A stretch of 64,000 nucleotides of DNA, taken from contig JBAXUE010000001.1 in assembly GCA_037129835.1 (NCBI GenBank), positions 26,085 to 90,084 on the forward strand. Reading direction: 5' to 3'. The DNA comes from a bacterium. GTDB taxonomy: Bacteria > Patescibacteriota > CPR2 > UBA1875 > CAIMLA01. The notes below the pieces were generated by a model. It did no database searches and was not told the origin of the DNA. It saw nothing but the letters and a program-made list of their open reading frames with translations. A program made the translations under genes and the position numbers. Below, piece by piece: positions 1 to 64,000 of the stretch. Numbering within the stretch: the first letter of the stretch is position 1; the number at the start of each line of letters is the position of its first letter.

Positions 1-635
1 CGACTTGGTGAATCAGCTTGTCGGTATTCTTGGCACCAAGTGCTAAAACGATAGGGAAGGAATCAGCAGCTACAAATTCGTTGTTATATCTTATTTTACC
101 AATCAGTTCCTGTGTCCTTAGATTTTGCAATCGATCTAGGCCTTTAGTGAGTTTGCCTTCTAAGATTTCGGGCTTAGCAGAAGTGGTGAAATCTATACCC
201 AAGTGGTCGGGTTGCTCGGGTCTTGCACTTATTTCTAAAAAACTATCAATTCCTCTAAATTGGTCCTCAGCATCGGACACCTGTAAGACTATTGAGTTAT
301 CACCAAACCAAGCCTCATTCGAACCAAAATAAGTGAAAACTAACTTGTAAGCGTCTTCGCTCCTTTTTTCAAGAATTCTTTTGTGGTTCAATTCCTCATA
401 CCTAACATCGAGGGGTCTATAAAGACGAGATAATCTGTCCTGAAGTTTTTGGTTTTGATGATCTGAGAGTTCAATGTCGCCTCGCTGTTCTAGACTCTGG
501 GCATAGTTATAATAGTGTCCGTGAACCCTCTCTGTATTAAGTCGAGAATCTACATATTTAGTGACTTCTCGATAGTCAGGCTCATTGGCTTCGAGTCTTT
601 CTCTATGATAAGTGTTGGGTGTTTCGCCGTTCATA
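1..635 (-). CDS. hypothetical protein, 3'-truncated by window edge (ATG is the complement of 633-635; the minus-strand frame stays open to position 1)
   Basis: My own translation of the minus strand gives MNGETPNTYHRERLEANEPDYREVTKYVDSRL...GAKNTDKLIHQV with no stop before the window start. It is absent from the ORF track because there is no stop in the window. The overlapping + ORF 18..332 is antisense and low complexity. Confidence 0.45.
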
Positions 636-839
636 CTGCTATTATAACAAACTATGTTAATCCTTTCAGGATTATATAACCATATCTAACCTTTACTGTT
701 CATAATCAGAACCAAGAACAGATCTCCAGCGTCTTGTTTCTTCTAAGATTAAGCGTAAATGAATCCGGATCAGGTTCACCAATATTATTGGAAAAATAAT
801 AGACCGTAACAGGCTATTTTTCTATGCTATAATTCACAT

Positions 840-2237
840 ATGAGCGAAAAACATGGTGAAAATAGTCCCCGGACTTCTGATTCAGAACTTCTTAGCGAAA
901 CAATGCCGCAGTCAGTGGAAAAAGAAAAGCAAAATCTTCTGGCCGAATCTGACTTCTTAGAATCTCACACTACTCATCTTGAACGAGGGTATCAGATTTC
1001 AGAGATAAAAGAATCTTTGATTTCAGTCGAGAAAACCGCAGAGGAAACACAGCGAAAAATAGATGAGACAAATGAATCAATCTCCATTAAGGAACAAAAA
1101 ATACTGACCCGGATATTTGACTTTGTAAAAATCATAAAGCTAAAACAACATTTGTCTTCATCTGAGAGTGCCCGAAAATCTCAGCAAGAAGAAGTCACCA
1201 AAATCAAAGATGAACTTTCTGCTCTAGAAAACCTACACCAAACCGAGAAAGCCCAACTCAATCTGACGGTTATAGACTTTCTAAAATCAGAAGAGGTCAA
1301 CACTGAAGCAACGGGGATAGCTATAGAAACAAAGAAAGCGGAACTTGAAAGCATTCGTGCTGCTAGGGATGTGTCGGCAATGAGCGAAAAAGAAGATTGT
1401 TTGGTTTTTCATACACTTATGCCAAAGGGCTATATTCCAGGAACAACCTTTAAGACCGCGCCGACTGATAATTCCCCACTTGATTACGAGGTGGCAGCAG
1501 CTAGTGGAGTAAGGCTAATTGCGGATATTACCTTGGGCTATGACATCGAACTGAGCTGTTGCACGTTGCGAGAAGGTAGCAAAGATACGATATGGCCAGG
1601 CGCAGGCGGTTTTATTATAGGTGGTGGTTCGGTGAGGATGGCGGCTGATCAGGACATGGCCACATCTGTTGACTCTGAAACTGGTCGTCGTTCTCGACCT
1701 AATGGCTCGGGAGCGAGTGGTGAAGCGGGGCTACATGGGAGAAAAGATAATTTTGTTCGCAACGAAGAAGATCTACATTTTGCTATCGCCGGTAAGGGGA
1801 GAGATGTGCCGGGAAACCACAATGAGTTGGTTGTAGAATCACCAGATATTTCTGGGGTATTTATAAACATAGCCCCAGATGCTCAGGTTATCTTTTGGGA
1901 TGAAGCTATGAGAAATGAGTTTATGCAAGAAGATACTGGTTATAATAGCGGATCATATCTTGCAGAATCATCTTTTCAAGATATCATTGATATCTCTAAA
2001 CAGAACGAACTACCAATTTATGCGATGTACAAGGGAGAGGCGTTTAAGGTTGGCCCGTCAGTTCAGAGGGTAAAAACTAGAGGTGTCTATAGCACCCCAA
2101 ATCGTCTTCCTTTTAAGGAGATTACTCTGATTCCAGGCGTTGTTTCCTTTGAAGAAATCAGAGGTCAAGAAACTGGTGTTACCGACGATAACAAACAGGC
2201 AGCTAAGGACCGGGTCCCCTTAGAGGTTTTTAAGTAA
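840..2237 (+). CDS. hypothetical protein: N-terminal coiled-coil-like E/K-rich half, C-terminal Gly-rich domain
   Basis: Long ORF of 465 aa. There is a codon-composition shift to GC/Gly-rich around 1560-1800. No motif recognised. Confidence 0.5.
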   Translation: MSEKHGENSPRTSDSELLSETMPQSVEKEKQNLLAESDFLESHTTHLERGYQISEIKESLISVEKTAEETQRKIDETNESISIKEQKILTRIFDFVKIIKLKQHLSSSESARKSQQEEVTKIKDELSALENLHQTEKAQLNLTVIDFLKSEEVNTEATGIAIETKKAELESIRAARDVSAMSEKEDCLVFHTLMPKGYIPGTTFKTAPTDNSPLDYEVAAASGVRLIADITLGYDIELSCCTLREGSKDTIWPGAGGFIIGGGSVRMAADQDMATSVDSETGRRSRPNGSGASGEAGLHGRKDNFVRNEEDLHFAIAGKGRDVPGNHNELVVESPDISGVFINIAPDAQVIFWDEAMRNEFMQEDTGYNSGSYLAESSFQDIIDISKQNELPIYAMYKGEAFKVGPSVQRVKTRGVYSTPNRLPFKEITLIPGVVSFEEIRGQETGVTDDNKQAAKDRVPLEVFK

Positions 2238-2302
2238 AAACTGTAAAGTAGTTTTTAGGGAAGTTTATACTTTGTAGAAGATTAATCGAAGTAAAATATT
2301 TT

Positions 2303-2611
2303 ATGGGGAAAATAACAAAAAAGAATATAATAATTATTTGCATAGTAATATTGATAGGGCTAATAGCCGTCTTGTCTGTCTATTTGGGTTTTGTAGGGAT
2401 AAGTACTTGCGGTGGGATTGATGGAAAAATGTGTCCGAATGGCTTTTCATGTGTGTACCCAAGATCTATTGGTACTACTTTCGCGGACGAAAGAGGAAGC
2501 TGCGTATTAAATTTTGAAATAAATAAAAAAGAAGTGACCGATCTAGACTGTAATCCACCCGTAGGTGCACCAGCGAATTGGGAAGCTCCCTATAGCTGCC
2601 TAGTTCGTTAG
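2303..2611 (+). CDS. small signal-anchored Cys-rich protein
   Basis: N-terminal hydrophobic segment IIIICIVILIGLIAVLSVYLGFVG followed by a domain with 8 Cys. AT-rich upstream region. Confidence 0.4.
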   Translation: MGKITKKNIIIICIVILIGLIAVLSVYLGFVGISTCGGIDGKMCPNGFSCVYPRSIGTTFADERGSCVLNFEINKKEVTDLDCNPPVGAPANWEAPYSCLVR

Positions 2612-2790
2612 ATTTTGTATCATCTTTTTTGGGGAGATAAAAAGCATAAAGTTTCAGCGAAGTTATTTTTTTATATTTTCCGTTTGTAATCCACTTTGAT
2701 ATATCCTGCGCAGTAATATTGGATTTTTAAATAGCATTATTTTTGATTATGATATAATTTAGCCATATTATAGATAACAAAGGAGTAATA

Positions 2791-4152
2791 ATGGGAGCTG
2801 AACAAAATGGGCCTGAACCACAAGACATGAACAGAGATCAAGGAGAGTTGGCTCCGCAGATTATTCCAGAAAAATCTGCCGGTCTAGACAGAAGAAGTTT
2901 CCTTAAATATATGGCAACCTTCGCAATCGGTGCAGCAACAGGGACTTTGGCAGACGAGGTTATAAGGAACAGACCTGATTCCGAAGCTCAGGAAACACAA
3001 GAAGCATTATTGTTTAGAAGCGGTGAAATCATCAATGATCCAAACTGCCCCATGGCTATAGACGGATGGCGTTTAGTATTTGACGGGCATAGCCAAGGAG
3101 ATTACTTTAAGGCTGAGGCTGAAAAATATCGAACTCTGCATCCAGATGTGAAAACTAGTGATTTATTGCAGATTGAATTGTCTTTAGTTATACCCGATGC
3201 TAGTCTGTATGGAAGACCTATTCGAATTTCAGAAGTAGGCAGTGCTTCTGCCATGATGTTTGATCAGCTAACTTTTACTAGCGGGGAATTGGGGGGTAAA
3301 AAGGCTTCGGCAGTTAGGTTGGGTCCTGGTAGGCATCATGTGATTGTTAAGCGGGTGGGAGCGGGAGGAACTATAGTAGGTGAAAGAATATACACCGTAG
3401 ATATGGGCATAGAAGAAAAAGTATCTACCGAAAGACCTATCAGTGAAGATGTTCTTAGAAGCGTTGCGGATTTGCAAGATAAGTTTGAGCACTTAATAGG
3501 CGCAGACATGTATACTTATTTTTTCGCGGATACAGAAGATCAACAAAACGGCTACTATCTCGGCGATGCAAGAACTGCTATAGCTGACTCATACGTACTA
3601 AATCCTAAGGTACCCGGAGAAGCTCTTGGTGTGGCTTTTCATGAATATTGTCACTGTATGGTGGATTCACTAAGTATGTCGGAGCAAAATGAAGATATTG
3701 ATGAGTCGGAGTCATTACTTCAAAAAAGTCGCTGTCTACTAAGTTTAGCAGACTCATACAAGGACGTTGTGATTAAGTCTGGCTACGAATATCCGATTCA
3801 GGAAGACCTGATAGCGGGAGCCCCAGACGGCATAGAAGACAATAATTTATTTCGATTTTTCGACGAAAGCGCATATGAGAAGGTAGATACAGGGGGACAC
3901 CCTTATTCAAACTATTCAGAGTTATTCGCCTCTACCGTAAATGTTCTTCGTAGTTATCCGGATGAGTTTTTGGCTAAATTTCAATCCGCAGGCAACGATA
4001 GGGAAATTATTATTGGAGTGGTCCAGAGCGTTGTTAATATTCTTGAGTTAAGAGAAGAGGGCGAGTCAGTAAAAGCGCTTGTACCGGAAATAGATAAAGT
4101 GAAGGCAGTGCTGGGAATAAAGCAGGGGCCAAAGATAGTATATCTTGGCTAA
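2791..4152 (+). CDS. Tat-signal protein with HExxH (zincin-like) motif
   Basis: Twin-arginine motif DRRSFLKYMATFAIGAATG near the N-terminus. HEYCH motif (AFHEYCHCM) in the middle. RBS aaggag upstream. Confidence 0.55.
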   Translation: MGAEQNGPEPQDMNRDQGELAPQIIPEKSAGLDRRSFLKYMATFAIGAATGTLADEVIRNRPDSEAQETQEALLFRSGEIINDPNCPMAIDGWRLVFDGHSQGDYFKAEAEKYRTLHPDVKTSDLLQIELSLVIPDASLYGRPIRISEVGSASAMMFDQLTFTSGELGGKKASAVRLGPGRHHVIVKRVGAGGTIVGERIYTVDMGIEEKVSTERPISEDVLRSVADLQDKFEHLIGADMYTYFFADTEDQQNGYYLGDARTAIADSYVLNPKVPGEALGVAFHEYCHCMVDSLSMSEQNEDIDESESLLQKSRCLLSLADSYKDVVIKSGYEYPIQEDLIAGAPDGIEDNNLFRFFDESAYEKVDTGGHPYSNYSELFASTVNVLRSYPDEFLAKFQSAGNDREIIIGVVQSVVNILELREEGESVKALVPEIDKVKAVLGIKQGPKIVYLG

Positions 4153-4163
4153 ATAGTGCTTCT

Positions 4164-4919
4164 TTGTGGGTATTTTTCTGTTCATGGTATACTTTTATCA
4201 TGATAGAAAACAATAACGAAGAAAATTACTCAATGTCGACTTTCAACGCAAAAGAGCATGCAAAGGAACTAACAGAAAAACTTATCATTAAAAAAGATGC
4301 TGGTGTTCTCAGGGCACGGGCGGAGGTTGACGAATTAGCTGATCGTCTTGGTCTAGAAATCGACCCTGGGATAAAGGAAACTGTAGTAGCTTTAAGGGCC
4401 TCTGGGTTAAACACAACTCAGTCTTGCGAGGGTCATAGTGGTCCAGGTCTACCCTGGCCTTGGGTAGATGTAGTGGCTCCAGGCGAACCCGAAGAAAGAT
4501 GGGAAGGTGAGCTCGCAGAGTTTTTAAGGGTCGCTGTCGAAAAGGGTTTGAATTTTGACAACTTAAGAAGGGGTGATCCACTTGATATCTATCAGCAAAT
4601 TATTAATCAAGTCTCTAACAATCCTCAAACCGCACAATTTGAAGAATGGCGTGCTAGTAATGGTGAATTGGGCAAGCGGCTAGAGCAGTTATTAAGTGAA
4701 TTTTACGTTGGCAGAATGGTAGATGAGGCTGTTCGCATAAGGATTGATCAAGGCGAACTCACCGGATCAAGACTGCAAAGCTTCGAACAAAAAGCCGGAG
4801 ATTTTGTTTTTGAATATACTTCTGTGGACTCGGAAAAGCATCAAGGAGAGATCCCTCTTCTAGAAAAAAGAAGGGCAGAAATGAATGCGTTTGCTGAATT
4901 TTTACTAACAAGGAGTTAA
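4164..4919 (+). CDS. hypothetical protein (the track start is TTG; an ATG at 4200 is more likely)
   Basis: ORF of 251 aa (MIENNNEENYSMSTF... from 4200). No recognised domain. Confidence 0.4.
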   Translation: MWVFFCSWYTFIMIENNNEENYSMSTFNAKEHAKELTEKLIIKKDAGVLRARAEVDELADRLGLEIDPGIKETVVALRASGLNTTQSCEGHSGPGLPWPWVDVVAPGEPEERWEGELAEFLRVAVEKGLNFDNLRRGDPLDIYQQIINQVSNNPQTAQFEEWRASNGELGKRLEQLLSEFYVGRMVDEAVRIRIDQGELTGSRLQSFEQKAGDFVFEYTSVDSEKHQGEIPLLEKRRAEMNAFAEFLLTRS

Positions 4920-5028
4920 AATAGAGACAAGAAAGATTACTGCAAATTCAAAAAATTTCGATTATGAGTTTTATGGAGATTATAGAAAAAGCGCCATAGA
5001 CGAGTTTATAAGAACCCAAGAAATTGAC

Positions 5029-5691
5029 TTGGGAAAAATTATTGAATTTTTAGGCGAAAAACTACCCGATACAAGGTTTGTTTATAAAATATATCCGACA
5101 ATCGAAGAAAAAAGAGCGGGTGACCCCTTCCATAGTAGTTCCTATGCTTGTGCAAGACTAAAGACTATCTATCGTGTGCTCGGAGAGGCTATGCCAAACC
5201 CTAGCTTTCCACACGAAATAGTTCATTTGGTTATGCACGCAATTAGTCCAATATACGACTGGAAGATAGAGCTGGATACTTTTGATGGCAAAAAACAAAA
5301 GGAAACAGTCTCGATGGATTCGATTTCATATTTACAAGAGGGCCTGGCATTACTAATCGATGAAATAGTTTTTGGGAATAAGTTACGGGAAGCAGGAGAA
5401 TATCGGTACATAAACGAATGGGTCCATTACAATCAAGGAAAACACAATATCAAAGTAAGACAGCAAATAGAATTTTATGAATTCTGCGCTCAGAATCCAA
5501 TCTATGGAACACCTTTATGTGGATCTTTTTGCATGTATTTAGTGAAACAATATGGTTTGCCTAAATTTTTAGAATTATATAGGGGGGCCTCTGAGCTTTT
5601 TTCCAAGGAAAAGAACATTTTAATAATAGAGGCAACATATAGTAAACCGCTAAGTGATCTAGAAAGAGACTGGGGCGCTTCGCTTTTATAG
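5029..5691 (+). CDS. hypothetical protein with HExxH motif (HEIVH)
   Basis: ORF of 220 aa with TTG start. Motif FPHEIVHLVMH suggests a zincin-like metal site. Confidence 0.4.
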   Translation: MGKIIEFLGEKLPDTRFVYKIYPTIEEKRAGDPFHSSSYACARLKTIYRVLGEAMPNPSFPHEIVHLVMHAISPIYDWKIELDTFDGKKQKETVSMDSISYLQEGLALLIDEIVFGNKLREAGEYRYINEWVHYNQGKHNIKVRQQIEFYEFCAQNPIYGTPLCGSFCMYLVKQYGLPKFLELYRGASELFSKEKNILIIEATYSKPLSDLERDWGASLL

Positions 5692-5828
5692 TAGCTCGGT
5701 GTTATCGCCTTAGCAGCTGTAGGATTCGGGATATGGTTTTTTGGGAAAAATAAAAAAATATCTTCCAAGTAAATTAATATTCCTGTCAAACCAGATTCGT
5801 ATTTTAAAAGAGGTTTTTATGACCTCTT

Positions 5829-6086
5829 TTAAAATATTGATTTTTCGATACCTTCGTCTAGATATTTTATGCGCTTAAAACAGGCGATACCAGTCATAAT
5901 AAACAACAAAGTAGTGATTATCATAATAAACAAGCAACTGCCACCCACGAACATATAGTTTATTGAATCTATGGTACCGATCATTCTCATCGTTATGTCG
6001 ATTATTAACAATGTCACGATGGCCGTCAATAGTGTGACAACAGTCATTATTCCCCAAGCTATTACTCCCTCAAATTCTTTTGTCAA
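5829..6086 (-). CDS. small 2-TM membrane protein
   Basis: 85 aa, with two long hydrophobic stretches. Confidence 0.35.
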   Translation of the reverse strand: MTKEFEGVIAWGIMTVVTLLTAIVTLLIIDITMRMIGTIDSINYMFVGGSCLFIMIITTLLFIMTGIACFKRIKYLDEGIEKSIF

Positions 6087-6095
6087 AACACACCT

Positions 6096-6722
6096 TTATT
6101 TCTTCCATTTTTCTTGTGTTCTTTGCACGATACCGCTAATAACAATTTCTTTTAACCAGAAGCTAGGGTAATCACCACCATTGGCTGCTATTACACGATC
6201 GCAATTAGCATTCCATTCTTTTTCGTCCTTACTGCTTTCCATTAGGGCGATGACTGCTTCTGGAGAAGTAAGATCTACTGTAGATTCTTTTTCTGGTATA
6301 TCCATAAGTTCATTTGATTCGTCAAAATATTTATTTTGTTTATCTATCTTCTTGCTCAACTCGTCTTTATTGTAATCTGGGTTTATATAATTTTTATAAT
6401 CACCCTTGCCATCATCTCTAGGTGTAGCGACGGTTTCAGTATGAGTAGAGTGTCCAACTACCACTTTACGGACAATTTGGCTTCCTACAACGAGCCCTGT
6501 GTCAGGATCTATTTCGAGCCCGGCTTCAAGCGCATATATGGGATCGCCTTTTACAATTTCACTTACCAACATGTCTGGAGGATTCTCTTTATTGTTATCA
6601 AATTTATCCAAATGTTGATTTTTTTTATTTTCTGAATTAGTGTAGCCATTCTCATTTGATTCATTTTTCGGAAATTTTTCATTTTTTGAGATATCTGAAG
6701 ATTTATCTCCTCTATTTTCCAT
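6096..6722 (-). CDS. hypothetical protein; paralog of the 38127-38616 gene
   Basis: C-terminus SPEAVIALMESSKDEKEWNANCDRVIAANGGDYPSFWLKEIVI matches the translated 38444-38616 frame (TPASVIALMEGSKNDVEWNANCDKVKAANNGDYPDFWFKEII). Confidence 0.5.
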   Translation of the reverse strand: MENRGDKSSDISKNEKFPKNESNENGYTNSENKKNQHLDKFDNNKENPPDMLVSEIVKGDPIYALEAGLEIDPDTGLVVGSQIVRKVVVGHSTHTETVATPRDDGKGDYKNYINPDYNKDELSKKIDKQNKYFDESNELMDIPEKESTVDLTSPEAVIALMESSKDEKEWNANCDRVIAANGGDYPSFWLKEIVISGIVQRTQEKWKK

Positions 6723-6809
6723 ATGTGCTCCTTTATATTATTAAAATAATTATAACTCTTGGGCTTTGTTATTTCTATGTAGATTTTCTATAAATGATAT
6801 AATATAGGT

Positions 6810-7115
6810 ATGAATAAATCATTGTTACTAAAAACACTTAGAAACACTTTTTTCGCAGCTGCATATATATTCTTGGTTTCGTTGGTGATGCAAAATGGAG
6901 ATCAATGGTTTGGGAATAGCAACATGCTGGCACCATTTGTCATTTTGCTATTATTTTGTTTTTCAGCGGCCACTGTAGGATGTTTGGTATTTGGCCAATC
7001 GATATTTTTATTTTTTGATAATAAAAAGACTGAGAGCGCCAAGGCTGCAATATATAGCATAGGATGGTTTGGAGTTTATACCGTAATTGGTTTATTATTA
7101 TTAATAATTACTTAA
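6810..7115 (+). CDS. small membrane protein
   Basis: 101 aa with three hydrophobic segments. -10-like TATAAT upstream. Confidence 0.4.
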   Translation: MNKSLLLKTLRNTFFAAAYIFLVSLVMQNGDQWFGNSNMLAPFVILLLFCFSAATVGCLVFGQSIFLFFDNKKTESAKAAIYSIGWFGVYTVIGLLLLIIT

Positions 7116-7128
7116 ATAAAGGAGAAAA

Positions 7129-7332
7129 ATGTACGACTATTTAATGAACCCATATGTTATTATTCCTTTAGTGGTTTGGTCCTTAACCTGGAAGGGAATG
7201 GCTCTCTGGAAAGCAGCAAAAAACGACAGCGTTCCGTGGTTCGTTGCTTTATTACTTATTAATACACTTGGTATATTAGAGATATTATATATATATTTCC
7301 CTACAAAAAACACAATACCTAAAGACAAATAA
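7129..7332 (+). CDS. small membrane protein
   Basis: 67 aa and hydrophobic. RBS aaggag 8 nt upstream. Confidence 0.4.
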   Translation: MYDYLMNPYVIIPLVVWSLTWKGMALWKAAKNDSVPWFVALLLINTLGILEILYIYFPTKNTIPKDK

Positions 7333-7416
7333 TATAACGAGAAAGTCATGGTACAGTTAATTATCGGCGGATAATTAATTGTTTGTGCTATAATAAAGCA
7401 AAAGAAAGGGCTAAAT

Positions 7417-9012
7417 ATGAAAAAGTGGCTACCGGTAATTGTACTCTCGCTCGCGTCGTTTGTGATGGTGCTCGATAGCACTGTAATGAATGTGTCTATA
7501 TCCAAGCTTGTTACGGATCTCAATACTTCAGTAGCAGGAATTCAGCTCGCTATTACACTTTTTACTCTAGTGATGGCCTCTTTTATGCTCACAGGCGGCA
7601 AAATGGGTGATATCTGGGGGCGCAGAAAGGCATTTAAAATCGGACTACTGATTTATGGGACTGGTTCGCTAATCACATCTCTTTCTCTTGGTCTACCAAT
7701 GTTGATAGCGGGATGGTCGATTGTGGAGGGTTTGGGCGCAGTACTAGTAATGCCTGCGATAGCGGCACTAACTGCGGCTAATTATCAAGGCAAAGATAGG
7801 GTGGCAGCTTTTAGTATACTCGGCGCAGTTGCCGGAGTTGCAGCAGCAGCAGGCCCTCTTATCGGTGGCGCAGTTACTACTTATCTGTCTTGGCGATATG
7901 TTTTTTCAGCAGAAACCGTAATAGTCTTGATAATATTTTTCGTTTTTGCGAATAAAATAAAGGACGTCCCCGTTACTTCGAAATCTACTTTAGATATACC
8001 AAGCGTAATCTTATCTGCGCTCGGTTTATTTTCTATAGTTTTTGGAATACTCCAGTCTAAGGTCTGGGGGTGGATTACTCCTCTCTCAGCCCCAGTAATA
8101 AATGGGCTGAAAGTTACCCCATTTGGTTTTTCTTTAGTGCCTTTTCTTATCGTTTTTGGGATAGGGATACTTTGGTGGTTTACAGCCAGACAGGAAAAAC
8201 TTAAAAACCAAGGTAAAGATCCGTTGTTAGACATATCAATGTTAAAAATACCCGCTGTTCAAGCAGGGCTTTCAAATATCACTATTCAGTATCTTTTAAC
8301 TGCAGGATTGTTTTTCGTAATGCCAATATACCTTCAAATGGTTCTCGGGTTAGACGCATTGTCTACTGGTATCAAGATATTGCCTATGTCTATCGCGCTT
8401 ATTATAGCATCTCTAGTTGGCGCTAAATTAGTAAGTAAATTTTCTCCTAAGAAAATTATAACTTGGGGTAAAATATTGCTATTGCTCGGTATGTTTACCA
8501 TATTGGCTTCCATCGATCCTGAGCTTAAAAATGGTTATTTAATAGTTGGCATGTTTTTTGTTGGTGGTGGGTTGGGCTTTATGGCATCTCAGATTGGGAA
8601 TGTTATTCTATCTGCTGTGGACGAAGACAAAACTTCGGAAGCAGGGGGACTACAGGGTACTTTTCAGAATTTTGGGTCATCCCTCGGTACCGCACTTATT
8701 GGCTCTGTTCTTATTGCGTCTCTTACCTCTGGTTTCGTTGCCACCGCTACTGGCACTTCAAGCGCGCTTCCAAGCAATGTGAAAACATATATTTCGGAGC
8801 ATACTACAGGTGGAGTAGCCGTTGTTAGTAAAAGTGAGGTTTATCAGTATTCTATAAGTAAGGGGCTAAGTATTTCAGAATCTCAAGAAATATCTGATTA
8901 TTATCTATCGGCACAGATGCAGGCACTGAAGACTTCTATGCTTGCACTTACTCTTTTGGCACTTCTGGGACTTCTATTTTCAAAAAACCTACCAGAAGAA
9001 TTAGTAAAATAG
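7417..9012 (+). CDS. MFS transporter, DHA2 (EmrB/QacA-like, 14-TM) family
   Basis: N-terminal LDSTVMNVSISKL...GGKMGDIWGRRKAF is a typical drug:H+ antiporter signature. 531 aa. Confidence 0.8.
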   Translation: MKKWLPVIVLSLASFVMVLDSTVMNVSISKLVTDLNTSVAGIQLAITLFTLVMASFMLTGGKMGDIWGRRKAFKIGLLIYGTGSLITSLSLGLPMLIAGWSIVEGLGAVLVMPAIAALTAANYQGKDRVAAFSILGAVAGVAAAAGPLIGGAVTTYLSWRYVFSAETVIVLIIFFVFANKIKDVPVTSKSTLDIPSVILSALGLFSIVFGILQSKVWGWITPLSAPVINGLKVTPFGFSLVPFLIVFGIGILWWFTARQEKLKNQGKDPLLDISMLKIPAVQAGLSNITIQYLLTAGLFFVMPIYLQMVLGLDALSTGIKILPMSIALIIASLVGAKLVSKFSPKKIITWGKILLLLGMFTILASIDPELKNGYLIVGMFFVGGGLGFMASQIGNVILSAVDEDKTSEAGGLQGTFQNFGSSLGTALIGSVLIASLTSGFVATATGTSSALPSNVKTYISEHTTGGVAVVSKSEVYQYSISKGLSISESQEISDYYLSAQMQALKTSMLALTLLALLGLLFSKNLPEELVK

Positions 9013-9025
9013 TAAATTTTTGACT

Positions 9026-9688
9026 TTATATAATATATTCAGCCACTATCGGAAGGTGGTCTGAGGCTTTTGATGCAATAGCGTCTGAACTTGTTTTGGA
9101 TAGAATTTTACTTGCAAATATATAGTCGAATTGCTTCCGGGGATTGTTTGCTGGGTACGTTTTGTACTCTCCGGCGAGGTTGTAATATTTCAGTAGGGTT
9201 GATAGTTCAGAAACAGGGCCGTTGAAGTCGCCACAGAAGATAATGGGTGAATATTGTCGTATGTACTCTGTGAGATGTGATATCTGTACGTCTCTATCGA
9301 TTTTTCTAAGCCCCAAGTGGGTAGTCCCAAAATATATATTTCTATTATTAATAAATATTTCTGCTATCGCAATGCCCCTATTTTCTATTCCAGCGATTTT
9401 AGGTAGTTGGATACATTCTGAGGTTTTTATTTCCCCTTTGGTCAAAATAACGTTGCCATACCCGCCAAAAGGTCCATAAGTTACATTGCTTTGGAAAACA
9501 TATTCCATCCCGAGCATTTCTGATAACTTTTTCGGTTGATCTAAAAACGGTGGAATCTGATATACCTCATTTAGACCTACGATATCGGGGTTTTCCTTTG
9601 CTATTGCTTCGGCAATGCTCCTTAGGGAATATATCTTTCCTATTCCCTGGCCATGCCGAATGTTGTAGGACATTACTTTTAACTTCAT
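9026..9688 (-). CDS. endonuclease/exonuclease/phosphatase (EEP) family protein
   Basis: Motifs MSYNIRHG...GLNEV...C-terminal SDHLPIV. Confidence 0.7.
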   Translation of the reverse strand: MKLKVMSYNIRHGQGIGKIYSLRSIAEAIAKENPDIVGLNEVYQIPPFLDQPKKLSEMLGMEYVFQSNVTYGPFGGYGNVILTKGEIKTSECIQLPKIAGIENRGIAIAEIFINNRNIYFGTTHLGLRKIDRDVQISHLTEYIRQYSPIIFCGDFNGPVSELSTLLKYYNLAGEYKTYPANNPRKQFDYIFASKILSKTSSDAIASKASDHLPIVAEYII

Positions 9689-9762
9689 ATTTGTATTGTA
9701 GGGTAAATGGCTGTTTTATTCTATCTTTATCCGTGAGGGTCAGTATGTGATATCATGTTTGT

Positions 9763-10323
9763 ATGATAAATTTCTATTTAACTATACTCTTGGTTTTCGG
9801 GGCATTATTAATAGTCGTGTCTAGCCTCGGCGTTATCGGCTACTTCGCCAGGGGACGTTCGGGATGGGCGATCTGGGGAATAATGATTTTCTATTGGGCG
9901 CTTTATCTGGGAGGTATTTATCTAATGATTATCACCAGAAAGGGATGTACCGGGCACTTGTATTGTGACCTCGGTTCCGTTAGTGGTCTTACCATGGTCG
10001 TTTTTGGTTATAGCGCTATTGGTTTTTACTTACTGACGATATATTCTTATACGTCATTGATTCGAAAAGTAAAAAAATTGAACTTTTCAGATCGATTTGC
10101 TGAAGAGATTCGTAGACAACATACAAACGCCGTTATCGTTTTTTTCTTTACTACCTGGGTTGCAGCAGGCTTTGTCTATTTGATTCATCTCAGGGCTGGC
10201 AGAATCATTAGACAGGCACTAAAAAATCCAAACCAAACAGATAGAAAAGCTTTAGAAGCCGAGCTAGATGAGGTATTCGGCCGCAAAGTCGACTGGCACA
10301 AGAAGAAAAAGACTAAAGTATAA
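9763..10323 (+). CDS. membrane protein
   Basis: 186 aa with four hydrophobic segments. Confidence 0.45.
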   Translation: MINFYLTILLVFGALLIVVSSLGVIGYFARGRSGWAIWGIMIFYWALYLGGIYLMIITRKGCTGHLYCDLGSVSGLTMVVFGYSAIGFYLLTIYSYTSLIRKVKKLNFSDRFAEEIRRQHTNAVIVFFFTTWVAAGFVYLIHLRAGRIIRQALKNPNQTDRKALEAELDEVFGRKVDWHKKKKTKV

Positions 10324-10364
10324 ACAATTGGGATAATAATCATATAACGAGTTAGGAATACAAG

Positions 10365-10583
10365 ATGTGTTTAGCAACACCAATGCAAATAAAAAGAATA
10401 GAAAAAGAATATGGCTTTCTTGTGCACGGCGGTAAAGAGTATCGTGTAGAGCTTTCACTTATTGATAATCCAAAAGTGGGGGACTGGATTCTTGCTCACG
10501 GTGAGCTTGCAGTTAGTAAAGTGCCTTGCAAAGATGCCAAAGAGATACTAGAATTAATCTCCCAAGCCGGCGTAAACCACTAG
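10365..10583 (+). CDS. hypC: [NiFe] hydrogenase maturation chaperone HypC/HupF
   Basis: N-terminal MCLATPMQI matches the MC(L/I)(A/G)(I/V)P HypC signature. About 72 aa. Confidence 0.8.
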   Translation: MCLATPMQIKRIEKEYGFLVHGGKEYRVELSLIDNPKVGDWILAHGELAVSKVPCKDAKEILELISQAGVNH

Positions 10584-10595
10584 GAGGTGATACGT

Positions 10596-11213
10596 ATGAG
10601 TACGGAAATGACTACAGGAGGCAAGGACGCACTTGTGCGTATCTTGCCAAGTTGTGGTGGTACCATGAGCACAATGTGGCATCTAGCGCGAATGATTCGT
10701 GATAGCAAAAGTATGAATCTCCGAGAAATACTCGGCGGCCTACTCGATCATCCTGATTCGGCGGCGCTAGGGGAACTGGTAGAAACTTGCGAAAAAGTGA
10801 ATGACCTCATCGACATGGAGGGGGTAATAACCCACTTCGCAAGCTACGAACACCTGTCCAAGTTTGACACAGTTACGACAGTCGTCGCAGCTGAGCTTCC
10901 AGAAGAAGAGCAGACAATAGCGCACACACTTTTGCCGTTAACCCTTATACATGGGGGTTACTCATACGAGAATGACGACGTGTATTTGCCTATTTCTGGT
11001 CTTGTACAGATTGGCCCAAGCAACGGGACTCCGTATGCACATCTTGCTAGCGTGATCTGGCTAGAAGACGGTGGCCTGTCAGCTCGAATCATGTCAGAAC
11101 AAGCGGGAAACGGAGTCGTTGAAAGAGCGAGGAAGCTTAGCGGTCTAGACTACGGCAAAGCGCCTAGACTTACAAAGGCAACTATCGCTGCCAAAGAGGC
11201 TCTAAAGATGTAG
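10596..11213 (+). CDS. hypothetical protein (locally high GC, possible acquired gene)
   Basis: Strong SD aggaggtg 6 nt upstream of the ATG at 10596. GC is about 50% against about 36% in the flanks. Followed by an 11-bp GC hairpin. Confidence 0.45.
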   Translation: MSTEMTTGGKDALVRILPSCGGTMSTMWHLARMIRDSKSMNLREILGGLLDHPDSAALGELVETCEKVNDLIDMEGVITHFASYEHLSKFDTVTTVVAAELPEEEQTIAHTLLPLTLIHGGYSYENDDVYLPISGLVQIGPSNGTPYAHLASVIWLEDGGLSARIMSEQAGNGVVERARKLSGLDYGKAPRLTKATIAAKEALKM

Positions 11214-11239
11214 GCCGGCTTCCTTTCAGGAAGCCGGCC
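11213..11239. terminator. GC-rich hairpin between convergent genes (ggccggcttcc-tttca-ggaagccggcc)
   Basis: Perfect 11-bp stem, 5-nt loop. No strong U-tract on either strand. Confidence 0.45.
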
Positions 11240-11282
11240 TCAACCATATATTACAAACATTGTGGTTTGTAATTAAGATAGT

Positions 11283-12254
11283 TTAATTGGGGATTAGTTC
11301 TAAAATACTGTCAATAACAACTTGTGGTTGGTCAATATGAATATAGTGGTTGCTGTTTGGAACAATGATTTGTTTTCCGTTTTGAGAAATCTTTGAAAGA
11401 TTTTGCTGCCACTCTTTCCAAAAAGGCTCCACGTCAGCACTTCCTTTGGCTGTTAATACTGTTATCGGAATCACGCCAAAATTATTTGTTTTCCTTACTT
11501 CCTCAAAATTAATATTTGAATCGCTTACTTCTTTAGACCCTGCAATAAATTGTTTGGGGGTAACTATACCGGCAAGCAATAGCCTTGTGTCCGTAGGATA
11601 GGCATACATATTGGGGTTTATGGTCATTACTAGACGCACTAGTCCAGTATAAGAAGAAAAAACAAGAAGTTTTATATTTGCTTCGTAGATAATTTTATCA
11701 AGAAATGTAGGTTTGAAGGTGGCCATTTCCGGGACTGAAGAATCAACAAAAACCATTCCCGCAACTTTGGTTTTATTTTTATCCGTATAAAGTCTAATGT
11801 TAAAACCACCAAGCGAGTGACCAACAAGAATATATGGACTGGGGACATTTGCTGCGTTTAACAGGTTTTGTAACTCCTTAGCTACATCTAAATTATTATG
11901 TTTATTGTTTGTAGTGTCACTAAAGCCAATGCCAGCTCTGTCATAAGAGCAGACCTTAGTATACTTTGCTATATTTGGCTGAATTTTATACCAATCATAA
12001 TAATTGCCACCAGCACCTGATTCTAGTATCACGGTCGGCTTGCCATTGTTTTCGCCTGTACAATAAATGTGCATTTTATGACCATTTACATCGACTATTT
12101 GACCAGGAGGAGTAAGAGTTTTTGAATCGATATATTCTGAGACATTCTCGTAAATAAAACCAAACAACATTAAGCCCAAAACAATACATAGTACAATTAG
12201 AGCCACTTTCTTTGCTTTTTGAATAAAGGTCTTCTTGGTCTTCTTTTTGACCAT
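11283..12254 (-). CDS. alpha/beta-hydrolase fold protein, membrane-anchored
   Basis: GHSLGG nucleophile elbow and an N-terminal TM segment. Confidence 0.7.
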   Translation of the reverse strand: MVKKKTKKTFIQKAKKVALIVLCIVLGLMLFGFIYENVSEYIDSKTLTPPGQIVDVNGHKMHIYCTGENNGKPTVILESGAGGNYYDWYKIQPNIAKYTKVCSYDRAGIGFSDTTNNKHNNLDVAKELQNLLNAANVPSPYILVGHSLGGFNIRLYTDKNKTKVAGMVFVDSSVPEMATFKPTFLDKIIYEANIKLLVFSSYTGLVRLVMTINPNMYAYPTDTRLLLAGIVTPKQFIAGSKEVSDSNINFEEVRKTNNFGVIPITVLTAKGSADVEPFWKEWQQNLSKISQNGKQIIVPNSNHYIHIDQPQVVIDSILELIPN

Positions 12255-12257
12255 ATT

Positions 12258-13517
12258 TTAGTGCACCGAACAGGTTATGCAGGGGTCATACGCCCTGATC
12301 AGCATTTCTACCTGTCGATATAGTTCTTTATCATCAAGATTACCGAATTTTTCCATCATTTCATTGGCGTCTTCTTCTAGATTTACCAAACTTTGAACTG
12401 TAGGGGTGACGATGTCGTAATAGGTGATTATCCCGTTTTTATCAATTTTAACAGAGTGATACAAGGTTCCTCTTGGTGCTTCGATAGCCCCTACGCCAGC
12501 GCCAGCCTTTACTTTGAAGGGTACTCTTTTTGATAGTTTTTCATAAGTTATCGCATTTTCTAGATTGTTTATAGCTTCTTCTATGAGATGTACTATTTCT
12601 ATCGCTTGAGCGACATTATTGTGAAAAGAATTATATGTAGGAAGACTCTTGCCCCAGATTTCTCTAAGCGCATAAAGTGCTTTCGGATTTAGATTTTCAT
12701 GGTCGAGAGAAAGTCTGGCAAGAGCACCGACCATAAATCCACGGCCATCTCGTGTGCCATATTTTGTTGGTGAATCTTTCCTTATTTCTTCTTTAAAGGC
12801 GTAACCATAGTTCTCTATAGTAGAGACAAAATCTTGGTTTGATCTAATCTCATTTCCATCGAGATAAGTTAGTTTTCCATCTTTTTGAGTGGCTAGATAC
12901 TCAGTTTTTCTTTTAAGATTTGGATATTTGAAATTCGCAAAAAGCTCAACTGCTTCCATGGCTATTGGTAGAGAATTCTTTAGTTCTGTAATAAGATTCT
13001 TCAGGTCGTCTCTATCTGGCACAGATAAGAAACCTCCAACTACTGGGGCAACGGGATGAACTTCTCTGCCGCCGATACTAGCGACAACTTTATCCCCGAG
13101 TTTCTTCAGTCCTAGTGCAATCTTGTATATTTCAGGTCGTAATTGATGTAGTTCGATCGCGTTCACTACGCCCAAATAGTCGGGAAGTGCTAAGAAAAAA
13201 AGATGCAAAGCGTGAGACTGTATTATTTGCCCCGCCAGGAGAGCTTGTCTCAGACTGTTAATACGATTGTTAGTTTTGATATCAAAAGCCTGCTCGATTG
13301 CTTTAATAGAAACAAGAACATGAGCCGTCGGACAGACTCCGCATATTCTTGCGGTTATAAATGGCGCATCTTCATACGGCCTATCGAGAACAAGTTGCTC
13401 AAATAGTCTTTCGCCTTCATCGATAGTTAGCTTGGCTGAGCCGTTCTTATAATTCAAATTAAGATTACCGTGACCCTCGATCTTACAAATATAGTGTGAT
13501 AAAACAGATTCTTTCAT
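12258..13517 (-). CDS. hydA: [NiFe] hydrogenase large (alpha) subunit, group 3b-like
   Basis: N-terminal RICGVCPTAH and C-terminal DPCITCSVH Ni-Fe ligand motifs. About 419 aa. Confidence 0.9.
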   Translation of the reverse strand: MKESVLSHYICKIEGHGNLNLNYKNGSAKLTIDEGERLFEQLVLDRPYEDAPFITARICGVCPTAHVLVSIKAIEQAFDIKTNNRINSLRQALLAGQIIQSHALHLFFLALPDYLGVVNAIELHQLRPEIYKIALGLKKLGDKVVASIGGREVHPVAPVVGGFLSVPDRDDLKNLITELKNSLPIAMEAVELFANFKYPNLKRKTEYLATQKDGKLTYLDGNEIRSNQDFVSTIENYGYAFKEEIRKDSPTKYGTRDGRGFMVGALARLSLDHENLNPKALYALREIWGKSLPTYNSFHNNVAQAIEIVHLIEEAINNLENAITYEKLSKRVPFKVKAGAGVGAIEAPRGTLYHSVKIDKNGIITYYDIVTPTVQSLVNLEEDANEMMEKFGNLDDKELYRQVEMLIRAYDPCITCSVH

Positions 13518-13593
13518 TATTTTCCTATTGTTTCGTTCCCACTAAAGTGAAAACCATTTTTGATATTTTATTGTTTAATTATATATTGTTTTT

Positions 13594-13623
13594 GATACTT
13601 TTGTCAGTCGATACAAAAGTATC
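13594..13623. repeat. 11-bp perfect inverted repeat (gatacttttgt / acaaaagtatc) in the hydD-hydA intergenic gap
   Basis: Seen directly. Loop is 8 nt (cagtcgat). It lies within the 246-bp gap inside the hydrogenase operon. Confidence 0.4.
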
Positions 13624-13763
13624 CCAAAAATCTTTATTTATGCAGTGACCTGCGGGTCTCTGCAGTGTCTAGTTATCATTATAACTCTTTAAATATTTTT
13701 GCTAGTTAAGGTTCATCCAGTTGGATTTGTGATTTTGGAATATGGTGTGTATGTTAGCGTGGA

Positions 13764-14546
13764 TTATTTTTCCTTTAGATACAATTCTTTGTATTCATTT
13801 TGTTGACTCATAAACGATGCAAAAAGTTGTTCGGTTCGCTTTTTTCCAAATTTTGCTTCTAACATTTTTTTCATAGCTTGCTGGTTGCCACCTTCGAGAG
13901 CACCGAAACAACCCCAGCACCTGAGCCCCTTTGATGGGCAAGCGGCATCACATCCTCCTCTAGTGATGGGGCCGAGACAAGATTCGCCTTCAAGAAGTAG
14001 GCAGGTATTTTCGGCAGCCTTACACTCAAGACAGACCGGGTAGCGCTTATCGTCTGGTCTTTTGTTGATAAGAAACGCTCCTAGGAATCTCTCTAACTCG
14101 ACTGGACTGATAGGACATCCTGGCAATCTGTAGTCGACTTCAATGTAGTAGGAAAGCGGTCTTGGCGGTTTGCTGTTAGTCTTATATTTTGCGCCATACA
14201 CTTTTTCTATACCTTTTTTCCAGCCAGAAATGCCAATACTGCCTTGGATTCCTCCCAGGTCGGCACAGCTGCCCAGGGCAACAATGATTTTAGATGCTAC
14301 TCGGGCCTGTTTGACGGCTTCGATATCGCTTTCAGAAATAGGTGTGCCTTCAATAAAGGTAATATCAAAAGGTCCTGGATTGCTATTGTCGCTAGCAAGA
14401 CGCCAGTTTGCAAACTCTACTTGCCCAGCCAGGCTGGCAAGCTTTTCTCTGAAGCCGATAAACGCAAGTTCGCAGCCTTCGCAATCGGTCATATCGAAGA
14501 TTGCAATTTTGAGTTTTCTATTTAGATAATTCGCCTTTGTTTTCAT
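13764..14546 (-). CDS. hydD: [NiFe] hydrogenase small (delta) subunit
   Basis: DCEGCE proximal-cluster motif, plus C-terminal Cys clusters. Confidence 0.85.
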   Translation of the reverse strand: MKTKANYLNRKLKIAIFDMTDCEGCELAFIGFREKLASLAGQVEFANWRLASDNSNPGPFDITFIEGTPISESDIEAVKQARVASKIIVALGSCADLGGIQGSIGISGWKKGIEKVYGAKYKTNSKPPRPLSYYIEVDYRLPGCPISPVELERFLGAFLINKRPDDKRYPVCLECKAAENTCLLLEGESCLGPITRGGCDAACPSKGLRCWGCFGALEGGNQQAMKKMLEAKFGKKRTEQLFASFMSQQNEYKELYLKEK

Positions 14547-15376
14547 TATAAAAATGCTTCCCAGTTATCTTCTATCTGCGCGAGAGTAAATGTCGGCCCA
14601 TCTGTGCAAACATATAGCTTGCCACAAGTACAGTGTTGGCATTTACCAATCCCACATTTCATTCTTCGCTCAAACATAAGGTTGATATTTTCTTTTTTTA
14701 AGCCTTTTTTGATTAATACATCAGAGGTTGACTGATACATTATAGATGGTCCACAAATAATTACCGTAGCGTCTTTGGTTATTTCTACCTTTTTGACTAT
14801 ATCGGGGATAAATCCAGACAGACCTTGCCACTCTTTATCGGCCTTATCAACGGTAATATAGGTTTCGGCGATTTTATTCATTATGGCAAGTTCTCCCTTG
14901 AATAGGAGGTCGTCAGGGGTTTTTGCGCCATAAATAAATGTGAGTTTGCTTACCATGCTTTGGTTTTCTTTTATCTGGCGTACTATCGACATTAGGGGGG
15001 CTATGCCGATTCCTCCAGCGATTATTACAAGTTCTCTGCCGTAGATTTCCTGAAAACTAATATTATTCCCAAGGGGTCCTTTGATATATGCAGTATCTCC
15101 GATAGAGAGTCGGTTGATCGCAAAAGTATTATTTCCGACGCTTCTGACGGCGATTTCAAATTCTGGAAGTGATGATGGAGAAGTGGTGATAGTCAGCGGG
15201 GATTCCCCAAATCCAGGAATCGACACCATAATAAATTGGCCAGGCACAAAGGTAAAATCTCTACCATCAGCCGTCTCAGTAAACTTAAAGCGAATAGAGC
15301 GAACGCTCGGACTCTGGCCGTTCGTAGAGATAACTTCAACCTTTTTGTACTCTTTACTTTCGTTTGTCATTTTCAA
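14546..15376 (-). CDS. hydG: hydrogenase gamma subunit (FAD/NAD(P)-binding, PyrK-like, 2Fe-2S)
   Basis: Ferredoxin-NADP-reductase-like fold. C-terminal CGIGKCQHCTC 2Fe-2S motif. Confidence 0.8.
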   Translation of the reverse strand: MKMTNESKEYKKVEVISTNGQSPSVRSIRFKFTETADGRDFTFVPGQFIMVSIPGFGESPLTITTSPSSLPEFEIAVRSVGNNTFAINRLSIGDTAYIKGPLGNNISFQEIYGRELVIIAGGIGIAPLMSIVRQIKENQSMVSKLTFIYGAKTPDDLLFKGELAIMNKIAETYITVDKADKEWQGLSGFIPDIVKKVEITKDATVIICGPSIMYQSTSDVLIKKGLKKENINLMFERRMKCGIGKCQHCTCGKLYVCTDGPTFTLAQIEDNWEAFL

Positions 15377-16337
15377 TCAAGCTCTTTAATACTTTTCGAT
15401 AATTTATTCTCGCCGGGCAATATACGATGCATCTACCACAATCTACACAGCCAGGGAAGCCGTATTCACTGGGCATTCTGACGAATTTATGAAAATACCA
15501 ATTGTAGATTCTATCTTTGTGAGTATCCCGAAAATCTTTGAACGGCAAAGCTGCAAAATCCGGTAACATACAAGAATCCCAGCGTCTCTCTCTGCCACCC
15601 TTGATATCGTTTCCAACGTTACCAGTGATGTCGATGCGGTCTTCTTGCTCGTAGCAATAACAAAGCGGGCAAACATAACTACAAATACCGCAATTGAAGC
15701 AAACTTTTGCAAGTTCATCCCATACTTTTGAATTCCTAGATTTTTCGACTATTTCGGCTAATCTAGGATGAAAAAGTACATCATCGGGCATGTGTCTGGT
15801 TGAAATAGTTCCCACATCGCCTTCTTTCCCAAAAAGTGGGTTTCCTTCAATCAACGCTCCACCGTATTCGGTAAATGGATATGCAGACAAGTGCTCGGCA
15901 TCGACTAACTGTAGATATAAATCACAAGTAACGTTATTTGAAGGAGGTAGAGAATCTACTATAATCAGTTTCATATGTTTGCGTCTTTCAATATAGTGCT
16001 CTTCAGGGATTGGATGGTTATAGATTTCGTCCAAATAAAAAATTCCCTCCCCGTCTTTTTTGTTAACACCAAAAACGACAAAGTCTTTGTTTGAAGGGGG
16101 TAAAATTTCACCTTTTTCAAATTTCATCACATCTTCTTTGGCAGGGAAAAGATATTTTTTCGGCGGGATTACCGTTGGTCCGTATATCATAGAGTAATCT
16201 TTGGCACGACGAATTCTACCAAAGCGAAATCTTGTTTTTGTTCCTGTTTTATCCTCTATTGGGCCGTATACGGGCAAATTTTCAGCAATCTCTAGTATAA
16301 ATTTTCCGATATCTTTATTGTGTATTACAAGACTCAT
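15354..16337 (-). CDS. hydB: hydrogenase beta subunit (4Fe-4S)
   Basis: CFNCGICSYVCP and CVDCGRCIVYCP ferredoxin-type motifs. Confidence 0.8.
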   Translation of the reverse strand: MSLVIHNKDIGKFILEIAENLPVYGPIEDKTGTKTRFRFGRIRRAKDYSMIYGPTVIPPKKYLFPAKEDVMKFEKGEILPPSNKDFVVFGVNKKDGEGIFYLDEIYNHPIPEEHYIERRKHMKLIIVDSLPPSNNVTCDLYLQLVDAEHLSAYPFTEYGGALIEGNPLFGKEGDVGTISTRHMPDDVLFHPRLAEIVEKSRNSKVWDELAKVCFNCGICSYVCPLCYCYEQEDRIDITGNVGNDIKGGRERRWDSCMLPDFAALPFKDFRDTHKDRIYNWYFHKFVRMPSEYGFPGCVDCGRCIVYCPARINYRKVLKSLIENDKRK

Positions 16338-16708
16338 AGCGACATGACCTCATCGATGCGTTTTAACAGTTCTTTCATTTCGGTTTCCGACTTGATGATG
16401 AAGTCCTTTGCTCCGTGTTGCAAGGCTTTTTCCTTAATATTGCTATCCGATACCTCAGTTAATATCACGACATTTACAGAGCGGGTATGGTGATCGTTTC
16501 GAATTCTGTCCAGTATATGCAGACCATTGATCTTTGGCATCAGGATATCTAGAAGAACCAAATCAGGTTTTTCTTTATAGATTACATCAAGTGCTTCTTC
16601 CTCGTTACAGATTGCCGTCGCCGAATAACCCGCTGCATTTAATGTATCTTCGTATATTCTACAGACGTCTTTGTTGTTATCTACAATGATGATTCTAGCT
16701 TTTTTCAT
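16334..16708 (-). CDS. stand-alone response-regulator receiver domain (CheY-like)
   Basis: IIIVDN...LLDILMP...KDFIIK motifs. Stop overlaps the hydB start (ATGA). Confidence 0.75.
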   Translation of the reverse strand: MKKARIIIVDNNKDVCRIYEDTLNAAGYSATAICNEEEALDVIYKEKPDLVLLDILMPKINGLHILDRIRNDHHTRSVNVVILTEVSDSNIKEKALQHGAKDFIIKSETEMKELLKRIDEVMSL

Positions 16709-16779
16709 AGTTATTTCTCTATTAAATAGTTTAGCACGAACTAAGAAAACAATGAATAAATAATGTCATAAAAAAACTC

Positions 16780-16840
16780 TTGACACTCGGTATACCGGAG
16801 TGCTAATATATTTCTAGCACTCATACTTAAAGAGTGCCAA
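16780..16840 (+). promoter_or_regulatory. hrcA promoter (TTGACA-18-TAATAT) overlapping a CIRCE operator with an extra half-site
   Basis: GAGTGCTAA(16798-16806)-tatatttc-cTAGCACTC-atacttaaa-GAGTGCcAA(16832-16840). This matches the CIRCE consensus TTAGCACTC-N9-GAGTGCTAA. Confidence 0.8.
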
Positions 16841-16850
16841 AAGAGGGAAA

Positions 16851-17639
16851 ATGAATCTCAGACAAGAAGCTATTTTAGATGCAATCATTCGTGATTATGT
16901 TGAAACTGCGGAACCCGTAGGTTCTCTGAATCTTGGTGAAAAGTTTGATTTTCCTTTTTCTCCAGCAACAATTCGAGGTGAAATGGCTGAGCTCGAAAAG
17001 CTTGGGTATATTTCACAGCCACATACATCTGCGGGACGTGTTCCAACAGACAAGGGGTATCGGTACTTTGTAAATCTAATGGTCACCCAGACGAAGGCAC
17101 TTGCCAGACAAGATGAGCACGAAATCAAGCACAAGATGCTTGAGCAACACATGCGTTACGAGAAACTTATTGATCTAGCAGCCAAAACTCTAGCCGAAAG
17201 TACTGGCAATGTAGGAATCGTCGGAGTTTCTGGTTTGATATACTCTCATGGACTAGCCAATCTTTTTTCTCAACCAGAGTTTCAGGACTCAGACAATGCG
17301 GTTCGGGCAGCTGAAATACTCGATAGGATGCATGAGCTAGTTGCAGAGATTCCAAATGTCGTGAATCCGATAGTCTTTATCGGTAGCGAATCACCATTTA
17401 GCGCAGCCGCGGGTTGCTCACTAGTGGTTACAGGTTTTGAGACCCCATATAACACCATCGGTAGACTCGCAGTACTCGGACCTACAAGAATGGATTATGA
17501 AAAAGTAATCGCAGTTGTTGAGGAAATAAAGCAAATGCTAGAAGATTGGCAAAATAATAGTAAAGAATTGCCGAAAGTAACGAAGAAAACCACAGTTAAG
17601 AAGTATCGTTTGCAAGCCAAAAACAGAAAGGAGAAATAA
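16851..17639 (+). CDS. hrcA: heat-inducible transcription repressor HrcA
   Basis: N-terminal [26 protein letters not shown] upstream. Confidence 0.9.
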
Positions 17640-18112
17640 TGGCAAAAAAAGAAAAAATAGTGAAAGAAGATCAACCAAAAGCAGAATTTGAGGAATTAAA
17701 AAGCCTACTTCAGCATACACAGGCAGATTTCGCGAATTACCGACGTCGTAACGAAGAAAACAAAGTTGATTTTGTAAAACATGCTACAAGCGACATCATA
17801 GAACAGATATTACCAGTTATGGACACTTTCGCACTTGCTGCTAAACACGTACCAAAAGAAATAGAAGGAATCTCGTGGGTTATGGGAGTTAGGGCGATCG
17901 AGAAACAACTAGAACAAACACTATTTGCAAATGGCCTATCCAGAGTAGAAACAGAGGGACAACAGTTCGATCCCAAGCTTTATGAAGCAATAGGCGAAGT
18001 GGAAGACAAAAATCAACCAGATGGGGTAATAACGAGTGAGGAATCACCGGGGTATTTGCTTCACGGCAAACTCATTCGACCAGCAAAAGTAATAGTAAAC
18101 AAGTTAAAATAA
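17639..18112 (+). CDS. grpE: nucleotide exchange factor GrpE
   Basis: GrpE-like sequence in the hrcA-dnaK context. TAATG overlap with hrcA. Confidence 0.85.
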   Translation: MAKKEKIVKEDQPKAEFEELKSLLQHTQADFANYRRRNEENKVDFVKHATSDIIEQILPVMDTFALAAKHVPKEIEGISWVMGVRAIEKQLEQTLFANGLSRVETEGQQFDPKLYEAIGEVEDKNQPDGVITSEESPGYLLHGKLIRPAKVIVNKLK

Positions 18113-18130
18113 CAAAACAAAGGAGAAAAA

Positions 18131-20044
18131 ATGGGTAAAATAATCGGAATCGATCTCGGTACAACTAATTCAGCTATGTCGGTAATGGAAGGTGCGGAGC
18201 CAAAAGTAATACCAAATGCAGAAGGCAATCGCACCACACCATCGATAGTGGCTGAATCAAAGAATGGTGAACGTTTGGCAGGACAGGTAGCGAAGCGTCA
18301 GGCTGTTATCAACTATGAAAATACTATATTTTCAGCAAAGCGCCTCATTGGACGTTCTTTTAATGACGAAGAAGTCAAAAAAGACATCGAACTTATGCCT
18401 TACAAGATTGTCAAAAGTGGCGCTGGGGTCAAAGTAAAGATGGGCGAAAAAGAGTATAGCCCTGCAGAGATTTCTGCAATGATCCTTGGTAAGCTAAAGA
18501 CTGATGCAGAAGCCTATCTCGGCGAGCCTGTGACGGAAGCAGTTATCACTGTTCCTGCTTACTTCAATGACGCTCAAAGACAGGCAACAAAAGATGCCGG
18601 TAAAATCGCCGGTCTAGATGTAAAGCGAATCATCAATGAGCCTACAGCCGCCGCTTTCGCTTATGGGCTAAACTCAAAGAAAGAAGAAAAGGTAGCAGTG
18701 TATGATCTTGGTGGCGGAACATTTGATGTTTCAATACTGGACATCGGAGACGGTATTATTGAGGTTTTGTCTACCAATGGTGACACTCACCTCGGCGGTG
18801 ATGACTTTGACCAAGAAATCATGAATTTCTTAGTTGATGAGTTCAAAAAAGAACAAGGAATCGACCTCAAGAGCGATACCGCTGCCCTTCAAAGACTCAA
18901 AGAAGCTGCTGAAAATGCCAAAATTGAATTATCTTCAAAGACTGAAACAGATATAAATATTCCATTTGTAACAGCCGATGCTAGTGGTCCAAAACACTTA
19001 AATATCAAGATGACTAGAGCGAAACTCGAAGGTATAGTAGAGACACTAATAAAGAAAACCCTAAAACCCTGTGAAGTTGCCCTTAAAGACGCTGGAATCA
19101 AAAAGACTGACATCAATGAGATTATTCTTGTTGGTGGTATGACTCGTATGCCAGCCGTCCAAGCTGCAGTTAAAGAATTCTTTGGTAAGGAGCCTTTGAA
19201 GGGAGTAAATCCTGACGAAGTAGTTGCTATCGGAGCAGGTCTCCAAGGCGGACAGCTTTCTGGTGATCTTAAGAACACAGATATCTTACTTTTAGATGTC
19301 ACACCATTGTCACTTGGTATTGAGACTCTTGGTGGAGTATCTACGAAGCTGATCGAGAAGAATACTACTATTCCGACAAGTGCTTCTCAAGTATTCTCAA
19401 CCGCTGCTGACAATCAAACAAGCGTAGAAGTTGTGGTTCTCCAAGGTGAACGCGAATTTGCTGCTGACAACAAATCACTAGGCAGATTTACTCTAGACGG
19501 TATTCCACCAGCACCTCGTGGTATCCCACAGGTTGAAGTTAAGTTTGATATCGATGCGAACGGTATTGTCCATGTAACAGCTACTGACAAAGCTACTAAC
19601 AAAGAGCAAAAGATTACCATCACAGCTTCTTCAGCTCTTACCGATGACGAAATTGATAAGATGCAAAAAGACGCAGAGGCTCATGCAGAGGAAGATAAGA
19701 CGCGCAAAGAGTTTGTTGACCTCAAAAATATGGCAGACGCGCTTGTTTACACAGCAGAAAAGACTCTTAAAGAGGCTGGAGATAAGGCTAAAGACGAGGA
19801 CAAAAAGGACGTTGAGGCCAAAGTCGAAGAGCTCAAGAAGGTCAAAGACGGTGATGACAAAGACGTAATTCAGAAGGCTTATGATGAATTGTCTGAGGCA
19901 ATTCAAAAAGTCGGAGCTTCTATGTATGCTCAGCCAGAAGAAGGGGCCGGAACTGACGAAAATACGTCAGAAGATGCCAAAACAGACGAACCTGTTGAGG
20001 GTGAAGTTGTTGAAGAAGAAAAGAAAGAAGATGACAAGAAATAA
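18131..20044 (+). CDS. dnaK: chaperone DnaK (Hsp70)
   Basis: [18 protein letters not shown] and IVLVGG signatures. 637 aa. Confidence 0.95.
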
Positions 20045-20177
20045 GGTAATTTCGTACAAAATATTTGTCTAAAAGTTTTACTACTTTCAAGTATTTTGAA
20101 GCAAAATGAGTAATATAGTTATTCATCTTGAGGCTCGGGGAAGACTCCTCGAGCCAAATAGGTGAAGTAATGCAATC

Positions 20178-20190
20178 ATGACACGGACAG
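20178..20190. repeat. direct repeat ATGACACGGAcAG (left copy) flanking the GIY-YIG cassette
   Basis: 12/13 identical to 20577-20589. Confidence 0.5.
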
Positions 20191-20266
20191 GAAAATAAAA
20201 GCGTAAATTACTAAGTCCAAATAATATTAAACTGTCATTCCTGCGTATGCAGGAATCCACACAATT

Positions 20267-20557
20267 ATGAAAACATATTATGTCTACATTGTTACAAATA
20301 AAAAGAATGGTACACTGTATATTGGTGTGACCTCAAATCTCCCAAAAAGGATATTTGAACATAAACAAAAACTTGTGGACGGTTTTACTAAAAAGTATGG
20401 TTTAGATAAGTTGGTTTATTATTTAGAGACAAGTGACGTTAGTACAGCAATACAAAAAGAAAAACAAATGAAGAAATGGAAGCGCGAATATAAATTAAAT
20501 GTTATTAACGAATTGAATCCAACCTGGAAGGACTTATATATTGAAATTATCAAATAG
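20267..20557 (+). CDS. GIY-YIG nuclease family protein (small, UPF0213-like)
   Basis: YVYIVTN...GTLYIGVTSNLPKRIFEHK. Flanked by hairpins ATTCCTGc-gtat-gCAGGAAT (20237-20256) and ATTCCTGA-acagg-TCAGGAAT (20558-20578). Confidence 0.8.
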   Translation: MKTYYVYIVTNKKNGTLYIGVTSNLPKRIFEHKQKLVDGFTKKYGLDKLVYYLETSDVSTAIQKEKQMKKWKREYKLNVINELNPTWKDLYIEIIK

Positions 20558-20576
20558 ATTCCTGAACAGGTCAGGA

Positions 20577-20589
20577 ATGACACGGAGAG
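20577..20589. repeat. direct repeat ATGACACGGAgAG (right copy)
   Basis: Contains the dnaJ SD (GGAG). Matches 20178-20190. Confidence 0.5.
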
Positions 20590-20594
20590 TATAG

Positions 20595-21719
20595 ATGGCC
20601 GAAAAACGAGATTATTATGAAATTCTAGGTGTACAAAAGAGTGCCACTGATGATGAGATAAAAAAGGCTTATCGTAAGCAAGCGATGAAGCATCACCCCG
20701 ATCGTGGTGGTGGTAAAGAGTCAGAAGAAAACTTCAAACAAGCAAACGAGGCTTATCAGATACTTTCTGATCCACAAAAAAGACAACAGTATGATCAGTT
20801 TGGGCATAACGGTCCTTTTGGTGCCGGGAATGGTCCTGGGGCAAATCCATATGGTGCTGGGGGCCAGCAACCTGGTGGGTTTAACGGGCAGGGCTTTAAT
20901 ATTAATATGGATGACTTAGGAGGGTTTGGTGATATTTTTGAATCATTCTTTGGTGGCGGTGGCGGAGGAGGACGTTCTCGTACGCGAAGAGGTTCTGATA
21001 TTCAGGCTGAAATACGAATCAACTTCGAGGAAGCTGTCTTCGGCGTGGAAAAAGATTTTTCACTACTCAAGATGAATGGTTGTGATAGATGCAAGGGTAA
21101 TGGAGCTGAACCGGGTAGTGGCCAAGTAACTTGTGCTACTTGTCATGGTAAAGGACAAGTACAAACTGAACAACGAACTATCTTCGGGACTTTCGCCCAA
21201 GCCGCTGTTTGCCCAGAATGTCATGGTAAGGGTAAGTTTCCAGAGAAGAAGTGCACCAAATGCCGAGGCGAAGGTAGGTTAAAAGAACAAGTAGTGCTGA
21301 AAGTAAAGATACCTGCCGGAATAGACAATGGTCAGACAATCAAAGTCACGGGTAAGGGAGAGGTGGGAGAGGCTGGAGTTCCAGCGGGCGATTTATATCT
21401 ACTGATCCGTGTTTCAACGGACAAGAGATTCGTTAGAAATGGCTTTAATATAGAAGCGGAAACAGAAATAACCTTCCCGGCGGCAGCTCTCGGGACAACG
21501 GTAGATGTAGAAACCATCGATGGCAAAGTTACTCTCAAAATTCCTGCAGGAACACAAAGTGGCAAAGTATTTAGACTTTCTGAGCGTGGCATCCCTCATC
21601 TCTCTGGTAGGCACAGAGGTGACCACCTAGTGACCATATTAGTACGTACTCCGACTAAGTTATCAGGAAAGCAAAAGAAACTCCTTGAAGAGTTCTCAAA
21701 CGATAAGGGCTGGTTCTAG
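20595..21719 (+). CDS. dnaJ: chaperone DnaJ
   Basis: J-domain HPD, G/F-rich linker, four CxxCxGxG repeats. Confidence 0.95.
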
Positions 21720-21754
21720 GTATATAAACATACATATATATTGAATAATCGGTA

Positions 21755-21994
21755 TTGCTATACTATAATTTGTTTATGATAAGCAAAGAACTTGAAAATA
21801 AATTAATATTACTTGGGAAAAACTATCCCGGTATTTCAGAAGAGTTAATGAAACGGATAGAGTTTTTTGCTATTCAAATAAATGAGAATCCTAAAGAATT
21901 TGATAACAAGCTCATAGCCCTTATGGGAGCTTTTTCTAATGAAATCGATGAGGCAGACATGGTTCAGTTAAAAAAACAAATTGGAGAAATTTGA
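21755..21994 (+). CDS. hypothetical small protein
   Basis: 79 aa ORF. Weak evidence. Confidence 0.3.
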   Translation: MLYYNLFMISKELENKLILLGKNYPGISEELMKRIEFFAIQINENPKEFDNKLIALMGAFSNEIDEADMVQLKKQIGEI

Positions 21995-24003
21995 TGGCAC
22001 AAGAAGATAATGAGATTCGCGGGGGAAAAACAGAAAAAAGAGAAGCCTCTGCCGAAAAGCCACACATCCAGAGCAAAGAAGAACTAGATAAAGAGATCAA
22101 GGGTGAGATACAAGACAAGTCAGATAGGGCGGAAAGAATAATCCTAGCTGCGCCAATACCGCATTTGGGTGGCGAGGCGGGTCTTGGTTTGGTGGCGGCA
22201 GTTGTCACGGCCAAAGAATGGGTCTCAGAAAAAGCCCCAAACTCTAAAGATGTTGTGAGAAAAGTAGGACTATTTCTTGCTAGTTTGGGTATTGGCGCAG
22301 CCTCTATCGGTGGCATCCAGGCAGGGACGCAAACCGAGAGTAGTAGTGGTGGAGATTATAAACTTTCACCGGAGCCCATAACCGCTATCGCTCCAGAAGG
22401 GACGACGTTCACTGAAACCGATGAACCGATCGCTGTCAGAGTATCCGATATTATGTCTCAAGAAGCTGTTACGCACGAAGGAGTGGTAATGTTTGAGGAT
22501 ATACCTGTCACAGAATCAAACAAAAAAGCTATCGCCGAATCAAAAAAATGGTTAGAAAAAAACGAACATTTACGTGGAGAACAAAGACACGAAGTATTGG
22601 TAGAATATTTGGACCAACAAATGGCTAAAATACAGACAATGATGGAAGGCGGTAGCTCCCAATCAGATATTGTCGAAGTGGCCGCGGAGACTCAGGCCAC
22701 AGCAAATGAATTTAACAGTTTGGTGAAGGCTGGAGATATTACCGACATTTTAGAGGCAGCGGTAAAAGTGGGCCTTGTTTCTCCTGACAAAGCAAAAGCT
22801 GTTGCAAGGGAGTTAACTCAAAAAGGTACAGTCACAGAGATAACTAGGGCTGATGGCTATCAGATAAAAACTGATGATCAGGTTTTTCGACTAACAAAGG
22901 GCGATATGTTCACACAGATAATAGGTAATGCCCCAATGTTTGAGCCGTCGGCGACACCTATTGGGATGCATGAGGGAACAGAGGTCGAAGGTGTTTATGA
23001 TGTCGAAGTAGTTGATCCAGCAAGCGCGGATAAGATCAAGTCAAACGAAGTATTAATGCGTCAGCTGGCAGAGAATAATTGGCCAGAATACCGTGCTTCT
23101 CTGGTGCAAAAAGCGCGACAAGCTGGCGGAGAAATTGATGAAGAGACTGCCAAAGAAGCTTTCATTAAGTTTGTAATAACTCAAGAAAAGCAAACGATAC
23201 CACTAGTAACGAATGACGAAAGAGATGTGCAATTAGACACAAGCGATCTTGAGCTTTTTGGATATCAAATTTCCACAGAATTTCAATTAAAGGAATTATT
23301 GGGGCTGGATATACTCCCAACGATAACCTTTCACGCTGAGAAATTAATTGGCGTTGACGGAAGAATAATCGATATTGGAGGCGACGTAGACGTATTTGGT
23401 GCAAAAATAACTAAAGAAATGTTGTGTAAGGGTAATTTCGGAATATTTCTGCATCTTGCAGATGTAAATATTTATATTCCTCCAGAGGTTGTTAGCAAGT
23501 CTGTAATCACGGGTGATATGAATATCCTTTTACTATTTTTGGCAGCAGCGTTACCTATTGTAGCACTAAGGTTGAGGGCAGAGCCTACGCCGCCAGAAAT
23601 CGTACCGCCAGGTTTTCCACCGGTTAAAGTTCCACCGATAAAGGTTCCCACCCCGAGAATCACTTGGCCAAAGATTCCGCCCACTACGATTGATATTGAA
23701 GGAGAGTTAGGTCTTAGGAGGGTTACTAAGCCAGGAACACCTGGCATAGAAGACGTACCACCAATACCACCTCGAAATCCAAAAGATTTTGATGAGGGCA
23801 GACAAGACATCAGCGGGAAACCAAATAATATTACTCATGGACAAGTTACTACTACTGGCGGTCCTTATACGCCGGGAGGTGTTGAAAAAAACCCTAGTTA
23901 TGGAAGACTAAAAGAGAGTCGGCCAAAAGGGCAAAGAGGTAAATCAGGCGCTAGAAATTATCGAGGCAATCAGAGCGCACAAAAGCAAAATACGGGTAAA
24001 TAA
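21991..24003 (+). CDS. hypothetical membrane-associated protein with proline-rich C-terminal tail
   Basis: 670 aa with several hydrophobic segments. C-terminal PTPPEIVPPGFPPVKVPPIKVPTP. Confidence 0.5.
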   Translation: MMAQEDNEIRGGKTEKREASAEKPHIQSKEELDKEIKGEIQDKSDRAERIILAAPIPHLGGEAGLGLVAAVVTAKEWVSEKAPNSKDVVRKVGLFLASLGIGAASIGGIQAGTQTESSSGGDYKLSPEPITAIAPEGTTFTETDEPIAVRVSDIMSQEAVTHEGVVMFEDIPVTESNKKAIAESKKWLEKNEHLRGEQRHEVLVEYLDQQMAKIQTMMEGGSSQSDIVEVAAETQATANEFNSLVKAGDITDILEAAVKVGLVSPDKAKAVARELTQKGTVTEITRADGYQIKTDDQVFRLTKGDMFTQIIGNAPMFEPSATPIGMHEGTEVEGVYDVEVVDPASADKIKSNEVLMRQLAENNWPEYRASLVQKARQAGGEIDEETAKEAFIKFVITQEKQTIPLVTNDERDVQLDTSDLELFGYQISTEFQLKELLGLDILPTITFHAEKLIGVDGRIIDIGGDVDVFGAKITKEMLCKGNFGIFLHLADVNIYIPPEVVSKSVITGDMNILLLFLAAALPIVALRLRAEPTPPEIVPPGFPPVKVPPIKVPTPRITWPKIPPTTIDIEGELGLRRVTKPGTPGIEDVPPIPPRNPKDFDEGRQDISGKPNNITHGQVTTTGGPYTPGGVEKNPSYGRLKESRPKGQRGKSGARNYRGNQSAQKQNTGK

Positions 24004-24019
24004 TAAAAAGGAGAACATA

Positions 24020-24517
24020 ATGGCAGAACAAAATAGTCCCAGTCCTGAAGGTTCAGAAAACTGGCACCCAACAGAGGCATTTGAGGCAGATGGGCAGAAT
24101 GCAGGTAAAATAAAAGATGTAGAGCTCGCACAATCGCTGGCAGAAAGCGAAGAGAAAATTCGCTATCCAAAAGGACTGAATAGAATATTTTCAGAGATGG
24201 ACCATGAAACCATGATTATAATCGACAGATTAGCTGGTAAATTTTTTCCTGACATAGAGCCAAGAACATTTGAAGAAACCAGAGAAGAAAGGGCAAAAGA
24301 CTTTATCAACGGTATTTTATATCGTGAACTTCTCGACAGAGCTATGGAGAAAAAAGTCAAAGATAATGCCAAGACAAAGGCCTATACTTCTTGGAACGCA
24401 CTTCGAGACGCAACACTAGAAGTAGATCAGGCAATCGAAGAGGCAACCCACGCACGTAGAGAGCAATCTAACATAAGAAATAAAGAAAAAGCGGAAGCTT
24501 TCCGAGAGGCAGCTTAA
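24020..24517 (+). CDS. hypothetical protein
   Basis: 165 aa. RBS aaggag upstream. Confidence 0.45.
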   Translation: MAEQNSPSPEGSENWHPTEAFEADGQNAGKIKDVELAQSLAESEEKIRYPKGLNRIFSEMDHETMIIIDRLAGKFFPDIEPRTFEETREERAKDFINGILYRELLDRAMEKKVKDNAKTKAYTSWNALRDATLEVDQAIEEATHARREQSNIRNKEKAEAFREAA

Positions 24518-24596
24518 GTCTATATACTTTTCAAGGAATTCTAGAATATTGTTCACGGGATAATAAAACAATTTAATGCAGTATTTGAGGCGGTAA

Positions 24597-25784
24597 ATGG
24601 TAGTAATCGATGAACCACAAAACATAGAGAATAGTGATAATGAGCCGAATTTAGAAGGGAATCCACCGCCAGCTATTCCATATCCTACACCTCAAGTTGA
24701 AGCTCTGCCACCCACAACACTACCCGTCGCCGAGTTTAGCAATTTTGGAATATCTAGTAATGAAAGTTTTAGTTCAGAAATAGATGGGTCGTCAAATCAA
24801 CATAAATTTATAAAAAACATGCTGACCTTTTTATTTATTACATTATTTTTATTTTTTTCCGCGAATCTAGTAATATCTATTGCCATTCAACTTATGCTGG
24901 GTCAAATAAGGGGCGATATATCTTTTATGTACAAAGAGTTACCTTTATACTTTTTTCTTCTATTACCAATTTCTGTACTTCCCGTATCCTTGTTTTACAT
25001 TCTGATGAAAGTCAGAAATATGTCCAAAAAATCATGGATGTCGGCTGTAATCTTCCTGCCGATTCTGCTTCTCGCATATTTTTTATGCCTATTTAATCTA
25101 CAACAATTGATGAATAAAATGGCCACGATGGCGGGCGGCACGTCGAATTCTACCATTGGTATCAATAAGATAATATTAGGAGGCGGATCATATATTATAT
25201 TTGCTGCGTTGGCATTATCTGCTTGTATATTAGTTATAAATTACAAAAAATTTATAAATGAGGACAACAAAATACACAAGAAAGGTATAATATTTACCTT
25301 CATATTAGGGTTTTTAACAATTGGAATTACAGTTATTTTTGTTGGCAACGCATGGCTTGGCTCTTACGAAAAACCATTTATTGGTTATTCAAAGGCGGAG
25401 AAAGTACTAGGAAAAAATCCCGTATATTTCAGTTATTTACCAGCGGGTATTATTTTGGATACAGCAATTAGCTTCGTAAGTACAAATACCCTTAATATTT
25501 TATTTAGTAACCCAGACAATCTGGTTGACACGGAAAAGAAGATAATTGTGATCGAAAAAGATAAAGATAAGTATATCGAAAGTAAACCAAACAGCACCTG
25601 GACGACAAAAGACGTCCTTAGAAAAGGAATAAAATATAACATCAGCAGTAAGAATACTGATTCTGATAGCACAATGACTGTTATGAATTTTGAGAAAAAT
25701 AGTTTATCGTTATCGTTGATGACTTTGGATAATACATATATAACTCAAGAAGAATTATTCAAGGTGGCTGAGTCGGCATATTAG
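24597..25784 (+). CDS. polytopic membrane protein
   Basis: 395 aa with at least six hydrophobic segments after a Pro-rich N-terminus. Confidence 0.5.
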   Translation: MVVIDEPQNIENSDNEPNLEGNPPPAIPYPTPQVEALPPTTLPVAEFSNFGISSNESFSSEIDGSSNQHKFIKNMLTFLFITLFLFFSANLVISIAIQLMLGQIRGDISFMYKELPLYFFLLLPISVLPVSLFYILMKVRNMSKKSWMSAVIFLPILLLAYFLCLFNLQQLMNKMATMAGGTSNSTIGINKIILGGGSYIIFAALALSACILVINYKKFINEDNKIHKKGIIFTFILGFLTIGITVIFVGNAWLGSYEKPFIGYSKAEKVLGKNPVYFSYLPAGIILDTAISFVSTNTLNILFSNPDNLVDTEKKIIVIEKDKDKYIESKPNSTWTTKDVLRKGIKYNISSKNTDSDSTMTVMNFEKNSLSLSLMTLDNTYITQEELFKVAESAY

Positions 25785-25785
25785 A

Positions 25786-26427
25786 TTATACAAGCCCTTG
25801 ATTATCGGTAATAATACCCGATACATTCCTCATATTTTGTATTAATGCGAGATCTTCTTTGGTTTTAACATCCCAAATAATTATTTCTTTATCAAATATA
25901 GAAAATAGTAGAGATAATTTATTTAATAAACTATATTTAGGTACAAACAACTCGAAAAAAGGCAGATATAGTAGATTTTTGATAAATCTCTCAGATAACA
26001 ATAAACCTACTTTGATAGAGGGGAATTCCTTATTAATCTTCTTTAATGATTTTGGATAGAAAGAAGAAATAATATATCCTTCGTTTTTAATATATTTTTG
26101 AGTTAAATTAATGACTTCAGCTTCGTATCCAACCTCTTTTAGCTCAATATCTAACTTTATTTTATGAGCTACGAGCTTAAGAGTATCTTCAAGTGTTGGT
26201 ATGTCTGGGTATAGTTTCTGTAATTCGTTTAGCGTTAAATCGCATAGCTTAGCATTCTCTAATTTTTCATCGTGGAAAACTACTAGAGTGCTATCTTTGA
26301 GCCTTCTTACGTCAAGTTCTATTCCATAAAAGCCAGACTTTATCGCCGTTTCAAAGGCAGCGAGGGAATTTTCGGCTTCTGTTTCATGAGCACCCCGATG
26401 TGCATATTTGTTCATTTGTTTTTCCAA
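25786..26427 (-). CDS. glycerophosphodiester phosphodiesterase (GDPD) family
   Basis: YAHRGAHETEAENSL...ELDVRRLKD...VFHD motifs. Confidence 0.75.
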   Translation of the reverse strand: MEKQMNKYAHRGAHETEAENSLAAFETAIKSGFYGIELDVRRLKDSTLVVFHDEKLENAKLCDLTLNELQKLYPDIPTLEDTLKLVAHKIKLDIELKEVGYEAEVINLTQKYIKNEGYIISSFYPKSLKKINKEFPSIKVGLLLSERFIKNLLYLPFFELFVPKYSLLNKLSLLFSIFDKEIIIWDVKTKEDLALIQNMRNVSGIITDNQGLV

Positions 26428-27176
26428 GAAGTCTCAAAGAAAGCCTTGATTGCAAAGAATACCAAAGTGTCGTCGATGGTAAAGCCATAAGGCTCTTTTT
26501 TGTTGTATTTGATAAAGGTAACATTGTCGTCGTAAATGAATATATCCATATTCCGTGGCATCCCCGGCATATCAACATATTTCTTTTTCCATAGTAGCTT
26601 TGCAAGCACTTTTGGGTCGTGTTTCGTGTCTGTATTGATAATCTCTCTTATCTCGATGTTTTTCGCGATTCTCTCAGGCCGAAATTTTCTCTCTAACCAT
26701 GCCTCGAGGTAAGTGTTTTTGCCTTGCTCTGAAAGGATTAACAGTAGTTCACTGGGATGTTTTTTAAGCATGTCTGTATATAGCTTTTGGACTCCTTCTA
26801 TACCGTAAAGAACGTGTATCCCAGGCCGATCCTTGGCTAGGCTGTAGAGGCTTTTTAGTTCTGGCATGGCATCGTTTAGGTCCTCTCGGTAGGTTTCTAA
26901 AAGTCTTATGTTGTCGGTACATAGCTGAGTGAGTATCTCCGGGTCTTCAGGATTATAGCGAATCTTGTTGTGCCTTGCATCTTTCTTTACGACACCTTTC
27001 TTCTCTAGGTTAGCAAGTATGATGTAAGCATTTTGTCGAGAAACTTTCATTCTCTCGGCTATTTCTGGTGGAGTTAGTTCGCCATTTTCTAGAAGGAGCC
27101 GATAGCACTCAGCCTCGCTTTCGGCTAATCCAGCCATTTCAAAGATATCTTTTTTCATAAAAGTAGCATAGCACAT
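26412..27176 (-). CDS. winged-helix transcriptional regulator (TrmB/MarR-like HTH)
   Basis: N-terminal LAESEAECYRLLLENGELTPPEIAERMKVSRQNAYIILANLEKKGVV. Confidence 0.55.
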   Translation of the reverse strand: MCYATFMKKDIFEMAGLAESEAECYRLLLENGELTPPEIAERMKVSRQNAYIILANLEKKGVVKKDARHNKIRYNPEDPEILTQLCTDNIRLLETYREDLNDAMPELKSLYSLAKDRPGIHVLYGIEGVQKLYTDMLKKHPSELLLILSEQGKNTYLEAWLERKFRPERIAKNIEIREIINTDTKHDPKVLAKLLWKKKYVDMPGMPRNMDIFIYDDNVTFIKYNKKEPYGFTIDDTLVFFAIKAFFETSWKNK

Positions 27177-27258
27177 AGTGGGTTAAAATGTCAACAGTCA
27201 AAGTGACAAACCAGTACATTATACCCTTTTCCCATAAGCTCACCAATCAAATATAATA

Positions 27259-27286
27259 TTGACATAGAGCCAAAAGGGAGTATAAT
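27259..27286 (+). promoter_or_regulatory. near-consensus sigma70 promoter (TTGACA-16-TATAAT) reading into the GC-rich island
   Basis: Seen directly. Followed by imperfect palindromes and a GGGCGG/CCGCCC hairpin before the first island gene. Confidence 0.5.
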
Positions 27287-27462
27287 ACATCACTGTAATA
27301 TCTGTCATAGGCAAATGTTACATACCTTGACAATAGAATAATCAAATAGGTGGTACCTACTGCCGACGGGTCGAACGAATTCATCGATCCATCGGTGGTA
27401 GGTAAGGGGCCTACACTAAAACAGAAGGGCGGGGGACCGCCCAGACAACGAAGGGAGTGGCA

Positions 27463-27837
27463 ATGAAAACCACTCTGTACGTAATCGCCGCGTTCGTCGC
27501 GGTGACAGTTCTGATAGTCGTCCTCATGATGTGGACGACCGGCTTGGAGCTCTTTGGGCTCCAGCTGGGAAAGCACGTGACCAACGCGGAAACGCAGGTC
27601 ATGAGGCAGACCCAGCAGTACAGAACCACCCAGGAGACCAAGTTGGCCGACTGGATGGCGTCGTACGATGACGCCGAGAAGCAGATCGCACTCGTAAAGG
27701 ACGATCCCGAGGCTGTCGCCACTCTCCGTGCCAATCAGGCCGGAATTGTGCGTCAGATGAAGGTATTCGTTTCTAGCGGGCAGATCGCGAAGGAGAACGT
27801 GCCGACAGACGTCCAGGAGTTCCTAGCGTCCCACTAG
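27463..27837 (+). CDS. N-terminally membrane-anchored protein (island gene 1)
   Basis: SD gaagggag 5 nt before the ATG. One TM segment then a polar domain. GC about 55%. Confidence 0.45.
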   Translation: MKTTLYVIAAFVAVTVLIVVLMMWTTGLELFGLQLGKHVTNAETQVMRQTQQYRTTQETKLADWMASYDDAEKQIALVKDDPEAVATLRANQAGIVRQMKVFVSSGQIAKENVPTDVQEFLASH

Positions 27838-27856
27838 TTCCGAAGGAGGAACAAAC

Positions 27857-28459
27857 ATGAAGCGTTTCATTACGCTTGCAATCGTTGTTATGCTGGCGCT
27901 TTCGGCTCTTGCTCTCACCGGTTGTGACGAGCAGGTTGACAATTCGTCCGCCACCACCAAGGAGGCGGCGATAGTCAACTCTCAGGATTCGGTCTATGCC
28001 AAGGGGCAGCCGATTCCGAGGTTCGACTACTCGATTCCGAGAGATCTCTTCACACAGTTCTACAAGTTCCAGACTCAGGAGGGCATCAACACTTACAGTG
28101 TGGTGTCTGACATCAACGGCAACGTGTACTATGAGGGCCCCACGATGGGGTACCCTATTCCGTACAACAGCCAGTTGACCAACCCGGAGAAGACCGAGGT
28201 CCATGAGGGCAACTACAATGGCGGAAACGTCACGTTGCCCCAGAGTGAACCGAACGGTCTCTACACTTCGCCGACAACGAACGCCACAATAGTGATGTTC
28301 ATCGATCCGGCGACCGGTAAGCTGATGCCTGTCTACACTGAGCTCAATGTGACGTGCTTCCCCTTTACGGTGAAGAAAACGGCTACAACGAGCACAGTGT
28401 ACCAGAAGAGCGGGTCTCCGACCGCGCTCCTTGCCCCCAAGGGCAAGACGACCAAGTAG
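27857..28459 (+). CDS. lipoprotein (lipobox LALTGC)
   Basis: MKRFITLAIVVMLALSALALTGCDEQ. SD gaaggagg. Confidence 0.55.
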   Translation: MKRFITLAIVVMLALSALALTGCDEQVDNSSATTKEAAIVNSQDSVYAKGQPIPRFDYSIPRDLFTQFYKFQTQEGINTYSVVSDINGNVYYEGPTMGYPIPYNSQLTNPEKTEVHEGNYNGGNVTLPQSEPNGLYTSPTTNATIVMFIDPATGKLMPVYTELNVTCFPFTVKKTATTSTVYQKSGSPTALLAPKGKTTK

Positions 28460-28636
28460 TTCCCCTATAGGGTAAGACCGTAAGGTCGAACCCTACCACC
28501 ACCATGGGGCTCGGTGCATCATTTGCGCCGGGCCTCAGTTCCTTATTATGTATCTTTGTAGATAGGAGGACACCTACCTCTCCTCCTATCCGCACGGATG
28601 CGGAAAACAAAAAACGATCCCCAGAAAGGGGGCACC

Positions 28637-28780
28637 ATGTTCTGGTTTATCCTGAGCTTGGCCGCTGCAGTATTGTGCGGTTGGACTGGCTATAAGGGTA
28701 AGCTCGCGTATAATTTGTTACTCTCTGGAGCTAACTTTTTTTTCGCGGGCTACCAGCTGGCAGTATTGTTGGCTCGTTAA
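28637..28780 (+). CDS. small hydrophobic peptide (about 47 aa), cassette A
   Basis: MFWFILSLAAAVLCGW...GYQLAVLLAR. SD aaggggg. Preceded by the CCGCACGGATGCGG hairpin. Confidence 0.35.
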   Translation: MFWFILSLAAAVLCGWTGYKGKLAYNLLLSGANFFFAGYQLAVLLAR

Positions 28781-29163
28781 CTGACACCGATTGAGGCCAA
28801 AATAGCCTCAGAAACGGAGGGCCAAATTGCCCTAGTACGGGTCCTATCCGCTCGGACCAAAAAATATAGCGGGTAATGTATCCGATGCATTGAGGTGGTT
28901 TATATCGGAATCGATTTATTAAACCACTAAGGCCACCCTTGAGGTGCGTCTGCTTCGGCAGAGAGTGATACTCCCTCATCGACACAGAGATATGACTACT
29001 AACCCACAAGGTTAGTCTCTGAGAAGAAAAGTCGGGGGTGCGTTTGAGTGATGAGCTCAACCACCCCATTCCTATTATCTATTCGGATTATAGAACAACT
29101 TGTTTTATAACCCGCACGGATGCGGGAACAGACAAAAACACCAAAACCTCGGAGGGAGGTAGT

Positions 29164-29325
29164 ATGTTTAGTCTGCACATGGCTATGATCATGGTTGCTC
29201 TGACTGTTTATCAGTTCAGGAGTGCCATGAAAAGTGGTCGTACCTGGGATTGGTTCTGGGCAGTCTGGAATGCCTTTCTTGTGGGGGTTAACCTCATGTT
29301 GGGTATTTACCAGCTGACCAGGTAG
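29164..29325 (+). CDS. small hydrophobic peptide (about 53 aa), cassette B (paralog of A)
   Basis: MFSLHMAMIMVALTV...GIYQLTR. SD ggagggagg. Preceded by CCCGCACGGATGCGGG and followed by the 62-nt repeat. Confidence 0.35.
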   Translation: MFSLHMAMIMVALTVYQFRSAMKSGRTWDWFWAVWNAFLVGVNLMLGIYQLTR

Positions 29326-29338
29326 CCAAACCTGGTAC

Positions 29339-29400
29339 CCGCCTGTCACTGGGCGGTAGTGAAAGTAGTCGCTGGCTGATGTGGCTACAAAGAATACAGT
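29339..29400 (+). repeat. about 62-nt direct repeat copy 1 (CCGCC-tgtcactg-GGCGG hairpin plus conserved tail)
   Basis: About 90% identical to 29642-29703, including a perfect 27-mer atgtggctacaaagaatacagtgaaaa. Confidence 0.6.
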
Positions 29401-29441
29401 GAAAATGCAAATGTACCTTCATTCACCATTAGGAGGTGGAA

Positions 29442-29636
29442 ATGTACCAAGATAAGAACAACGAGGACATTGATATCACGGCTGAGATAATCAGATTCGT
29501 GGTCTCACTGGGACTCTCGTGGGGTCTTATCTGGGGCGTAGGGCGTATTTTCGGGATTGATTTCTCGTCAATTGCCTACGCGGTCTCGGTAGGTACCCTG
29601 GTAGGGATTACCTACAGCCGTTTACGCCGGAGATAA
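29442..29636 (+). CDS. small membrane peptide (about 64 aa)
   Basis: SD aggaggtgg. Followed immediately by repeat copy 2. Confidence 0.35.
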   Translation: MYQDKNNEDIDITAEIIRFVVSLGLSWGLIWGVGRIFGIDFSSIAYAVSVGTLVGITYSRLRRR

Positions 29637-29641
29637 TTCTC

Positions 29642-29703
29642 CCCGCCTGTCACTGGGCGGTATCGAAAGTAGTTGCTAGCTAATGTGGCTACAAAGAATA
29701 CAG
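29642..29703 (+). repeat. about 62-nt direct repeat copy 2
   Basis: See copy 1. Confidence 0.6.
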
Positions 29704-29877
29704 TGAAAAAGCACATAGCCTGACTTCCTGCTTGATTAATCTTGCAGGGAGTTGGGTTGTTCCATTCTCAATTGCGATTAGTAAGCTGAATATATCTTAT
29801 CTGATATAGACAGCTTACTGGCTGTAAAGTCAGTACCATACCGCCCCAGCGGAAAGCTATCCTCAGTAATGAGAAGA

Positions 29878-29932
29878 GTGAATAGTGAAATATGAAGGCG
29901 ACTAAAAATCGTATTCATATTTCACTATTCAC
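29878..29932. repeat. 19-bp perfect inverted repeat gtgaatagtgaaatatgaa / ttcatatttcactattcac with 17-nt spacer
   Basis: Seen directly. Exact reverse-complement arms. Confidence 0.7.
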
Positions 29933-30351
29933 AATGGGGCCCCACACTACAAGGGGAGAGGGGGGATCCTAACAGAAGGAGTCGCTAGCCAAATAGTCTA
30001 GTATCCGACTCTAGAAGTTAGGGCGCAACCAAGTGTAGTCGTCGTTAGCAGTATTGCGACGTAAAATATTCTTCTGCAAATGCCCCCGACGGGGCACAAG
30101 CGGTTTTTACACCACCGCTTAATCAAAAAGTGTAGCGTGGTACGCTACCACGATAAATACATGCTAAGCCCAGCGTTCCTGATTTGGGGGCGCTTGGCCT
30201 TTCCTTGTCACCAGCAAAGCGTTTCCATATATTGTTCGAGATTTGTCGAGAACTACAGTTCATGAATAAATAAGAAACTTTATAAGGGGATACCTTGCTG
30301 CTAACAAGCAGAAGGAAAGCAGGCCAAAATAGCCTGTGATTACGATTCACC

Positions 30352-30591
30352 ATGGAGAGGTGGTGTAGGGAGATGGAACGACTTAGGGATCAGATCTTGA
30401 TCGTGATGATAGGAGTGTATTTCCTCATTGTGATCACTCTGATCGCTAGCGCGGCCGTATTTGTAGCCCAGCTGATGCTGGGGGCAGGTATCTCGATCTT
30501 CTTGATCGTACCGGCCTGTATTTTGACCGGCCTCATGGCGACGGTAATTTTCGTCGCCCTGGTGGTCCTGGTTGATCATATCCACAGTTAG
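30352..30591 (+). CDS. small 2-TM membrane protein
   Basis: Hydrophobic, 79 aa. The long antisense ORF 30340..30951 was rejected. Confidence 0.35.
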   Translation: MERWCREMERLRDQILIVMIGVYFLIVITLIASAAVFVAQLMLGAGISIFLIVPACILTGLMATVIFVALVVLVDHIHS

Positions 30592-30636
30592 GACAGTGGT
30601 CAACCACACGATCAACCTCTGGAAGGAGGTGAACAA

Positions 30637-30819
30637 ATGCCGCTTTGGTTCCATATTGGGGGGGTCATTCTCCTCGAGTTGGCGATCATCGGTATCCCGA
30701 GCATGTTGTTTGGGATGTCGATGGCGCAGGGAAATCGCAATGAACAGATCCTCATTGGATCTCTCGTCGTGATTGGGGCGCTTCTGTCCCCGTTTGTTTT
30801 TGCCATTATGATGGCTTAG
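30637..30819 (+). CDS. small 2-TM membrane protein
   Basis: SD aaggaggtg 5 nt upstream. 60 aa. Confidence 0.4.
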   Translation: MPLWFHIGGVILLELAIIGIPSMLFGMSMAQGNRNEQILIGSLVVIGALLSPFVFAIMMA

Positions 30820-31245
30820 GCGAACGCGCCCTGAGGGCTGGTAACTCCCAGCCATTGGCAACAAAGGAGAGGCATGGACAATAGTCCTAGTTCTCTCAGA
30901 GTGCCAGCGAAACAACGCTGGAATCGTGAGGTGTGCACTCATGAGAAACAAATAATTATTGAGGGCCCAAGTACCGTTGTGAAACGGGATGCGGGCCTTT
31001 TCGCTTATTAGAAGTATAGAGTATTTTGGATAGTATTGTTTTGAAGATCAAATTTAATGAAACCCGATACCTACAACGTAGTTATGGTTCAACTTGTTGA
31101 AGAAATTCAAAATAGAACAGGCTAAAGTTGATACCTCGCCAGCGTTATCACAAGTTTTTTTGTGCTTGAATACATTGACAAATAAGTATAAATACGTTAA
31201 AATAAATAATTGTTTTGGGTATAAAAATCTGGATATTCTCTAGAT

Positions 31246-31965
31246 TTGTGTTCCCAATACAGGGAACAAGTATGCCTCGGAAGGAGGCTGATAGTTGTGT
31301 TTGGTGACACAAACTTGGTAGTCGACGGAACTCTTGTACTGGTAGTCATCTTTAGCTTGGTCGCCATAGCTTTTTCACACCGACGTAGTTATCTTTTGAA
31401 GGCAGAAGTTACCAGGTTGGCAACGGAGGTCTTGCGGATAGGGGCAGACAGAGACAATCATCAAGAGCTGTCTTTGATCGATCCACTAACCGAGGTGGCA
31501 AACAGAAGAGCGATTGGCCTGTATTTGCAGTATGACATGGAGCGCATGTCACGCTATCCTGGGGAATATTCGCTCATGTTTGTAGATATTGATCGCTTCA
31601 AAGCAGTCAATGATACTCGTGGGCATGCTCTCGGGGATGAGATCCTTCTGGCAGTCGCCAAGTCTCTCGAGCTCACCTTTCGCGAAAGTGATACGGTGGG
31701 GCGTTACGGCGGCGATGAATTTGTTGTATTGCTGCCAAATGCAGATCTGTTCGCTTCTAAGGCAAGAGCTGAAGACGCACTAAAAGCAGTTCGCGACATC
31801 GGCGAGGTTTATGACCTCGATATATCCCTGTCTATAGGCATAGTGACTGTGATAGGTGGTCAAGAGATTACTCTCAAAGCACTGTTAGACGCTGCAGACA
31901 AGGGCCTATATTGTGCCAAGAACAAAGGAGGCAACTGCTGGTCGAGAGGATTTGTAGAACTCTAA
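31246..31965 (+). CDS. GGDEF-domain diguanylate cyclase with N-terminal TM segment
   Basis: RYGGDEFVVLL, DPLTEVANRRA, DIDRFKAVND. The likely true start is a GTG/TTG near 31294 after SD ggaagg. Confidence 0.8.
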   Translation: MCSQYREQVCLGRRLIVVFGDTNLVVDGTLVLVVIFSLVAIAFSHRRSYLLKAEVTRLATEVLRIGADRDNHQELSLIDPLTEVANRRAIGLYLQYDMERMSRYPGEYSLMFVDIDRFKAVNDTRGHALGDEILLAVAKSLELTFRESDTVGRYGGDEFVVLLPNADLFASKARAEDALKAVRDIGEVYDLDISLSIGIVTVIGGQEITLKALLDAADKGLYCAKNKGGNCWSRGFVEL

Positions 31966-32020
31966 GGGCGAGGAACGTTTGTAACAGCGAAAGCTAATGC
32001 AAACGGGCTTCGCCCTTTTG
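31964..32020 (+). terminator. long imperfect stem-loop (aagggcga...tcgccctt) plus TTTTG at the right end of the island
   Basis: Nested stems aagggcga/tcgccctt and acgtttg/caaacg. Confidence 0.4.
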
Positions 32021-32038
32021 CATTACAAAATATAAAAA

Positions 32039-33079
32039 TTAAGTCTCGCTTAGTTCGACAATTTTGATGTATTTAATAAGATATACTACCCAGATCACGA
32101 TTAGAACAGCAGAATTCAATTCATAAAAAGTAATAGTAAAGTAATTAACAACGTCATAAAGCACATATAGAGCGACACCAATTGAGAAAAATAAGTAAGA
32201 AATAATATAAAAGCTTCTCTTAAACTTGTTCATGATAAGCTTGGAAAATAGCATAGTTAGTCCGATAACAAGAAAAACCATATTCCCAGCATATATATGT
32301 ATTTGGCTTAGAATCGGTTGATGACCATACGGAATTAGACCTACGATTATGATTAATAAAATAGAAAACTGATAGATTGCTGTTAAAACTTTTAGTCTTA
32401 TTTTGGTAAGCTTATGTCTAATAACAAGCTCTTTAAATAGTGGGACAAGATAAAATCCCATAAGTGATAGTAGTAAACCGGCGAGAACTATAGATGTGTT
32501 ATAAATCCAAAAAGCTCCTTGGTATCCCTTGCCCATTCCAAGAGCGCAGAGTGAACCGGCCCACCAGTGACTATCGCGACTATAGATAGCCGAAATAATA
32601 AAACCCGAAAGAGTAACGGTTAGCAGAAGTATTGATAATTTTTTTGCTTCAAAGTGGAATATTTCAATAGAGAGTACATAAGCCAATATGGCCGAAACTG
32701 CAGATAATAGAATGGTTGCACTGGCTATGTCTGGCGCCAAATCTCTGAAAACTCTTGTAGAAATATCCACCCCAAAGTACCCCATCGTGGCAAACAAAAA
32801 AGCGAATGATAGGCCCAGAATAGGGATGAATATAAACCATTTATCAGTATCAATTGTTTTTGTTTTCTGACATTTTAACCAATAAGATGTAGTTATTGTT
32901 ATGACACAAACCGCAGGAAGACAGAGTGACACCAGATTTCTGATTTCTTGGAATCTTGTTGACGGGAAAAATGAAAAATATATACTAAAGAAAATTACCA
33001 AAGCGCCAAAAATTAATATAGCTATGGATAGCGCTCTTTTTTCGTAATACATGAGTAGACTGCTTGATTTTGTTTCCAT
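32039..33079 (-). CDS. polytopic integral membrane protein
   Basis: 346 aa, about 10 hydrophobic segments. AT-rich. Confidence 0.5.
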   Translation of the reverse strand: METKSSSLLMYYEKRALSIAILIFGALVIFFSIYFSFFPSTRFQEIRNLVSLCLPAVCVITITTSYWLKCQKTKTIDTDKWFIFIPILGLSFAFLFATMGYFGVDISTRVFRDLAPDIASATILLSAVSAILAYVLSIEIFHFEAKKLSILLLTVTLSGFIISAIYSRDSHWWAGSLCALGMGKGYQGAFWIYNTSIVLAGLLLSLMGFYLVPLFKELVIRHKLTKIRLKVLTAIYQFSILLIIIVGLIPYGHQPILSQIHIYAGNMVFLVIGLTMLFSKLIMNKFKRSFYIISYLFFSIGVALYVLYDVVNYFTITFYELNSAVLIVIWVVYLIKYIKIVELSET

Positions 33080-33186
33080 AAAAGTATTATATAGCCAAGT
33101 TAAAACAACGGCTATACGATTTTTTACATTGACTAGAGCTAGTTACGATTCTATAATTTGATTAGTACTAAAATAAAGGTAGGCAA

Positions 33187-33690
33187 ATGACTCCATCCTG
33201 GGATCTATTCATTATTCTTTTCTTTGTTATCATGGGTATCTATGGTTTCCTTTTGGGTCGAGGCCGTGTACTCAATATCTTGATAGATTGCTATGTCGGA
33301 TTGGCAGTTTCTACTGCTGTCGGAGGCTTTGCTTTTGAATACTTAAGCAAAATCACTGAAATATCTCATAGTTTCAACGTGACCATGTTTGGCGCAAAAG
33401 TTTTTGTTTTTGTGGCAGTAGTTTTTATACTTATTATGAACAAAGAGCTTTCTGGCTCTAGTGATGATGCACTCTCTAGCTCGATATATACAGGGATTTA
33501 TGGAGTTCTTACGGCTGGTCTCATTCTTTATAGCGTTTTTTCTTTTATGGGAGATATTCAAAGAGTCGATCTCTTCGCCTCCAGTAGTCTCGCAGTACAA
33601 GTTTATAGATACCAAATAGTTTGGTTAGTAGCGCCGATAGCGGTGGTACTAGTAAGTACAATACTAAATCGAAAGTCTTCTAAGAAATAA
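33187..33690 (+). CDS. CvpA-like membrane protein (putative)
   Basis: 167 aa, 4 TM. N-terminus resembles the CvpA family (LFIILFFVIMGIYGFLLG). Confidence 0.4.
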   Translation: MTPSWDLFIILFFVIMGIYGFLLGRGRVLNILIDCYVGLAVSTAVGGFAFEYLSKITEISHSFNVTMFGAKVFVFVAVVFILIMNKELSGSSDDALSSSIYTGIYGVLTAGLILYSVFSFMGDIQRVDLFASSSLAVQVYRYQIVWLVAPIAVVLVSTILNRKSSKK

Positions 33691-33714
33691 AAAATAACTA
33701 TTCTAGGTGGTGTT

Positions 33715-34581
33715 ATGAATGATCAACAAGATAACTTTGGGAAAGAGCCTTCGCCAGAATTACTAAGGGCTGAAGTTGTGCCTCCAGGTGAAAACCAAGA
33801 AACACCCGAAGATTTGAAATCTGGTGGAGAAAATATCGCCGAAAATAGTAGTGATAATAAGGAATCAGAAATATCTTCTCTTCAAGAAGAGATTCGAGAG
33901 CTAGCCGAGAAATCAAATTCATTGAACGAGCGAATTCTTCGAATTGAAACAGATAAAAAAAATACTTCTGAGCAGATTAACGAGTTGCGTTCTGGTTTGG
34001 GCCTATCGGCAGACAAAGAATTATCAGAGAGCGATAGTGATGAAGAAAGGCTAAAAAGCCTAATCGATTTAAAAGAGATTCTTAGAGACAAAAAAGATAA
34101 ATTATTAGAAGAGCACGGTAATGAAGCAGTGCCAGAGGGAGTTGTAATAGAGAGCGGCGACAATAGTCTTGAAGTCAAGACGTCTATTGCCGAAAGCGAA
34201 GTACCTCCAGATCAATCAGCAGAACAAGAAACAGAGAACAGAAAAAAACTTTTTGAGCGTGGCAAAGAAAACGTTGTTAGAGAGTATGAAAAATATTTAA
34301 GGTCTGATTGGTCAACAAAAGGCGCCATAAATCTTGAAGCCGCTATTTCATTAATGAAAGAAAGAGCCCCCGAGGCTATGGACAAAATGGCGGAAGAATA
34401 TTTGAGCGGTAAAGAGGACGGCAAACTCTGCAAGGAAATATTTATCAAATGGGACACTACACCATGGAGTGAAAGATTTTCTGGTAAGCCAAATGAAATT
34501 AAAAATATGAAAATCAAATTCGATGAAGAAGAAGTTCCAATTACGGCGAGAGACGAAGCCATTGGGACAGATGATAATTAA
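33715..34581 (+). CDS. acidic coiled-coil protein (tandem paralog 1)
   Basis: E/K-rich. The C-terminal half aligns with the next gene (VPEGVVIESGDNSLEVK / IPEGLVIETKNGHFETR; KPNEIKNMKIKFDEEEV / KPNQIRGMELTFDKEKI). Confidence 0.5.
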   Translation: MNDQQDNFGKEPSPELLRAEVVPPGENQETPEDLKSGGENIAENSSDNKESEISSLQEEIRELAEKSNSLNERILRIETDKKNTSEQINELRSGLGLSADKELSESDSDEERLKSLIDLKEILRDKKDKLLEEHGNEAVPEGVVIESGDNSLEVKTSIAESEVPPDQSAEQETENRKKLFERGKENVVREYEKYLRSDWSTKGAINLEAAISLMKERAPEAMDKMAEEYLSGKEDGKLCKEIFIKWDTTPWSERFSGKPNEIKNMKIKFDEEEVPITARDEAIGTDDN

Positions 34582-34601
34582 TTTAAACATAATTTAAAAC
34601 A

Positions 34602-34628
34602 AAAAAAACCGCCTATAGGCGGTTTTTC
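34602..34628 (+). terminator. rho-independent terminator aaaaaaaCCGCCTATAGGCGGttttt
   Basis: Perfect 8-bp stem plus a U-tract. Confidence 0.8.
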
Positions 34629-34681
34629 AATTGCATGTTATGAATTTATAAGCTATCTTTTATTAAAATGAAAGGAAAAAT

Positions 34682-35623
34682 ATGTTAAACGGTAGAGAAG
34701 GAAATGCAAGTATTGAGAAAACAGATAAGACAGTTGAGCCTGCAGAAAAAAATGAATCTGATGTAGTGCCAGAATCTAATTCAGACAAAGATACTGAGGT
34801 AGGGGGAAATGCTAATGGCGAGAAAGAGGCTACACCTCAGCAAGAAATAATAACAGTGCAGAACGATATTGACAGAATAGAACAGCGGATATTACTTCTA
34901 AGGAAAAGCGACGCAGAAACTCAGCGTCAAAAGGACGAGCAATATAGAAACCTAGGCATAGAATCAGAAACAACCACTGCAAAAGGGAATGATGCCGCCG
35001 TTGAGTTATTGGAAGAACAAAAGCTACTCCTGACTGAACATAGAGCCAAGTGGCTAGAAGACTTTGGGATAGAAAAAATACCTGAAGGATTGGTTATAGA
35101 AACAAAAAACGGACATTTCGAAACACGGATTAACCCGTTAGATATAGCAGAAGAAATCTCGGAAGTAGAATCGTCTAAAAATAAAGAAAAAAAAGAAAAG
35201 GAAGCCCTTGTGGAAAGGAAGCAAATTTTAGAAAATTGGAAAGCTAGAGCGATAAAAAAATTCCAAGCCTTTCTTGAAAGTTCTTGGCAGTCTGTTGATG
35301 CGATTAATCTAGAGCTAGCTGTTCACATTTTGGGTATAAAAATACCCAAAGCAATCGATAAAATAGGAGAGGGCTTTGCAAAAGGAGAGGTAGACGATCT
35401 GCCCTCAAATATCTGGTTTAGTTTTAGCGCAAACTCATTTATAGATAGATTGTTAGATAAGCCAAACCAGATACGTGGCATGGAGCTAACTTTTGATAAA
35501 GAAAAAATAAATATGGCAGGAGAAACAGAACTAGTTACAAAGGAAGAAAAGGAAATACAAAAAGATGATAATGAGCAAGATGAGGGTGACTTAACACCTC
35601 AAGAAGCAACTTCGGAGAATTAA
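34682..35623 (+). CDS. acidic coiled-coil protein (tandem paralog 2)
   Basis: See paralog 1. Confidence 0.5.
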   Translation: MLNGREGNASIEKTDKTVEPAEKNESDVVPESNSDKDTEVGGNANGEKEATPQQEIITVQNDIDRIEQRILLLRKSDAETQRQKDEQYRNLGIESETTTAKGNDAAVELLEEQKLLLTEHRAKWLEDFGIEKIPEGLVIETKNGHFETRINPLDIAEEISEVESSKNKEKKEKEALVERKQILENWKARAIKKFQAFLESSWQSVDAINLELAVHILGIKIPKAIDKIGEGFAKGEVDDLPSNIWFSFSANSFIDRLLDKPNQIRGMELTFDKEKINMAGETELVTKEEKEIQKDDNEQDEGDLTPQEATSEN

Positions 35624-35647
35624 ATATACTATTCAATAAACAAATAT

Positions 35648-35672
35648 CGCTTTCCAAAAAAATTGGAAAGCG
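35648..35672. terminator. bidirectional hairpin cgctttcca-aaaaaat-tggaaagcg
   Basis: 9-bp stem. On the minus strand it is followed by a U-rich tract and lies downstream of the tRNA pair. Confidence 0.55.
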
Positions 35673-35677
35673 ATATT

Positions 35678-35752
35678 TGGTGGCTGCGGGTGGATTTGAA
35701 CCACCGACCAACAGCTTATGAGTCTGCTGCTCTACCCCTGAGCTACGCAGCC
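35678..35752 (-). tRNA. tRNA-Met (anticodon CAT; elongator or Ile2-lysidine type)
   Basis: My own fold: GGCUGCG acceptor, GCUC D-stem, anticodon loop CUCAUAA, T-arm GGUGG-UUCAAAU-CCACC, encoded CCA. Confidence 0.8.
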
Positions 35753-35778
35753 GCGAATTATCCGAGAGAGATTTTATT

Positions 35779-35854
35779 TGGTGGGCCCGGTGCGACTCGA
35801 ACGCACGACCATTTGCTTAAAAGGCAATTGCTCTACCAACTGAGCTACAGGCCC
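35779..35854 (-). tRNA. tRNA-Lys (anticodon TTT)
   Basis: My own fold: GGGCCUG acceptor, anticodon stem AUUGC/GCAAU with loop CUUUUAA, T-arm GUGCG-UUCGAGU-CGCAC, CCA. Confidence 0.85.
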
Positions 35855-36027
35855 GCGGATATCTAGGGGTATAAATCTCAAAATTTTCTCAGAATCAAAG
35901 CCGAGCGGCTTTTTACCACAACCAGACGATATTTTGCTAAGTGAGAAAACTTTGAAACATGAGTATTATAACGAAATTTGTGCTCTTGGTCAATGTAAAT
36001 CTAGCATTAGTTTGTTATAATATAAAC

Positions 36028-36381
36028 ATGAAAAAAAATAGATTACTACTCAGTCTACTTATTATCGGGGGTGTTTTGTGTATACTTTATGCCGTCGGTA
36101 ATACCGTTTATGAAAATTATCAAATTCAGCAAGGAATATTAGGTTTAAAAAACGATATTACTAATATGGCTCAAGCGAATAAGGACTTGTCGGCGGAGAT
36201 TCTTTACTATCAGAGCCCTTCGTATCAGGAAAGGATAGCCAGAGAAAAGTTGAATTTACAGAAGCCCGGAGAGAAAGTTATCGTTATCTTACCTGAAGCT
36301 AAAGCGAAGGTGGTTAAAGAAGATCCATACGTAAAGCTTACAAATCCGCAAAAATGGTGGTTATTCTTCTTTAAAGTGTAG
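36028..36381 (+). CDS. septum formation initiator FtsB/DivIC-like
   Basis: N-terminal TM, coiled coil, and the conserved YQERIAREKLNLQKPGEKVIV motif. The track ORF starts at 35959, but the ATG at 36028 follows a TATAAT box. Confidence 0.65.
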   Translation: MKKNRLLLSLLIIGGVLCILYAVGNTVYENYQIQQGILGLKNDITNMAQANKDLSAEILYYQSPSYQERIAREKLNLQKPGEKVIVILPEAKAKVVKEDPYVKLTNPQKWWLFFFKV

Positions 36382-36831
36382 TTACTATGATATAACTTAT
36401 ATTCTTTTCCATTTTCTCTTGAAAGAAAATGGAGTTAAGTTCACCCTGTGAAATCTCACTACATGAGATTGCTATAAGCAATATTTCACGGGGTGAAAGA
36501 AAAATCGAACTCCCTCTGCTCGGCTCGTAATTTTGTAGCCAATAATTACTCGACCTCGTAGATAGTCGGGTACGCGGTACCGAAGCGATTTTTCGTAAGG
36601 TTTCCCGTTTTCCTCTGCGGCTTGGATAAGATATAGCGAATAATTTATGAACGCGATTTAAAGGATAATTTTGTCTGAACTAGTAGAATACCAGTGAGTT
36701 AATTTTCTTTAAACAGAGTGAATAAAGAAATGACACTATATCTTATCCACGAGCAGGAGCTTTTGGCCACTTTGGCGATATAAAAGTGGATAATCCCATA
36801 ATATTTAAATATAAATATATAAGTATTATAG

Positions 36832-36860
36832 TTGACTTTAAGCACAAAATATGCTAATAT
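36832..36860 (+). promoter_or_regulatory. tRNA promoter TTGACT-17-TAATAT
   Basis: Seen directly. TSS would be about 8 nt before the tRNA. Confidence 0.65.
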
Positions 36861-36875
36861 TTACCCTGTTAATAA

Positions 36876-36950
36876 CGCGGGGTAGAGCAGTGGCAGCTCG
36901 TCGGGCTCATAACCCGGAGGTCGTAGGTTCGAATCCTACCCCCGCTACCA
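36876..36950 (+). tRNA. tRNA-Met CAT with initiator-like features (fMet)
   Basis: Three consecutive G-C pairs closing the anticodon stem (GGG CUCAUAA CCC). Unpaired 1:72 (C:U). T-arm GUAGG-UUCGAAU-CCUAC. CCA encoded. Confidence 0.85.
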
Positions 36951-36953
36951 AAA

Positions 36954-36992
36954 ATGAGTTTCTCACTCGCTGAGAAACTCATTTTTGTTTTG
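36954..36992 (+). terminator. rho-independent terminator (12-bp stem atgagtttctca / tgagaaactcat plus TTTTGTTTTG)
   Basis: Seen directly. Confidence 0.85.
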
Positions 36993-37033
36993 TACAAAGC
37001 ACTATGTACTGTATATTAATTAGGGGAGTATAA

Positions 37034-37621
37034 ATGATAAACGCAAATTTTGTATTATTCGGGGCTTTATTAAATCTAATTGGCAGTAGCAGCTACGCGA
37101 TCGATACATTTAGAGGCAAAACAAAGCCGAATAGGGTTACTTGGTTCTTGTGGGCGCTCGCTCCGATGATTGCATTCTCGGCACAGATTAGCGGGGGAAT
37201 AGGGATAAGGTCATTAATGACATTTATGGTAGGCTTTGGACCGGCTATAGTGTTTATTGCTTCATTTATGAATAAAAAAGCATATTGGAAGATTAGTAAA
37301 CTCGACATTGCTTGTGGTGTATTATCTGTACTGGCACTTATCTTATGGTATCTGACAAAGAATGCAGCCGTTGCAATTCTTTTGAGCATACTTGCCGATG
37401 CACTCGCCGGTGTCCCAACAATTATTAAGGCCTACAAAGAGCCAGAAACAGAGAGTTATAATGTATTCTTTTTTGGTGCAATAAGCGCTGCAATAACTCT
37501 CCTTACTATCGAAATCTGGACTTTCGAAGTAGCGGCATTTCCAGTTTACATATTCGCAATCTGCTCACTATTATTCGTATTAATATTTCGAAAACAGGGG
37601 ATACAGCTAGTCAAAAAATAA
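37034..37621 (+). CDS. membrane protein (about 6 TM), unknown function
   Basis: 195 aa and hydrophobic. Confidence 0.45.
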   Translation: MINANFVLFGALLNLIGSSSYAIDTFRGKTKPNRVTWFLWALAPMIAFSAQISGGIGIRSLMTFMVGFGPAIVFIASFMNKKAYWKISKLDIACGVLSVLALILWYLTKNAAVAILLSILADALAGVPTIIKAYKEPETESYNVFFFGAISAAITLLTIEIWTFEVAAFPVYIFAICSLLFVLIFRKQGIQLVKK

Positions 37622-37770
37622 CATTATCTTTATATATAGCTTTTTTTGTTTACTTATGGTATAGTATATGTGGCTAAAATTTTAGGAACAGCACAAGGTC
37701 AAATCCCCAACTGCACTAAGTCGAAGCCCCACTCTGGATAGAGAATCTTTTAGAAAGGAGACCTCGACTA

Positions 37771-38046
37771 ATGAGTTTTGAAGACAAAACCCTTAAATGT
37801 GTAGATTGTGGCGATGATTTCGCTTTCACAGCACGTGAGCAAGAGTTCTACGCAGAAAAAGGCTTTGAAAATGAGCCAAAGCGTTGCGCTGATTGCAGAC
37901 GTAAGTTCAAAGAAGCTAAAAGCGAAAGAAAGAGCTTTGAAGTAGTTTGTGCCGATTGTGGCGCGAACACTACAGTTCCTTTTGAGCCTAAAAGTGATCG
38001 TCCTGTATATTGCAGAGATTGCTATGCAAAACATCCAAAAGCTTAA
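37771..38046 (+). CDS. zinc-ribbon protein (2x CxxC...CxxC)
   Basis: CVDCGDDF...CADCRRKF and CADCGANT...CRDCYAK. Confidence 0.55.
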   Translation: MSFEDKTLKCVDCGDDFAFTAREQEFYAEKGFENEPKRCADCRRKFKEAKSERKSFEVVCADCGANTTVPFEPKSDRPVYCRDCYAKHPKA

Positions 38047-38057
38047 TTGCTAATGTA

Positions 38058-38092
38058 AAAAGACCCCACCTTTTATAGTGGGGTCTTTTGTG
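38058..38092 (+). terminator. rho-independent terminator aaaagaccccac-cttttata-gtggggtctttt
   Basis: 12-bp stem plus a U-tract. Confidence 0.8.
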
Positions 38093-38126
38093 TTATAATT
38101 AATTTAATTTTAAAAAAGGAGATAGT

Positions 38127-38616
38127 ATGCCTGAAGCAAAAAAATATGATCCACTAGTAGAAGCATCTAGAATAACAGATCCTAAGAATCCTGATTATGG
38201 TAGAACACGTATAGATAGTGCCGAAGGAGCTGATATCTCTCAAACAGCAGCTACTTATGAAGATAATGGAACGGCATCAAGTAGTGCTTATACTCAAGCG
38301 GTTTTTGAAAAAAAAATGACGCAAATAGATGAAACGTTAGGTGATCCTCGTTATTTTGATAATGAGGGACAGCGGGTAGCAAGGAATTCTGCACGCACTT
38401 TTGAGGCTGATGTAGAAGCAATAAAACCCCAGGCGAAGCCTTAACTACGCCAGCTTCAGTAATTGCCTTGATGGAAGGCAGTAAGAACGATGTTGAATGG
38501 AATGCTAACTGTGATAAAGTCAAGGCGGCAAACAACGGTGATTACCCTGATTTCTGGTTTAAAGAGATAATAATTAATAAGGTTTATGACAGAGCAGCCG
38601 AGGGCTGGAATAAGTA
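38127..38616 (+). pseudogene. frameshifted paralog of the 6096-6722 gene (frame 0 ends at 38444, continues in +2 frame to 38616)
   Basis: The downstream frame encodes ...LTTPASVIALMEGSKNDVEWNANCDKVKAANNGDYPDFWFKEII, homologous to the C-terminus of the 6096-6722 product. The shift lies near the AAAACCCC run at 38423-38430. Confidence 0.5.
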
Positions 38617-38686
38617 AATAATAGTAATCATTTTTTTGCCCGAGCCACAAATAAGATTCAAAAAGAACCCCCTAAATGGGGTTCAT

Positions 38687-39205
38687 TTAATATTCCCCGC
38701 GAAATATATAACGGAGTAGCGCGTTTCTGGCTGATTCTCTTATAAATGGCTCCCTATATTGAATGATTTCAGCAAAATATTTCCAGCTTTTATCATCTGA
38801 AAGGTTTTTGTAATCATTTACGTGAAAGCCAACTCCATCATCCTCATGATCGTGCAAATATTTATGGAAGTATTTTGGTAACTCTAGAATAGACGATTGC
38901 TCTGAGTAGATATTGCCCGCCTGATCAATAATGGAGGTCACTCCGTGCATATAAAGTATTCCGTCTATCGGTTCATATCCAACCTCGATACCAAGGCCAA
39001 TATCCGAATCTTCACAAAGTTTCAGGGCATTTGTAGCTCTATTAATCGATCCCTGCTTCGTTTCCTTTTCGGTTCTGGGCTGGTGGGTAACACCAGAAGC
39101 TACGTCAAAAGAGGTAATGTCTGCCTTGATATCTGCTTCAAGTAAGATGCAATCAAGTATTCTGAGCTTCGCTTTCGATGTTGTTCCTACTGCTATTTTT
39201 ACCAT
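38687..39205 (-). CDS. non-canonical purine NTP phosphatase (YjjX/DUF84-like inosine/xanthosine triphosphatase), putative
   Basis: N-terminal KIAVGTTSKAKL...VASGVTHQPRTEKETKQGSINRATNA resembles the YjjX N-terminal pattern. Confidence 0.5.
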   Translation of the reverse strand: MVKIAVGTTSKAKLRILDCILLEADIKADITSFDVASGVTHQPRTEKETKQGSINRATNALKLCEDSDIGLGIEVGYEPIDGILYMHGVTSIIDQAGNIYSEQSSILELPKYFHKYLHDHEDDGVGFHVNDYKNLSDDKSWKYFAEIIQYREPFIRESARNALLRYIFRGEY

Positions 39206-40680
39206 ATCTCGATTATATCATGTATTATGTCTATATGAAGGCAAAAATACTTGTAATATGGATGTTGGCATATGTCTTTGGGGTAATGATTGCCCCAACT
39301 ATAAATATTGAAAGTAATTTATTACTAGTAGCTGGTGGGTTGGTGTGTTTGTTCTCATTTTTATTAATACGAAGACCATATATATTTGGGGTTTTTTTTG
39401 GGCTAGGAATAATATTTCTAGCGATAGGGAACTTCGGATACCAAGCCGAAAAAATGATTTTAGCCAACGAGCAACTTTCTGGCAAAAAACTAAAAATGCA
39501 ACTTATGATAAACGATATCCCTCAGAGCACGCCTTATGGTTTCAAAGTCGGTGCTCGGATAAATAAAATTTCTGGCAATAATGTTTCGATGCCAGATTTA
39601 TTATTATATTTACCCGTCAGTTCTGAACTTAAATATGGTGAATTGGTTGCTGCCGAGGTGACTCCAAAGAAATTTGACGAAAAGACGCAGTGGGCCCTAA
39701 TTAAAAATAGATATTTCGCACAAGCAAGTGCGAAAAACATTAAAGTAGCAGGAGTGAGTACGGGCTGGAGCGATATATTTCGTGGATGGCTTCTTGGTTT
39801 AAGAATTAGTCTAAACACATCAATCGCCAGAGCCTTACCTGCGCCCGAAGCCGCCCTAGCCAGTGGTCTTATTCTTGGTGAAAAAGCGCTTATTTCTCCT
39901 GAGATGACTAGGCTCCTTCAGGCTAGCGGTACGACCCACATAATCGCTCTTTCAGGGTATAACATTACTATAATAATGGGCCTTTTTATATTTATGCGTC
40001 AAAGATTTTCTAGGCTCGTTAATCTACTTATCCCTGTTGGTGTTATTCTGCTTTTTACTATAATGACAGGTGCAGCTCCGAGTCTGGTCAGAGCGGCGCT
40101 CATGGGCTCACTTCCATTGCTTGGAAGATATCTAGGTCGTGAAAGTGATAATTTTATCGCGATACTTCTTTCTGCGGTAATTATGTCAGTGTTTAATCCC
40201 TTTTTACCAATATATGACGTTGGTTTTCAGCTATCTTTTGTTGCATTCATCGGGATTGCCTATATCGCACCAATACTCCAGGGCATCTTAGAAAGATCAA
40301 AAATATCTTTTTCCGGGATTTTGACAGAAACTATTGGCGCGCAGATAGCTACGATCCCACTACTTATGTACTATTTTGGAACTTTTTCTGTCGTCTCTCC
40401 TTTTGCGAATGTTGTAATTCTTACTCTAGTGCCTATAGGAATGTTGCTTTCATTTTTAGTTGGTTTAGCTGGAATGGTTTCATCGGCAACTGGGAATTTT
40501 CTTGCCGTCCCTACGTATATATTGCTACATTTTATTATTGAGTCAATCCGTTATTTTGGAAGTTTGCCTTGGGCATCTTGGAAAATCAAAATTGAAAATC
40601 CGATGTGGATCTTTATATTTTATTTAATCTTGTTTGACTTTTGGTTTATGCTAAATAAGTTTGTAAAGAAAGATCAGTAA
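39178..40680 (+). CDS. comEC: ComEC/Rec2 competence channel (DUF4131 plus competence domain; no MBL domain)
   Basis: LASGLILGEKALISPEMTRLLQASGTTHIIALSGYNI competence-domain signature. Polytopic. Confidence 0.75.
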   Translation: MLFLLLFLPYLDYIMYYVYMKAKILVIWMLAYVFGVMIAPTINIESNLLLVAGGLVCLFSFLLIRRPYIFGVFFGLGIIFLAIGNFGYQAEKMILANEQLSGKKLKMQLMINDIPQSTPYGFKVGARINKISGNNVSMPDLLLYLPVSSELKYGELVAAEVTPKKFDEKTQWALIKNRYFAQASAKNIKVAGVSTGWSDIFRGWLLGLRISLNTSIARALPAPEAALASGLILGEKALISPEMTRLLQASGTTHIIALSGYNITIIMGLFIFMRQRFSRLVNLLIPVGVILLFTIMTGAAPSLVRAALMGSLPLLGRYLGRESDNFIAILLSAVIMSVFNPFLPIYDVGFQLSFVAFIGIAYIAPILQGILERSKISFSGILTETIGAQIATIPLLMYYFGTFSVVSPFANVVILTLVPIGMLLSFLVGLAGMVSSATGNFLAVPTYILLHFIIESIRYFGSLPWASWKIKIENPMWIFIFYLILFDFWFMLNKFVKKDQ

Positions 40681-40682
40681 AA

Positions 40683-42776
40683 TTATTTTACTTTATATAT
40701 TGAGACTTGTTCATTACGATAAACCTTTTTAAGCATATGGGGGATTGCCCATCCCTGAATTTCACCATATTTTATCTTTTCCAGTTCGCCGTAATAAATA
40801 AAATTGATTTTATATTTATTTATAATAATATTTGCTGTATCTATTTCGTTCGTTTTGTAAAGTGTGTCTATATCTTTCTTGATTATGTTGAGATCGTCTA
40901 CATTCTTTCTCCAGCCCCATTCATGTCCGAACCAACCAAGTGGCGTTGCATTGCCAGTAAAAACACTTATCCTTGAGCCGTCTGTATAGCTTTCACCGAC
41001 AGTTTCTACGATTATTTTTTCACCCAAAATGTTTTTATTAATCCAAAGAATGGCTTGATAATCAAATGAATATTTACTCGCAATATATCCAGACCCATCC
41101 AGACCCATTTGTTTAGAAAAGCTATTAGCGGAGTCATAAACAGACTTGGGAAGATAGGCAGAACTAATTAGCAAGAAAGTTATTCCGAATAAATAGAATA
41201 CATATTTAATATTATCCTTAACGGTCGTGAAGTAGTAGAAAATATACCCAGAAATAATGGCGAATAAAACCCATACTTGATAATGAAATTTGAAAACCGT
41301 ATTCGCTCTCTGAAAGTCTATGCCGTAAATATCTTTTAGGAAAAAGTACTCGCAAAAAATAATTATGACAAATACCGCGAGAATTAGTATATTTATAAAT
41401 TGTTTGTTCGTTAAATGTGTATCTTTTCTTATATCGTTTATCGTAACCATAAGCCAAAGAGGAATTAAAAACAAAATAAGCGCTGATACTTGGCTGAACC
41501 CGTATATTAGAAATGCCAAGAAAAAAGAAATGGTTATGATGGTTATTTTATACTTACTTTTTGTTTTAATAAATCTATATAATATATAAAACGATATAAC
41601 AAAAACTTGTAGTAAGTATAGGGTTAGAAAGTCAGTTAAAAGACTTTTGGGGGCAGTTACAAACTGGAATCCTTCAGATGCAGGCTTAAAGGTGAGATAG
41701 AAAGGTAAAAGAACTACCAGACTGGTAACACCAATAATAAGGCCATCTTTTATAAGCTGCCCATAGTTTTTCTTTACAATTATATTTTTATAAACGGTTA
41801 GGGCGGCGAAAATAAGGGCGTAGATAAGATAGTCCCAACTATTTGTAATAAAGAGTATTCCCAAGATAAAGCCAATAAATATATTAAAAAGGTTGTCGCT
41901 ATCTTTATTAATAAAAAATGTATAAAAAGATATTATTACAAGCAGGACAAACGGTAAATCTAAGTAGTGGGCATGCAAATCACCGAGTAGAAAACTATAT
42001 AAGGGAAATTCATTTATTGTACCCGGAATTATCCTAGTTCCTGCCCACCAGTACGTATCAATTTTTTTGTACAGGAAAATTAGATAACTAATGTTGCTCA
42101 TACCCGCGGCGATAAAGGCAGTCACAAAAGCCCATAAATATTTTTTTGTGAGGTTATAACCTATGGAAAATATTGATACTATAAATAGAGTGTAGTTTGT
42201 TGCCTGCATGAGGTTGTAGGAAATAATCGATTTAATACCAGTTACTTTTGTCAGAACAGCAGTTACTAAATGTCCAAAATAATAGTAATTCATGCTGTGG
42301 CCAGAAAGCCAAGGATCTACAGAAGGAAAATAACTCGTTTTCAGGAGAGTATTTAGAAAAGCGAAATCCATAAATTTTTCAATGTCGCTAATTTCAGATC
42401 GATATAATTTGTAAATAATTAGTGCTGAGAAAATAACTAAAAATATTATTTCGTATGTTATGGCTTTTTGGATAAATGGTTTATTAAAAGAAGGTTTTGT
42501 TTTTAATAAGAAGAATGAAGATATCCCAATAAGAATACAAAATGATAAAATGATAGAGAAAATATTGAAGGGGAGTATTCTCAAAATACCTAAGATCCAA
42601 ACTAAATAGGAAATAATGGCTAGTCCTATTGCGCGATAAAATGGGTAGGCAAAGTCATCTAAGTTTTTAAATAAATATTGCCCAATCGGAATGCTTATAA
42701 TCCCGATAATAAATAATGCTAAATACCAAATTGTTATATCCCACATGAGGAAATTATAGCACAACAATATTTGCAC
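40683..42776 (-). CDS. DUF2298 / 'YYY' family large integral membrane protein (GT-C-like)
   Basis: NYYYFGHL and EFPLYSFLLGDLHAHYLDLPF motifs. 697 aa with a C-terminal soluble domain. Confidence 0.6.
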   Translation of the reverse strand: MQILLCYNFLMWDITIWYLALFIIGIISIPIGQYLFKNLDDFAYPFYRAIGLAIISYLVWILGILRILPFNIFSIILSFCILIGISSFFLLKTKPSFNKPFIQKAITYEIIFLVIFSALIIYKLYRSEISDIEKFMDFAFLNTLLKTSYFPSVDPWLSGHSMNYYYFGHLVTAVLTKVTGIKSIISYNLMQATNYTLFIVSIFSIGYNLTKKYLWAFVTAFIAAGMSNISYLIFLYKKIDTYWWAGTRIIPGTINEFPLYSFLLGDLHAHYLDLPFVLLVIISFYTFFINKDSDNLFNIFIGFILGILFITNSWDYLIYALIFAALTVYKNIIVKKNYGQLIKDGLIIGVTSLVVLLPFYLTFKPASEGFQFVTAPKSLLTDFLTLYLLQVFVISFYILYRFIKTKSKYKITIITISFFLAFLIYGFSQVSALILFLIPLWLMVTINDIRKDTHLTNKQFINILILAVFVIIIFCEYFFLKDIYGIDFQRANTVFKFHYQVWVLFAIISGYIFYYFTTVKDNIKYVFYLFGITFLLISSAYLPKSVYDSANSFSKQMGLDGSGYIASKYSFDYQAILWINKNILGEKIIVETVGESYTDGSRISVFTGNATPLGWFGHEWGWRKNVDDLNIIKKDIDTLYKTNEIDTANIIINKYKINFIYYGELEKIKYGEIQGWAIPHMLKKVYRNEQVSIYKVK

Positions 42777-42799
42777 ACAGAAGAAATAATTTAATAGTA

Positions 42800-43705
42800 G
42801 TGTTGCGCAGATTATTTTATAATTTGTTTATGGATAAAAGTGGCAAGAAATTTTTCGCTTCAACTCTGAACTTATTTATTTTGCTTAGTATCGTTTTCGC
42901 GCTAATTTATTATATATCATCTGACCGGACTGATAGCGGCGGAATAAATATTCATTTTCTTAGTGTGGGACAGGGGGATGCCGAGCTAATACAAGACACA
43001 GCGGGCAAAAACATTCTAATCGATGGCGGCCCGGATAGTACTGTAGTGGGAGAGCTAGAGAAATACACGAAATTTTATCAACGGAAAATAGATGTCATAA
43101 TATTGACACATCCACACGCAGATCATGTAAATGGACTTGTTGATGTGGTCGAGAAATATCAGGTTGGACACGTGTACTTAACTGGTGTTTTGCACACAGC
43201 GCCGGAGTATATAAAGTTTCTATCGCTCTTAAAAGAAAAAAATATCCCAACCACGGATATTATGGCTGGAGATTCATTGTCACTTTCTGATGGTGCTACT
43301 TTAAAATTTCTATATCCAAATACAAAATTAGTTGGATCAAAGGTGGATAATCTAAATAGCACATCAGTTGTAGCTAAGATTATATATGGTGATAAATCGG
43401 CTATATTTATGGGGGATCTTGAAGATGAGGGGCAAATAGAGCTTATGAAATTATCGCAAGATTTGACAGCAGATATATTGAAAGTTTCTCATCATGGCAG
43501 TAAATATGCGTCGAATATAAATTTCTTAAAAATAGTAAATCCGAAAGTAGCGATAATCGAGGTGGGCAAAAATAATCAATTTGGGCACCCGCATTCAACT
43601 ACGATTTCTAATCTAAATTCTTTGGGGGTTCAGCTATATCGTACAGATATAGATAGTGATGTAAATATACAAATGACAAAAACTGATATAAAAGTTATGA
43701 AGTAG
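42800..43705 (+). CDS. MBL-fold metallo-hydrolase, ComEC C-terminal-domain-like (stand-alone)
   Basis: ILTHPHADHVNG and VSHHGS motifs. N-terminal TM anchor. Confidence 0.75.
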   Translation: MLRRLFYNLFMDKSGKKFFASTLNLFILLSIVFALIYYISSDRTDSGGINIHFLSVGQGDAELIQDTAGKNILIDGGPDSTVVGELEKYTKFYQRKIDVIILTHPHADHVNGLVDVVEKYQVGHVYLTGVLHTAPEYIKFLSLLKEKNIPTTDIMAGDSLSLSDGATLKFLYPNTKLVGSKVDNLNSTSVVAKIIYGDKSAIFMGDLEDEGQIELMKLSQDLTADILKVSHHGSKYASNINFLKIVNPKVAIIEVGKNNQFGHPHSTTISNLNSLGVQLYRTDIDSDVNIQMTKTDIKVMK

Positions 43706-43984
43706 TCTTGACCTGGCGGTAACAATTTATTATAATAATCGCATGTTAGCTATTTTTACAACATTTATCCTCGTCCTCGTACTAGTTCTAGCTATTATCG
43801 GTAGCTATAATGAGGTTGTGTGTGAAGAAGTTAAAATAGATGAATAGATAAAATATAAAATTTCACAAATATAAAGCCTCACTATTATAAAGTGAGGCTT
43901 TTTGCAACGTCCTGGAGAGGCCAAACCCTCTCCAGGACGACCAAAATTCGGCAGAATGCCGAGCACCTATAGAGGGGAGAGAGC

Positions 43985-44383
43985 ATGCTAGGGGATATCC
44001 ATATTGCAGTTCGTTCCACCGCGACACAAAAACAGGTCGAGAAAGTTGTCCAGTCTGTAATCGGAAGTTCTATTCCGTTCTCGTTGCTTATACGAGATCA
44101 GATACTGAGTATTAACCTTCCGACTATAGACCAAACATCGCAAAATGATCTCAGGGCCAAGCTTCAATCGTTTCGCCGTCCAATGTACGAGACAATCGTT
44201 CCTGTGAGAGGGATACCGAGCGCTCGGATTATTATGGAAGGCGTTATCGACGAGGCTCCTATCGAGATGGAGAAGCAAGGTGATACCCTTTGGCTCGGGT
44301 GTGACGATCGTCACATTTTGGGCAGGGTTGTCGATGAGTTTTGCTCTCAGACTGGTCTTTACGGTCATAATCCACCGAACTAG
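43985..44383 (+). CDS. hypothetical protein (locally GC-richer)
   Basis: 132 aa. The antisense 354-aa ORF 43988..45052 overlaps yebC and was rejected. Confidence 0.35.
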   Translation: MLGDIHIAVRSTATQKQVEKVVQSVIGSSIPFSLLIRDQILSINLPTIDQTSQNDLRAKLQSFRRPMYETIVPVRGIPSARIIMEGVIDEAPIEMEKQGDTLWLGCDDRHILGRVVDEFCSQTGLYGHNPPN

Positions 44384-44618
44384 GTGGTATTCTTCCCCGC
44401 AAAAGGCGCACCACCCCAACATCCTGTGATGGTCAAGTATTCTTATAAGGAATACAAAGACATCGCACAGCTTCAATTCACAATACGGAAGAGTGGTATC
44501 CCGACTAAGTCGGACCTCACTCGAAATACACCGGTGAATTGAAACTAATGGAAACGGGGCGGTGCGCCGCTCGCATATTTGTGGTAAAATTAACTCGAAA
44601 TATAATCCAGGAGATATC

Positions 44619-45371
44619 ATGTCGGGACACTCAAAATGGGCCAGTATCAAACACAAAAAAGCTATCACTGATTCTAAAAAAGGTAAGGAGTTTACCAAGG
44701 CAGCAGCAAATATCACAATTGCCGCCAAGCAAGGCGGCGGTGATGCTAAAATGAACTTTTCTTTACGTCTAGCAATAGATAAGGCCAAATCCGTTAACAT
44801 GCCGTCATCTAACATTGAAAGAGCAATTAAAAAAGGAACAGGAGAACTCGGAGGAGCAGCTCCTGAGGAGCTTTTATACGAAGGATATGCGATAGCTGGG
44901 GTAGCGATTTTGGTAGAAACATTGACTGACAATCGCAATAGAACAGGGCCAGAAATAAAGGCAATATTTTCGAAAAATGGTGGCAGCTTGGCCGAAACTG
45001 GCTCGGTGGCATACCTATTTGATAAAAAAGGCGAGATTATTATTGTAAACAAAAATCAAAAAATCGGAAAAGAAGATCTGGAGATGATAATTATCGATTC
45101 CGGAGCCGATGATTTTGAAGAAAACGAAGAAGTCGCTGTTGTATATACAAAAAGTAATGAATTGCAAAAAGTGAAAGCAGCGCTTGAAGCCTCTGAAATC
45201 AAAATTGAAGACGCAGAGCTAGTGTACAAGCCAAAAACAGGGGTTAAAATAGATGATCTGGAAGTTGCTAGGAAAATATTACATCTTACAGACGCCCTCG
45301 AAGAGAATGAAGATGTAACGAGCGTATACTCAAACTACGATATCGAAGATAGTATATTGGAAAAACTTTAG
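44619..45371 (+). CDS. yebC: YebC/PmpR family DNA-binding regulatory protein
   Basis: MSGHSKWASIKHKKA... SD aggag 6 nt upstream. The track start at 44562 is too early. Confidence 0.85.
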   Translation: MSGHSKWASIKHKKAITDSKKGKEFTKAAANITIAAKQGGGDAKMNFSLRLAIDKAKSVNMPSSNIERAIKKGTGELGGAAPEELLYEGYAIAGVAILVETLTDNRNRTGPEIKAIFSKNGGSLAETGSVAYLFDKKGEIIIVNKNQKIGKEDLEMIIIDSGADDFEENEEVAVVYTKSNELQKVKAALEASEIKIEDAELVYKPKTGVKIDDLEVARKILHLTDALEENEDVTSVYSNYDIEDSILEKL

Positions 45372-45791
45372 ATGACCGGGGCAACACATACAGCAGTTGG
45401 GGGAGCGGTAGGAATGTTTATTCCCAACCCCTTTTTGGCTTTTTTCGCTGGCGTTCTCTCTCATTTTTTAATAGACAAGATACCACATTTTTGGCCAAGT
45501 ACTATAAAACGACAAAATCTAATGATTATTGCTGACGGGGTCTTGTCTGCTAGCCTACTAGTTTTATTTTTTTTTACACCGTTAGTAAATAAAGAATCCA
45601 TCTTGGCCGGCGCTTTTGGGGGTATGTTAGTAGATCTTATTTTGGTTATTGCACCGAAATTTATTAAAGTATTTAATAAAAGCCTGATTCGCGTCTGGCA
45701 TGAAGAAAGACAAACTCACTTTCATAATTTTTCTTTGGCGCTAGTTGATGGATTTATGGTTATTATCGCCTTGGGAGTAATATATTTATGA
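45372..45791 (+). CDS. small membrane protein inserted between yebC and ruvC
   Basis: 139 aa, 4 hydrophobic segments. Start abuts the yebC stop, and the stop overlaps ruvC. Confidence 0.45.
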   Translation: MTGATHTAVGGAVGMFIPNPFLAFFAGVLSHFLIDKIPHFWPSTIKRQNLMIIADGVLSASLLVLFFFTPLVNKESILAGAFGGMLVDLILVIAPKFIKVFNKSLIRVWHEERQTHFHNFSLALVDGFMVIIALGVIYL

Positions 45792-46270
45792 TCATTTTAG
45801 GAGTAGACCCCGGTACAGCAACCACTGGCTATGGGATTATTGAAGAAAAGGCTGGCAAAATAAAGCTTGTTGATTATGGTGTGATTATTACAGAGCCAAA
45901 GCAACCTTTAGAGGCGCGACTTGAAATCATTTATGATCAGCTTGGTGACATTATCGATGAATATGATCCGGAAGAAATAGCCGTAGAAGAGCTTTTTTTT
46001 AGCACTAATGTCAAAACGGCTATGGCTGTCGGGCAGGCTAGAGGAGTTATTTTGCTAGCAGCGAAGAAATCAGGAGCGTTAATTTCCGAATATACACCCA
46101 ATCAGGTAAAAAATGGTATTTGCGGTTATGGCGGTGCTGATAAAAAACAGGTTCAAAAAATGGTTCAAATGATTCTTAAGTTGGACGAAATACCACAACC
46201 AGACGATGCGGCCGATGCTTTAGCTATCGCAATATGCCACAGCAGTAGTCGGAAATATATTAATTTATAA
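45788..46270 (+). CDS. ruvC: Holliday junction resolvase RuvC
   Basis: ILGVDPGTATTGYGI... C-terminal DAADALAIAICH. Confidence 0.9.
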   Translation: MIILGVDPGTATTGYGIIEEKAGKIKLVDYGVIITEPKQPLEARLEIIYDQLGDIIDEYDPEEIAVEELFFSTNVKTAMAVGQARGVILLAAKKSGALISEYTPNQVKNGICGYGGADKKQVQKMVQMILKLDEIPQPDDAADALAIAICHSSSRKYINL

Positions 46271-46350
46271 ACAAGGTTCTCTTCCCAATACAGTCTATAT
46301 GTGCTAAAATTCCACCGAAATGAAACTTCGACCCCGAGGGGTGTATTTCT

Positions 46351-46935
46351 ATGAACACAAAAGAATCGTCTAGTAATGAACAGCCGAACTTCGCTTGGAA
46401 AGTGGCACGTGTATGGATTTGGTTTATGACTCACGTATTCTGGACGGTCCAGGTAGACGGGAGCTTGCACTTGCCAAAAACTGGCGGCTATATCCTCTGC
46501 CCCAATCACGTCAGTGATATGGACCCGCCGCTTATCGCGTATTATCTCTATCCCAGACCCGTTCACTATTGGGCTAAGATAGAGCTAAGTTCTGTGCCAA
46601 TACTCGGCTGGGTGATAAAGCATCTGTACGCGATACCAATCCGAAGAGGCAAAGCCGACCGCGTAGCTATAAAGGCTGCAATCAATGTACTTTCCTCCGG
46701 GGGTATACTGGGAGCCTTCCCCGAAGGTACTCGCAAAAAGAACACTACGGCCGACAGTGAGCTAAAGAAGGGCGCAGCTTTCATTGCCAAAAAGGCGCAG
46801 GTACCGCTAGTACCGTGTTGGATTAGTTGGAAAAAGAAACGTGTAATCATTCGTTTTGGCCAGCCCATAACATCAGAAGGCACGGTGGACGAACTAACCG
46901 CAAAGCTTGAGTCAGCTATAAAAAGGCTCCATTAG
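46351..46935 (+). CDS. plsC: 1-acyl-sn-glycerol-3-phosphate acyltransferase (PlsC/LPLAT)
   Basis: NHVSDMD (HxxxxD) and FPEGTR motifs. Confidence 0.75.
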   Translation: MNTKESSSNEQPNFAWKVARVWIWFMTHVFWTVQVDGSLHLPKTGGYILCPNHVSDMDPPLIAYYLYPRPVHYWAKIELSSVPILGWVIKHLYAIPIRRGKADRVAIKAAINVLSSGGILGAFPEGTRKKNTTADSELKKGAAFIAKKAQVPLVPCWISWKKKRVIIRFGQPITSEGTVDELTAKLESAIKRLH

Positions 46936-46972
46936 CCCCCATAGGATGACGGCCCCCGCCTCCTAGGGGGCT
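46935..46972 (+). terminator. GC-rich hairpin agcccccatagga...tcctagggggct after plsC
   Basis: About 12-bp stem with one bulge. Weak T-tract. Confidence 0.5.
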
Positions 46973-47020
46973 TCATCTTGTCTACTTGTTTAATGTGTCT
47001 AAAAATCTTAAAATAAATTT

Positions 47021-47596
47021 ATGATTGCTTTTCTTGAGGGTAAAATAGAATTATTAAGGCCGGGCTGGATTATCTTGAACGTTAACCACGTTGGCTATAA
47101 GGTGTCTGTCGGGCCAGATTTTATTAGCCATTTACATGAGGGACAAGAAGCTCAGATGTATATTTACACTCAAGTCAGAGAAGATATTAGTGCTCTTTTT
47201 GGCTTTGAAACTATAGAAGGGTTAGATTTTTTCGAGTTATTGATTTCTGTTTCTGGGATTGGCCCCAAAGCAGCTATGGGAATATTGTCTGCAGCTTCTG
47301 TAGAGAAGATAAGAGCAAGTATTGTCAGCCAGGATCCAACACTTCTTTCCAGCGTTTCTGGCGTGGGTAAGAAAACAGCCGAGAAGGTAGTTCTGGAATT
47401 AAAAAACAAAGTTGGCTCCAAGGCAAGTATCTTTGATATCGCAACGACAGAAAAAGTAGAAGAAGTATATATGGCGCTTGTGAACCTCGGCTTTAAACCG
47501 ATGGAGGCTAGGGAGGCAATATCAGATATGCCCGATGACTGTATTACTGCGGAGAGCCAACTAAAATATTGCTTAGGTGTGTTGAAAAAGCGATGA
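47021..47596 (+). CDS. ruvA: Holliday junction helicase subunit RuvA
   Basis: MIAFLEGKI...GYKV... HhH region GIGPKAA. Confidence 0.9.
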
Positions 47597-48621
47597 ATAA
47601 TGATATTGATCACATTTTAGATAGTGAAGAAACTCCAGAAGAAGAGATCTTTGAGGAAACTTTGCGTCCTCGAAAATTCGCAGATTATGTTGGACAAAAA
47701 AAGGCTAAAGAAGGGTTAAAGATAACTATCGAGGCCGCTCGCAATAGAAAAGAGCCGATCGATCACGTGCTTTTATATGGCCCTCCGGGACTTGGAAAAA
47801 CTACTCTAGCGAACGTAATCGCCGCTGAAATTGGCGCACAAATTAGAGTGACAAGTGGGCCCGCGATAGAAAGAGCCGGTGATTTGGCCTCTATTTTAAC
47901 TAATCTGCAAGAAGGCGATATTCTGTTTATAGACGAAATACATCGACTTAATCGTACGGTAGAAGAGGTCTTATACCCAGCGATGGAGGATTTTGTCCTA
48001 GACATAATTATTGGCAAAGGGCCAGCAGCCCGTTCTATTCGTCTTGATCTGCCGAAGTTTACAATCATCGGTGCAACAACTAGAATGGGCTCCATATCAT
48101 CGCCCCTTAGAGATAGGTTTGGGCTAGTGAACAGACTAGAATTCTATGAAGACGATGAAATAGAAAAAATTATCAAACGCTCTGCGAAGATACTCGGGAT
48201 AGAAATAGAAGAGCTGGGCGCAAAAGAGATAGCCAAAAGGTCTCGAAAGACTCCTCGCATCGCGAATAGACTGCTGAAAAGGGTTAGAGACTTCGCTGAG
48301 GTAAAGGCGCAAGGTAAAATTGATAATGAGGTCGCCAACAAAGCTTTGGATATGCTGGAAGTAGACGAATATGGTTTAGATAATACTGATCGTAAGCTAC
48401 TTGCAACTATTATCGAGAACTTCAAGGGCGGACCCGTTGGACTCTCGACCTTGTCCGCGGCAACCAGTGAGGAGATTGAAACGATAGAAGATGTTTACGA
48501 ACCATATCTTATTCAAATCGGTTTCTTAGAACGGACTCCAAGAGGACGTAAGGTTACGACAAGTGGCTTTCAGCATCTCGGCTATAATCCCACGAACCCA
48601 GAACAAGATAGTTTACTTTAA
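47593..48621 (+). CDS. ruvB: Holliday junction helicase RuvB
   Basis: [12 protein letters not shown], Walker [18 protein letters not shown]. The ATG overlaps the ruvA TGA. Confidence 0.95.
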
Positions 48622-48638
48622 ATATTATTTTAAAACGA

Positions 48639-48667
48639 TTGACACTTAGCCTTGTCGGCACGATAAT
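48639..48667 (+). promoter_or_regulatory. putative promoter TTGACA-17-GATAAT for the S8 protease gene
   Basis: Seen directly, upstream of SD ggaggg. Confidence 0.45.
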
Positions 48668-48696
48668 TAACCTAATGATTATTTATCGGAGGGTTT

Positions 48697-51600
48697 GTGT
48701 CTTTAGCAAAGAAAATAATTGCATTTTTCCAGATACAAAATAGGCCTAATTACAGACCACATGTGCGGAGAGAAAGATTTGTTACTGCATATAATGACGC
48801 TATAAATATAGGGATTAACCATAATAGTTCCCGTAGAAGACAGGTAATTAGAAGATATAATACTGGTTTTACTTATTCAATTATAAAAAATAAAAAAAAT
48901 GAGACTAGATTTCTCGTTCGTACGGTTTCCTATACTGTGGCTGTAATGTTGGTTTTTTCTATTTTTAATTTTGCCTCTGCCAGTTTATCTCCTACACAAG
49001 ACCAAGTGCCAGATGGAGTAGTAAAAAATGAAATCTTAGTTAAATATCGTAATAAATCAGCGTCCGTACTTACGAGCATCGAGCGAGATAGACATGTGTT
49101 GGCAAAAGAGCAAGCCTTTGATGATAAAGTACTTCTTGATGTTCGCTCAAAATTTGCAACAAGAACAGCTCGGGCGGAATCAATTAATGATGTTCCTGCG
49201 GATTTAGCAAATGTAATAAAAGTTAAAGTAGAGCCAGGCGCAAATATCCCAGAACTCATAATGCAATATCGTCTAGATCCGAATGTTGAATCGGTAAGTT
49301 ACAATTATTTAAAAAAATTAGAATATTCTCCCAATGATCCTTTATACGGGACCCAATATAATTTGACCAGTATTAATGCTGGAGCGGCAATTGATATAAA
49401 TGAAGGTGCGCCCGCTGTTGTGATAGCTGTTTTGGATTCTGGTGTTCAGGGCACACACGATGATTTCACTTACGCTGATTTGAGCACTAAAGTTTTGGCT
49501 GGTTATGATTTTGGAACAAATACCGCGATACCAGCAAATTCAAACTCAGATACTTCGGCTTCACCTGGACACGGTACGGCCGTTGCGGGTACAGCAGCAG
49601 CTTTATGTAATAACGCAAAAGGGATTTCTGGTATAGCTTGTAATAATAAAATAATGCCAGTTAAGATCGCTGATGCAGCTGGGCTAATTAATACCATAAC
49701 TGTGACGCGAGCTATTTTGTACGCTGTTGCCAACGGAGCCGATATTATTAATCTAAGTATTGGGTCAGAAGTTGCAGAAACAACAGTATATGATTCCTTT
49801 ATGGACGATGCTCTGAAGTACGCTCATGATAATGGTGTAGTGACAGTTGTAGCAGCAGGAAATGGGGAATTTGGGGATAAAAATATTGGTGATGACATTG
49901 CTTTTTCTTCTCCTGCAAGTTCGCCATATGCGATAGTCGTCGGAGCAACAGGGACCGATAATGCACGAGTTGCATGGTCAAACTATGGATCAAAACTAGA
50001 TTTCATGGCACCGGGCGTTGCAATCCCTGTTCCTAGCGCCACAGCACATGATCAATACAAGACTGTTGCTGGTACTTCATTTTCTGCTCCAACAGTTTCG
50101 GGGGTGATCGGTCTTATGCTATCGGAGAACCCCAGCCTTACAGTTGAGCAGATCCGACAAATACTTAGGAAAACAGCAACAGATATGGGTACTGCTGGCT
50201 TTGATATAAACACGGGTTACGGATTGATAAATGCCGGTAAGGCAATGACCGCAGTATCGAGCACCATGCCATCAACAGCGTTTATTAATCCCGTCCAAAA
50301 TGTTAATAACGGCTCCAGATTGATCACCGGCACTGCTAGTGGACCACTTTTCCATTCCTATAGTTTAGAGTATGGTTCTACTACCCAGCCATCTTCTGGC
50401 TGGACAGTAATTTCTACTAGTCATAGCCCTGTCACTGATAGCACTCTGGGTACTTGGGACACATCTTCTATGGGCGCCGGAAATTATACAATTAGATTGA
50501 CAGTCACAAATAACGATACGCCGATTACTACGAGCACATTTACAACTTATGCAGAAATAGTGAATATACCTAAGATAATAGTCAACAACCCAGGAGTTAC
50601 CAATGATACAACACCTACCATTACGGGTAAAATTATCAGCACAAATGGAAAGATAATTGATTTAGCTGCATATGCCGTCGATTCGTCTCTGGTTGCAAAT
50701 CTTTCTGAAATTACACTTACTCCTACTGGAGTGTCAACAGAAGTTAATTATTCTTTTACGACCCCTCAACTTACGGCAGGAAACCACAGAATTTGGATAG
50801 CAGCCTTAGATTCATCTACCGTTCAGGGCAACTATGATTTGAGCTTGAGTATAGATATTACCGCCCCCATAGCGCCCGTTATCGCTTCTCCGGTGAATAA
50901 TGACATTGTGAATACAGATACTGTAGATGTTTCTGGCACAGCAGAGCCAAATTCTACAGTGACGGTTTATGTCGATTCTGCGTCTGTTGGAACTACAAAA
51001 ACTGATTCTATTGGAGTATGGGCGAAAAACTCTGTCCCGCTTGCCGCAGGAGAAAACAATTTAGAAGCTACAGCAACTGATGTGGCAAATAATGTAAGCG
51101 TAAAATCCACCTCTGTGAATGTATCTAGAACAGCAGGTCCCAGTATTGGGTTGGCAGTGGTATCTACTTCTGTTATTGCTGGTACAGAATTTAATATTAC
51201 GGCCTCTGCTTTAGATGCCGACACCAATGTAAATACTGGTTTTCGAGGTACAGTAACTTTAACCTCAAGTGATAGTGCGGCGACACTGCCGACACAGTCT
51301 AACCATGAGTACGTAAGTGCAGATAATGGAGTATTTGAGTTCACTGGTATTACTTTAAGAACAGCTGGGGCACAAACAATCACTGCAACTGTTAGTAATG
51401 ATAGTGAATATACTGTGAAAACTTTCATAAAAAGATTTACAGTTTCAGCTGCTCCTGCGACAGAGATCATCATGGAGTCTGGTAATTCTCAGTCTGCCGT
51501 AGTCAATCGTTACCTCAAAGACCCACTCGTGGTTTTAGTAAAAGATACATATGGCAATCCGGTACCAAATAAAGACTTAAGCATCAATGTTACTGTTGGC

Positions 51601-52404
51601 GGTGGTTTAGCTGTCCCTTCAGCCATCACAACGGGTTCGAATGGCATGGGCAGTACGACATTTAAGATGGGTTCAACGGTAGGTAGTAATGCACTTACAA
51701 TAGGAGCAGACGGTCTTACCGCAGTAACATTTACAGCAACAGCAACTATCTTTATTTATAACGTAACACCTGGTGAGGGTAGTTCGATAAGTCAAAATAC
51801 TTATATACAAAGTAGTGATACAAATGCTAAGGCAGCATTTGATGTAGGCGCTGTTACTGAGAACACAAATGTTACTATAAGTAAAATCGCGCAAACTCAT
51901 TCACCAACATCCGGGAAAATCTATATTAGCGGTAGTGATTTTTATGATTTTACTGCCGAGAAAGAATCTGGAGAACTAGTAACATCTTTTCCTGAAAACA
52001 AGGTTATGATCGCAATATTATTTAATGCGGCTATCGCAGAATCAGTCATTTATACCAACCCATCTTTATATTTTTGGAATAAAGATACCAGTGTCTGGGA
52101 CCAAGCTGGTGTAAACGAATTTATGGGAAATAGTTATGGTGTCGTGGCTATGCCTACGCATTTTACCGGTTTTGCTGCCATGGCAGATGGTGTGGAATCA
52201 GTACCATCTACTTATACTGATAGCCCAACAACTAGCCCCACTGCCTATATCACTAAACTAGCATCAACGGTCGGAGTAGCCACACTACCTTCAACCGGCA
52301 CAAGCTTAGTAATACTCTATGAACTCATCATTGCTCTGTTGTTTGGGCTAGTCTTATCTTTGTACCACCCGCAAATGATAAAAAGGTTTAAGAGAAGAAA
52401 ATAA
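48697..52404 (+). CDS. subtilisin-like (S8) serine protease with Ig-like repeats and C-terminal LPSTG sortase sorting signal
   Basis: Catalytic triad VLDSGV / HGTAVAG / GTSFSAPTVSG. C-terminus LPSTG plus hydrophobic TM plus KRFKRRK. Start codon uncertain (GTG 48697 or 48752). Confidence 0.8.
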   Translation: MSLAKKIIAFFQIQNRPNYRPHVRRERFVTAYNDAINIGINHNSSRRRQVIRRYNTGFTYSIIKNKKNETRFLVRTVSYTVAVMLVFSIFNFASASLSPTQDQVPDGVVKNEILVKYRNKSASVLTSIERDRHVLAKEQAFDDKVLLDVRSKFATRTARAESINDVPADLANVIKVKVEPGANIPELIMQYRLDPNVESVSYNYLKKLEYSPNDPLYGTQYNLTSINAGAAIDINEGAPAVVIAVLDSGVQGTHDDFTYADLSTKVLAGYDFGTNTAIPANSNSDTSASPGHGTAVAGTAAALCNNAKGISGIACNNKIMPVKIADAAGLINTITVTRAILYAVANGADIINLSIGSEVAETTVYDSFMDDALKYAHDNGVVTVVAAGNGEFGDKNIGDDIAFSSPASSPYAIVVGATGTDNARVAWSNYGSKLDFMAPGVAIPVPSATAHDQYKTVAGTSFSAPTVSGVIGLMLSENPSLTVEQIRQILRKTATDMGTAGFDINTGYGLINAGKAMTAVSSTMPSTAFINPVQNVNNGSRLITGTASGPLFHSYSLEYGSTTQPSSGWTVISTSHSPVTDSTLGTWDTSSMGAGNYTIRLTVTNNDTPITTSTFTTYAEIVNIPKIIVNNPGVTNDTTPTITGKIISTNGKIIDLAAYAVDSSLVANLSEITLTPTGVSTEVNYSFTTPQLTAGNHRIWIAALDSSTVQGNYDLSLSIDITAPIAPVIASPVNNDIVNTDTVDVSGTAEPNSTVTVYVDSASVGTTKTDSIGVWAKNSVPLAAGENNLEATATDVANNVSVKSTSVNVSRTAGPSIGLAVVSTSVIAGTEFNITASALDADTNVNTGFRGTVTLTSSDSAATLPTQSNHEYVSADNGVFEFTGITLRTAGAQTITATVSNDSEYTVKTFIKRFTVSAAPATEIIMESGNSQSAVVNRYLKDPLVVLVKDTYGNPVPNKDLSINVTVGGGLAVPSAITTGSNGMGSTTFKMGSTVGSNALTIGADGLTAVTFTATATIFIYNVTPGEGSSISQNTYIQSSDTNAKAAFDVGAVTENTNVTISKIAQTHSPTSGKIYISGSDFYDFTAEKESGELVTSFPENKVMIAILFNAAIAESVIYTNPSLYFWNKDTSVWDQAGVNEFMGNSYGVVAMPTHFTGFAAMADGVESVPSTYTDSPTTSPTAYITKLASTVGVATLPSTGTSLVILYELIIALLFGLVLSLYHPQMIKRFKRRK

Positions 52405-52946
52405 TGAAATTATTGCTACACGCTTGTTGCGGCCCTTGTTTTTTGGGTGTTTGGAGAGAATTATCCTCCCATAAAGACATTGATACTTCTCTTATCTATT
52501 ATAATCCAAATATATTCCCCGATAGTGAATATGACAAACGCTATCATAATCTAATTAAAGCTTCGATTGGAAAAGTAAACAATCTAATAAAGCCTGATTA
52601 TCAAAGTCAATTGTATGGAATAGCTATAAACAAAAATAATTCTGCTTATCCTGGGCGTTGCCTTTATTGTTATCGCCTTCGTTTGGAAAAGGTTGCGCAA
52701 TATGCTGTTAAAAATGCGTACGACGCATTTTCTACAACGCTACTTGTAAGTCCATATCAACAGCATGATATATTAAAGAAAATTGCAGAAGAAGTTGCGG
52801 CAAAGCATAATATTAAATTCTATTACTACGACTGGCGGCCGTATTTTAGAGAAAGTCAAAATGATGCACGCCAAACTGGACTATATCTACAAAAATACTG
52901 TGGTTGTGAATACTCACTAAAAGAAGCTTCAAAGACGAATAAGTAA
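52404..52946 (+). CDS. queH: epoxyqueuosine reductase QueH (DUF208)
   Basis: N-terminal MKLLLHACCGPC signature. Confidence 0.7.
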   Translation: MKLLLHACCGPCFLGVWRELSSHKDIDTSLIYYNPNIFPDSEYDKRYHNLIKASIGKVNNLIKPDYQSQLYGIAINKNNSAYPGRCLYCYRLRLEKVAQYAVKNAYDAFSTTLLVSPYQQHDILKKIAEEVAAKHNIKFYYYDWRPYFRESQNDARQTGLYLQKYCGCEYSLKEASKTNK

Positions 52947-53003
52947 GCGCAACTTTCTTTTAACTTTAACTGTTTTGACATATAATTATTCTAAGAGGGG
53001 TTT

Positions 53004-53231
53004 ATGGCATTTTTCTTATTAATATATGTGTTTATTTGTATATACTGGTTCGTAAGGAGTGTGCTTTTAACGGTTATAATCTTTAAGCATCGCTTCCCCG
53101 GAAGAGAAGTCATATATGGGCTTATCGCGTTTTGGTCTTGGTCTTTTATTATTTTATTTGCGTCGTTTATGCTTATTTCTGCTGCAGACTGGAAAACCGT
53201 TCCCGATTTTATGAAAGTACTAGGGGGTTAG
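53004..53231 (+). CDS. small membrane protein
   Basis: 75 aa, 2 TM. Confidence 0.35.
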   Translation: MAFFLLIYVFICIYWFVRSVLLTVIIFKHRFPGREVIYGLIAFWSWSFIILFASFMLISAADWKTVPDFMKVLGG

Positions 53232-53840
53232 ATGCAAGGAAACAAATACTTTGAATCCCAAGGAGATAACGAAGAAGTAATACTAGTTATTCGTCGTTAT
53301 TTTTTGGGTATATTTCAAGAGATGATCTTTGCGGTTATCTCATTTATACTGATATTTGTCTTTTTTGGTGCCGTGGCAGTCTTTTTCCCTATATTAATAC
53401 AGGGTTACGGATATAACATCTGTGTTTTGTTGTGGAGCCTATTAATGTTATTTGTTACGTTATTTATTTTCACTGTCTGGTCTTTGCATTATCTCAATGT
53501 TGCCATTATTACAAACGAGCATCTTGCAGAGATAGACCAAAAAGGAGTATTCACTAGGGACGTTTCGGTAATGACACTCGATAAGCTACAAGATATTTCT
53601 GCTTCTCAAGATGGGTTCTTCCCAAATATGTTTAATTATGGGAAAATACATATACAAACTGCTGGGGAACTACCCAATTTTGTATTAGAATTCGTTAAGG
53701 ACCCGCATGGAGTGGCAAAAAAGATTATTGAAGTTACAAAAACATATCATGGCAACAATAGAGCTGTTGAAAATGAGGATAACAACAATTATGACGCAGA
53801 AAAAGCTATGAACACAACAACGTCAAAACAAGGAGATTAG
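53232..53840 (+). CDS. membrane protein with bacterial PH-like (DUF304-type) architecture, putative
   Basis: Two TM segments followed by a soluble domain. Weak call. Confidence 0.4.
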   Translation: MQGNKYFESQGDNEEVILVIRRYFLGIFQEMIFAVISFILIFVFFGAVAVFFPILIQGYGYNICVLLWSLLMLFVTLFIFTVWSLHYLNVAIITNEHLAEIDQKGVFTRDVSVMTLDKLQDISASQDGFFPNMFNYGKIHIQTAGELPNFVLEFVKDPHGVAKKIIEVTKTYHGNNRAVENEDNNNYDAEKAMNTTTSKQGD

Positions 53841-53845
53841 GGTTA

Positions 53846-54916
53846 ATGGAGGGATTCATCTTTAAAATTGATCCTATATGGAAGAAAAAAGACGTAGTAG
53901 GTATTGATATCGGTACCAAAACTATTAAATTTGTTCAACTCAAAAAACACGGTAGATTAACAAGATTAGTTAGCTATGGCCAGATACCCGTGCCCGAAAA
54001 TTTTATTATTGAGGGTATAGTCGCGGAGCCAGAGAAACTATCAGAAATTATTCGTAAATTCTTTAATGAAAATAAGTGGGGGAAAATCACAGCCAAAAGA
54101 GTCTGTGCCTCTCTCCCAGAGTCAAAAATATTTACTCATATTGTTTCCTTGCCACAGAAGACGACAAAAGAGTTGGTGGATGCAGTAAACTGGGAGGCAA
54201 GCCAGACAATTCCGATGGCTATGACAGATCTTTACATGGATTGGCAGGTTATTGGCGCCACCGAAAAAAATAATGAAATGGTAGAAGTTATATACTCTGC
54301 AGCACCGCGTGCGATAGTGGATTCATATATGCAACTTTTTAGTATTTTGGGGTTAGAAATCGAAAGCTTAGAAACTAGTCTGATCCCAATTGTTAGAGCC
54401 ATTATTTCCTCTAAGAAAAATAATGTAGCAACACTTATTATCGATATTGGCGGTAGGAGTACTAATCTTGCAGTTATTGATGGCTTTGTACGGATTACCG
54501 GTAGTACACTTCTTGGCGGCGAGCAGCTTACTTATCGTGTTTCTGAGGCTTTAAATATTAATGAAACTAAGGCTACAAAGGATATAGTAATTAAAAATAC
54601 AAAAGACAGGGCCAAGATAAGGCAAGCTCTTGATACGGAAGTTACTGAAATAACAAAAGAGGCTACTAGGGTTATTAATTATTATGAAACTAATAGCGAA
54701 AAACATAGAAAGATAGAGCGGGTACTAATTTGTGGCGGAAGTGCCGGACTACCTACTTTGATTGATATTTTTACAGAAAAACTAGGGATAAAAACAGAGA
54801 TAGGCAACCCATGGCTGAACATTTCTGTATACCCAATAAAGTCTATACCGCACCAAGACGTTCCTGGGTACACCACAGCAGTTGGATTGGCGCTGTTGGG
54901 GGTAGAAAATGATTAG
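53846..54916 (+). CDS. pilM: type IV pilus assembly protein PilM (actin-like ATPase)
   Basis: VGIDIGTKTIKFVQL..., and the position before pilN/pilO. Confidence 0.85.
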   Translation: MEGFIFKIDPIWKKKDVVGIDIGTKTIKFVQLKKHGRLTRLVSYGQIPVPENFIIEGIVAEPEKLSEIIRKFFNENKWGKITAKRVCASLPESKIFTHIVSLPQKTTKELVDAVNWEASQTIPMAMTDLYMDWQVIGATEKNNEMVEVIYSAAPRAIVDSYMQLFSILGLEIESLETSLIPIVRAIISSKKNNVATLIIDIGGRSTNLAVIDGFVRITGSTLLGGEQLTYRVSEALNINETKATKDIVIKNTKDRAKIRQALDTEVTEITKEATRVINYYETNSEKHRKIERVLICGGSAGLPTLIDIFTEKLGIKTEIGNPWLNISVYPIKSIPHQDVPGYTTAVGLALLGVEND

Positions 54917-55478
54917 ACTAAATCTTATGCCACCAGAAATCAAAAAAGAGCTAGAGTACGCCAGGAAAAACGCTAAAATATACCAGAATCTACTTCGACT
55001 TTTTGCTATTTTCTTTGCGACGATTACCTTGATGGGCTTTGTTTATTTGGTTGTTTTGGACAATTTTACTTTAGCGAAAAATGTTCAGGCGAGTGCGAAA
55101 TTTCAAAACTCAAGACTGGAAGAGACGAAGATCTCGGCAACAGATATTTATAATCGTATCAATTTGATTGGAAAATTACGAAAAGATCGGCTTAATTGGG
55201 AGCATATCTTTTCAGAGATAGCGAATAGTACCCCTATTGGCGTACGGCTTATAGGCTTTGATTTTACTAATGTCGCAAAAAACAGAGTTGAGCTAGTCGG
55301 TTTCGCACTATCAAATGCTGATGTTGGTAACTTCAGGGAATTACTGTCAAAGTCGAGAATATTCCAATATGTTGATATAGAGAATTTATCAGCAGGAACC
55401 GACCCTTTGGATTCTACAAAATCAGGAGTTACCTTTAAAATATCTTTGAACCTAAAGATAGGTGAGGCGAAAAAATGA
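54909..55478 (+). CDS. pilN: PilN
   Basis: MIRLNLMPPEIKK, single TM. ATGA overlap with pilM. Confidence 0.7.
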   Translation: MIRLNLMPPEIKKELEYARKNAKIYQNLLRLFAIFFATITLMGFVYLVVLDNFTLAKNVQASAKFQNSRLEETKISATDIYNRINLIGKLRKDRLNWEHIFSEIANSTPIGVRLIGFDFTNVAKNRVELVGFALSNADVGNFRELLSKSRIFQYVDIENLSAGTDPLDSTKSGVTFKISLNLKIGEAKK

Positions 55479-56053
55479 AAGGTGTAGCTCAAAAAACATA
55501 TTTTAACCTCGTAATGGCTACTATGGTTTTAATAGTCATTTTTATTTCTTTATTATCACTGGGTTGGTACTATATAATAAGTCTGAGTAACACAGTAAAT
55601 AGTCTAAATACTGAAAAAAATAATTATCAAAACGAATCTACAATACTTGAAAATTTAAATGCAAAGATGAATAAAATATCTTCCCAAAAAAACCTTGTTT
55701 ATGAATCTATTCCGAAGTCAAAAGACATTTCAAATTTTATCGCGACTATCGAAGTTGAAACAAGAAAATATAATTTATCGATGTCAAAAACTTCAATAGG
55801 CACTACGAAATCTGTGACAAAAACAGGAAGTGACTACAGTCAAACAATTAATAAGCAGCAGTATTATGAGATTCCAATACAATATGAGGTTTACGGGAAA
55901 TACGAAGATTTAACAAATTTTATTAATAGTTTATCGGGTCTTGCACGACTGAATTCTGTATCCAACCTCGTGATTACAGCAGATAATTCAGATCCAGCAC
56001 AACCCACAAAGGTAAAAGCGGGATTTATAATAACGATTTATGCGAAAAAATGA
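55475..56053 (+). CDS. pilO: PilO-like
   Basis: Single TM, coiled coil, periplasmic domain. Called on operon position. Confidence 0.55.
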   Translation: MKGVAQKTYFNLVMATMVLIVIFISLLSLGWYYIISLSNTVNSLNTEKNNYQNESTILENLNAKMNKISSQKNLVYESIPKSKDISNFIATIEVETRKYNLSMSKTSIGTTKSVTKTGSDYSQTINKQQYYEIPIQYEVYGKYEDLTNFINSLSGLARLNSVSNLVITADNSDPAQPTKVKAGFIITIYAKK

Positions 56054-56334
56054 GTAAAATAAAAGTTAACAAAGAAAATATTATCAGAATGAGCACTGGT
56101 TCATTAAAATACTTGCAATACTTTAGTGCTATATTATTTGTCATCGTGATGGTGTATTTGTCATATTATGTACTTGTGCCTCGAGCAGATGTAGCTTCGC
56201 AATCGCAAGGTATAGTTGAAAATAATAAACTTAATATGAATTTTAATACCAAAATATTAAATGAAACTAGTCAGTCACAAAACATTCAAGCAGCAGAACC
56301 TGGCAGTACCAGGAACCCTTTTTCGCCTATGTAA
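56050..56334 (+). CDS. small membrane-anchored protein (possible PilP-like; ends RNPFSP)
   Basis: Position after pilO, and single TM. Weak call. Confidence 0.3.
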   Translation: MSKIKVNKENIIRMSTGSLKYLQYFSAILFVIVMVYLSYYVLVPRADVASQSQGIVENNKLNMNFNTKILNETSQSQNIQAAEPGSTRNPFSPM

Positions 56335-56356
56335 TTATTATGGGTCTAATGACGTT

Positions 56357-57658
56357 TTATTCTAAAATAAGCCACTCTGTAATCGTCCATTTTCCAGCAG
56401 GTCCAGAAGATATGCCGCTGTTTCCCCAGTTGCCATCATAGTCAAGAGTCGCATTGTTCTCAAGTACTAAGCCGTTTGCAACTACCGCTCTAATTTGAGA
56501 GACGTTATTTTGTTTATATGAGCCATATGGGGCATAGTAAACGCCTCCGTGAATGTTGTTTGAGACGTTAATCGCAGGGTAGCTTTTCCAATTGTCAGGC
56601 TGGGCTGGAGCTTTTGGCGACTGCGTAGAGAACATTAGTATATAGCTTGGTGTTTTGGGGTTATTTTTGTTTATTCCGGAAATAGTAACATTATTGCTAA
56701 GAGAAATAATACCTTTAGTCCAGTCAGATCGGTTACTTTTATAATCCGCAATAATAACAGCACTGTTGTTGCCAAAGCTTGAATCTAGATATACTTTGGC
56801 ATTATTATTTATCGTTATATTGCCGTTAACCCATAAATTACCAGTAATCTTTAGCTCAGAGTTGTTTGTTACGGTGAGATTGCCATTTATTTGTCTTGGT
56901 CCGAGTGTGTTGTTTGTGCCATTTATGGTTACATTGCCGTTTGTAATGCCACCAGCCGTAGCCACTGCTTCGAAGGAATCAATTGTGCTTTCGAGGTTCG
57001 CTGGGGCGATTGGTGGCTCTTGGGTAGCCGGGTAGGCCCCAGTCGTCTTTGTGCCCGCAACATTTGTTCCGCTTATCGTGAAGGCCGTAGCATTGCCGCT
57101 GATTTTGCCATTACTGATATAGCTTGTTGTTGGTGAGTTGCCTGCACTCGTAGCGTTACCTGTTATAGATGAATTATTACTCATATATATAGGACCATTT
57201 GAATAAGCACTGCCCTTGATTACGGCGTTATTGGACATAGAAATTTGGTTGGCATTAGACTGAGCGCTGTAGTTAAAGTTAAGCGTAGTAACGTTTTCTA
57301 CGCCATTAATTTTTACCCTTACGGTCTTTGTTGCTTGAGGCTTCGCTTTTGTCGGAAGATAGCCAGTGGACTCAATATATTTGCAATCTGTGCCACAATC
57401 TTCGGTAGAGACATCAAATTCTCCCCCTGTCAAAGTTGTATCTAATGTTTTTGTTGCTCCATATGTAAGATTTCCTTTATTAATTTCCCATAATCCTTTA
57501 TTTATGCCAGCCTCGGCATAAGTAAGTGCGGAGAGAATTTGATATTGTTTTTGAATATTTTTTGAATGTGTCCTTACGGCCAAAGAAAGAGCGATCCCCA
57601 GTGTCATTAAAGTAACTAAGACCATAAGTATTCCTATGAGTATGCTTCCCTTTTTCAT
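56357..57658 (-). CDS. PilX-like pilus protein with Asn/Gly/Thr-rich beta-helix repeats
   Basis: N-terminal MKKGSILIGILMVLVTLMTLGIALSL (PilX_N-like). Repeats such as NGNVTINGTNNTL / NGNLTVTNNSELKITGNLWVNGNITINNN. Confidence 0.5.
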   Translation of the reverse strand: MKKGSILIGILMVLVTLMTLGIALSLAVRTHSKNIQKQYQILSALTYAEAGINKGLWEINKGNLTYGATKTLDTTLTGGEFDVSTEDCGTDCKYIESTGYLPTKAKPQATKTVRVKINGVENVTTLNFNYSAQSNANQISMSNNAVIKGSAYSNGPIYMSNNSSITGNATSAGNSPTTSYISNGKISGNATAFTISGTNVAGTKTTGAYPATQEPPIAPANLESTIDSFEAVATAGGITNGNVTINGTNNTLGPRQINGNLTVTNNSELKITGNLWVNGNITINNNAKVYLDSSFGNNSAVIIADYKSNRSDWTKGIISLSNNVTISGINKNNPKTPSYILMFSTQSPKAPAQPDNWKSYPAINVSNNIHGGVYYAPYGSYKQNNVSQIRAVVANGLVLENNATLDYDGNWGNSGISSGPAGKWTITEWLILE

Positions 57659-58212
57659 ATGTGGTTCCTCAGTCTAGCTTTACCCGTAAGTGTAATTTGC
57701 TTGGTCTTCCCATTTACCCGATCGCCCGTCCTAACCGTGGCTGTTACCAAAGTTGCCGTTTCGGCACTTGGATCGTATGAAAAACTTAATTCTAGTACAT
57801 TTGTACTCAGTATTTTATCTATTCCGTTAGTATTATACCGAGTACTAGAGGGATCCGCATAAACAATCCGATGAATTTTGCTATCAGCATAAAAATAAAT
57901 AATGCGATCGAAGAGCATACTTGTGCCAGAATATTGTATCTGTTTGTCGTGATTAATTGCTGGAACTTGGATAATAATAGTGTTTGTGCCCGTTGTAAAA
58001 CCATTGTGGCTAGCCTCTATCAGCATTCCATTTTTTGTTTCGGTAATAATTTTATCTAAAATTGTTTGTGAGTTTGCTTGTATTCTCGCGTTAGATATTT
58101 CATCATTAAAGGTCCGATACCCACTAATAAAAACATTGGAAATTATCAAAGATATTACCGCCACTAGAGACATGGTAATAAGTAGTTCAACTAGAGTAAA
58201 ACCTTTTTTCAT
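57655..58212 (-). CDS. prepilin-type minor pilin
   Basis: MKKGFTLVELLITMSLVAV (G|FTLVE cleavage/methylation motif). The upstream part of the track ORF was rejected. Confidence 0.65.
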   Translation of the reverse strand: MKKGFTLVELLITMSLVAVISLIISNVFISGYRTFNDEISNARIQANSQTILDKIITETKNGMLIEASHNGFTTGTNTIIIQVPAINHDKQIQYSGTSMLFDRIIYFYADSKIHRIVYADPSSTRYNTNGIDKILSTNVLELSFSYDPSAETATLVTATVRTGDRVNGKTKQITLTGKARLRNHI

Positions 58213-58601
58213 TCCATCCCTCCATACATATAGGTATTCAAGGTAACATTTTGAGCTCTTCCCCGGAAACTCCAATCGATAGTGACCTTTATTGCAGCCA
58301 GCCTGTTATCGGTTTGTGGTTTTGTGATTTTAATCTTACCTGATGAGTTAGCTATTCCATCGACTACAAATATAGTGTCGCAAGATACTTGTGGTAGGGG
58401 ACAGAGAGAAACTATTTTGCTTTCTTTAAATTTTTCAATCTCGTTACTAGCGGCTTCTGTAGCAAGAAGTCTTTGTTTTGTTTGCTGGTTTTGATAAATA
58501 GTATTTTGAATTAACGGCAGAACTGCCGAAAATATAACAGCACAAAGCATCAGTGCAATCAATACTTCAATAAACGAAACTCCTGGTTTTTGATATTTCA
58601 C
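58209..58601 (-). CDS. prepilin-type minor pilin
   Basis: KPGVSFIEVLIALML. Confidence 0.6.
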   Translation of the reverse strand: MKYQKPGVSFIEVLIALMLCAVIFSAVLPLIQNTIYQNQQTKQRLLATEAASNEIEKFKESKIVSLCPLPQVSCDTIFVVDGIANSSGKIKITKPQTDNRLAAIKVTIDWSFRGRAQNVTLNTYMYGGME

Positions 58602-58679
58602 ATACCCTCCAAGTTAATTATATATTACAACAAAACAGGTAGCCTTTGCTACCTGTTTTGAATACGTCATGACATATTA

Positions 58680-59108
58680 TTAATCTTGTGAAGTGATGGT
58701 ATAGGTTTTGTTTGGGGCGGTGCCAGTAACATTAGCATCATTTAGGTTCTGGTTCTTAAGCGTAAACTCAAGAGTGTAACCTTCTGATGGGTCTGTTAGA
58801 TGGGTGTAGGTAATACCGTCCACATCAAGCGTAGATTTTACGTATGCTGTTTTGCCATCTGTCGTATCGGTCAGGATGGTTTTCAAAGCCTCAGCTGTTG
58901 CAGCATCAGGGTATGTAGAATCATTATCGCTATAATATTGGGCCAACCCTGGTTCTAGGCCATCTTTTACCGCTGAAATATGGTTAGTGTCATAGGCCTT
59001 GTTGGTTGACGTGACATAAAGGGCAAATCCACCTCCAGCTAAAATGACGATAATAACCATTACGATCAGTAACTCAATAAGAGTAAAACCACTTTTTTGA
59101 TTTATCAT
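58680..59108 (-). CDS. type IV major pilin (PilA-like)
   Basis: MINQKSGFTLIELLIVMVIIVILAG, the canonical G|FTLIELL motif. Strong RBS upstream. Confidence 0.7.
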   Translation of the reverse strand: MINQKSGFTLIELLIVMVIIVILAGGGFALYVTSTNKAYDTNHISAVKDGLEPGLAQYYSDNDSTYPDAATAEALKTILTDTTDGKTAYVKSTLDVDGITYTHLTDPSEGYTLEFTLKNQNLNDANVTGTAPNKTYTITSQD

Positions 59109-59177
59109 TTTTTTCACCTCCCTCCTAATATATTTTAATTTGATTATACACAGTATAACCACATTAAGACAAGTAGA

Positions 59178-60386
59178 TTAAACCATCCCGGTGACTGCAT
59201 ATATCGGTCCAATAATAGCTATTATTAAGTATCCCACCATAATACCGATAAATATCATGATAAGTGGCTCGAGAAGCACTGTTAGATTTCTGCTCATATT
59301 CTCGACTTCGCTATCATAAAAATCAGCTACTTTGTTTAGTATCTTGTCCAGAGAGCCAGTTTCTTCACCTACAGATATCATCTGGGTTACAAGTAGCGGA
59401 ATCACTTCAAAGTTTTTGAAAGTTTCGCCTATGGAAGAACCGTTTTTGACCTTTTCGGCTGATTTTTCGAGTGCTTCTTTAAACAAAATGTTTTGCGACG
59501 AATTTGCGATTATTTGAAGAGATTCAACTATACCGACACCACTATTTAATAATGATCCCAGAGTTCTTGAAAACCTAGCTATGTTCATCTTGGTGGTAAG
59601 ACTCCCGACAACTGGAGTTTTTAAAACCATAGAATGAATAAAATATTTAAATTTATAATTGTGTTTTAGGGCATAGCGATATCCGATGACTACGCTGACA
59701 ATAACTAATAGGGTTATAACCCCATATTTTGTGAGCGCATCTGACAAAAATATCAGAGATTTTGTGGTAAAGGGCAGTTCGCCGCCCATTTCATTGAACA
59801 TGTCCTGAAGAGTTGGGACGATTGTGACTAACATAAATATCATTGCACAAACCATCCCGATGAAAATAACCGCAGGATATATCATCGCACCACGTATTTT
59901 AGATATCAGTGCCTTATCTTTTACCATTTGGTCAGCTAATCTGTTTAGGGATTCGTCTAAGGTACCACCGATCTCCCCTGATTTAACCATGCTGACAAAT
60001 ATCGGACTGAAAACTAAGGGATGTTTTTCTATAGCTACCGATAGGGGCAATCCGCCCTCGACATCTTTTGTAATTATTGCGATTGTTTCTTTAAACCTTT
60101 TATTTTTTGTCTGTTTTTCCAGCATTGCTAGGGATTGTGATATTGGAACACCCGCACTTACAAGAGTAGCTAATTCTTGAGAAAAAAGTACTTTTTCTGA
60201 GAGTGGAATTATGCTGTAGTGGTCTATTATTTTAGAGAGGCTAAATTTTTCATTTGTCGTAATGGTTACTGGGGTTAGGCCTTGATTTTCCAAGGAAATA
60301 ACAGCATCGTCACGTGTACCTATTTCTATCGTGCCATGAGTTACTTTTCCATTTTTATTTTTAGCTGTATAATCAAAAGTTGCCAT
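59178..60386 (-). CDS. pilC: type IV pilus platform protein PilC (GspF family)
   Basis: Duplicated GspF domains, 3 TM. 402 aa. Confidence 0.85.
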   Translation of the reverse strand: MATFDYTAKNKNGKVTHGTIEIGTRDDAVISLENQGLTPVTITTNEKFSLSKIIDHYSIIPLSEKVLFSQELATLVSAGVPISQSLAMLEKQTKNKRFKETIAIITKDVEGGLPLSVAIEKHPLVFSPIFVSMVKSGEIGGTLDESLNRLADQMVKDKALISKIRGAMIYPAVIFIGMVCAMIFMLVTIVPTLQDMFNEMGGELPFTTKSLIFLSDALTKYGVITLLVIVSVVIGYRYALKHNYKFKYFIHSMVLKTPVVGSLTTKMNIARFSRTLGSLLNSGVGIVESLQIIANSSQNILFKEALEKSAEKVKNGSSIGETFKNFEVIPLLVTQMISVGEETGSLDKILNKVADFYDSEVENMSRNLTVLLEPLIMIFIGIMVGYLIIAIIGPIYAVTGMV

Positions 60387-60389
60387 TTT

Positions 60390-62273
60390 TTACTCTCTAG
60401 TTACTCTTAGGACTTCTTCGACGCATGTTATACCTTCAAGAGCTTTTAAAAAACCATCTTGTTGCATAGTAATCATCCCCTTATCTATGGCCATGCGTTG
60501 AATTACTTCCGAGGTAGCGTGTCCGACAATTAATTTTCCGATTTCTTCATCAACTTCTAAGACCTCGTATATTCCCATTCTTCCTAGGTAGCCAGAGTTA
60601 TCACACTTATTGCAACCTTTTGAGCGGTATAGTGTTAGTGATGTTTTATCTTTTGAGGTGATAATTTGTTTAGATTTGTCTTTTTTTGATTCCTCAAGAA
60701 ATATGTTATCTCTTTGAATCTCTTTGTTTGTTTTTATTTTGTCTAATTTTCCTGCTTTCGCGCTCTTTAAAACAAATTCTTTTCGTAGGCCAAAATTATT
60801 AATTATATCTTGCAGTACTTTCTCGTCAGGCTGATAGGGCTCTAGACAATGAGGGCAAAGTTTCCTAACCAGGCGTTGACCAATAACAGCATTTACGGTA
60901 CTGGCAATCAGAAATGGTTCTACTTCCATGTCGAGTAATCTTGGTAAACATCCAGCCGCGTTGTTTGTGTGTAGGGTCGACAAAACGACATGGCCAGTTA
61001 GCGCAGCATGGACTGCCATTTCTGCGGTTTCTCCGTCTCTGATTTCACCAACCATAATAATATCAGGATCTTGCCTTAGTAGGGCCCTTAAACCTGAGGC
61101 AAAGGTCATTCCTACCTTAGTATTTACCTGGGTTTGGTTAACCCCTTGAACCCGGTATTCGACAGGGTCCTCTACTGTAGAAATGTTTACCCCCATAATA
61201 TTTTGTGCAGATAATACACTATAAAGAGTGGTAGATTTACCAGATCCTGTAGGTCCCGTAACTAGTAACATCCCATGTGGTTTTTTGAGCGCTTTTTCTA
61301 TGGCAGTAAGTGCTTGACCCTTGTAGCCGAGCTCTTCAAGGGTTTGTGCTCTTGAGGTCTCGTCCAGCAAGCGCATCACAATTTTTTCACCATCCATTAC
61401 CGGTAGAGTAGAGACACGGATAGAGGTATTTTGGTTATTTAGTTGTAATTTAATACGGCCGTCCTGGGGTATTCTGTGCTCATCTATTCTTAGGTTCGAT
61501 AGTATTTTAATCCTAGATGCTATTGATGCTGCTAGTTGTCTTGGTAGGGTCATAGTGTCTTTTAGAACTCCATCTATGCGGTATCTGACTTGAATGAAGT
61601 TTTCTCTTGGTTCGATGTGGATATCTGAGGCTCTAGATTTTATCGCGTACTCAATCAATATATTTACCGCTCTTGCGATTGGCGCTTCAGAAATGATCGC
61701 TTCGACATTATCGGCAGAAGCATTTTCGTCTAGTTCTTCTTTTGCAATCGATATCTCTTCTTCAGTCTCTTTTATTGCTTTTGATATTTCAGTGTTTAGA
61801 CCTTCCTTGAATAATTCAAGAGTGTTGTTTATGTCGGTATTTGTTGCGATGAAAACCTTGCAGTCATAACCACATTGTTTTTGGATTGATTGTAGCGCCT
61901 CTACATCATTTGGGTCGGTCATCGCAACCTTTAGGTGCCCGTCTTCTTCCCCAAATACTACTGCTTGATAGCGCTTGGATACCCTTTCAGGTATTTTATC
62001 GAGTATTTCTTTAGAAACCTGTATTTCGCTTAGATCAATAAAGGGGATCCCGATTTCTTCAGAATACAATTTTGTGAAATCTTTTACGTTAAGTATCTTT
62101 TTTTGGTATATAAGATCCAAAAGTGACTCGCTATTTTGATCGGCGAGTTTGGATATTTCGTCTATTTTTTCATTGGTGGCAACATTGTTCTTGACCAACA
62201 ATTTTTTTAGTTCATCATTTGAAAGATTCATTTCCCTCCATGCAGTGTTTTTGCCATAGTTGACATTGTTCAT
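60390..62273 (-). CDS. pilB: type IV pilus assembly ATPase PilB (GspE family)
   Basis: Walker A VTGPTGSGKSTTL, C-terminal CxxC...CxxC. 627 aa. Confidence 0.9.
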   Translation of the reverse strand: MNNVNYGKNTAWREMNLSNDELKKLLVKNNVATNEKIDEISKLADQNSESLLDLIYQKKILNVKDFTKLYSEEIGIPFIDLSEIQVSKEILDKIPERVSKRYQAVVFGEEDGHLKVAMTDPNDVEALQSIQKQCGYDCKVFIATNTDINNTLELFKEGLNTEISKAIKETEEEISIAKEELDENASADNVEAIISEAPIARAVNILIEYAIKSRASDIHIEPRENFIQVRYRIDGVLKDTMTLPRQLAASIASRIKILSNLRIDEHRIPQDGRIKLQLNNQNTSIRVSTLPVMDGEKIVMRLLDETSRAQTLEELGYKGQALTAIEKALKKPHGMLLVTGPTGSGKSTTLYSVLSAQNIMGVNISTVEDPVEYRVQGVNQTQVNTKVGMTFASGLRALLRQDPDIIMVGEIRDGETAEMAVHAALTGHVVLSTLHTNNAAGCLPRLLDMEVEPFLIASTVNAVIGQRLVRKLCPHCLEPYQPDEKVLQDIINNFGLRKEFVLKSAKAGKLDKIKTNKEIQRDNIFLEESKKDKSKQIITSKDKTSLTLYRSKGCNKCDNSGYLGRMGIYEVLEVDEEIGKLIVGHATSEVIQRMAIDKGMITMQQDGFLKALEGITCVEEVLRVTRE

Positions 62274-62314
62274 GCAATGAAATGCATTTCTGCTATACTT
62301 ATTCTAACAAAAAT

Positions 62315-63388
62315 ATGAAAACAAGTGAATTCGATTATCAACTCCCTAGCGATTTAATCGCAATGCATCCGAGCGAACCAAGGGATTCTGCTCGGTTACT
62401 TGTGGTTAATAAGGAAAGCAAGAATATTAAAGACTCAGTTTTCAGAGAATTAGATCAAATGCTCGGTATAAACGATGTTTTAGTATTAAATAATTCCAAA
62501 GTAATCCCAGCTAGATTATTCGGTAATCTCAAAGACAAAATATTTGAGTTGCTCTTGGTAAAGCAAGTTACAGAAAATCGATGGGAATGTTTCGTGCGGA
62601 ATGGTAAAAAACTCATAATAGGGGATATCCTAGTTTTCGGTGAAGATTTAACGGGCAAATATATTAAACGAAATGAAGAAATATTTTATTTTGAGTTTAA
62701 TTATATGGGAAAGGAACTTTTAGAAAAAATCTCAAAAGTGGGGGAGATGCCTATACCGCCATACATTTTAAAGGCGAGACATGAAAAGCATGATGAAAGT
62801 GTCGATGACTTCGATTATCAGACAGTGTATGCAAAAGCCTACGGCTCTGTAGCAGCCCCTACAGCGGGTTTACATTTTACAGAAGACTTATTGACTAGAC
62901 TTATGAAAAGGGGCGTCCAGATAGAGTATGTGACCCTACACGTAGGTTTGGGGACGTTCCAACCACTGAATACCGACAAAGTAGAAGATTTTGCAATTCA
63001 CAGTGAATATTATGAGATTAGTCCAGATACGGCAAAGAGGTTAAATGACGCCAAGATTGCCGGTAAAAGGATAATAGCAGTTGGCACCACGTCAGTTCGG
63101 GTTCTAGAAAGTGCTGCTACCGATATTAAGACTTGTGGTTTTATTAACTCAAGGGGGCTCAAATATGCATTATTACCCAAGTCAGGCGAAACCAGTATCT
63201 ATATCTATCCAGGTTATGAGTACAAATTTGTCGATGCGATGATTACGAACTTCCATCTGCCAAAGTCCTCACTATTACTACTTGTTTCGGCTTTTGCAAG
63301 CACAGAATTAATCAAAAAATCATATGAGCATGCCATAAGCGAGAAGTATCATTTTTATTCTTATGGTGACGCGATGTTCATTTGTTGA
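62315..63388 (+). CDS. queA: S-adenosylmethionine:tRNA ribosyltransferase-isomerase QueA
   Basis: MKTSEFDYQLPSDLIAMHPSEPRDSARLLVV. The track start at 62282 is too early. Confidence 0.9.
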   Translation: MKTSEFDYQLPSDLIAMHPSEPRDSARLLVVNKESKNIKDSVFRELDQMLGINDVLVLNNSKVIPARLFGNLKDKIFELLLVKQVTENRWECFVRNGKKLIIGDILVFGEDLTGKYIKRNEEIFYFEFNYMGKELLEKISKVGEMPIPPYILKARHEKHDESVDDFDYQTVYAKAYGSVAAPTAGLHFTEDLLTRLMKRGVQIEYVTLHVGLGTFQPLNTDKVEDFAIHSEYYEISPDTAKRLNDAKIAGKRIIAVGTTSVRVLESAATDIKTCGFINSRGLKYALLPKSGETSIYIYPGYEYKFVDAMITNFHLPKSSLLLLVSAFASTELIKKSYEHAISEKYHFYSYGDAMFIC

Positions 63389-63477
63389 GTGACCTATGGT
63401 CGAAGTTTTGTTTACAAGAAGTAGTACTGTGTTATTTTAAATCAGAAAGTAGCGGTCGGTTGTCAGAGAAATAGTTT

Positions 63478-64000
63478 TTAGATATTTTCAAATACTTTGA
63501 TATCGAGGCTAGGTCTATAAGTAATAATGCCTTCCTTAAGAACGTGATGTGCATGGCCAGTATAGACATCATCTGTAATTTCTCGACCTAGTATATCTTG
63601 TTCATAATCAAGGTAGCCTTTAGTCGGCTTGATCACAGAAGACAATTGTCCTGTAAGTGCGTCCATATCGCCTTCGTGTTTAGATGCAAAGTCCTCTAAC
63701 CGGACGGTCGTGTCGTTATATACGATAATACCTTTTGGTATATTCCCAGAGGCCACTATCATTTTTTGCCAGATTTTCTTGTCTTTCCTAGGTACAAGTA
63801 TGAAAATATCGGCCAGTGAATCTTCTATGGGCCCCACCGAACTGTCTTGTCCTTCGAAATCCTCTTTAGCTTTAGATAAGTCAGTATAATTACAGTTTGT
63901 TATATATTGTCGCACTTCTTGGTTGTCTAGCATTCTGAATATATCCGCGACTGATTCTGCCTTTGATAGTAATTCATGGCTTTTAAGTCGGCCTGTGTCT
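63478..64000 (-). CDS. hypothetical protein, 5'-truncated by window edge (the frame stays open upstream of the 63933 Met)
   Basis: My own translation upstream gives ...DTGRLKSHELLSKAESVADIFR-MLDNQ... with no stop. It contains YTGHAHHV, which is faintly phosphoesterase-like. Confidence 0.4.
   Translation of the reverse strand, partial: DTGRLKSHELLSKAESVADIFRMLDNQEVRQYITNCNYTDLSKAKEDFEGQDSSVGPIEDSLADIFILVPRKDKKIWQKMIVASGNIPKGIIVYNDTTVRLEDFASKHEGDMDALTGQLSSVIKPTKGYLDYEQDILGREITDDVYTGHAHHVLKEGIITYRPSLDIKVFENI

Follow-up and report, generated by a model that had tools for sequence, protein, structure and literature searches.

Two very small genes in the window, i.e. the complete 64-kb stretch of DNA that was analysed, are surrounded by repeated hairpin-forming non-coding elements, and the question is what these elements do and why they recur. 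The original prediction had described them as modular cassettes, in which a conserved 5' hairpin and a 3' direct repeat surround paralogous peptides, and had suggested a terminator plus sRNA or a recombination site as possible functions. A comparison with co-occurring strains, combined with RNA folding and searches of sequence collections, now allows these suggestions to be weighed.

The genes lie in the sole GC-rich patch of the window (27.25-31.0 kb; GC 0.47-0.52 versus ~0.39 elsewhere). Judged by its GC content, this 3.8-kb patch is a foreign, horizontally acquired islet in the chromosome of a low-GC uncultivated bacterium that is represented solely by a MAG, with dnaK, dnaJ and tRNA genes around it. 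The islet is a strain-variable, 'hyperplastic' array of lineage-restricted genes for small membrane proteins, each wrapped in reusable non-coding modules, and it is flanked by genes for a TrmB-like regulator, GDPD, GGDEF and hypothetical proteins. A prophage origin is probable. The lipoprotein gene at 27857-28459 matches phrog_24725 (E = 1e-18), a family whose members occupy prophage early regions beside integrase, ERF, ParB and RtcB genes. No confirmed relative of the lipoprotein was found in viral contigs with tblastn, blastn of the islet against phage and plasmid records gave no match, and the neighbouring ORFs that were scanned (~18.1-27.2 kb and 31.2-37.6 kb) contained no Phage_integrase match or other recombinase. 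An inovirus remnant, an idea suggested by the hairpin-dense region and the small coat-like proteins, was set aside as the islet holds no Zot-like or Rep gene.

On the 5' side of the peptide genes, here called pep1 and pep2, the following features were identified:

26412-27176, adjoining the islet: TrmB/MarR-type winged-helix regulator gene with host-like GC
28505-28537, + strand: terminator-like stem after the lipoprotein gene, start of 5' module 1 (terminator scan)
to 28549, + strand: TTCCTTATTAT with -10-like TATTAT (28544-28549), 5' module 1 (relaxed promoter scan)
28561-28590, + strand: hairpin A1, GATAGGAGGA-N10-TCCTCCTATC, the variable hairpin of 5' module 1
28590-28603, + strand: hairpin B1, CCGCA-CGGA-TGCGG, the conserved hairpin of 5' module 1
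28604-28636, + strand: A-rich spacer and SD in the anti-SD hairpin CCCC-AGAAA-GGGGG (28619-28632), before the pep1 ATG
28637-28780, + strand: pep1, 47 aa, two hydrophobic segments; no 3' repeat after the gene
28781-29067, + strand: conserved structured non-coding linker between pep1 and pep2 (folding, strain comparison)
28792-28810, + strand: stem-CAAAATA-stem hairpin in the linker
28816-28835, + strand: GGAGGG plus TTG-CCC-TAG in the linker
28839-28875, + strand: hairpin or pseudoknot candidate in the linker
29034-29067, + strand: terminator-like stem at the end of the linker
29073-29163, + strand: 5' module 2 (fold z = -3.8)
29073-29078, + strand: -10-like TATTAT, 5' module 2
29088-29110, + strand: hairpin A2, 5' module 2
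29111-29126, + strand: hairpin B2, CCCGCACGGATGCGGG, 5' module 2, followed by an A-rich spacer
29146-29160, + strand: SD hairpin ACCTC-GGAGG-GAGGT, 5' module 2
29164-29325, + strand: pep2, 53 aa, two hydrophobic segments; stop TAG at 29323

The claim that both peptide genes are preceded by the same hairpin was fully borne out, as was the A-rich tract and G-rich SD that follow each copy. The element CCGCACGGATGCGG occurs at 28590-28603 and 29112-29125, and these are the only two matches in 64 kb even when two mismatches are allowed (0.09 expected by chance). Moreover, the alignment of the upstream regions that had been proposed as a check extends over ~100 nt at 77% column identity with the same three-hairpin layout, and the two 5' modules are diverged copies. 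Both fold alike: a variable hairpin A, the sequence of which differs between the modules while the fold is identical, abuts the conserved hairpin B (consensus CCGCA-CRGA-UGCGG) and is followed by the A-rich spacer and an SD within a small anti-SD hairpin. The order of a terminator-like stem and a -10-like box seen at 28505-28549 is repeated at 29034-29078. These boxes are assigned as promoters only tentatively, given their weak -35: the candidates have TATTAT as -10, a poor -35 and 8/12 matches (a weak score), and one strain carries an insertion inside the -10-like box. The stretch 28561-28603 is conserved in strain L053 although pep1 is missing there, and in the distant relative L049, where the two-gene module stands alone and is embedded in AT-rich DNA, an A1-like hairpin closes the module. 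Hairpins that enclose the SD precede seven of the eight islet genes, versus about 1-3 of the ~50 ORFs outside the islet. They are also found before the lipoprotein and GGDEF genes, and thus represent an islet-wide habit rather than a toxin-specific one.

The two peptide ORFs are real genes, because the alleles of other strains keep the frame, including a 3-nt indel, at a dN/dS of 0.16-0.48. The pep1 allele of strain L006 has 64% amino-acid identity, carries this 3-nt indel (dN 0.27, dS 1.63) and is the only real match to the lineage-restricted pep1 among 1.84 billion representatives. For pep2 there are three alleles, all of 53 aa and 75% identical (dS 0.41-0.55, dN 0.15-0.26), and its only three database relatives all belong to the same population. 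Indeed, searches with pep1, pep2 and the 70-75-aa membrane proteins of the islet recovered only alleles of that population; P0005 is a spurious repeat protein. The supposed paralogy of the peptides was only weakly sustained. They have a common two-transmembrane layout and the C-terminal motif N..L.G.N....G.YQL, but the evidence at the sequence level (BLASTP 7/19 identities, E = 0.006 for a single comparison; hhalign probability 7%) supports the relation weakly.

The region between pep1 and pep2 is itself a strongly structured element. The linker has an MFE of -108 kcal/mol on the + strand (z = -4.35, versus -2.66 on the - strand) and has no match in Rfam. Further downstream, in the linker at 30036-30210, hairpins are maintained through compensatory changes.

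The 3' direct repeat, here called R, follows pep2 and the next gene:

29317-29336, + strand: hairpin H0 of pep2, ACCAGGT-AGCCAA-ACCTGGT, with the stop TAG at the junction of 5' arm and loop
29338-29412, + strand: R1, consisting of H1, linker, H2 and A-rich tail
29339-29356, + strand: H1 of R1, hairpin CCGCCT-GTCACT-GGGCGG
29365-29388, + strand: H2 of R1, hairpin GTAGTCGC-N8-GTGGCTAC, next to the A-rich tail AAAGAATACAGTGAAAA
29424-29438, + strand: SD hairpin CACC-ATTAGGA-GGTG before the 64-aa gene
29442-29636, + strand: 64-aa membrane-protein gene, the cargo between R1 and R2; stop TAA at 29634
29629-29642, + strand: hairpin H0 of the 64-aa gene, GGAGA-TAAT-TCTCC, with the stop TAA in the loop
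29642-29716, + strand: R2, with H1 at 29643-29660 and H2 at 29669-29692
29715-29760, + strand: 17-bp terminator-like stem with G-U pairs, then GTTGTTCCATTCTC, after R2

The repeat that the original prediction had put at about 62 nt is real and contains the perfect 27-mer ATGTGGCTACAAAGAATACAGTGAAAA (29379-29405 and 29683-29709), but it measures 75 nt; R1 and R2 are 91% identical, and no chance match of this kind appeared in 100 shuffles. R starts 5-12 nt past the stop codons. These are in turn enclosed by H0 stems of unrelated sequence after three unrelated genes (pep2, the 64-aa gene and a 70-aa gene of other strains), while stop-codon stems of at least 5 bp were found for 5 of 81 ORFs as background. 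The H0 of pep2 is retained in L053 with a loop deletion and one G-U pair, and in L007 the stem is kept with a different sequence (GTTCAAG-TAGCTGT-CTTGGAC). The two R copies fold with -22 and -21 kcal/mol on the + strand versus -12 and -13.5 kcal/mol on the - strand, and their G-U pairs become A-C mismatches when read on the opposite strand; R is predicted to fold as RNA on the + strand only. In the eight distinct R copies that could be compared, 99.3% of the stem cells pair. All stem substitutions preserve pairing (C-G to U-G, U-G to U-A), and most changes fall in loops and linkers. The covariation that had been proposed as a check is nevertheless statistically insignificant (133 of 500 shuffles reach the observed score), because all copies derive from one population. 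Bases 29398-29402 of the tail (AGUGA) may fold back on the UCACU of the H1 loop. For this pairing there is one compensatory double change and one break, with no significant covariation. An extended H1, together with a closing stem formed with the ORF end, would also account for the double change; such a stem between ORF end and R tail is present in some junctions, not in all.

The notion that R is a terminator was not supported. The signature of a G+C-rich hairpin with a U-tract is missing from R, as UAGUGAAAG comes after H1 and AAAGAAUACAG after H2, R goes unreported in the terminator scan, and R1 lies inside the gene pair of pep2 and the 64-aa gene. Three of the four contexts have a distinct terminator-like stem behind R. 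The one at 29715-29760 is conserved behind R2 in every strain and is likely the end of the transcription unit that runs from pep2 to the 64-aa gene. A role of R in stimulating stop-codon readthrough or frameshifting was dismissed, since the two genes enter R in different frames and the resulting extensions would be short and unrelated. R also has some ribozyme-like traits: its H2 loop contains a string similar to CUGAUG, there is a GAAA linker, and loop and tail may pair. A pistol, twister or hammerhead ribozyme, considered by eye, was nevertheless rejected, because R2 has CUAAUG in place of the string, the topology differs and no Rfam ribozyme model matches.

How the elements relate to their cargo becomes apparent from the strains. 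Co-occurring strains share the linkers at 93-98% identity, but the coding slots in between have been replaced or have diverged deeply. For instance, the window and L006 differ at only 8 of 374 linker positions, yet the products of the flanking coding sequences differ at 25-36% of their amino acids (dS 1.63 for pep1 and 0.41 for pep2). Between R1 and R2, the window, L007 and L053 carry the 64-aa gene, which is nearly invariant among strains (dS 0.02), whereas L006, L030, L054 and L055 have an unrelated gene for a 70-aa membrane protein there, along with a terminator-like stem and a leader. The hairpin block at 29840-30075 is swapped for a Csx3 gene in L006 and L030. In L053, pep1 and half of the linker have been replaced, with the left breakpoint directly after hairpin B, and the lipoprotein allele in slot A is only 31% identical. 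The R copies themselves bear the marks of exchange: L033_R2 is a chimera, a gene-conversion tract ends inside R, breakpoints vary, and both L006 copies share AGA at columns 23-25, indicative of concerted evolution. Thus, at the level of sequence, the strains show the conserved hairpin-rich non-coding pieces as the fixed joints between which genes are swapped. The high identity of the modules, next to slots that are replaced or diverged, implies that they serve as homology patches for cassette exchange. The chimeric copies show that R-R exchange occurs, and together with the variable breakpoints they point to ordinary homologous exchange. The deep divergence within slots could also stem from long-term balancing selection instead of repeated exchange. 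The cassette-like or moron-like character that had been proposed is supported by these data: the same 5' and 3' elements bound different cargo in co-occurring strains, the GC content is foreign and a lipoprotein family linked to prophages is present.

The search for further copies that had been recommended returned none outside the locus, be it in metagenome, genome, viral or phage and plasmid collections. A covariance model of R, run over the window with filters off, found the two copies only (107 and 104 bits; next best 10 bits). R was scanned for with the pattern GAAAGTAG-N14-22-CTACAAAGAATA, which gave 24 matches in 241 M metagenome records; four contigs are real and all of these represent this locus, where R occurs twice per genome. 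R is absent from Rfam, from phage and plasmid records and from 32 M genome contigs. The ten pattern matches in the genome contigs are all single chance matches in unrelated taxa, and the two in viral contigs are chance matches inside a phage gene. An exact 23-mer had no match in viral contigs, and the R1 covariance model found nothing in the prophage loci that carry lipoprotein homologues. Rfam 15 at gathering scores recognized only tRNAs, leaving R, the 5' module and the linkers unmatched, and a relaxed search (E <= 5) over 27000-31500 added only chance miRNA-type matches on long hairpins. With two copies in the window and two per locus-spanning contig, R does not appear to be a dispersed repeat of the REP/BIME or MITE type. 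Of the two observations that the original prediction had named as speaking against it, the absence of copies elsewhere was indeed made, but a simple recent tandem duplication does not describe the locus, because the repeats follow unrelated genes, persist across strains and change in a structure-preserving manner.

Considering these observations, the reading that we prefer, with a probability of roughly 45%, is that the elements work in cis as UTR modules and at the same time provide the homology at which cassettes are shuffled. The 5' module would consist of a terminator-like stem with a weak -10, the hairpins A and B in the leader, an A-rich single strand and the SD in its anti-SD hairpin, and would gate translation initiation and protect the 5' end, in cis on each cistron. 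For R the exact RNA function is one that we infer. The gene-specific H0 with the stop codon, the conserved H1, H2 and an A-rich tail that perhaps folds back on the H1 loop would form a folded block directly behind the terminating ribosome, which would protect or define the 3' end of the upstream cistron and insulate it against what follows, without acting as an intrinsic terminator. The cassettes would be exchanged at the modules through ordinary homologous recombination or gene conversion.

T4-type phages have, in the hyperplastic regions of their genomes, mobile regulatory cassettes known as PeSLs (promoter-early stem-loops; Arbiol et al. 2010, PMC2839356; Comeau et al. 2014, PMC4122927), which carry strong sigma-70 consensus early promoters and number in the tens per phage genome (PMC2839356). 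Exchange between two such motifs releases mini-circles. The locus resembles this process and does not constitute a new kind of system. In both cases small ORFans lie between composite non-coding motifs of ~75-100 nt that are conserved and combine a stem-loop, a promoter-like box and an SD, the ORFs between them have been inserted, deleted or replaced among close relatives, crossovers occur at variable points within the motifs, and the motifs carry expression signals along with the cargo. The differences are nevertheless clear. The present locus is an islet in a bacterial chromosome rather than part of a T4-type phage genome, and has two copies per motif at one locus instead of dozens. The promoter parts are weak or uncertain whereas those of PeSLs match the consensus, and R has no promoter-like site that is conserved in both copies. 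Moreover, this most conserved element is a promoterless 3'-UTR structure behind the stop codon, for which PeSLs have no counterpart.

Morons, i.e. phage accessory genes with their own promoter and terminator in prophages, offer another comparison. The islet likewise has small accessory genes that are foreign in composition and have terminator-like stems and promoter-like boxes on either side, a neighbouring lipoprotein family known from prophage early regions and, in L049, a two-gene unit inserted alone. However, conserved flanking repeats are not a defining trait of morons, which are not regarded as moving by way of such repeats, and among the neighbours examined there is no prophage backbone (integrase, structural genes) around the islet. 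With respect to function, R would be comparable to intercistronic and 3' stabiliser stem-loops, including REP and BIME: stable hairpins without U-tracts that are found behind stop codons, either inside operons or at their ends, and to which a block on 3' exonucleases and the control of differential cistron stability are ascribed. We propose the same function for R. REP and BIME are dispersed in hundreds of copies per genome, whereas R is confined to one locus and adds a gene-specific stop-codon hairpin and a possible pseudoknot.

Several other explanations have to be weighed against the UTR-module reading. The genes could be type I toxin-antitoxin-like loci (as in hok/sok, ldr, ibs/sib, txpA/ratA and aapA/isoA), in which pep1, pep2 and perhaps other small membrane proteins are putative toxic peptides and the 5' and 3' structures are fold-back and SD-occlusion devices as well as targets of antisense RNAs that silence the mRNAs. 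The hydrophobic peptides of 47-53 aa (i.e. <60 aa) with two membrane segments encoded in tandem, the SDs sequestered in hairpins, the long structured leaders, the highly structured conserved RNA between the genes and the horizontally acquired islet of probable prophage origin all fit this idea, and on the - strand an SD hairpin plus A-rich tract resembles a short intrinsic terminator for an antisense RNA. We consider it unlikely all the same. No antisense or trans-acting antitoxin RNA gene was identified at 28450-29800, nor a credible conserved - strand promoter in or downstream of the peptide genes in that interval, the single weak candidate (29214-29185) being destroyed in L006 and in the L007 allele. 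In addition, R folds poorly on the - strand, SD occlusion extends to the lipoprotein and GGDEF genes, and the peptides match no known toxin family (Pfam, PADLOC, PHROGs function classes). Another view, that the repeats are functionless remnants of an old local tandem duplication, kept similar by gene conversion and with incidental hairpins, accounts for the two copies per element at a single locus, with none elsewhere in the collections searched, for the evident R1-R2 conversion and for the upstream regions that still align, as pep1 and pep2 may be old paralogues. It is quite unlikely, as R follows three unrelated genes at 5-12 nt past the stop, each with its own stop-codon hairpin, the linkers are far more conserved than the adjacent coding sequence, substitutions avoid stems or keep pairing and the folding is strand-asymmetric. 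Hairpin B (CCGCA-N4-TGCGG) might alternatively be a DNA operator at which a dimeric regulator, e.g. the TrmB/MarR-type protein encoded at 26412-27176, co-represses pep1 and pep2. This perfect 5-bp inverted repeat is found exactly twice, in both instances a short way past a peptide gene's -10-like box, the islet has a winged-helix regulator gene at its side, and the B stems never vary, so that an RNA structure is not proven. Yet B always abuts a hairpin A of differing sequence and kept structure, which is easier explained at the RNA level, and the regulator is host-like in GC and conserved across strains whose islet content differs; we regard an operator as improbable.

It is very improbable that R, alone or with hairpin B, serves dedicated site-specific recombination as an attC-like site that is folded from a single strand and belongs to an integron-like array with an unidentified recombinase, even though the likeness to integron cassettes is considerable: short ORFs are each closely trailed by a conserved structured repeat (60-140 nt for attC), the cargo between the copies differs among strains, copies within an array closely resemble each other, R has a sharp left edge, its structure is strand-biased, and a motif GTRAAAA...GCAMAT recurs at the 3' ends of other slots. 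However, R lacks the R'' (RYYYAAC) and R' (GTTRRRY) core sites; no RYYYAAC-N35-130-GTTRRRY pair exists on either strand of 27000-31500, and R1 is without any GTT. It forms two local hairpins instead of the single long imperfect palindrome (R''-L'' with L'-R'), is present in two copies only, and has no adjacent intI or other integrase or recombinase gene among the ORFs scanned at ~18.1-27.2 and 31.2-37.6 kb. The cassettes bring their own leaders and terminator-like stems, and the chimeric copies, with breakpoints that vary and conversion tracts that end within R, argue for homologous rather than site-specific exchange. Least credible to us is a regulatory RNA, either a put-like two-hairpin processive antiterminator, which would let transcription pass the terminator-like stems just downstream, or a small pseudoknotted riboswitch-like sensor. 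R is a two-hairpin element of ~65 nt in two copies, it is reminiscent of the put element of HK022, three of its four contexts have a terminator-like stem directly after it, and an H-type pseudoknot (H1 loop UCACU with tail AGUGA) with one compensatory change is geometrically feasible. But there is no Rfam match even at E <= 5, the position of R is fixed to the upstream stop codon and not to a promoter or downstream gene, and the pseudoknot covariation is not significant, with one copy that breaks the pairing. Finally, R plus H0 might be an undescribed element, which we consider a long shot. In one form it would be a termination-coupled RNA device, in which a ribosome stopping in H0 melts H0 and the 5' arm of H1 and so switches R between folds that control the fate of the mRNA; in another it would be an integron-like, integrase-unrelated recombination site, folded from a single strand, of a cassette system in an uncultivated bacterium.

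If the UTR-module reading is right, linker-mediated modular shuffling, so far documented mainly for the PeSLs of T4-type phages, is not limited to phage genomes. The locus would then be a chromosomal islet in which structured UTR modules are the fixed joints, and the exchangeable cargo comprises small membrane proteins and, in some strains, a Csx3 ring nuclease. It also offers a compact natural test case, as three unrelated genes with their own stop-codon hairpins share the same 3' element, in which the effect of a structured block behind the terminating ribosome on mRNA stability or translation could be addressed. A smaller consequence concerns annotation. Gene callers missed or mis-started several real small genes: pep1 was left uncalled on all contigs examined, and pep2 was called as a 93-aa ORF that reads through its own leader.

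The two small peptide genes pep1 and pep2 lie in an islet (about 27.25-31.0 kb) that constitutes the sole GC-rich patch of the window (GC 0.47-0.52 at 27-31 kb versus 0.31-0.45 elsewhere). It lies between the gene of a TrmB-like regulator and a GGDEF gene, within an ordinary chromosomal segment that contains dnaK, dnaJ and tRNA genes. The elements of the islet, all on the + strand, follow each other in this order:

27259-27286, +: perfect sigma-70 consensus promoter (TTGACA-16-TATAAT) at the left islet edge, directed into the islet, 98% conserved in strain contig L053
within 27457-28459, +: gene of a 124-aa protein whose N-terminus carries a hydrophobic segment and, second, gene of a 200-aa lipoprotein
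28637-28780, +: pep1 (47 aa)
between pep1 and pep2, +: non-coding linker of about 380 nt
29164-29325, +: pep2 (53 aa)
29338-29412, +: R1, first copy of the 3' repeat R
29442-29636, +: gene of a 64-aa protein
29642-29716, +: R2, second copy of R
29710-30345, +: 636 non-coding nt
3' of these, +: two small membrane-protein genes

The lipoprotein matches phrog_24725 (E = 1e-18), and some of its 49 homologues are found in prophage early regions beside integrase, ERF, ParB, RtcB and DnaB genes. In the distant relative L049 (75% identical) the two-gene module occurs alone, within AT-rich DNA, and ends with a terminator and a GGGAGGA...TCCTCCC hairpin. Moreover, the SD lies within a short anti-SD-loop-SD hairpin in seven of the eight islet genes, versus about 1-3 of some 50 ORFs outside the islet. 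The genes concerned (window 27840-31300) are those of the lipoprotein, pep1, pep2, the 64-aa, 72-aa and 60-aa proteins and the GGDEF protein, with anti-SD stems of 4-5 bp and loops of 5-7 nt (e.g. CCUC-N5-GAGG or CACC-N7-GGUG). The GC patch, the phage-linked lipoprotein, the L049 module and the islet-wide SD hairpins thus show that the islet was horizontally acquired, probably from a mobile element.

The 124-aa protein has weak matches to Rz-like spanins in PHROGs (E = 9e-4). The 64-aa protein, the gene of which is missing from the NCBI annotation, runs from an acidic N-terminus through a long hydrophobic core to a basic C-terminus (RLRRR), a charge pattern that resembles filamentous-phage coat proteins. 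It gives a faint Cap15_TM match (E = 0.023), and no Zot-like or Rep gene was found near its gene.

Both peptide ORFs are genuine genes, judging from their alleles. In other strains these stay in frame, also across a 3-nt indel in pep1, and dN/dS between alleles is about 0.16 (pep1) and 0.35-0.48 (pep2). The original prediction considered the two peptides paralogous; they do resemble each other in having two hydrophobic segments each and a shared motif at the C-terminus, but support for the relation itself is weak (BLASTP 7/19 identities with E = 0.006, as a single comparison; hhalign probability 7%). Homologue searches yielded no relatives of pep1, pep2 or the 70-75-aa membrane proteins beyond this population.

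The predicted common 5' element, CCGCACGGATGCGG, is indeed present before both genes (28590-28603 and 29112-29125), and in both places leads into an A-rich tract, then a G-rich SD and ATG; there is no third site in the 64 kb even at two mismatches (chance expectation 0.09). Alignment of the upstream modules, as had been proposed, extended the similarity to about 100 nt with 77% column identity. Both modules share one fold (z = -2.4 and -3.8) and are preceded by a terminator-like stem and TTCCT(T)ATTAT. Each may contain a promoter, a call that is tentative because the -35 is poor. The modules consist of the following elements:

28544-28549 and 29073-29078, +: -10-like TATTAT, within TTCCT(T)ATTAT
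28561-28590 and 29088-29110, +: hairpin A from folding, 10 bp, unlike in sequence between copies
both modules, +: hairpin B from folding, CCGCA-CRGA-UGCGG, conserved, abutting hairpin A
3' of hairpin B in both modules, +: A-rich single strand of about 20 nt, then the SD hairpin, then AUG

A second recurrent leader hairpin has a conserved CAAAAUA loop (window 28792-28810 and 30320-30336; L006 ~948-966 and ~1352-1372) and covarying stems (UGAGGC/GCCUCA, CAGGC/GCCUG, CAGAC/GUCUG and CCCGC/GCG(C)GGG); in several cassettes it sits 15-30 nt 5' of the SD hairpin.

The 3' repeat R is real, but longer than the 62 nt reported originally: it comprises 75 nt with 91% identity between the copies, including the perfect 27-mer ATGTGGCTACAAAGAATACAGTGAAAA. 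Shuffled sequences gave zero matches to a repeat of this type, and a covariance model made from eight distinct R copies (filters off) assigned 107 and 104 bits to the window copies and at most 10 bits to all else. On the + strand R folds into two local hairpins, H1 (CCGCCU-GUCACU-GGGCGG) and H2 (8 bp with G-U pairs), with energies of -22 and -21 kcal/mol as compared to -12 and -13.5 on the - strand. Each R copy is directly preceded on its 5' side by another hairpin, H0, which is gene-specific in sequence and carries the stop codon in or at its loop:

H0 of pep2: ACCAGGU-AGCCAA-ACCUGGU
H0 of the 64-aa gene: GGAGA-UAAU-UCUCC
H0 of the 70-aa gene of L030: UGGGC-UAA-GCCCA
H0 of the pep2 allele of L007: GUUCAAG-UAGCUGU-CUUGGAC

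Just 5 of the 81 long ORFs in the window have a stop-codon stem of at least 5 bp, mostly A/T-only, and a stop-codon hairpin joined to a conserved 3' element is unusual. As R has no U-tract and is followed within a few nt by a separate terminator-like stem in three of four contexts (29715-29760 in the window), it is not an intrinsic terminator; a terminator had been among the suggestions of the original prediction. The H1 loop UCACU is complementary to AGUGA in the tail, and an H-type pseudoknot, geometrically feasible, may be hypothesized. The pairing is kept by a double change in one allele, which is equally compatible with a 7-bp H1 together with a closing stem formed with the end of the ORF, and is broken in another; the covariation is non-significant (133 of 500 shuffles match the observed score).

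The most informative result came from the comparison with contigs of co-occurring strains (L006/L054, L030/L055, L007/L018 and L033/L053), in which the anticipated cassette-like units became apparent: the non-coding linkers are 93-98% identical while the slots between them hold differing cargo. Between window and L006, 8 of 374 linker positions are changed, and dS amounts to 1.63 for pep1, 0.41 for pep2 and 0.02 for the 64-aa gene. R1 and R2 enclose the 64-aa gene in the window as well as in L007 and L053. In L006 and L030 the two repeats instead enclose an unrelated gene for a 70-aa membrane protein, preceded by a terminator-like stem and a leader. In L006 and L030, too, a Csx3 gene (PF09620, E = 1e-28) takes the place of window 29840-30075, which contains hairpins and no ORF. 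In L053, the first slot holds a lipoprotein allele just 31% identical to that of the window, and 316 unrelated nt with a 26-aa ORF stand in place of pep1 and of the linker's first half, the left breakpoint lying immediately 3' of hairpin B. Moreover, R itself is mosaic: both L006 copies carry a strain-specific AGA at columns 23-25, and L033_R2 is of R2 type at its 5' end and of R1 type in its middle. Exchange thus takes place at variable points inside the repeats, as is characteristic of homologous recombination or gene conversion. The strain comparison gives clean evidence of cassette exchange bounded by linkers: it shows that the modules are conserved joints between variable slots and that they recombine with one another. 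Their structures are + strand-specific and kept by pair-preserving changes; compensatory changes are also found in the adjoining linker hairpins.

The Csx3 cassette (96 aa, stand-alone; L006 1405-1695, L030 817-1107; PADLOC Csx3 E = 3e-30) comes with a stem-CAAAAUA-stem leader and an SD hairpin of its own. Csx3 is a cyclic-oligoadenylate ring nuclease, which hints at a defence or anti-defence role of the islet cargo. The first two islet genes (window 27457-28459) are replaced in L053 (219-1151) between flanks that are 93-98% identical, and the L053 partner of the lipoprotein has no detectable similarity to the 124-aa protein. Variation extends to the right of window ~31000, where L007 and L018 have an extra 241-aa HExxH zincin-like gene with a weak Peptidase_M54 match and a different GGDEF allele in place of that of the window (L007 2692-3417 and 3658-4293).

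We assign a probability of about 0.45, just short of even, to the reading that the elements are UTR modules acting in cis which also serve as homology linkers for cassette shuffling. On the mRNA, the 5' module would protect the leader and gate initiation via the occluded SD. H0, H1 and H2 would form a folded block directly behind the terminating ribosome that could define or protect the 3' end of the upstream cistron and insulate it from the following cargo. As these modules are used again and again, whatever cassette is inserted between them would be expressed and would find in them the homology for the next exchange. The PeSL cassettes of T4-type phages have been described as working likewise (PMC2839356).

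The occluded SDs and the peptides would also fit a type I toxin-antitoxin locus, which we nevertheless consider unlikely: no conserved antisense promoter was found at 28450-29800 and SD occlusion is islet-wide. Slightly less likely is a functionless duplication, which leaves unexplained why R stands behind three genes that are unrelated and that each have a stop-codon hairpin of their own, and why the linkers are conserved above coding sequence. The invariance of the B stems would agree with hairpin B being a DNA operator, for instance for the adjacent TrmB-like protein, to which we give a low probability. A dedicated attC-like recombination site is very unlikely (the original prediction had named a recombination site in general), as no attC core-site pair occurs in 27000-31500, R does not fold as a single long palindrome, and no integrase was found in the ORFs scanned at about 18.1-27.2 kb and 31.2-37.6 kb. 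Least credible is that R is a put-like antiterminator or riboswitch-like sensor, for which its shape is the sole argument.

The reading as cis-acting modules and homology linkers shares with PeSLs the modular shuffling mediated by conserved motifs, and with phage morons the accretion. Nevertheless, the locus is chromosomal, has two copies of each motif with weak promoter candidates, and includes a 3'-UTR element without PeSL counterpart; it is not a PeSL family member, nor an integron, a known RNA family or a dispersed repeat. The general principle of linker-mediated shuffling is already known; the element described here is limited to one population.

R is absent from Rfam, and neither 2.9 M viral contigs nor 32 M genome contigs gave a real match. 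The search for further copies among 241 M metagenome records returned 4 contigs, all of this locus and all from samples Ga0194043/Ga0194044, and every contig spanning the locus has exactly two copies. Since R matches at this locus alone and the peptides lack outside relatives, the elements are locus-specific, and constitute neither a dispersed repeat nor a widespread RNA family.

The 636-nt stretch at 29710-30345 has no credible ORF, no Rfam match and about 13 stable hairpins, among them a near-perfect 24-bp one at 29878-29932 (MFE -239 kcal/mol with z = -14.2 on the + strand; z = -7.5 on the - strand). It is conserved at ~93-95% in L007, L018 and L053, several of its stems are kept in L030 by compensatory changes (e.g. 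GCCCC/GGGGC to GCUCC/GGAGC), and its possible identities are a linker array, a large RNA and a single-strand DNA element. The linker at 28781-29067 (+ strand MFE -108 kcal/mol, z = -4.35), which terminates in a terminator-like stem (29034-29067), is 98% identical between strains, with flanking peptide genes 25-36% diverged, and may represent either a non-coding RNA in its own right or a long pep2 leader. Within it, at 28816-28875, a strong SD (GGAGGG) is followed after 5 nt by a two-codon ORF (TTG CCC TAG) and a hairpin, the loop of which can pair with a segment beyond an A-run (GGUCC-UAUCCGCUC-GGACC...AGCGG). The same layout is found in L053 (~1440-1500), with ATG CCC TAG and AUGGUCA-UUUUCUGCUU-UGACCAU...AAGCAG, despite otherwise unalignable sequence.

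Follow-up and report, generated by a model that had tools for sequence, protein, structure and literature searches.

An unclassified, hairpin-rich non-coding spacer between two small membrane-protein genes of a rare phage-derived island

The 64-kb stretch of DNA analyzed here (the window) contains a phage-derived island whose source is an uncultivated lake bacterium. The island occupies approximately 27300–31000, has a G+C content of 45–49% compared with ~39% for the host DNA, and is flanked by a TrmB-type regulator gene (26412–27176, minus strand) and a GGDEF gene (31246–31965, plus strand). All island genes are on the plus strand, and two modules can be distinguished. Module 1 (27259–28588) starts with a perfect sigma-70 promoter (TTGACA-16-TATAAT, 27259–27286), followed by genes for a 124-aa transmembrane/coiled-coil protein and a 200-aa lipoprotein and by a 3′ region that is itself structured and has a terminator-like hairpin near its end (28505–28537). 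The lipoprotein matches phrog_24725 (E 1e-18); Vibrio and Clostridium phages also have it behind a gene of ~110–117 aa, and the lipoprotein alone is also present in a Synechococcus phage and in one metagenomic prophage. A PDB sequence search with the two module 1 proteins returned nothing useful.

Module 2 (28589–31005, plus strand) combines small ORFs of 47, 53, 64, 72, and 60 aa, all five of them membrane proteins, with long structured non-coding stretches, and it ends in a terminator-like hairpin with a T-run at ~30963–31003. Two of its non-coding gaps are unusually long: ~715 nt at 29637–30351 and 383 nt between ORF47 (28637–28780) and ORF53 (29164–29325), the latter being the subject of this work. 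Both flanking ORFs encode predicted two-helix small membrane proteins, and each has its own Shine-Dalgarno (SD) sequence. ORF47 matches phrog_37267 (E 3e-4), and neither ORF has a toxin-family or PADLOC match. The conserved core of the gap, 28789–29127, is a genuine non-coding spacer, unusually rich in stem-loops, between these two tiny membrane-protein genes.

The core begins, 11 nt past the ORF47 stop codon, with the hairpin UUGAGGC-CAAAAUA-GCCUCAG (28791–28811), which includes the perfect DNA stem TGAGGC-caaaata-GCCTCA at 28792–28810. The next hairpin, AGGGC-CAAAUU-GCCCU (28818–28833), overlaps an SD-like GGAGGG and, 5 nt further on, a UUG-CCC-UAG mini-ORF (28816–28835; both read from the sequence). 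Two mutually exclusive hairpins follow within 28840–28872, GGUCC-N9-GGACC (28840–28858) and CCGCU-N15-AGCGG (28848–28872), and then an 8-bp hairpin, GUGGUUUA...UAAACCAC, in which AUCG-GAAU-CGAU forms an inner stem (28895–28927). A UCUGC-UUCG-GCAGA tetraloop hairpin at 28949–28962 is present in the centroid fold. The composite hairpin at 28985–29021 is formed by CAGAG...CUCUG around ACUAACC-CACAA-GGUUAGU (28998–29016), and it is followed by an irregular hairpin, GGGGGUGCGUUUGAG-UGAUG-(A)GCUCAACCACCCC (29034–29067), and by two AU-rich hairpins, UCUAU-UCGGAUU-AUAGA (29078–29094) and the 10-bp UUAUAGAACA-ACU-UGUUUUAUAA (29088–29110). The core closes with what we call the leader hairpin, CCCGC-ACGGAU-GCGGG, after which comes an A-rich tract (29111–29126). 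A second copy stands at 28590–28603, so that one copy precedes ORF47 and one precedes ORF53; two copies in the window compare with 0.09 expected. Six of these stems had been listed in a preliminary description made from the sequence, and all six were found where it had placed them, although the loop of the 8-bp stem (DNA: GTGGTTTA-N17-TAAACCAC) is 17 nt long and not 16 nt as had been noted.

Downstream of the core, the ORF53 SD sequence sits inside a local hairpin, ACCUC-GGAGG-GAGGU (29146–29160), which forms with a pair probability of 0.85–1.0 whichever 5′ end is chosen for the RNA; the SD sequence of ORF47 is likewise located in a local hairpin. Further along module 2, a 75-nt repeat that opens with the hairpin CCCGCC-UGUCACUG-GGCGG is located past the end of both ORF53 and ORF64, after the stop codon.

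The excess of hairpins was quantified by counting perfectly paired stems of at least 5 bp with loops of 3–17 nt. There are 12 of these in 28790–29110, compared with a mean of 3.8 (SD 1.9, maximum 11) in dinucleotide-preserving shuffles, none of 1000 of which reached 12, and the total stem length is 67 bp compared with 20 ± 10 bp. The perfect-hairpin count is a crude measure: counts of at least 11 also occur in 26 of ~595 windows of the 64-kb sequence, mostly in AT-rich host DNA. Folded as plus-strand RNA, 28781–29164 has a minimum free energy (MFE) of −130.7 kcal/mol. Its z score is −5.2 on the plus strand and −3.2 on the minus strand with 300 shuffles, or −6.15 and −2.73 with the 100 shuffles of the folding tool itself, and the core on its own scores −4.6 and −3.2. 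The better RNA fold is thus on the strand of all the neighboring genes. For comparison, 384-nt windows outside the island average −0.54 ± 1.5, and only the tRNA genes and a group of clustered terminator hairpins near 43.8 kb score comparably low there. When the core was folded as single-stranded DNA (ssDNA) with DNA parameters, the two strands scored alike (z −5.1 and −4.9), so the hairpins are also inverted repeats at the DNA level.

Within the 27.3–31.0 kb island, the core is not exceptional. In sliding 150-nt windows, plus-strand z is typically −2 to −6 across the island; inside the core it reaches only −0.2 to −4.9, whereas 28400–28650 is more structured (about −6 to −6.5) and so is 29700–30000 (down to −7.8). 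The preliminary description had seen far more structure here than in typical intergenic DNA, which is borne out against shuffles and host background but not against the rest of the island, which is equally or more structured.

Known RNA families were sought with the 4227 models of Rfam 15, at the gathering threshold and at E ≤ 10. Over the whole window only three tRNAs were found. The covariance-model check proposed for the stretch gave no family match even at E ≤ 10, where 28400–29500 returned only three chance-level matches of 15–17 bits against thresholds of 57–70 bits; 29300–31100 returned only miRNA-model matches to plain hairpins. The core is a member of no Rfam family. Motifs resembling RNase P RNA (AAAGUC.., GGCCAAAUAG) could be seen by eye, but their order is wrong and Rfam gave no match. 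A CsrB/RsmZ-type sponge for CsrA was considered because the loop of the leader hairpin resembles the consensus CANGGANG, but GGA is not enriched (8 occurrences compared with 9.5 ± 2.1 expected), and the GGA of the leader-hairpin loop is lost in one of the relatives described below (L011). CGGA occurs six times in the core compared with 2.0 expected, with P 0.008 before correction for 256 tetramers and no significance after it.

The predicted long-range helices across the core are not robust. One of these pairs ~28936–28945 with the ORF53 SD region (~29146–29159) and could in principle have sequestered it, but the MFE structure contains it only for an RNA that stops at 29164–29170, and it is gone once the ORF53 start is included; long-range sequestration of the ORF53 SD was therefore rejected.

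Signals for transcription were searched for on both strands. No terminator-like site was detected on the plus strand within 28790–29110; the nearest are the hairpin at 28505–28537 and the SD hairpin at 29146–29160. The core is not an intrinsic (Rho-independent) terminator, as it has no G+C-rich hairpin with a U-tract on the plus strand. Apart from the terminator-like hairpin at 28505–28537, the plus strand of 27530–29146 has no promoter- or terminator-like site, and a scan restricted to the sigma-70 consensus found no sigma-70-like promoter on either strand of 27530–29464. On these grounds the core is not demonstrably an independent small RNA gene, its own promoter and 3′ end not being found by the consensus scan. 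On the minus strand, no promoter consensus was found in 28600–29400; there is a perfect TATAAT at 29092–29087, lacking a −35 element or TG, and a terminator-like hairpin with a T-run at 29160–29146.

The exact island, 100% identical throughout, is present in several lake metagenome assemblies, and when ORF64, ORF60, and the regulator were looked up as exact sequences, only contigs of the identical strain came back. Samples that contain the element include ERZ27299960, ERZ27300165, ERZ27300155, SRR7053572, and SRR7053528, as well as JGI 3300021601, 3300021074, and 3300020157. Divergent copies of module 2 were reached only through ORF53 homologs and are two in number: L012, a 1.8-kb JGI contig that covers the whole core, and L011, a 6.1-kb ENA contig that runs from window position 28948 onward into host genes and covers the core in part. 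The search for the lipoprotein family gave 49 matches, which led to L006, a 75%-identical relative with module 1 only in which homology ends at 28587, and to prophage contexts that lack the RNA region. Phage and plasmid collections gave no BLASTN match. Scans with 18–22-mers of the core found the L012 contig alone among metagenome contigs, nothing in GTDB genomes, and among viral contigs only a chance 18-mer match (L025) with dissimilar flanks. The leader hairpin and the 75-nt repeat were not found in viral contigs, an empty island site beside the TrmB-like regulator was not found in GTDB genomes, and a concatenated small-ORF query had no match. Public data thus hold three near-identical variants of the core: the window, L012, and the partial L011.

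The relatives settle the coding status of the core. It has no plus-strand ORF, with stops in all plus-strand frames. A 112-aa ORF on the minus strand (28731–29069) has no PHROG match and is shifted out of frame by a 1-nt insertion (+G) in L012 and carries two 1-nt insertions in L011; it was rejected as a gene because its frame is not kept in the relatives. The view that some 320 nt here lack a credible ORF was therefore upheld. The flanking ORFs, on the other hand, are by their substitution patterns under purifying selection and real plus-strand genes. Against L012, ORF47 has a dS of 1.84 and a dN/dS of 0.14, which points to a real coding sequence and a deeply divergent allele; ORF53 has a dS of 0.41 and a dN/dS of 0.46 against both L012 and L011.

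The core is 97.6–98.9% identical to L012 and 97% identical to L011 (96–99% overall), against 66% for ORF47 and 80% for ORF53. It is also the best conserved of the non-coding segments shared with L012 (98% compared with 88–92% for the others). High identity of this kind might be taken as a sign of constraint, but the rest of the island argues against doing so. The window and L011 are 92–100% identical over nearly the whole island, except in ORF53 and the 72-aa ORF, whereas their host flanks are only 83% identical; dS is 0.02 for ORF64 and 0.10 for ORF60, and the island backbone has diverged by ~2–10%. Because this backbone is conserved equally well, the conservation of the core is no proof of constraint, and recency together with mosaicism explains it. 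In L011 and L012 the cassettes of module 2 are swapped: a truncated small ORF and a gene for a Csx3/Crn3-type ring nuclease are present in L012, and a replaced ORF in L011. Between these two contigs ORF53 is 99.4% identical, yet the core differs by 4% and the leader by 19%. Given the near-identical backbone, the high dS of the flanking ORFs, and the ORF53 shared by L011 and L012 despite their different cores, the element is a young mosaic in which old, divergent small-ORF alleles have been exchanged by recombination across a near-identical backbone that includes the core. More generally, non-coding conservation beside divergent genes can stem from mosaic recombination in a young element and is, alone, no evidence for a constrained RNA.

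The differences among the three variants were therefore examined individually rather than as overall identity. The core has 11 of these, 10 of which are compatible with the plus-strand fold. Seven fall at mostly unpaired or loop positions, including an added G and a U>A change in L012 within 28840–28872, both at unpaired positions, and an extra C in L011 in or beside the loop of the composite hairpin at 28985–29021. Three others alter one side of a pair and preserve the pairing: G-U to G-C at 28928 (U>C in L012, in the pair flanking the 8-bp hairpin), C-G to U-G at 28933, and U-A to U-G at 29060 (A>G in L011). The changes at 28933 and 29060 give a G-U wobble on the plus strand and a mismatch on the minus strand, where the latter would be C·A. 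The sole stem-breaking change is U>C at 29091 in L012, in a 10-bp stem. Seven of the eight core substitutions are compatible with the fold compared with 4.7 of eight expected (P ~0.045), a post hoc test that uses an MFE structure from the same sequence. Within the core there are no double changes among the three variants, which are 96–99% identical. The module 1 3′ region (28457–28592) offers greater divergence; in comparison with L006, seven of its 23 predicted pairs show double compensatory changes, which argues that the hairpin structure of the island has been selected.

Further compensatory change was found in a family of hairpins to which the first hairpin of the core belongs. The CAAAAUA loop is fixed, and the stems differ between paralogs: GAGGC/GCCUC at 28791, CAGGC/GCCUG at 30319–30337, CAGAC/GUCUG at position 951 of L012, and CCCGC/GCGGG at position 1360 of L012. 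The window hairpin at 30319 and the L012 hairpin at 951 are orthologous and differ by a compensatory G-C to A-U change. CAAAAUA-loop hairpins are confined to the plus strand of the island sequences, where they begin 6–11 nt past stop codons or finish 25–35 nt ahead of start codons, and outside the core they precede variable protein cassettes, namely the 72-aa membrane protein and, in L012, Csx3. The arrangement of hairpin, AACGGA, and SD at 28816–28835 is similar to that found 5′ of the Csx3 gene in L012. Every hairpin class is in a fixed register with stop or start codons, which suggests a function at the level of mRNA. Taken together, these data show that selection maintains stem-loops in this island and that their positions are tied to translation signals, and they lend indirect support to a plus-strand RNA structure.

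The hairpin-rich core of this rare phage-derived island is a real, unclassified spacer, probably a structured spacer RNA of the island's gene cluster rather than a new stand-alone RNA gene. The reading that we tentatively prefer is that of a long structured intercistronic spacer in a plus-strand polycistronic mRNA, in which a chain of local hairpins acts as cap, leader, and stabilizer or processing punctuation, and which doubles as a linker at the DNA level. Since the flanking genes are on the same strand, have their own SD sequences, and are separated by no internal promoter or terminator consensus, the core would most likely be transcribed within a polycistronic message. We infer that it is transcribed, that the plus-strand RNA is the active form, and that its role lies in stabilization or processing. 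The mRNA would fold as a chain of mostly independent local stem-loops and not as one globular RNA. The first, CAAAAUA hairpin would mark a cassette boundary, either capping the 3′ end of the cistron before it or serving as a 5′ element for the one after; the last (CCGC-ACGGAU-GCGG with its A-rich tract) would be a recurring leader element of the small ORFs; and the hairpins between may punctuate the mRNA by blocking exonucleases or by offering endonucleases a processing site. As DNA, the core may be a conserved linker in the backbone, with divergent alleles of the ORFs on either side exchanged across it. A length of 340 nt is long for punctuation alone and counts against the spacer reading. 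Also counted against it were the stem-breaking change at 29091, the altered loop of the leader hairpin in L011, and the similarity of the two ssDNA strands.

Several features of the core would also fit a stand-alone non-coding RNA of ~300 nt, carried as a cassette payload and acting in trans, perhaps in regulation or anti-defense on behalf of the mobile element. The position of the core, from the CAAAAUA hairpin to the next leader hairpin, is like that of a cassette, its plus-strand fold is strong, and among the non-coding segments it is the one best conserved in L012. The other cassettes of the locus are hypervariable small membrane proteins or the Csx3-type ring nuclease. Csx3 is synonymous with Crn3 (PMC7371418), and one account of ring nucleases describes them as encoded by viruses and plasmids too (PMC13148439); with a gene of this type in the L012 copy, an anti-defense cargo is plausible. 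We nevertheless consider a stand-alone RNA unlikely, because no promoter or terminator consensus bounds the core, it has no Rfam family and no homolog past three near-identical copies, its global long-range helices are not robust, and the local 150-nt z scores are merely −0.2 to −4.9. It is a doubtful proposition indeed, below the general one, that the core represents a new and very rare class of ~300-nt structured RNA carried as cassette cargo of a phage-derived element and bounded by protein-recognized CAAAAUA-loop hairpins; such a class, if true, would constitute an RNA-based regulatory or anti-defense factor. A discrete structured RNA is a possible but not an established reading of the core, and nothing marks it as one RNA gene. 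The preliminary description had proposed a candidate structured RNA; the non-coding status and the stem-loop excess that it noted hold, and the fold is better on the plus strand, whereas a discrete RNA gene and an Rfam family do not follow.

It is also rather improbable, though not to the same degree as a new RNA class, that the core is a functionless remnant, a former cassette that no longer has an ORF and whose leftover UTR- or terminator-type hairpins have been kept only through the youth of the element. An SD-like GGAGGG and a two-codon UUG-CCC-UAG stub directly past the first hairpin could be the vestige of such a cassette, cassettes have been gained, lost, and truncated among the variants (the truncated ORF of L012 and the replaced ORF of L011), and with a backbone divergence of ~2–10% near-identity needs no selection. 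A decayed paralog or Csx3 pseudogene was rejected, however, since tblastn found no trace of either a paralogous ORF or Csx3. There are no reading-frame remnants on the plus strand, the hairpin excess is far over that of the shuffles, and substitutions tend to avoid stems.

Single-stranded DNA hairpins serve as rolling-circle single-strand origins, in the intergenic regions of filamentous phages, and as integron attC sites. A comparable DNA-level element, be it a single-strand origin, a packaging signal, or a recombination site of the parent mobile element, would account for the z scores of about −5 on both ssDNA strands and for the conserved hairpin-bearing segments that flank variable cassettes. 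This explanation is very unlikely: no replication initiator, integrase, or recombinase was seen in the island, and its two credible proteins above 100 aa (124 and 200 aa) have no recombinase- or replication-type Pfam domain; only one strand has conserved loop sequences; two of the three paired-site substitutions keep pairing solely as a plus-strand G-U wobble; and the fixed register of the hairpin classes with stop and start codons points to mRNA. In integron attC arrays, as here, hairpin-forming conserved segments flank variable, promoter-less small-ORF cassettes. attC sites are imperfect palindromes of 57–141 nt with R''-L''/L'-R' architecture, whereas the island hairpins are 15–35 nt long and in register with translation signals; as there is no integron integrase in the island, an attC/cassette array was rejected.

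The least probable explanation is a type I toxin-antitoxin-like locus, with the small hydrophobic ORFs as toxins on SD-sequestering mRNAs and a minus-strand antisense RNA encoded in the spacer over the 3′ end of ORF47, the 5′ end of ORF53, or both; tandem small membrane ORFs in a phage-derived island, SD sequences within local hairpins, the perfect minus-strand TATAAT, and a minus-strand terminator-like hairpin at which an RNA complementary to the ORF53 start could terminate would suit it, but there is no minus-strand promoter consensus in 28600–29400 and the TATAAT lacks a −35 element or TG, the minus strand folds worse than the plus strand, and the predicted two-helix ORFs match no known toxin family or PADLOC entry. 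Two type I loci of the Bacillus subtilis prophage SPbeta illustrate the comparison: SR6, located between yonT and yoyJ, and bsrG/SR4, a further prophage-borne locus (PMC5848175). The island shares with these loci tandem small hydrophobic ORFs, a polycistronic arrangement, phage-derived DNA, and an SD sequence in a leader hairpin, and it differs in having no antisense promoter that could be found, two-helix ORFs by prediction with no toxin-family match, and a spacer much longer than known antitoxin overlaps.

As a structured spacer, the core would work most like the intercistronic stabilizer or processing hairpins of phage and bacterial operons, by analogy with the RNase III sites between T7 early genes, the REP element in malE-malF, and the puf operon. 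The core hairpins are likewise on the same strand as the genes, past stop codons, before the next ribosome-binding site, and without a U-tract, and hairpins of the core region recur as small families within one element. The differences are that there are about ten hairpins over 340 nt here and not one site, and that the sequence of the core is not known to resemble that of a described site. Stem-loops of this kind, provided that they are functional, would illustrate a compact modularity of mobile elements, in which conserved RNA linkers punctuate and probably stabilize the message while cassettes are swapped.

The large structured RNAs GOLLD, ROOL, HEARO/omega RNA, and raiA resemble the core in comprising several hundred structured non-coding nucleotides on mobile DNA of an environmental bacterium. 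The core, by contrast, matches none of the 4227 Rfam models, and no IscB, TnpB, or reverse transcriptase is present in the island. If the core turned out to act as a stand-alone RNA, the phage accessory loci of a poorly known bacterial lineage would gain a type of RNA cargo.

A further parallel concerns the CAAAAUA hairpins. The lambda-type boxB element of nut sites has a 5-bp stem and an A-rich loop and is bound by an antiterminator protein. The CAAAAUA family also combines short G+C stems with a conserved A-rich loop, although this loop is 7 nt long and of other sequence, and no boxA or N-like protein was identified. Because the CAAAAUA stems covary while the loop is fixed, the family carries a candidate signature of a loop-specific binding partner.

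The small membrane-protein ORFs of the second island module at 28637-28780, 29164-29325 and 30352-30591 diverge far more between island copies than does the surrounding non-coding DNA. Synonymous divergence (dS) between copies reached 1.84 for ORF47 and 0.41 for ORF53, and the 72/79-aa ORF at 30352-30591 is wholly replaced in L011, the 6.1-kb variant contig. ORF64 and ORF60, by contrast, are near-identical between copies. The comparison indicates a conserved backbone across which alleles or cassettes have been swapped.

One hairpin family is positioned at the cassette boundaries and confined to the + strand. Its CAAAAUA loop is constant and its stems of 5-7 bp covary, with members at 28791-28811 and 30319-30337 in the window and at 951-969 and 1360-1378 in L012, the 1.8-kb variant contig. 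This hairpin looks like a candidate site bound by a loop-specific factor. In L012, a hairpin of this type precedes a gene for a stand-alone, 96-aa Csx3 (1405-1695; Pfam E 1e-28, PADLOC 3e-30), a Crn3-type cA4 ring nuclease; Csx3 is the protein also named Crn3 (PMC7371418). The L012 Csx3 may be cargo against type-III CRISPR. A search within the window found no Csx3 remnant.

The same module holds a second non-coding stretch of approximately 715 nt (29637-30351), longer than the hairpin-dense spacer between ORF47 and ORF53 and exceeding it in structure: 150-nt fold z-scores fell to minima of -7.8 on the + strand and -6.8 on the - strand, and the stretch includes a 24-bp near-perfect hairpin (29878-29932) and a 17-bp hairpin (29780-29819). 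An Rfam search of this stretch gave nothing beyond chance miRNA-model matches. A 75-nt direct repeat, 91% identical between its copies at 29338-29412 and 29642-29716, opens with the hairpin CCCGCC-UGUCACUG-GGCGG; the copies sit 6-12 nt downstream of the ORF53 and ORF64 stop codons, and L011 and L012 also hold copies, located at mosaic junctions. Elsewhere in the window, a strong fold signal at 43777-44160 (z -7.1 on +, -4.3 on -) comes from a run of ordinary terminator-type hairpins behind a small ORF (43877-43910, 43909-43940 and 43949-43965), and this segment matched no Rfam family.

Within the spacer between ORF47 and ORF53, the first hairpin is followed immediately 3' by an SD-like GGAGGG, a 5-nt gap and the two-codon mini-ORF UUG-CCC-UAG (28816-28835), which together may represent either the relic of a start site or a start-stop element. 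The tetramer CGGA occurs six times in 28781-29164, where 2.0 occurrences would be expected (P 0.008, with no correction for 256 tetramers), mostly as YCGGA and inside or adjoining hairpin loops; total GGA is not enriched over the same interval.

Most large host proteins in the window had no NCBIfam match, the exceptions being ComEC, a chlor_Arch_YYY-domain protein and a subtilisin-like protease. The representative genomes of GTDB include no close relative. The host belongs to a little-characterised lineage from anoxic lake metagenomes.

At the left island edge, a sigma-70 promoter of perfect consensus (TTGACA-16-TATAAT, 12/12) lies at 27259-27286 and points inward. The module-1 lipoprotein gene retains three hairpins in its 3' region (28457-28592), with compensatory changes relative to positions 1049-1176 of L006, a 75%-identical relative; 7 of the 23 pairs are changed on both sides. 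One of the three is terminator-like (28505-28537), and another, GAUAGGAGGA/UCCUCCUAUC, consists of an SD-like sequence paired to an anti-SD-like one. The unpaired sequence CCACCACCA is invariant between the two copies.

Follow-up and report, generated by a model that had tools for sequence, protein, structure and literature searches.

What kind of element is the long inverted repeat at positions 29878-29932 of the window, the whole 64-kb stretch of DNA that was analysed, and would it act as DNA or as RNA, if it acts at all? The original prediction described a perfect 19-bp repeat with a 17-nt spacer, held that it was not a product of chance and proposed a protein-binding operator, a replication or transfer origin, or a recombination site. 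We compared the repeat with its surroundings, with the same locus in a sister lineage, with arrays of similar units in viral and bacterial contigs, and with known systems.

The repeat and its predicted fold

The presence of the repeat was borne out both by reading the sequence and by a repeat finder. Its left arm, GTGAATAGTGAAATATGAA (29878-29896), and its right arm, TTCATATTTCACTATTCAC (29914-29932), are exact reverse complements separated by 17 nt (29897-29913), and they form the longest short-range inverted repeat of the window. By our own estimate, perfect inverted arms of 19 bp, at most 60 nt apart, would arise by chance in 64 kb with a probability of about 1e-5 to 1e-4. No further exact copy of an arm is present in the window, where 0.02 matches with up to three mismatches are expected by chance. 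One match with three mismatches (8271-8289) lies inside an MFS transporter gene and was treated as chance.

The arms are composed of phased 7-nt units. The left arm reads GTGAATA (29878-29884), GTGAAAT (29885-29891) and ATGAA (29892-29896), the last being completed to ATGAAGG by the GG at 29897-29898. The right arm mirrors this order as ATTCATA (of which the arm itself holds TTCAT and the following A), TTTCACT and ATTCACA (of which it holds ATTCAC). TGA occurs in all three + frames of the left arm. This arm is the sole instance of phased GTGAA..GTGAA in the window, which contains no other heptad array.

Pairing of 29878-29932 resumes inward past a 1x1 mismatch (G29897/A29913). On the + strand, the spacer contributes an inner helix of 4 bp (29898-29901 with 29909-29912, including a G.U pair at 29898/29912) and a 7-nt loop, CUAAAAA, so that the hairpin has 23 bp in total. 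Its folding energy was computed as -30.5 kcal/mol for RNA (z = -9.25) and -20.8 kcal/mol for DNA (z = -11.2). RNase III acts on double-stranded RNA helices of about two turns, at least 20 bp, and the predicted stem of 19 bp, a 1x1 loop and 4 bp would be of sufficient size. When the hairpin was compared with Rfam 15 at gathering and at permissive thresholds, the only matches were sub-threshold ones to microRNA precursors, as for any hairpin. The motif AAGGCGA of the spacer is also found in the loops of two other loci (L054 and L039).

The second palindrome of the original prediction, GTAAGCTG-N22-CAGCTTAC, exists as well; it is located at 29781-29818, about 17 nt to the left of 29798-29835, where it had been placed. 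The palindrome at this site spans 29780-29819 and has arms of 17 nt, AGTAAGCTGAATATATC (29780-29796) and GATATAGACAGCTTACT (29803-29819).

The island and its counterpart in a sister lineage

The gene content of the window (hrcA-grpE-dnaK-dnaJ, comEC, ruvB, type IV pilus genes and a NiFe hydrogenase) is that of a bacterial chromosome. Many of the window proteins have no Pfam match, which points to a CPR-like bacterium with a small genome. As originally described, the repeat is situated in a GC-rich island, with a GC content of 0.44-0.52 across 27-32 kb compared with about 0.38 elsewhere in the window. This 3.8-kb island (27200-31010, + strand; GC content 0.46-0.52) is foreign, phage-derived DNA. 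It is flanked on the left by a TrmB-like gene on the minus strand (26412-27176; Pfam TrmB, 2.8e-15) and on the right by a GGDEF gene (31297-31965), and all of its called genes are on the + strand. They include a 124-aa membrane/coiled-coil protein with a weak match to Rz-spanin and a 200-aa lipoprotein (phrog_24725, 1e-18), homologues of which occur in T5-like Vibrio phages and prophages; five small hydrophobic ORFs are also encoded. Relatives of the lipoprotein were tried as a guide to the repeat and led to phage early or replication regions that lack it; in the closest of them (L019, 75%), divergence begins about 120 nt past the gene. Comparison of the island, and of the gap that holds the repeat, with phage and plasmid records gave no match at the DNA level. 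When the island ORFs were scanned with Pfam and PHROGs, no Rep, relaxase, integrase, transposase, ribbon-helix-helix, ParA or other DNA-binding domain was found, and with any stop codon reassigned the first two were likewise absent from the ORFs of 27.2-31.2 kb.

At the left edge of the island is a sigma-70-type promoter (27259-27286, + strand; TTGACA-16-TATAAT) that agrees with the consensus at 12 of 12 positions and, from its sequence, would be the start of an island transcript. Folding of 200-nt windows gave strongly negative z-scores throughout 27200-31000, with a minimum of -7.35 on the + strand at 29800-29999; the values for the host flanks were near 0. The repeat itself lies in an ORF-free gap of 736 nt (29637-30372, + strand) between two small ORFs. 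ORF C (29442-29636, + strand) encodes 64 aa with two predicted membrane helices behind a strong GGAGG ribosome-binding site, and no homologues were found beyond its own 90% cluster. ORF D (30373-30591, + strand) encodes a hydrophobic protein of 72 aa. The repeat begins 241 nt past the ORF C stop and ends 440 nt ahead of the ORF D start; directly abutting it are only two mini-ORFs, of 8 and 12 codons.

The gap has no ORF under the standard code or with any stop codon reassigned. A hidden large gene in the island was also considered and rejected, no large ORF being found with TGA, TAG or TAA reassigned. The gap is dense with hairpins (29642-29660, 29723-29752, 29780-29819, 29878-29932, 30081-30097, 30101-30121 and 30131-30153), and its fold has a z-score of -10.8 on the + strand and -13.2 on the minus strand. 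A 75-nt direct repeat on the + strand, made up of the hairpin CCCGCC-N7-GGGCGG plus 56 nt, is found upstream of ORF C (29338-29412) and again, 91% identical, at the start of the ORF-free unit with the inverted repeat (29642-29716). A spacing of about 305 nt suggested tandem units, but the alignment is limited to the 75-nt repeat.

The locus was found with 100% identity in nine contigs that come from several lake metagenomes, and no empty site was seen among contigs of the same organism. A sister lineage (L031, L032, L034 and L035) was obtained from one metagenome scan and one exact-protein look-up. Between the two lineages the host flank is 83% identical and the island about 95% overall, with pieces ranging from 93 to 99%. 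The promoter and leader (27249-27448) are 99% identical, and the first two island genes are present as alleles too diverged for blastn alignment. The sister lineage lacks ORF A and has a diverged allele in place of ORF D, while ORF E is conserved; identity is 83% for ORF B, 99% at the DNA level for ORF C and 94-96% for the gap. Conservation in the gap ends at the ORF D ribosome-binding site (30366). The breakpoints of this mosaic (27448, 28453, 28607, 28977, 30366 and 30609) are at gene borders and none is at the repeat.

The region around the repeat (29837-29994) has 1 difference in 158 nt between the lineages, compared with 45 in 730 nt for the entire gap. The stem is retained in the sister lineage, with C29930T as its sole substitution. 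On the + strand this change converts the pair G29880-C29930 to G.U and costs the stem 2.2 kcal/mol (-30.5 before, -28.3 after). On the minus strand it produces A.C and costs the stem 6.4 kcal/mol (-29.9 before, -23.5 after). As DNA, it breaks the palindrome and one TTCAC core. For the entire gap, the minimum free energy on the + strand is retained (-279.2 versus -277.3), while the minus strand loses 14 kcal/mol. In a consensus fold of the gap, 11 paired substitutions were counted on the + strand, all of them wobble-compatible, versus 3 on the minus strand. With single-sequence reference folds, 9 pairs were kept and 8 broken on the + strand versus 6 kept and 10 broken on the minus strand, so that the + advantage is modest. 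The whole comparison involves two haplotypes and one stem substitution.

GTGAA-heptad arrays in phages and Bacteroidota

A collection of viral contigs was searched with a degenerate pattern that specifies the cores only, GTGAANNGTGAANNNTGAA-N{10,25}-TTCANNNTTCACNNTTCAC, and with a control of the same architecture built on the permuted core GAGTA. The GTGAA pattern was found at 23 viral loci and the permuted one at 1, an enrichment of about 20-fold. Together with the phased GTGAA heptads of the repeat itself, this result agrees with the original view that the repeat is not due to chance and has the look of a recognition sequence. The matches have 3-7 heptads per arm, above the minimum of the pattern, several contigs carry more than one, and the heptad consensus of the viral arrays is GTGAA[T/A/G][G/A/C]. 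Direct runs of five or more GTGAA heptads occur at a minimum of 120 viral loci. Direct heptamer runs with two permuted cores are also common (58 and 72 viral loci), so that tandem heptamer repeats are a general feature of viral contigs. For the most part, these control runs repeat a single heptad without change, while in GTGAA runs the NN positions differ from unit to unit. GTGAA is set apart from this heptamer background only by its inverted architecture (23 versus 1) and its variable NN.

Among 108 arrays of an unbiased set, a partner arm was located downstream on the GTGAA-reading strand in 16 and upstream in 1; the window copy has the same order as the 16. In phages the paired arrays separate co-directional late genes of various kinds (for example tail, terminase, portal, tape-measure and protease genes), which places them within transcripts. 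They begin 3-10 nt past the stop of the preceding gene and reach to within 17-40 nt of the following start. GTGAA-reading arrays abut or include the stop codon of the upstream gene and have stops in all three frames because the tandem 7-nt units contain TGA, while TTCAC-reading arrays are found 5-20 nt ahead of a ribosome-binding site and ATG. A strict rule that GTGAA is always on the sense strand was considered and dropped. Lone arrays agreed with it in 13 of 13 cases at first, a count biased in part by the ORF calls, since GTGAA arrays close every reading frame; in a larger set the ratio was 77:57 (p = 0.10). A position rule, with GTGAA blocks after stops and TTCAC blocks before starts, fits better. 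Selection for pairing in the phage family is not convincing. The NN positions are complementary in only 47% of cases, and arm mismatches comprise 11 sense-strand G.U versus 18 A.C (p = 0.26), which is no enrichment of G.U.

The phages that carry arrays differ widely, with GC contents from 0.47 to 0.66, and no small candidate binding protein is shared among the fetched flanks of 138 array loci. Rfam gave no match on six array-bearing loci. A two-unit GTGAATG string (GTGAATGGTGAATG) or its complement was found in no open-access paper of the literature searched. Taken together, the family data support phased-core recognition and a position inside operons, and they are compatible with either RNA or DNA as the active form.

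Outside the viral collection, the exact 19-mer of the arm was found at nine unrelated genomic loci, of which at least four are within long GTGAA arrays of Bacteroidota. The whole ftsH-cdsA spacer of a Prevotella contig (L007) is a direct GTGAA array; the identical 19-mer occurs within it, and it takes in the ftsH stop and the cdsA start. One occurrence upstream of dnaJ in a Saccharibacteria contig (L008) has neither heptad context nor similarity to the island and was treated as chance. The original prediction had named, as a finding that would speak against it, an occurrence of the arms at many unrelated loci as a generic repeat. This holds in part: the nine unrelated loci, with at least four in Bacteroidota arrays, make the arm a generic type of motif, but it is not repeated within the window.

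By its sequence, the window repeat looks like a hairpin-type GTGAA-heptad element on phage-derived DNA, in an orphan copy. Each arm has three phased units, the third core, ATGAA, agreeing at 4 of 5 positions, and the GTGAA block is 5' of the TTCAC block with a spacer (17 nt) within the range of 10-25 nt. It is the weakest member of the family, the viral members having 3-7 perfect units, and we call it an orphan because no stop or start codon adjoins it, unlike the phage copies, which fill the space from stop to start.

The nearest described elements are the TAACTGA heptamer repeats, which are intergenic, occur in Beggiatoaceae, Cyanobacteria and Bacteroidetes, are mostly located just upstream of start codons, and have been proposed to act post-transcriptionally (MacGregor 2015, PMC4679880). 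The BOGUAY genome has 169 direct sets of them and 1 indirect set (PMC4679880), and heptamer repeats near start codons have also been reported in Nostoc. The GTGAA arrays are similarly tandem, 7 nt in period, TGA-containing with stops in all three frames, intergenic and close to start codons, and they too occur in Bacteroidetes. Direct GTGAA arrays such as that of Prevotella ftsH-cdsA do fit the description of the TAACTGA class. However, TAACTGA is a fixed sequence, whereas GTGAA is a core with two variable positions found mainly in phage contigs. The window repeat departs further from this class, which is almost always direct, in that it is inverted, would form a hairpin and is not followed by a gene start. 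It is best filed as an inverted variant of these little-understood intergenic heptamer-repeat elements.

Possible roles of the repeat

We favour the possibility, without regarding it as probable, that the repeat is a cis-acting RNA stem-loop in the island transcript. Transcription of the island would proceed rightward from the promoter at 27259-27286, and in the resulting RNA the repeat would fold into the 23-bp stem-loop (-30 kcal/mol) and act in cis on the transcript. The stem-loop might be a determinant of RNA processing or stability, a role made possible by the predicted 23-bp helix having the size of an RNase III substrate. Alternatively, it might insulate the translation of cistrons C and D from each other within the message, perhaps by way of a factor that recognizes the phased GUGAA heptads. 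That the region is transcribed, and that the repeat acts as RNA and would be cleaved or bound by a factor, is inferred. Several observations lead us to favour this reading. The island genes are co-oriented behind a consensus promoter, the folding of the entire island on the + strand is exceptional, the change in the sister lineage preserves a wobble pair, the island has no DNA-binding gene, and members of the family are located within transcripts. Phage T7 mRNAs carry intercistronic hairpins processed by RNase III, which show no heptad periodicity. By analogy, the GTGAA elements may resemble them as stem-loops of about 20 bp or more between phage cistrons, just ahead of the next ribosome-binding site.

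Several observations do not favour an RNA stem-loop. The comparative support comes from two haplotypes, a single stem substitution and a + advantage that is modest with single-sequence folds. Pairing in the phage family is not clearly selected, and direct arrays are found in either orientation relative to genes. The distances of 241 and 440 nt from the nearest stop and start separate the window copy from its family. The high conservation of the repeat region may only reflect recent transfer of the island, since the island is so much more similar between the lineages than the host flank.

A protein might instead recognize the repeat as double-stranded DNA. We consider it rather unlikely that the repeat is an operator- or centromere-like array in which each subunit of a protein, perhaps one of phage origin, would recognize one 7-bp TTCAC/GTGAA unit in the manner of omega. 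The conservation of the core at a strict 7-bp phase with two variable spacer positions would agree with such an array, as would the occurrence of direct and inverted arrays in either orientation relative to genes and the absence of both NN pairing selection and a sense-strand G.U excess. Omega, a ParB protein of the ribbon-helix-helix type encoded by pSM19035, binds sites of 7-10 heptads (5'-WATCACW-3') in direct or inverted order, with one dimer per heptad, and contiguity of at least four heptads matters (PMC9499535). The GTGAA elements have the same 7-bp period, direct or inverted units and a near-identical core (WTTCACW; TTCAC and ATCAC differ by one base). However, omega sites are contiguous arrays of 7-10 heptads that overlap promoters beside the omega and delta genes, whereas the window repeat, its cores (WTTCACW, ATTCATA) being one base off, has three plus three units split by 17 bp, no four contiguous heptads and no omega/delta-type, ribbon-helix-helix or ParA genes adjacent, and its family is found within operons. 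The arrays embed stops and starts and fill intercistronic gaps, which leaves no room for a promoter. A single dedicated DNA-binding protein is hard to reconcile with arrays in very different phages and in a Prevotella housekeeping operon, and neither the island nor the flanks of the array loci provide a candidate. The broken TTCAC core of the sister lineage also argues against binding of this type. The TrmB-like regulator, which the original prediction had put forward for binding tests, is indeed encoded nearby (26412-27176), but no connection between it and the repeat was found; it lies 2.7 kb from the repeat and has no GTGAA-heptad site near it, its upstream region (27177-27460) containing no GTGAA. 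The operator of the TrmB family is a palindrome of the TATCAC-N5-GTGATA type, in which the half-sites have the opposite order to the window repeat, where GTGA comes first.

It is unlikely, in our judgement, that the repeat is a non-functional relic, either a fragment of an intercistronic phage repeat or the outcome of slippage and palindromic duplication, that was brought in by the island and appears conserved only through recent acquisition. The detachment of the window copy from any stop or start codon and the absence of another heptad array in the host window would fit a relic, the difference in identity between island and flank is what recent transfer predicts, and the heptamer tandem repeats with arbitrary cores that are common in viral contigs show that a mutational source exists. 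A neutral perfect palindrome of 19 bp is expected to decay or to be deleted, however, and the region around the repeat has a single difference where the gap has 45 and ORF B is only 83% identical; that single stem change is wobble-compatible, and the inverted GTGAA architecture is enriched about 20-fold over its permuted core. A replication origin, transfer origin, recombination site or end of a mobile element is very improbable. A long, AT-rich, perfect palindrome in foreign DNA could extrude as a cruciform (computed DNA fold of -20.8 kcal/mol), and the island is mosaic between the lineages, but the breakpoints of the allele swaps are away from the repeat, at gene borders, and the scans for Rep, relaxase, integrase and transposase domains were negative, as was the comparison with plasmid and phage DNA. 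The paired arm copies that were suggested as marks of element ends were not found, the repeat being the only two-arm hairpin of this sequence in the window, with no arm at a second, distant site as in a transposon or MITE. An origin or recombination site is further disfavoured because the phage family members fill stop-to-start gaps inside operons, with several in one phage genome. That the repeat is an intrinsic (Rho-independent) terminator is hardly credible. The host does have long, perfect, AT-rich hairpins by tRNA genes or gene ends that are probably terminators (35641-35679, 36949-36987 and 5800-5836). In place of the GC-rich stem and U-tract of an intrinsic terminator, the window repeat has a stem of 26% GC followed by AATGGGG on the + strand (AAUGGGG in RNA) and by CTCTTCTC on the minus strand, with no T/U run on either, and it was absent from a terminator scan.

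If the GTGAA-heptad hairpins are functional, they would be a recurrent, so far undescribed, punctuation signal between phage late genes, and would provide a link to the heptamer repeats, themselves unexplained, that occur in Bacteroidetes, cyanobacteria and large sulfur bacteria. One can speculate further, although we think it improbable, that the hairpins and arrays constitute an undescribed, widespread class of intercistronic control in phage late and Bacteroidota operons, with the ribosome, ribosomal protein S1, a phage protein or another conserved factor reading them in 7-nt phase. The window copy would then have been exapted in a 3.7-kb, highly structured, promoter-driven RNA of a CPR-like bacterium, in which non-coding scaffolds are conserved and surround membrane-protein and lipoprotein alleles that are exchanged rapidly. 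Were the repeat a relic, the analysis would still be of use in speaking against an origin or an element boundary. For annotation, the GTGAA-heptad signature is a simple, searchable mark of phage-derived DNA.

In this genome, the repeat flags a small, horizontally acquired island with non-coding parts that are better conserved than its genes. PeSL (promoter-early stem-loop) cassettes flank small ORFs in the hyperplastic regions of T4-type phages. Their sequences differ from those of the island, and a role of the repeat in shuffling is not supported, the breakpoints being elsewhere. As in those cassettes, the stem-loop spacers and leader of the island, 99% identical between the lineages, border small gene alleles that have been exchanged.

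Mosaic structure and assembly breaks of the island

The 3.8-kb GC-rich, phage-derived island that carries the inverted repeat was compared over window positions 27249-30819 with three contigs of a sister lineage (L035, L034 and L032). Between the lineages its structure is mosaic, and its conservation exceeds that of the host flank (95% versus 83%). The non-coding scaffolds are kept in the sister lineage, the leader at 99% and the ORF-free gap (29637-30372) at 94-96%. At the first two island genes sister-lineage alleles have been swapped in, with a divergence beyond blastn alignment. The sister lineage has no ORF A, and ORF D (30373-30591) has been replaced there. An extra GC-rich ORF of 241 aa with a HELGH motif lies inside the sister-lineage island (L032 2171-2896; also L034 2692-3417), and the sister lineage also lacks the two host genes located at 33715-35623 in the window.

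Independent assemblies of the same organism (L010-L029) recurrently end within the island, between window positions 27283 and 29719, the contig ends falling at 27283/27293, 27811/27819, 28591, 28996 and 29590/29719. This pattern suggests that repeats or strain heterogeneity are present there. A 75-nt direct repeat, whose copies at 29338-29412 and 29642-29716 are 91% identical, is opened by the hairpin CCCGCC-N7-GGGCGG and has a partial third copy at 29976-29989. Metagenome assemblies are broken at this repeat (contigs L027 and L029). Two short hairpin motifs are also each found twice in the island, AGGCCAAAATAGCCT at 28794-28808 and 30321-30335 and CCGCACGGATGCGG at 28590-28603 and 29112-29125. 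The copies of CCGCACGGATGCGG stand ahead of the paralogous small ORFs A and B.

Genes, folding and promoters

ORFs A (28637-28780) and B (29164-29325) encode products of ∼50 aa with two membrane helices each, and both products start with GG[TS]MF and end with YQL; that of ORF A weakly matches phrog_37267. A gene pair at 27463-28459 encodes a 124-aa membrane/coiled-coil protein, which has a weak match to Rz-like spanins, and a 200-aa lipoprotein. Homologues are present in T5-like Vibrio phages and in the early regions of prophages. In contig L019 the pair is found by itself, in a copy with 75% identity.

The whole island (27200-31010), coding parts included, folds far more strongly than shuffled sequence, the plus strand being mostly the stronger, while the host flanks are close to zero. 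A perfect promoter, TTGACA-16-TATAAT, is found at the left edge of the island (27259-27286), and a second, near-consensus promoter lies upstream of a GGDEF gene (31175-31203).

Host hairpins and stray copies of the arm

Perfect 17-bp AT-rich hairpins are located immediately beside tRNA-Met genes at 35641-35679 and 36949-36987, with similar hairpins at 5800-5836, 11212-11240, 43908-43939 and 58631-58660. These are probably bidirectional terminators of the host.

The exact 19-nt arm of the inverted repeat occurs in another CPR genome, on Saccharibacteria contig CAYHXN010000002.1 (L008 2167-2185), where it has no heptad context and precedes the start codon of a dnaJ-like gene by ∼20 nt; this occurrence is probably due to chance. 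In the window, a copy of the arm with three mismatches, CTGAATAGTGATATTTGAA, lies on the minus strand inside an MFS transporter gene (8271-8289), and the chance expectation for such three-mismatch matches is ∼0.02.

Heptad arrays in other genomes

In Prevotella contig JAFVHO010000046.1 (L007 6218-6262), seven to eight GTGAA heptads make up the entire ftsH-cdsA intercistronic spacer, and the run takes in both the stop codon of ftsH and the start codon of cdsA. Tandem runs of five or more 7-nt units with arbitrary cores are common in IMG/VR contigs (viral loci L175-L303). Such runs were counted at 58 and 72 loci for the two cores GAGTA and AGGAT, with one heptad copied perfectly in most of them. 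Very long GTGAA/TTCAC arrays, of 15 to >20 heptads, were found on single phage contigs (L044 1268-1370, L105 2583-2734 and L131 6961-7098). When these are read as TTCAC all frames are open, and ORF callers fuse the arrays with neighbouring ORFs.
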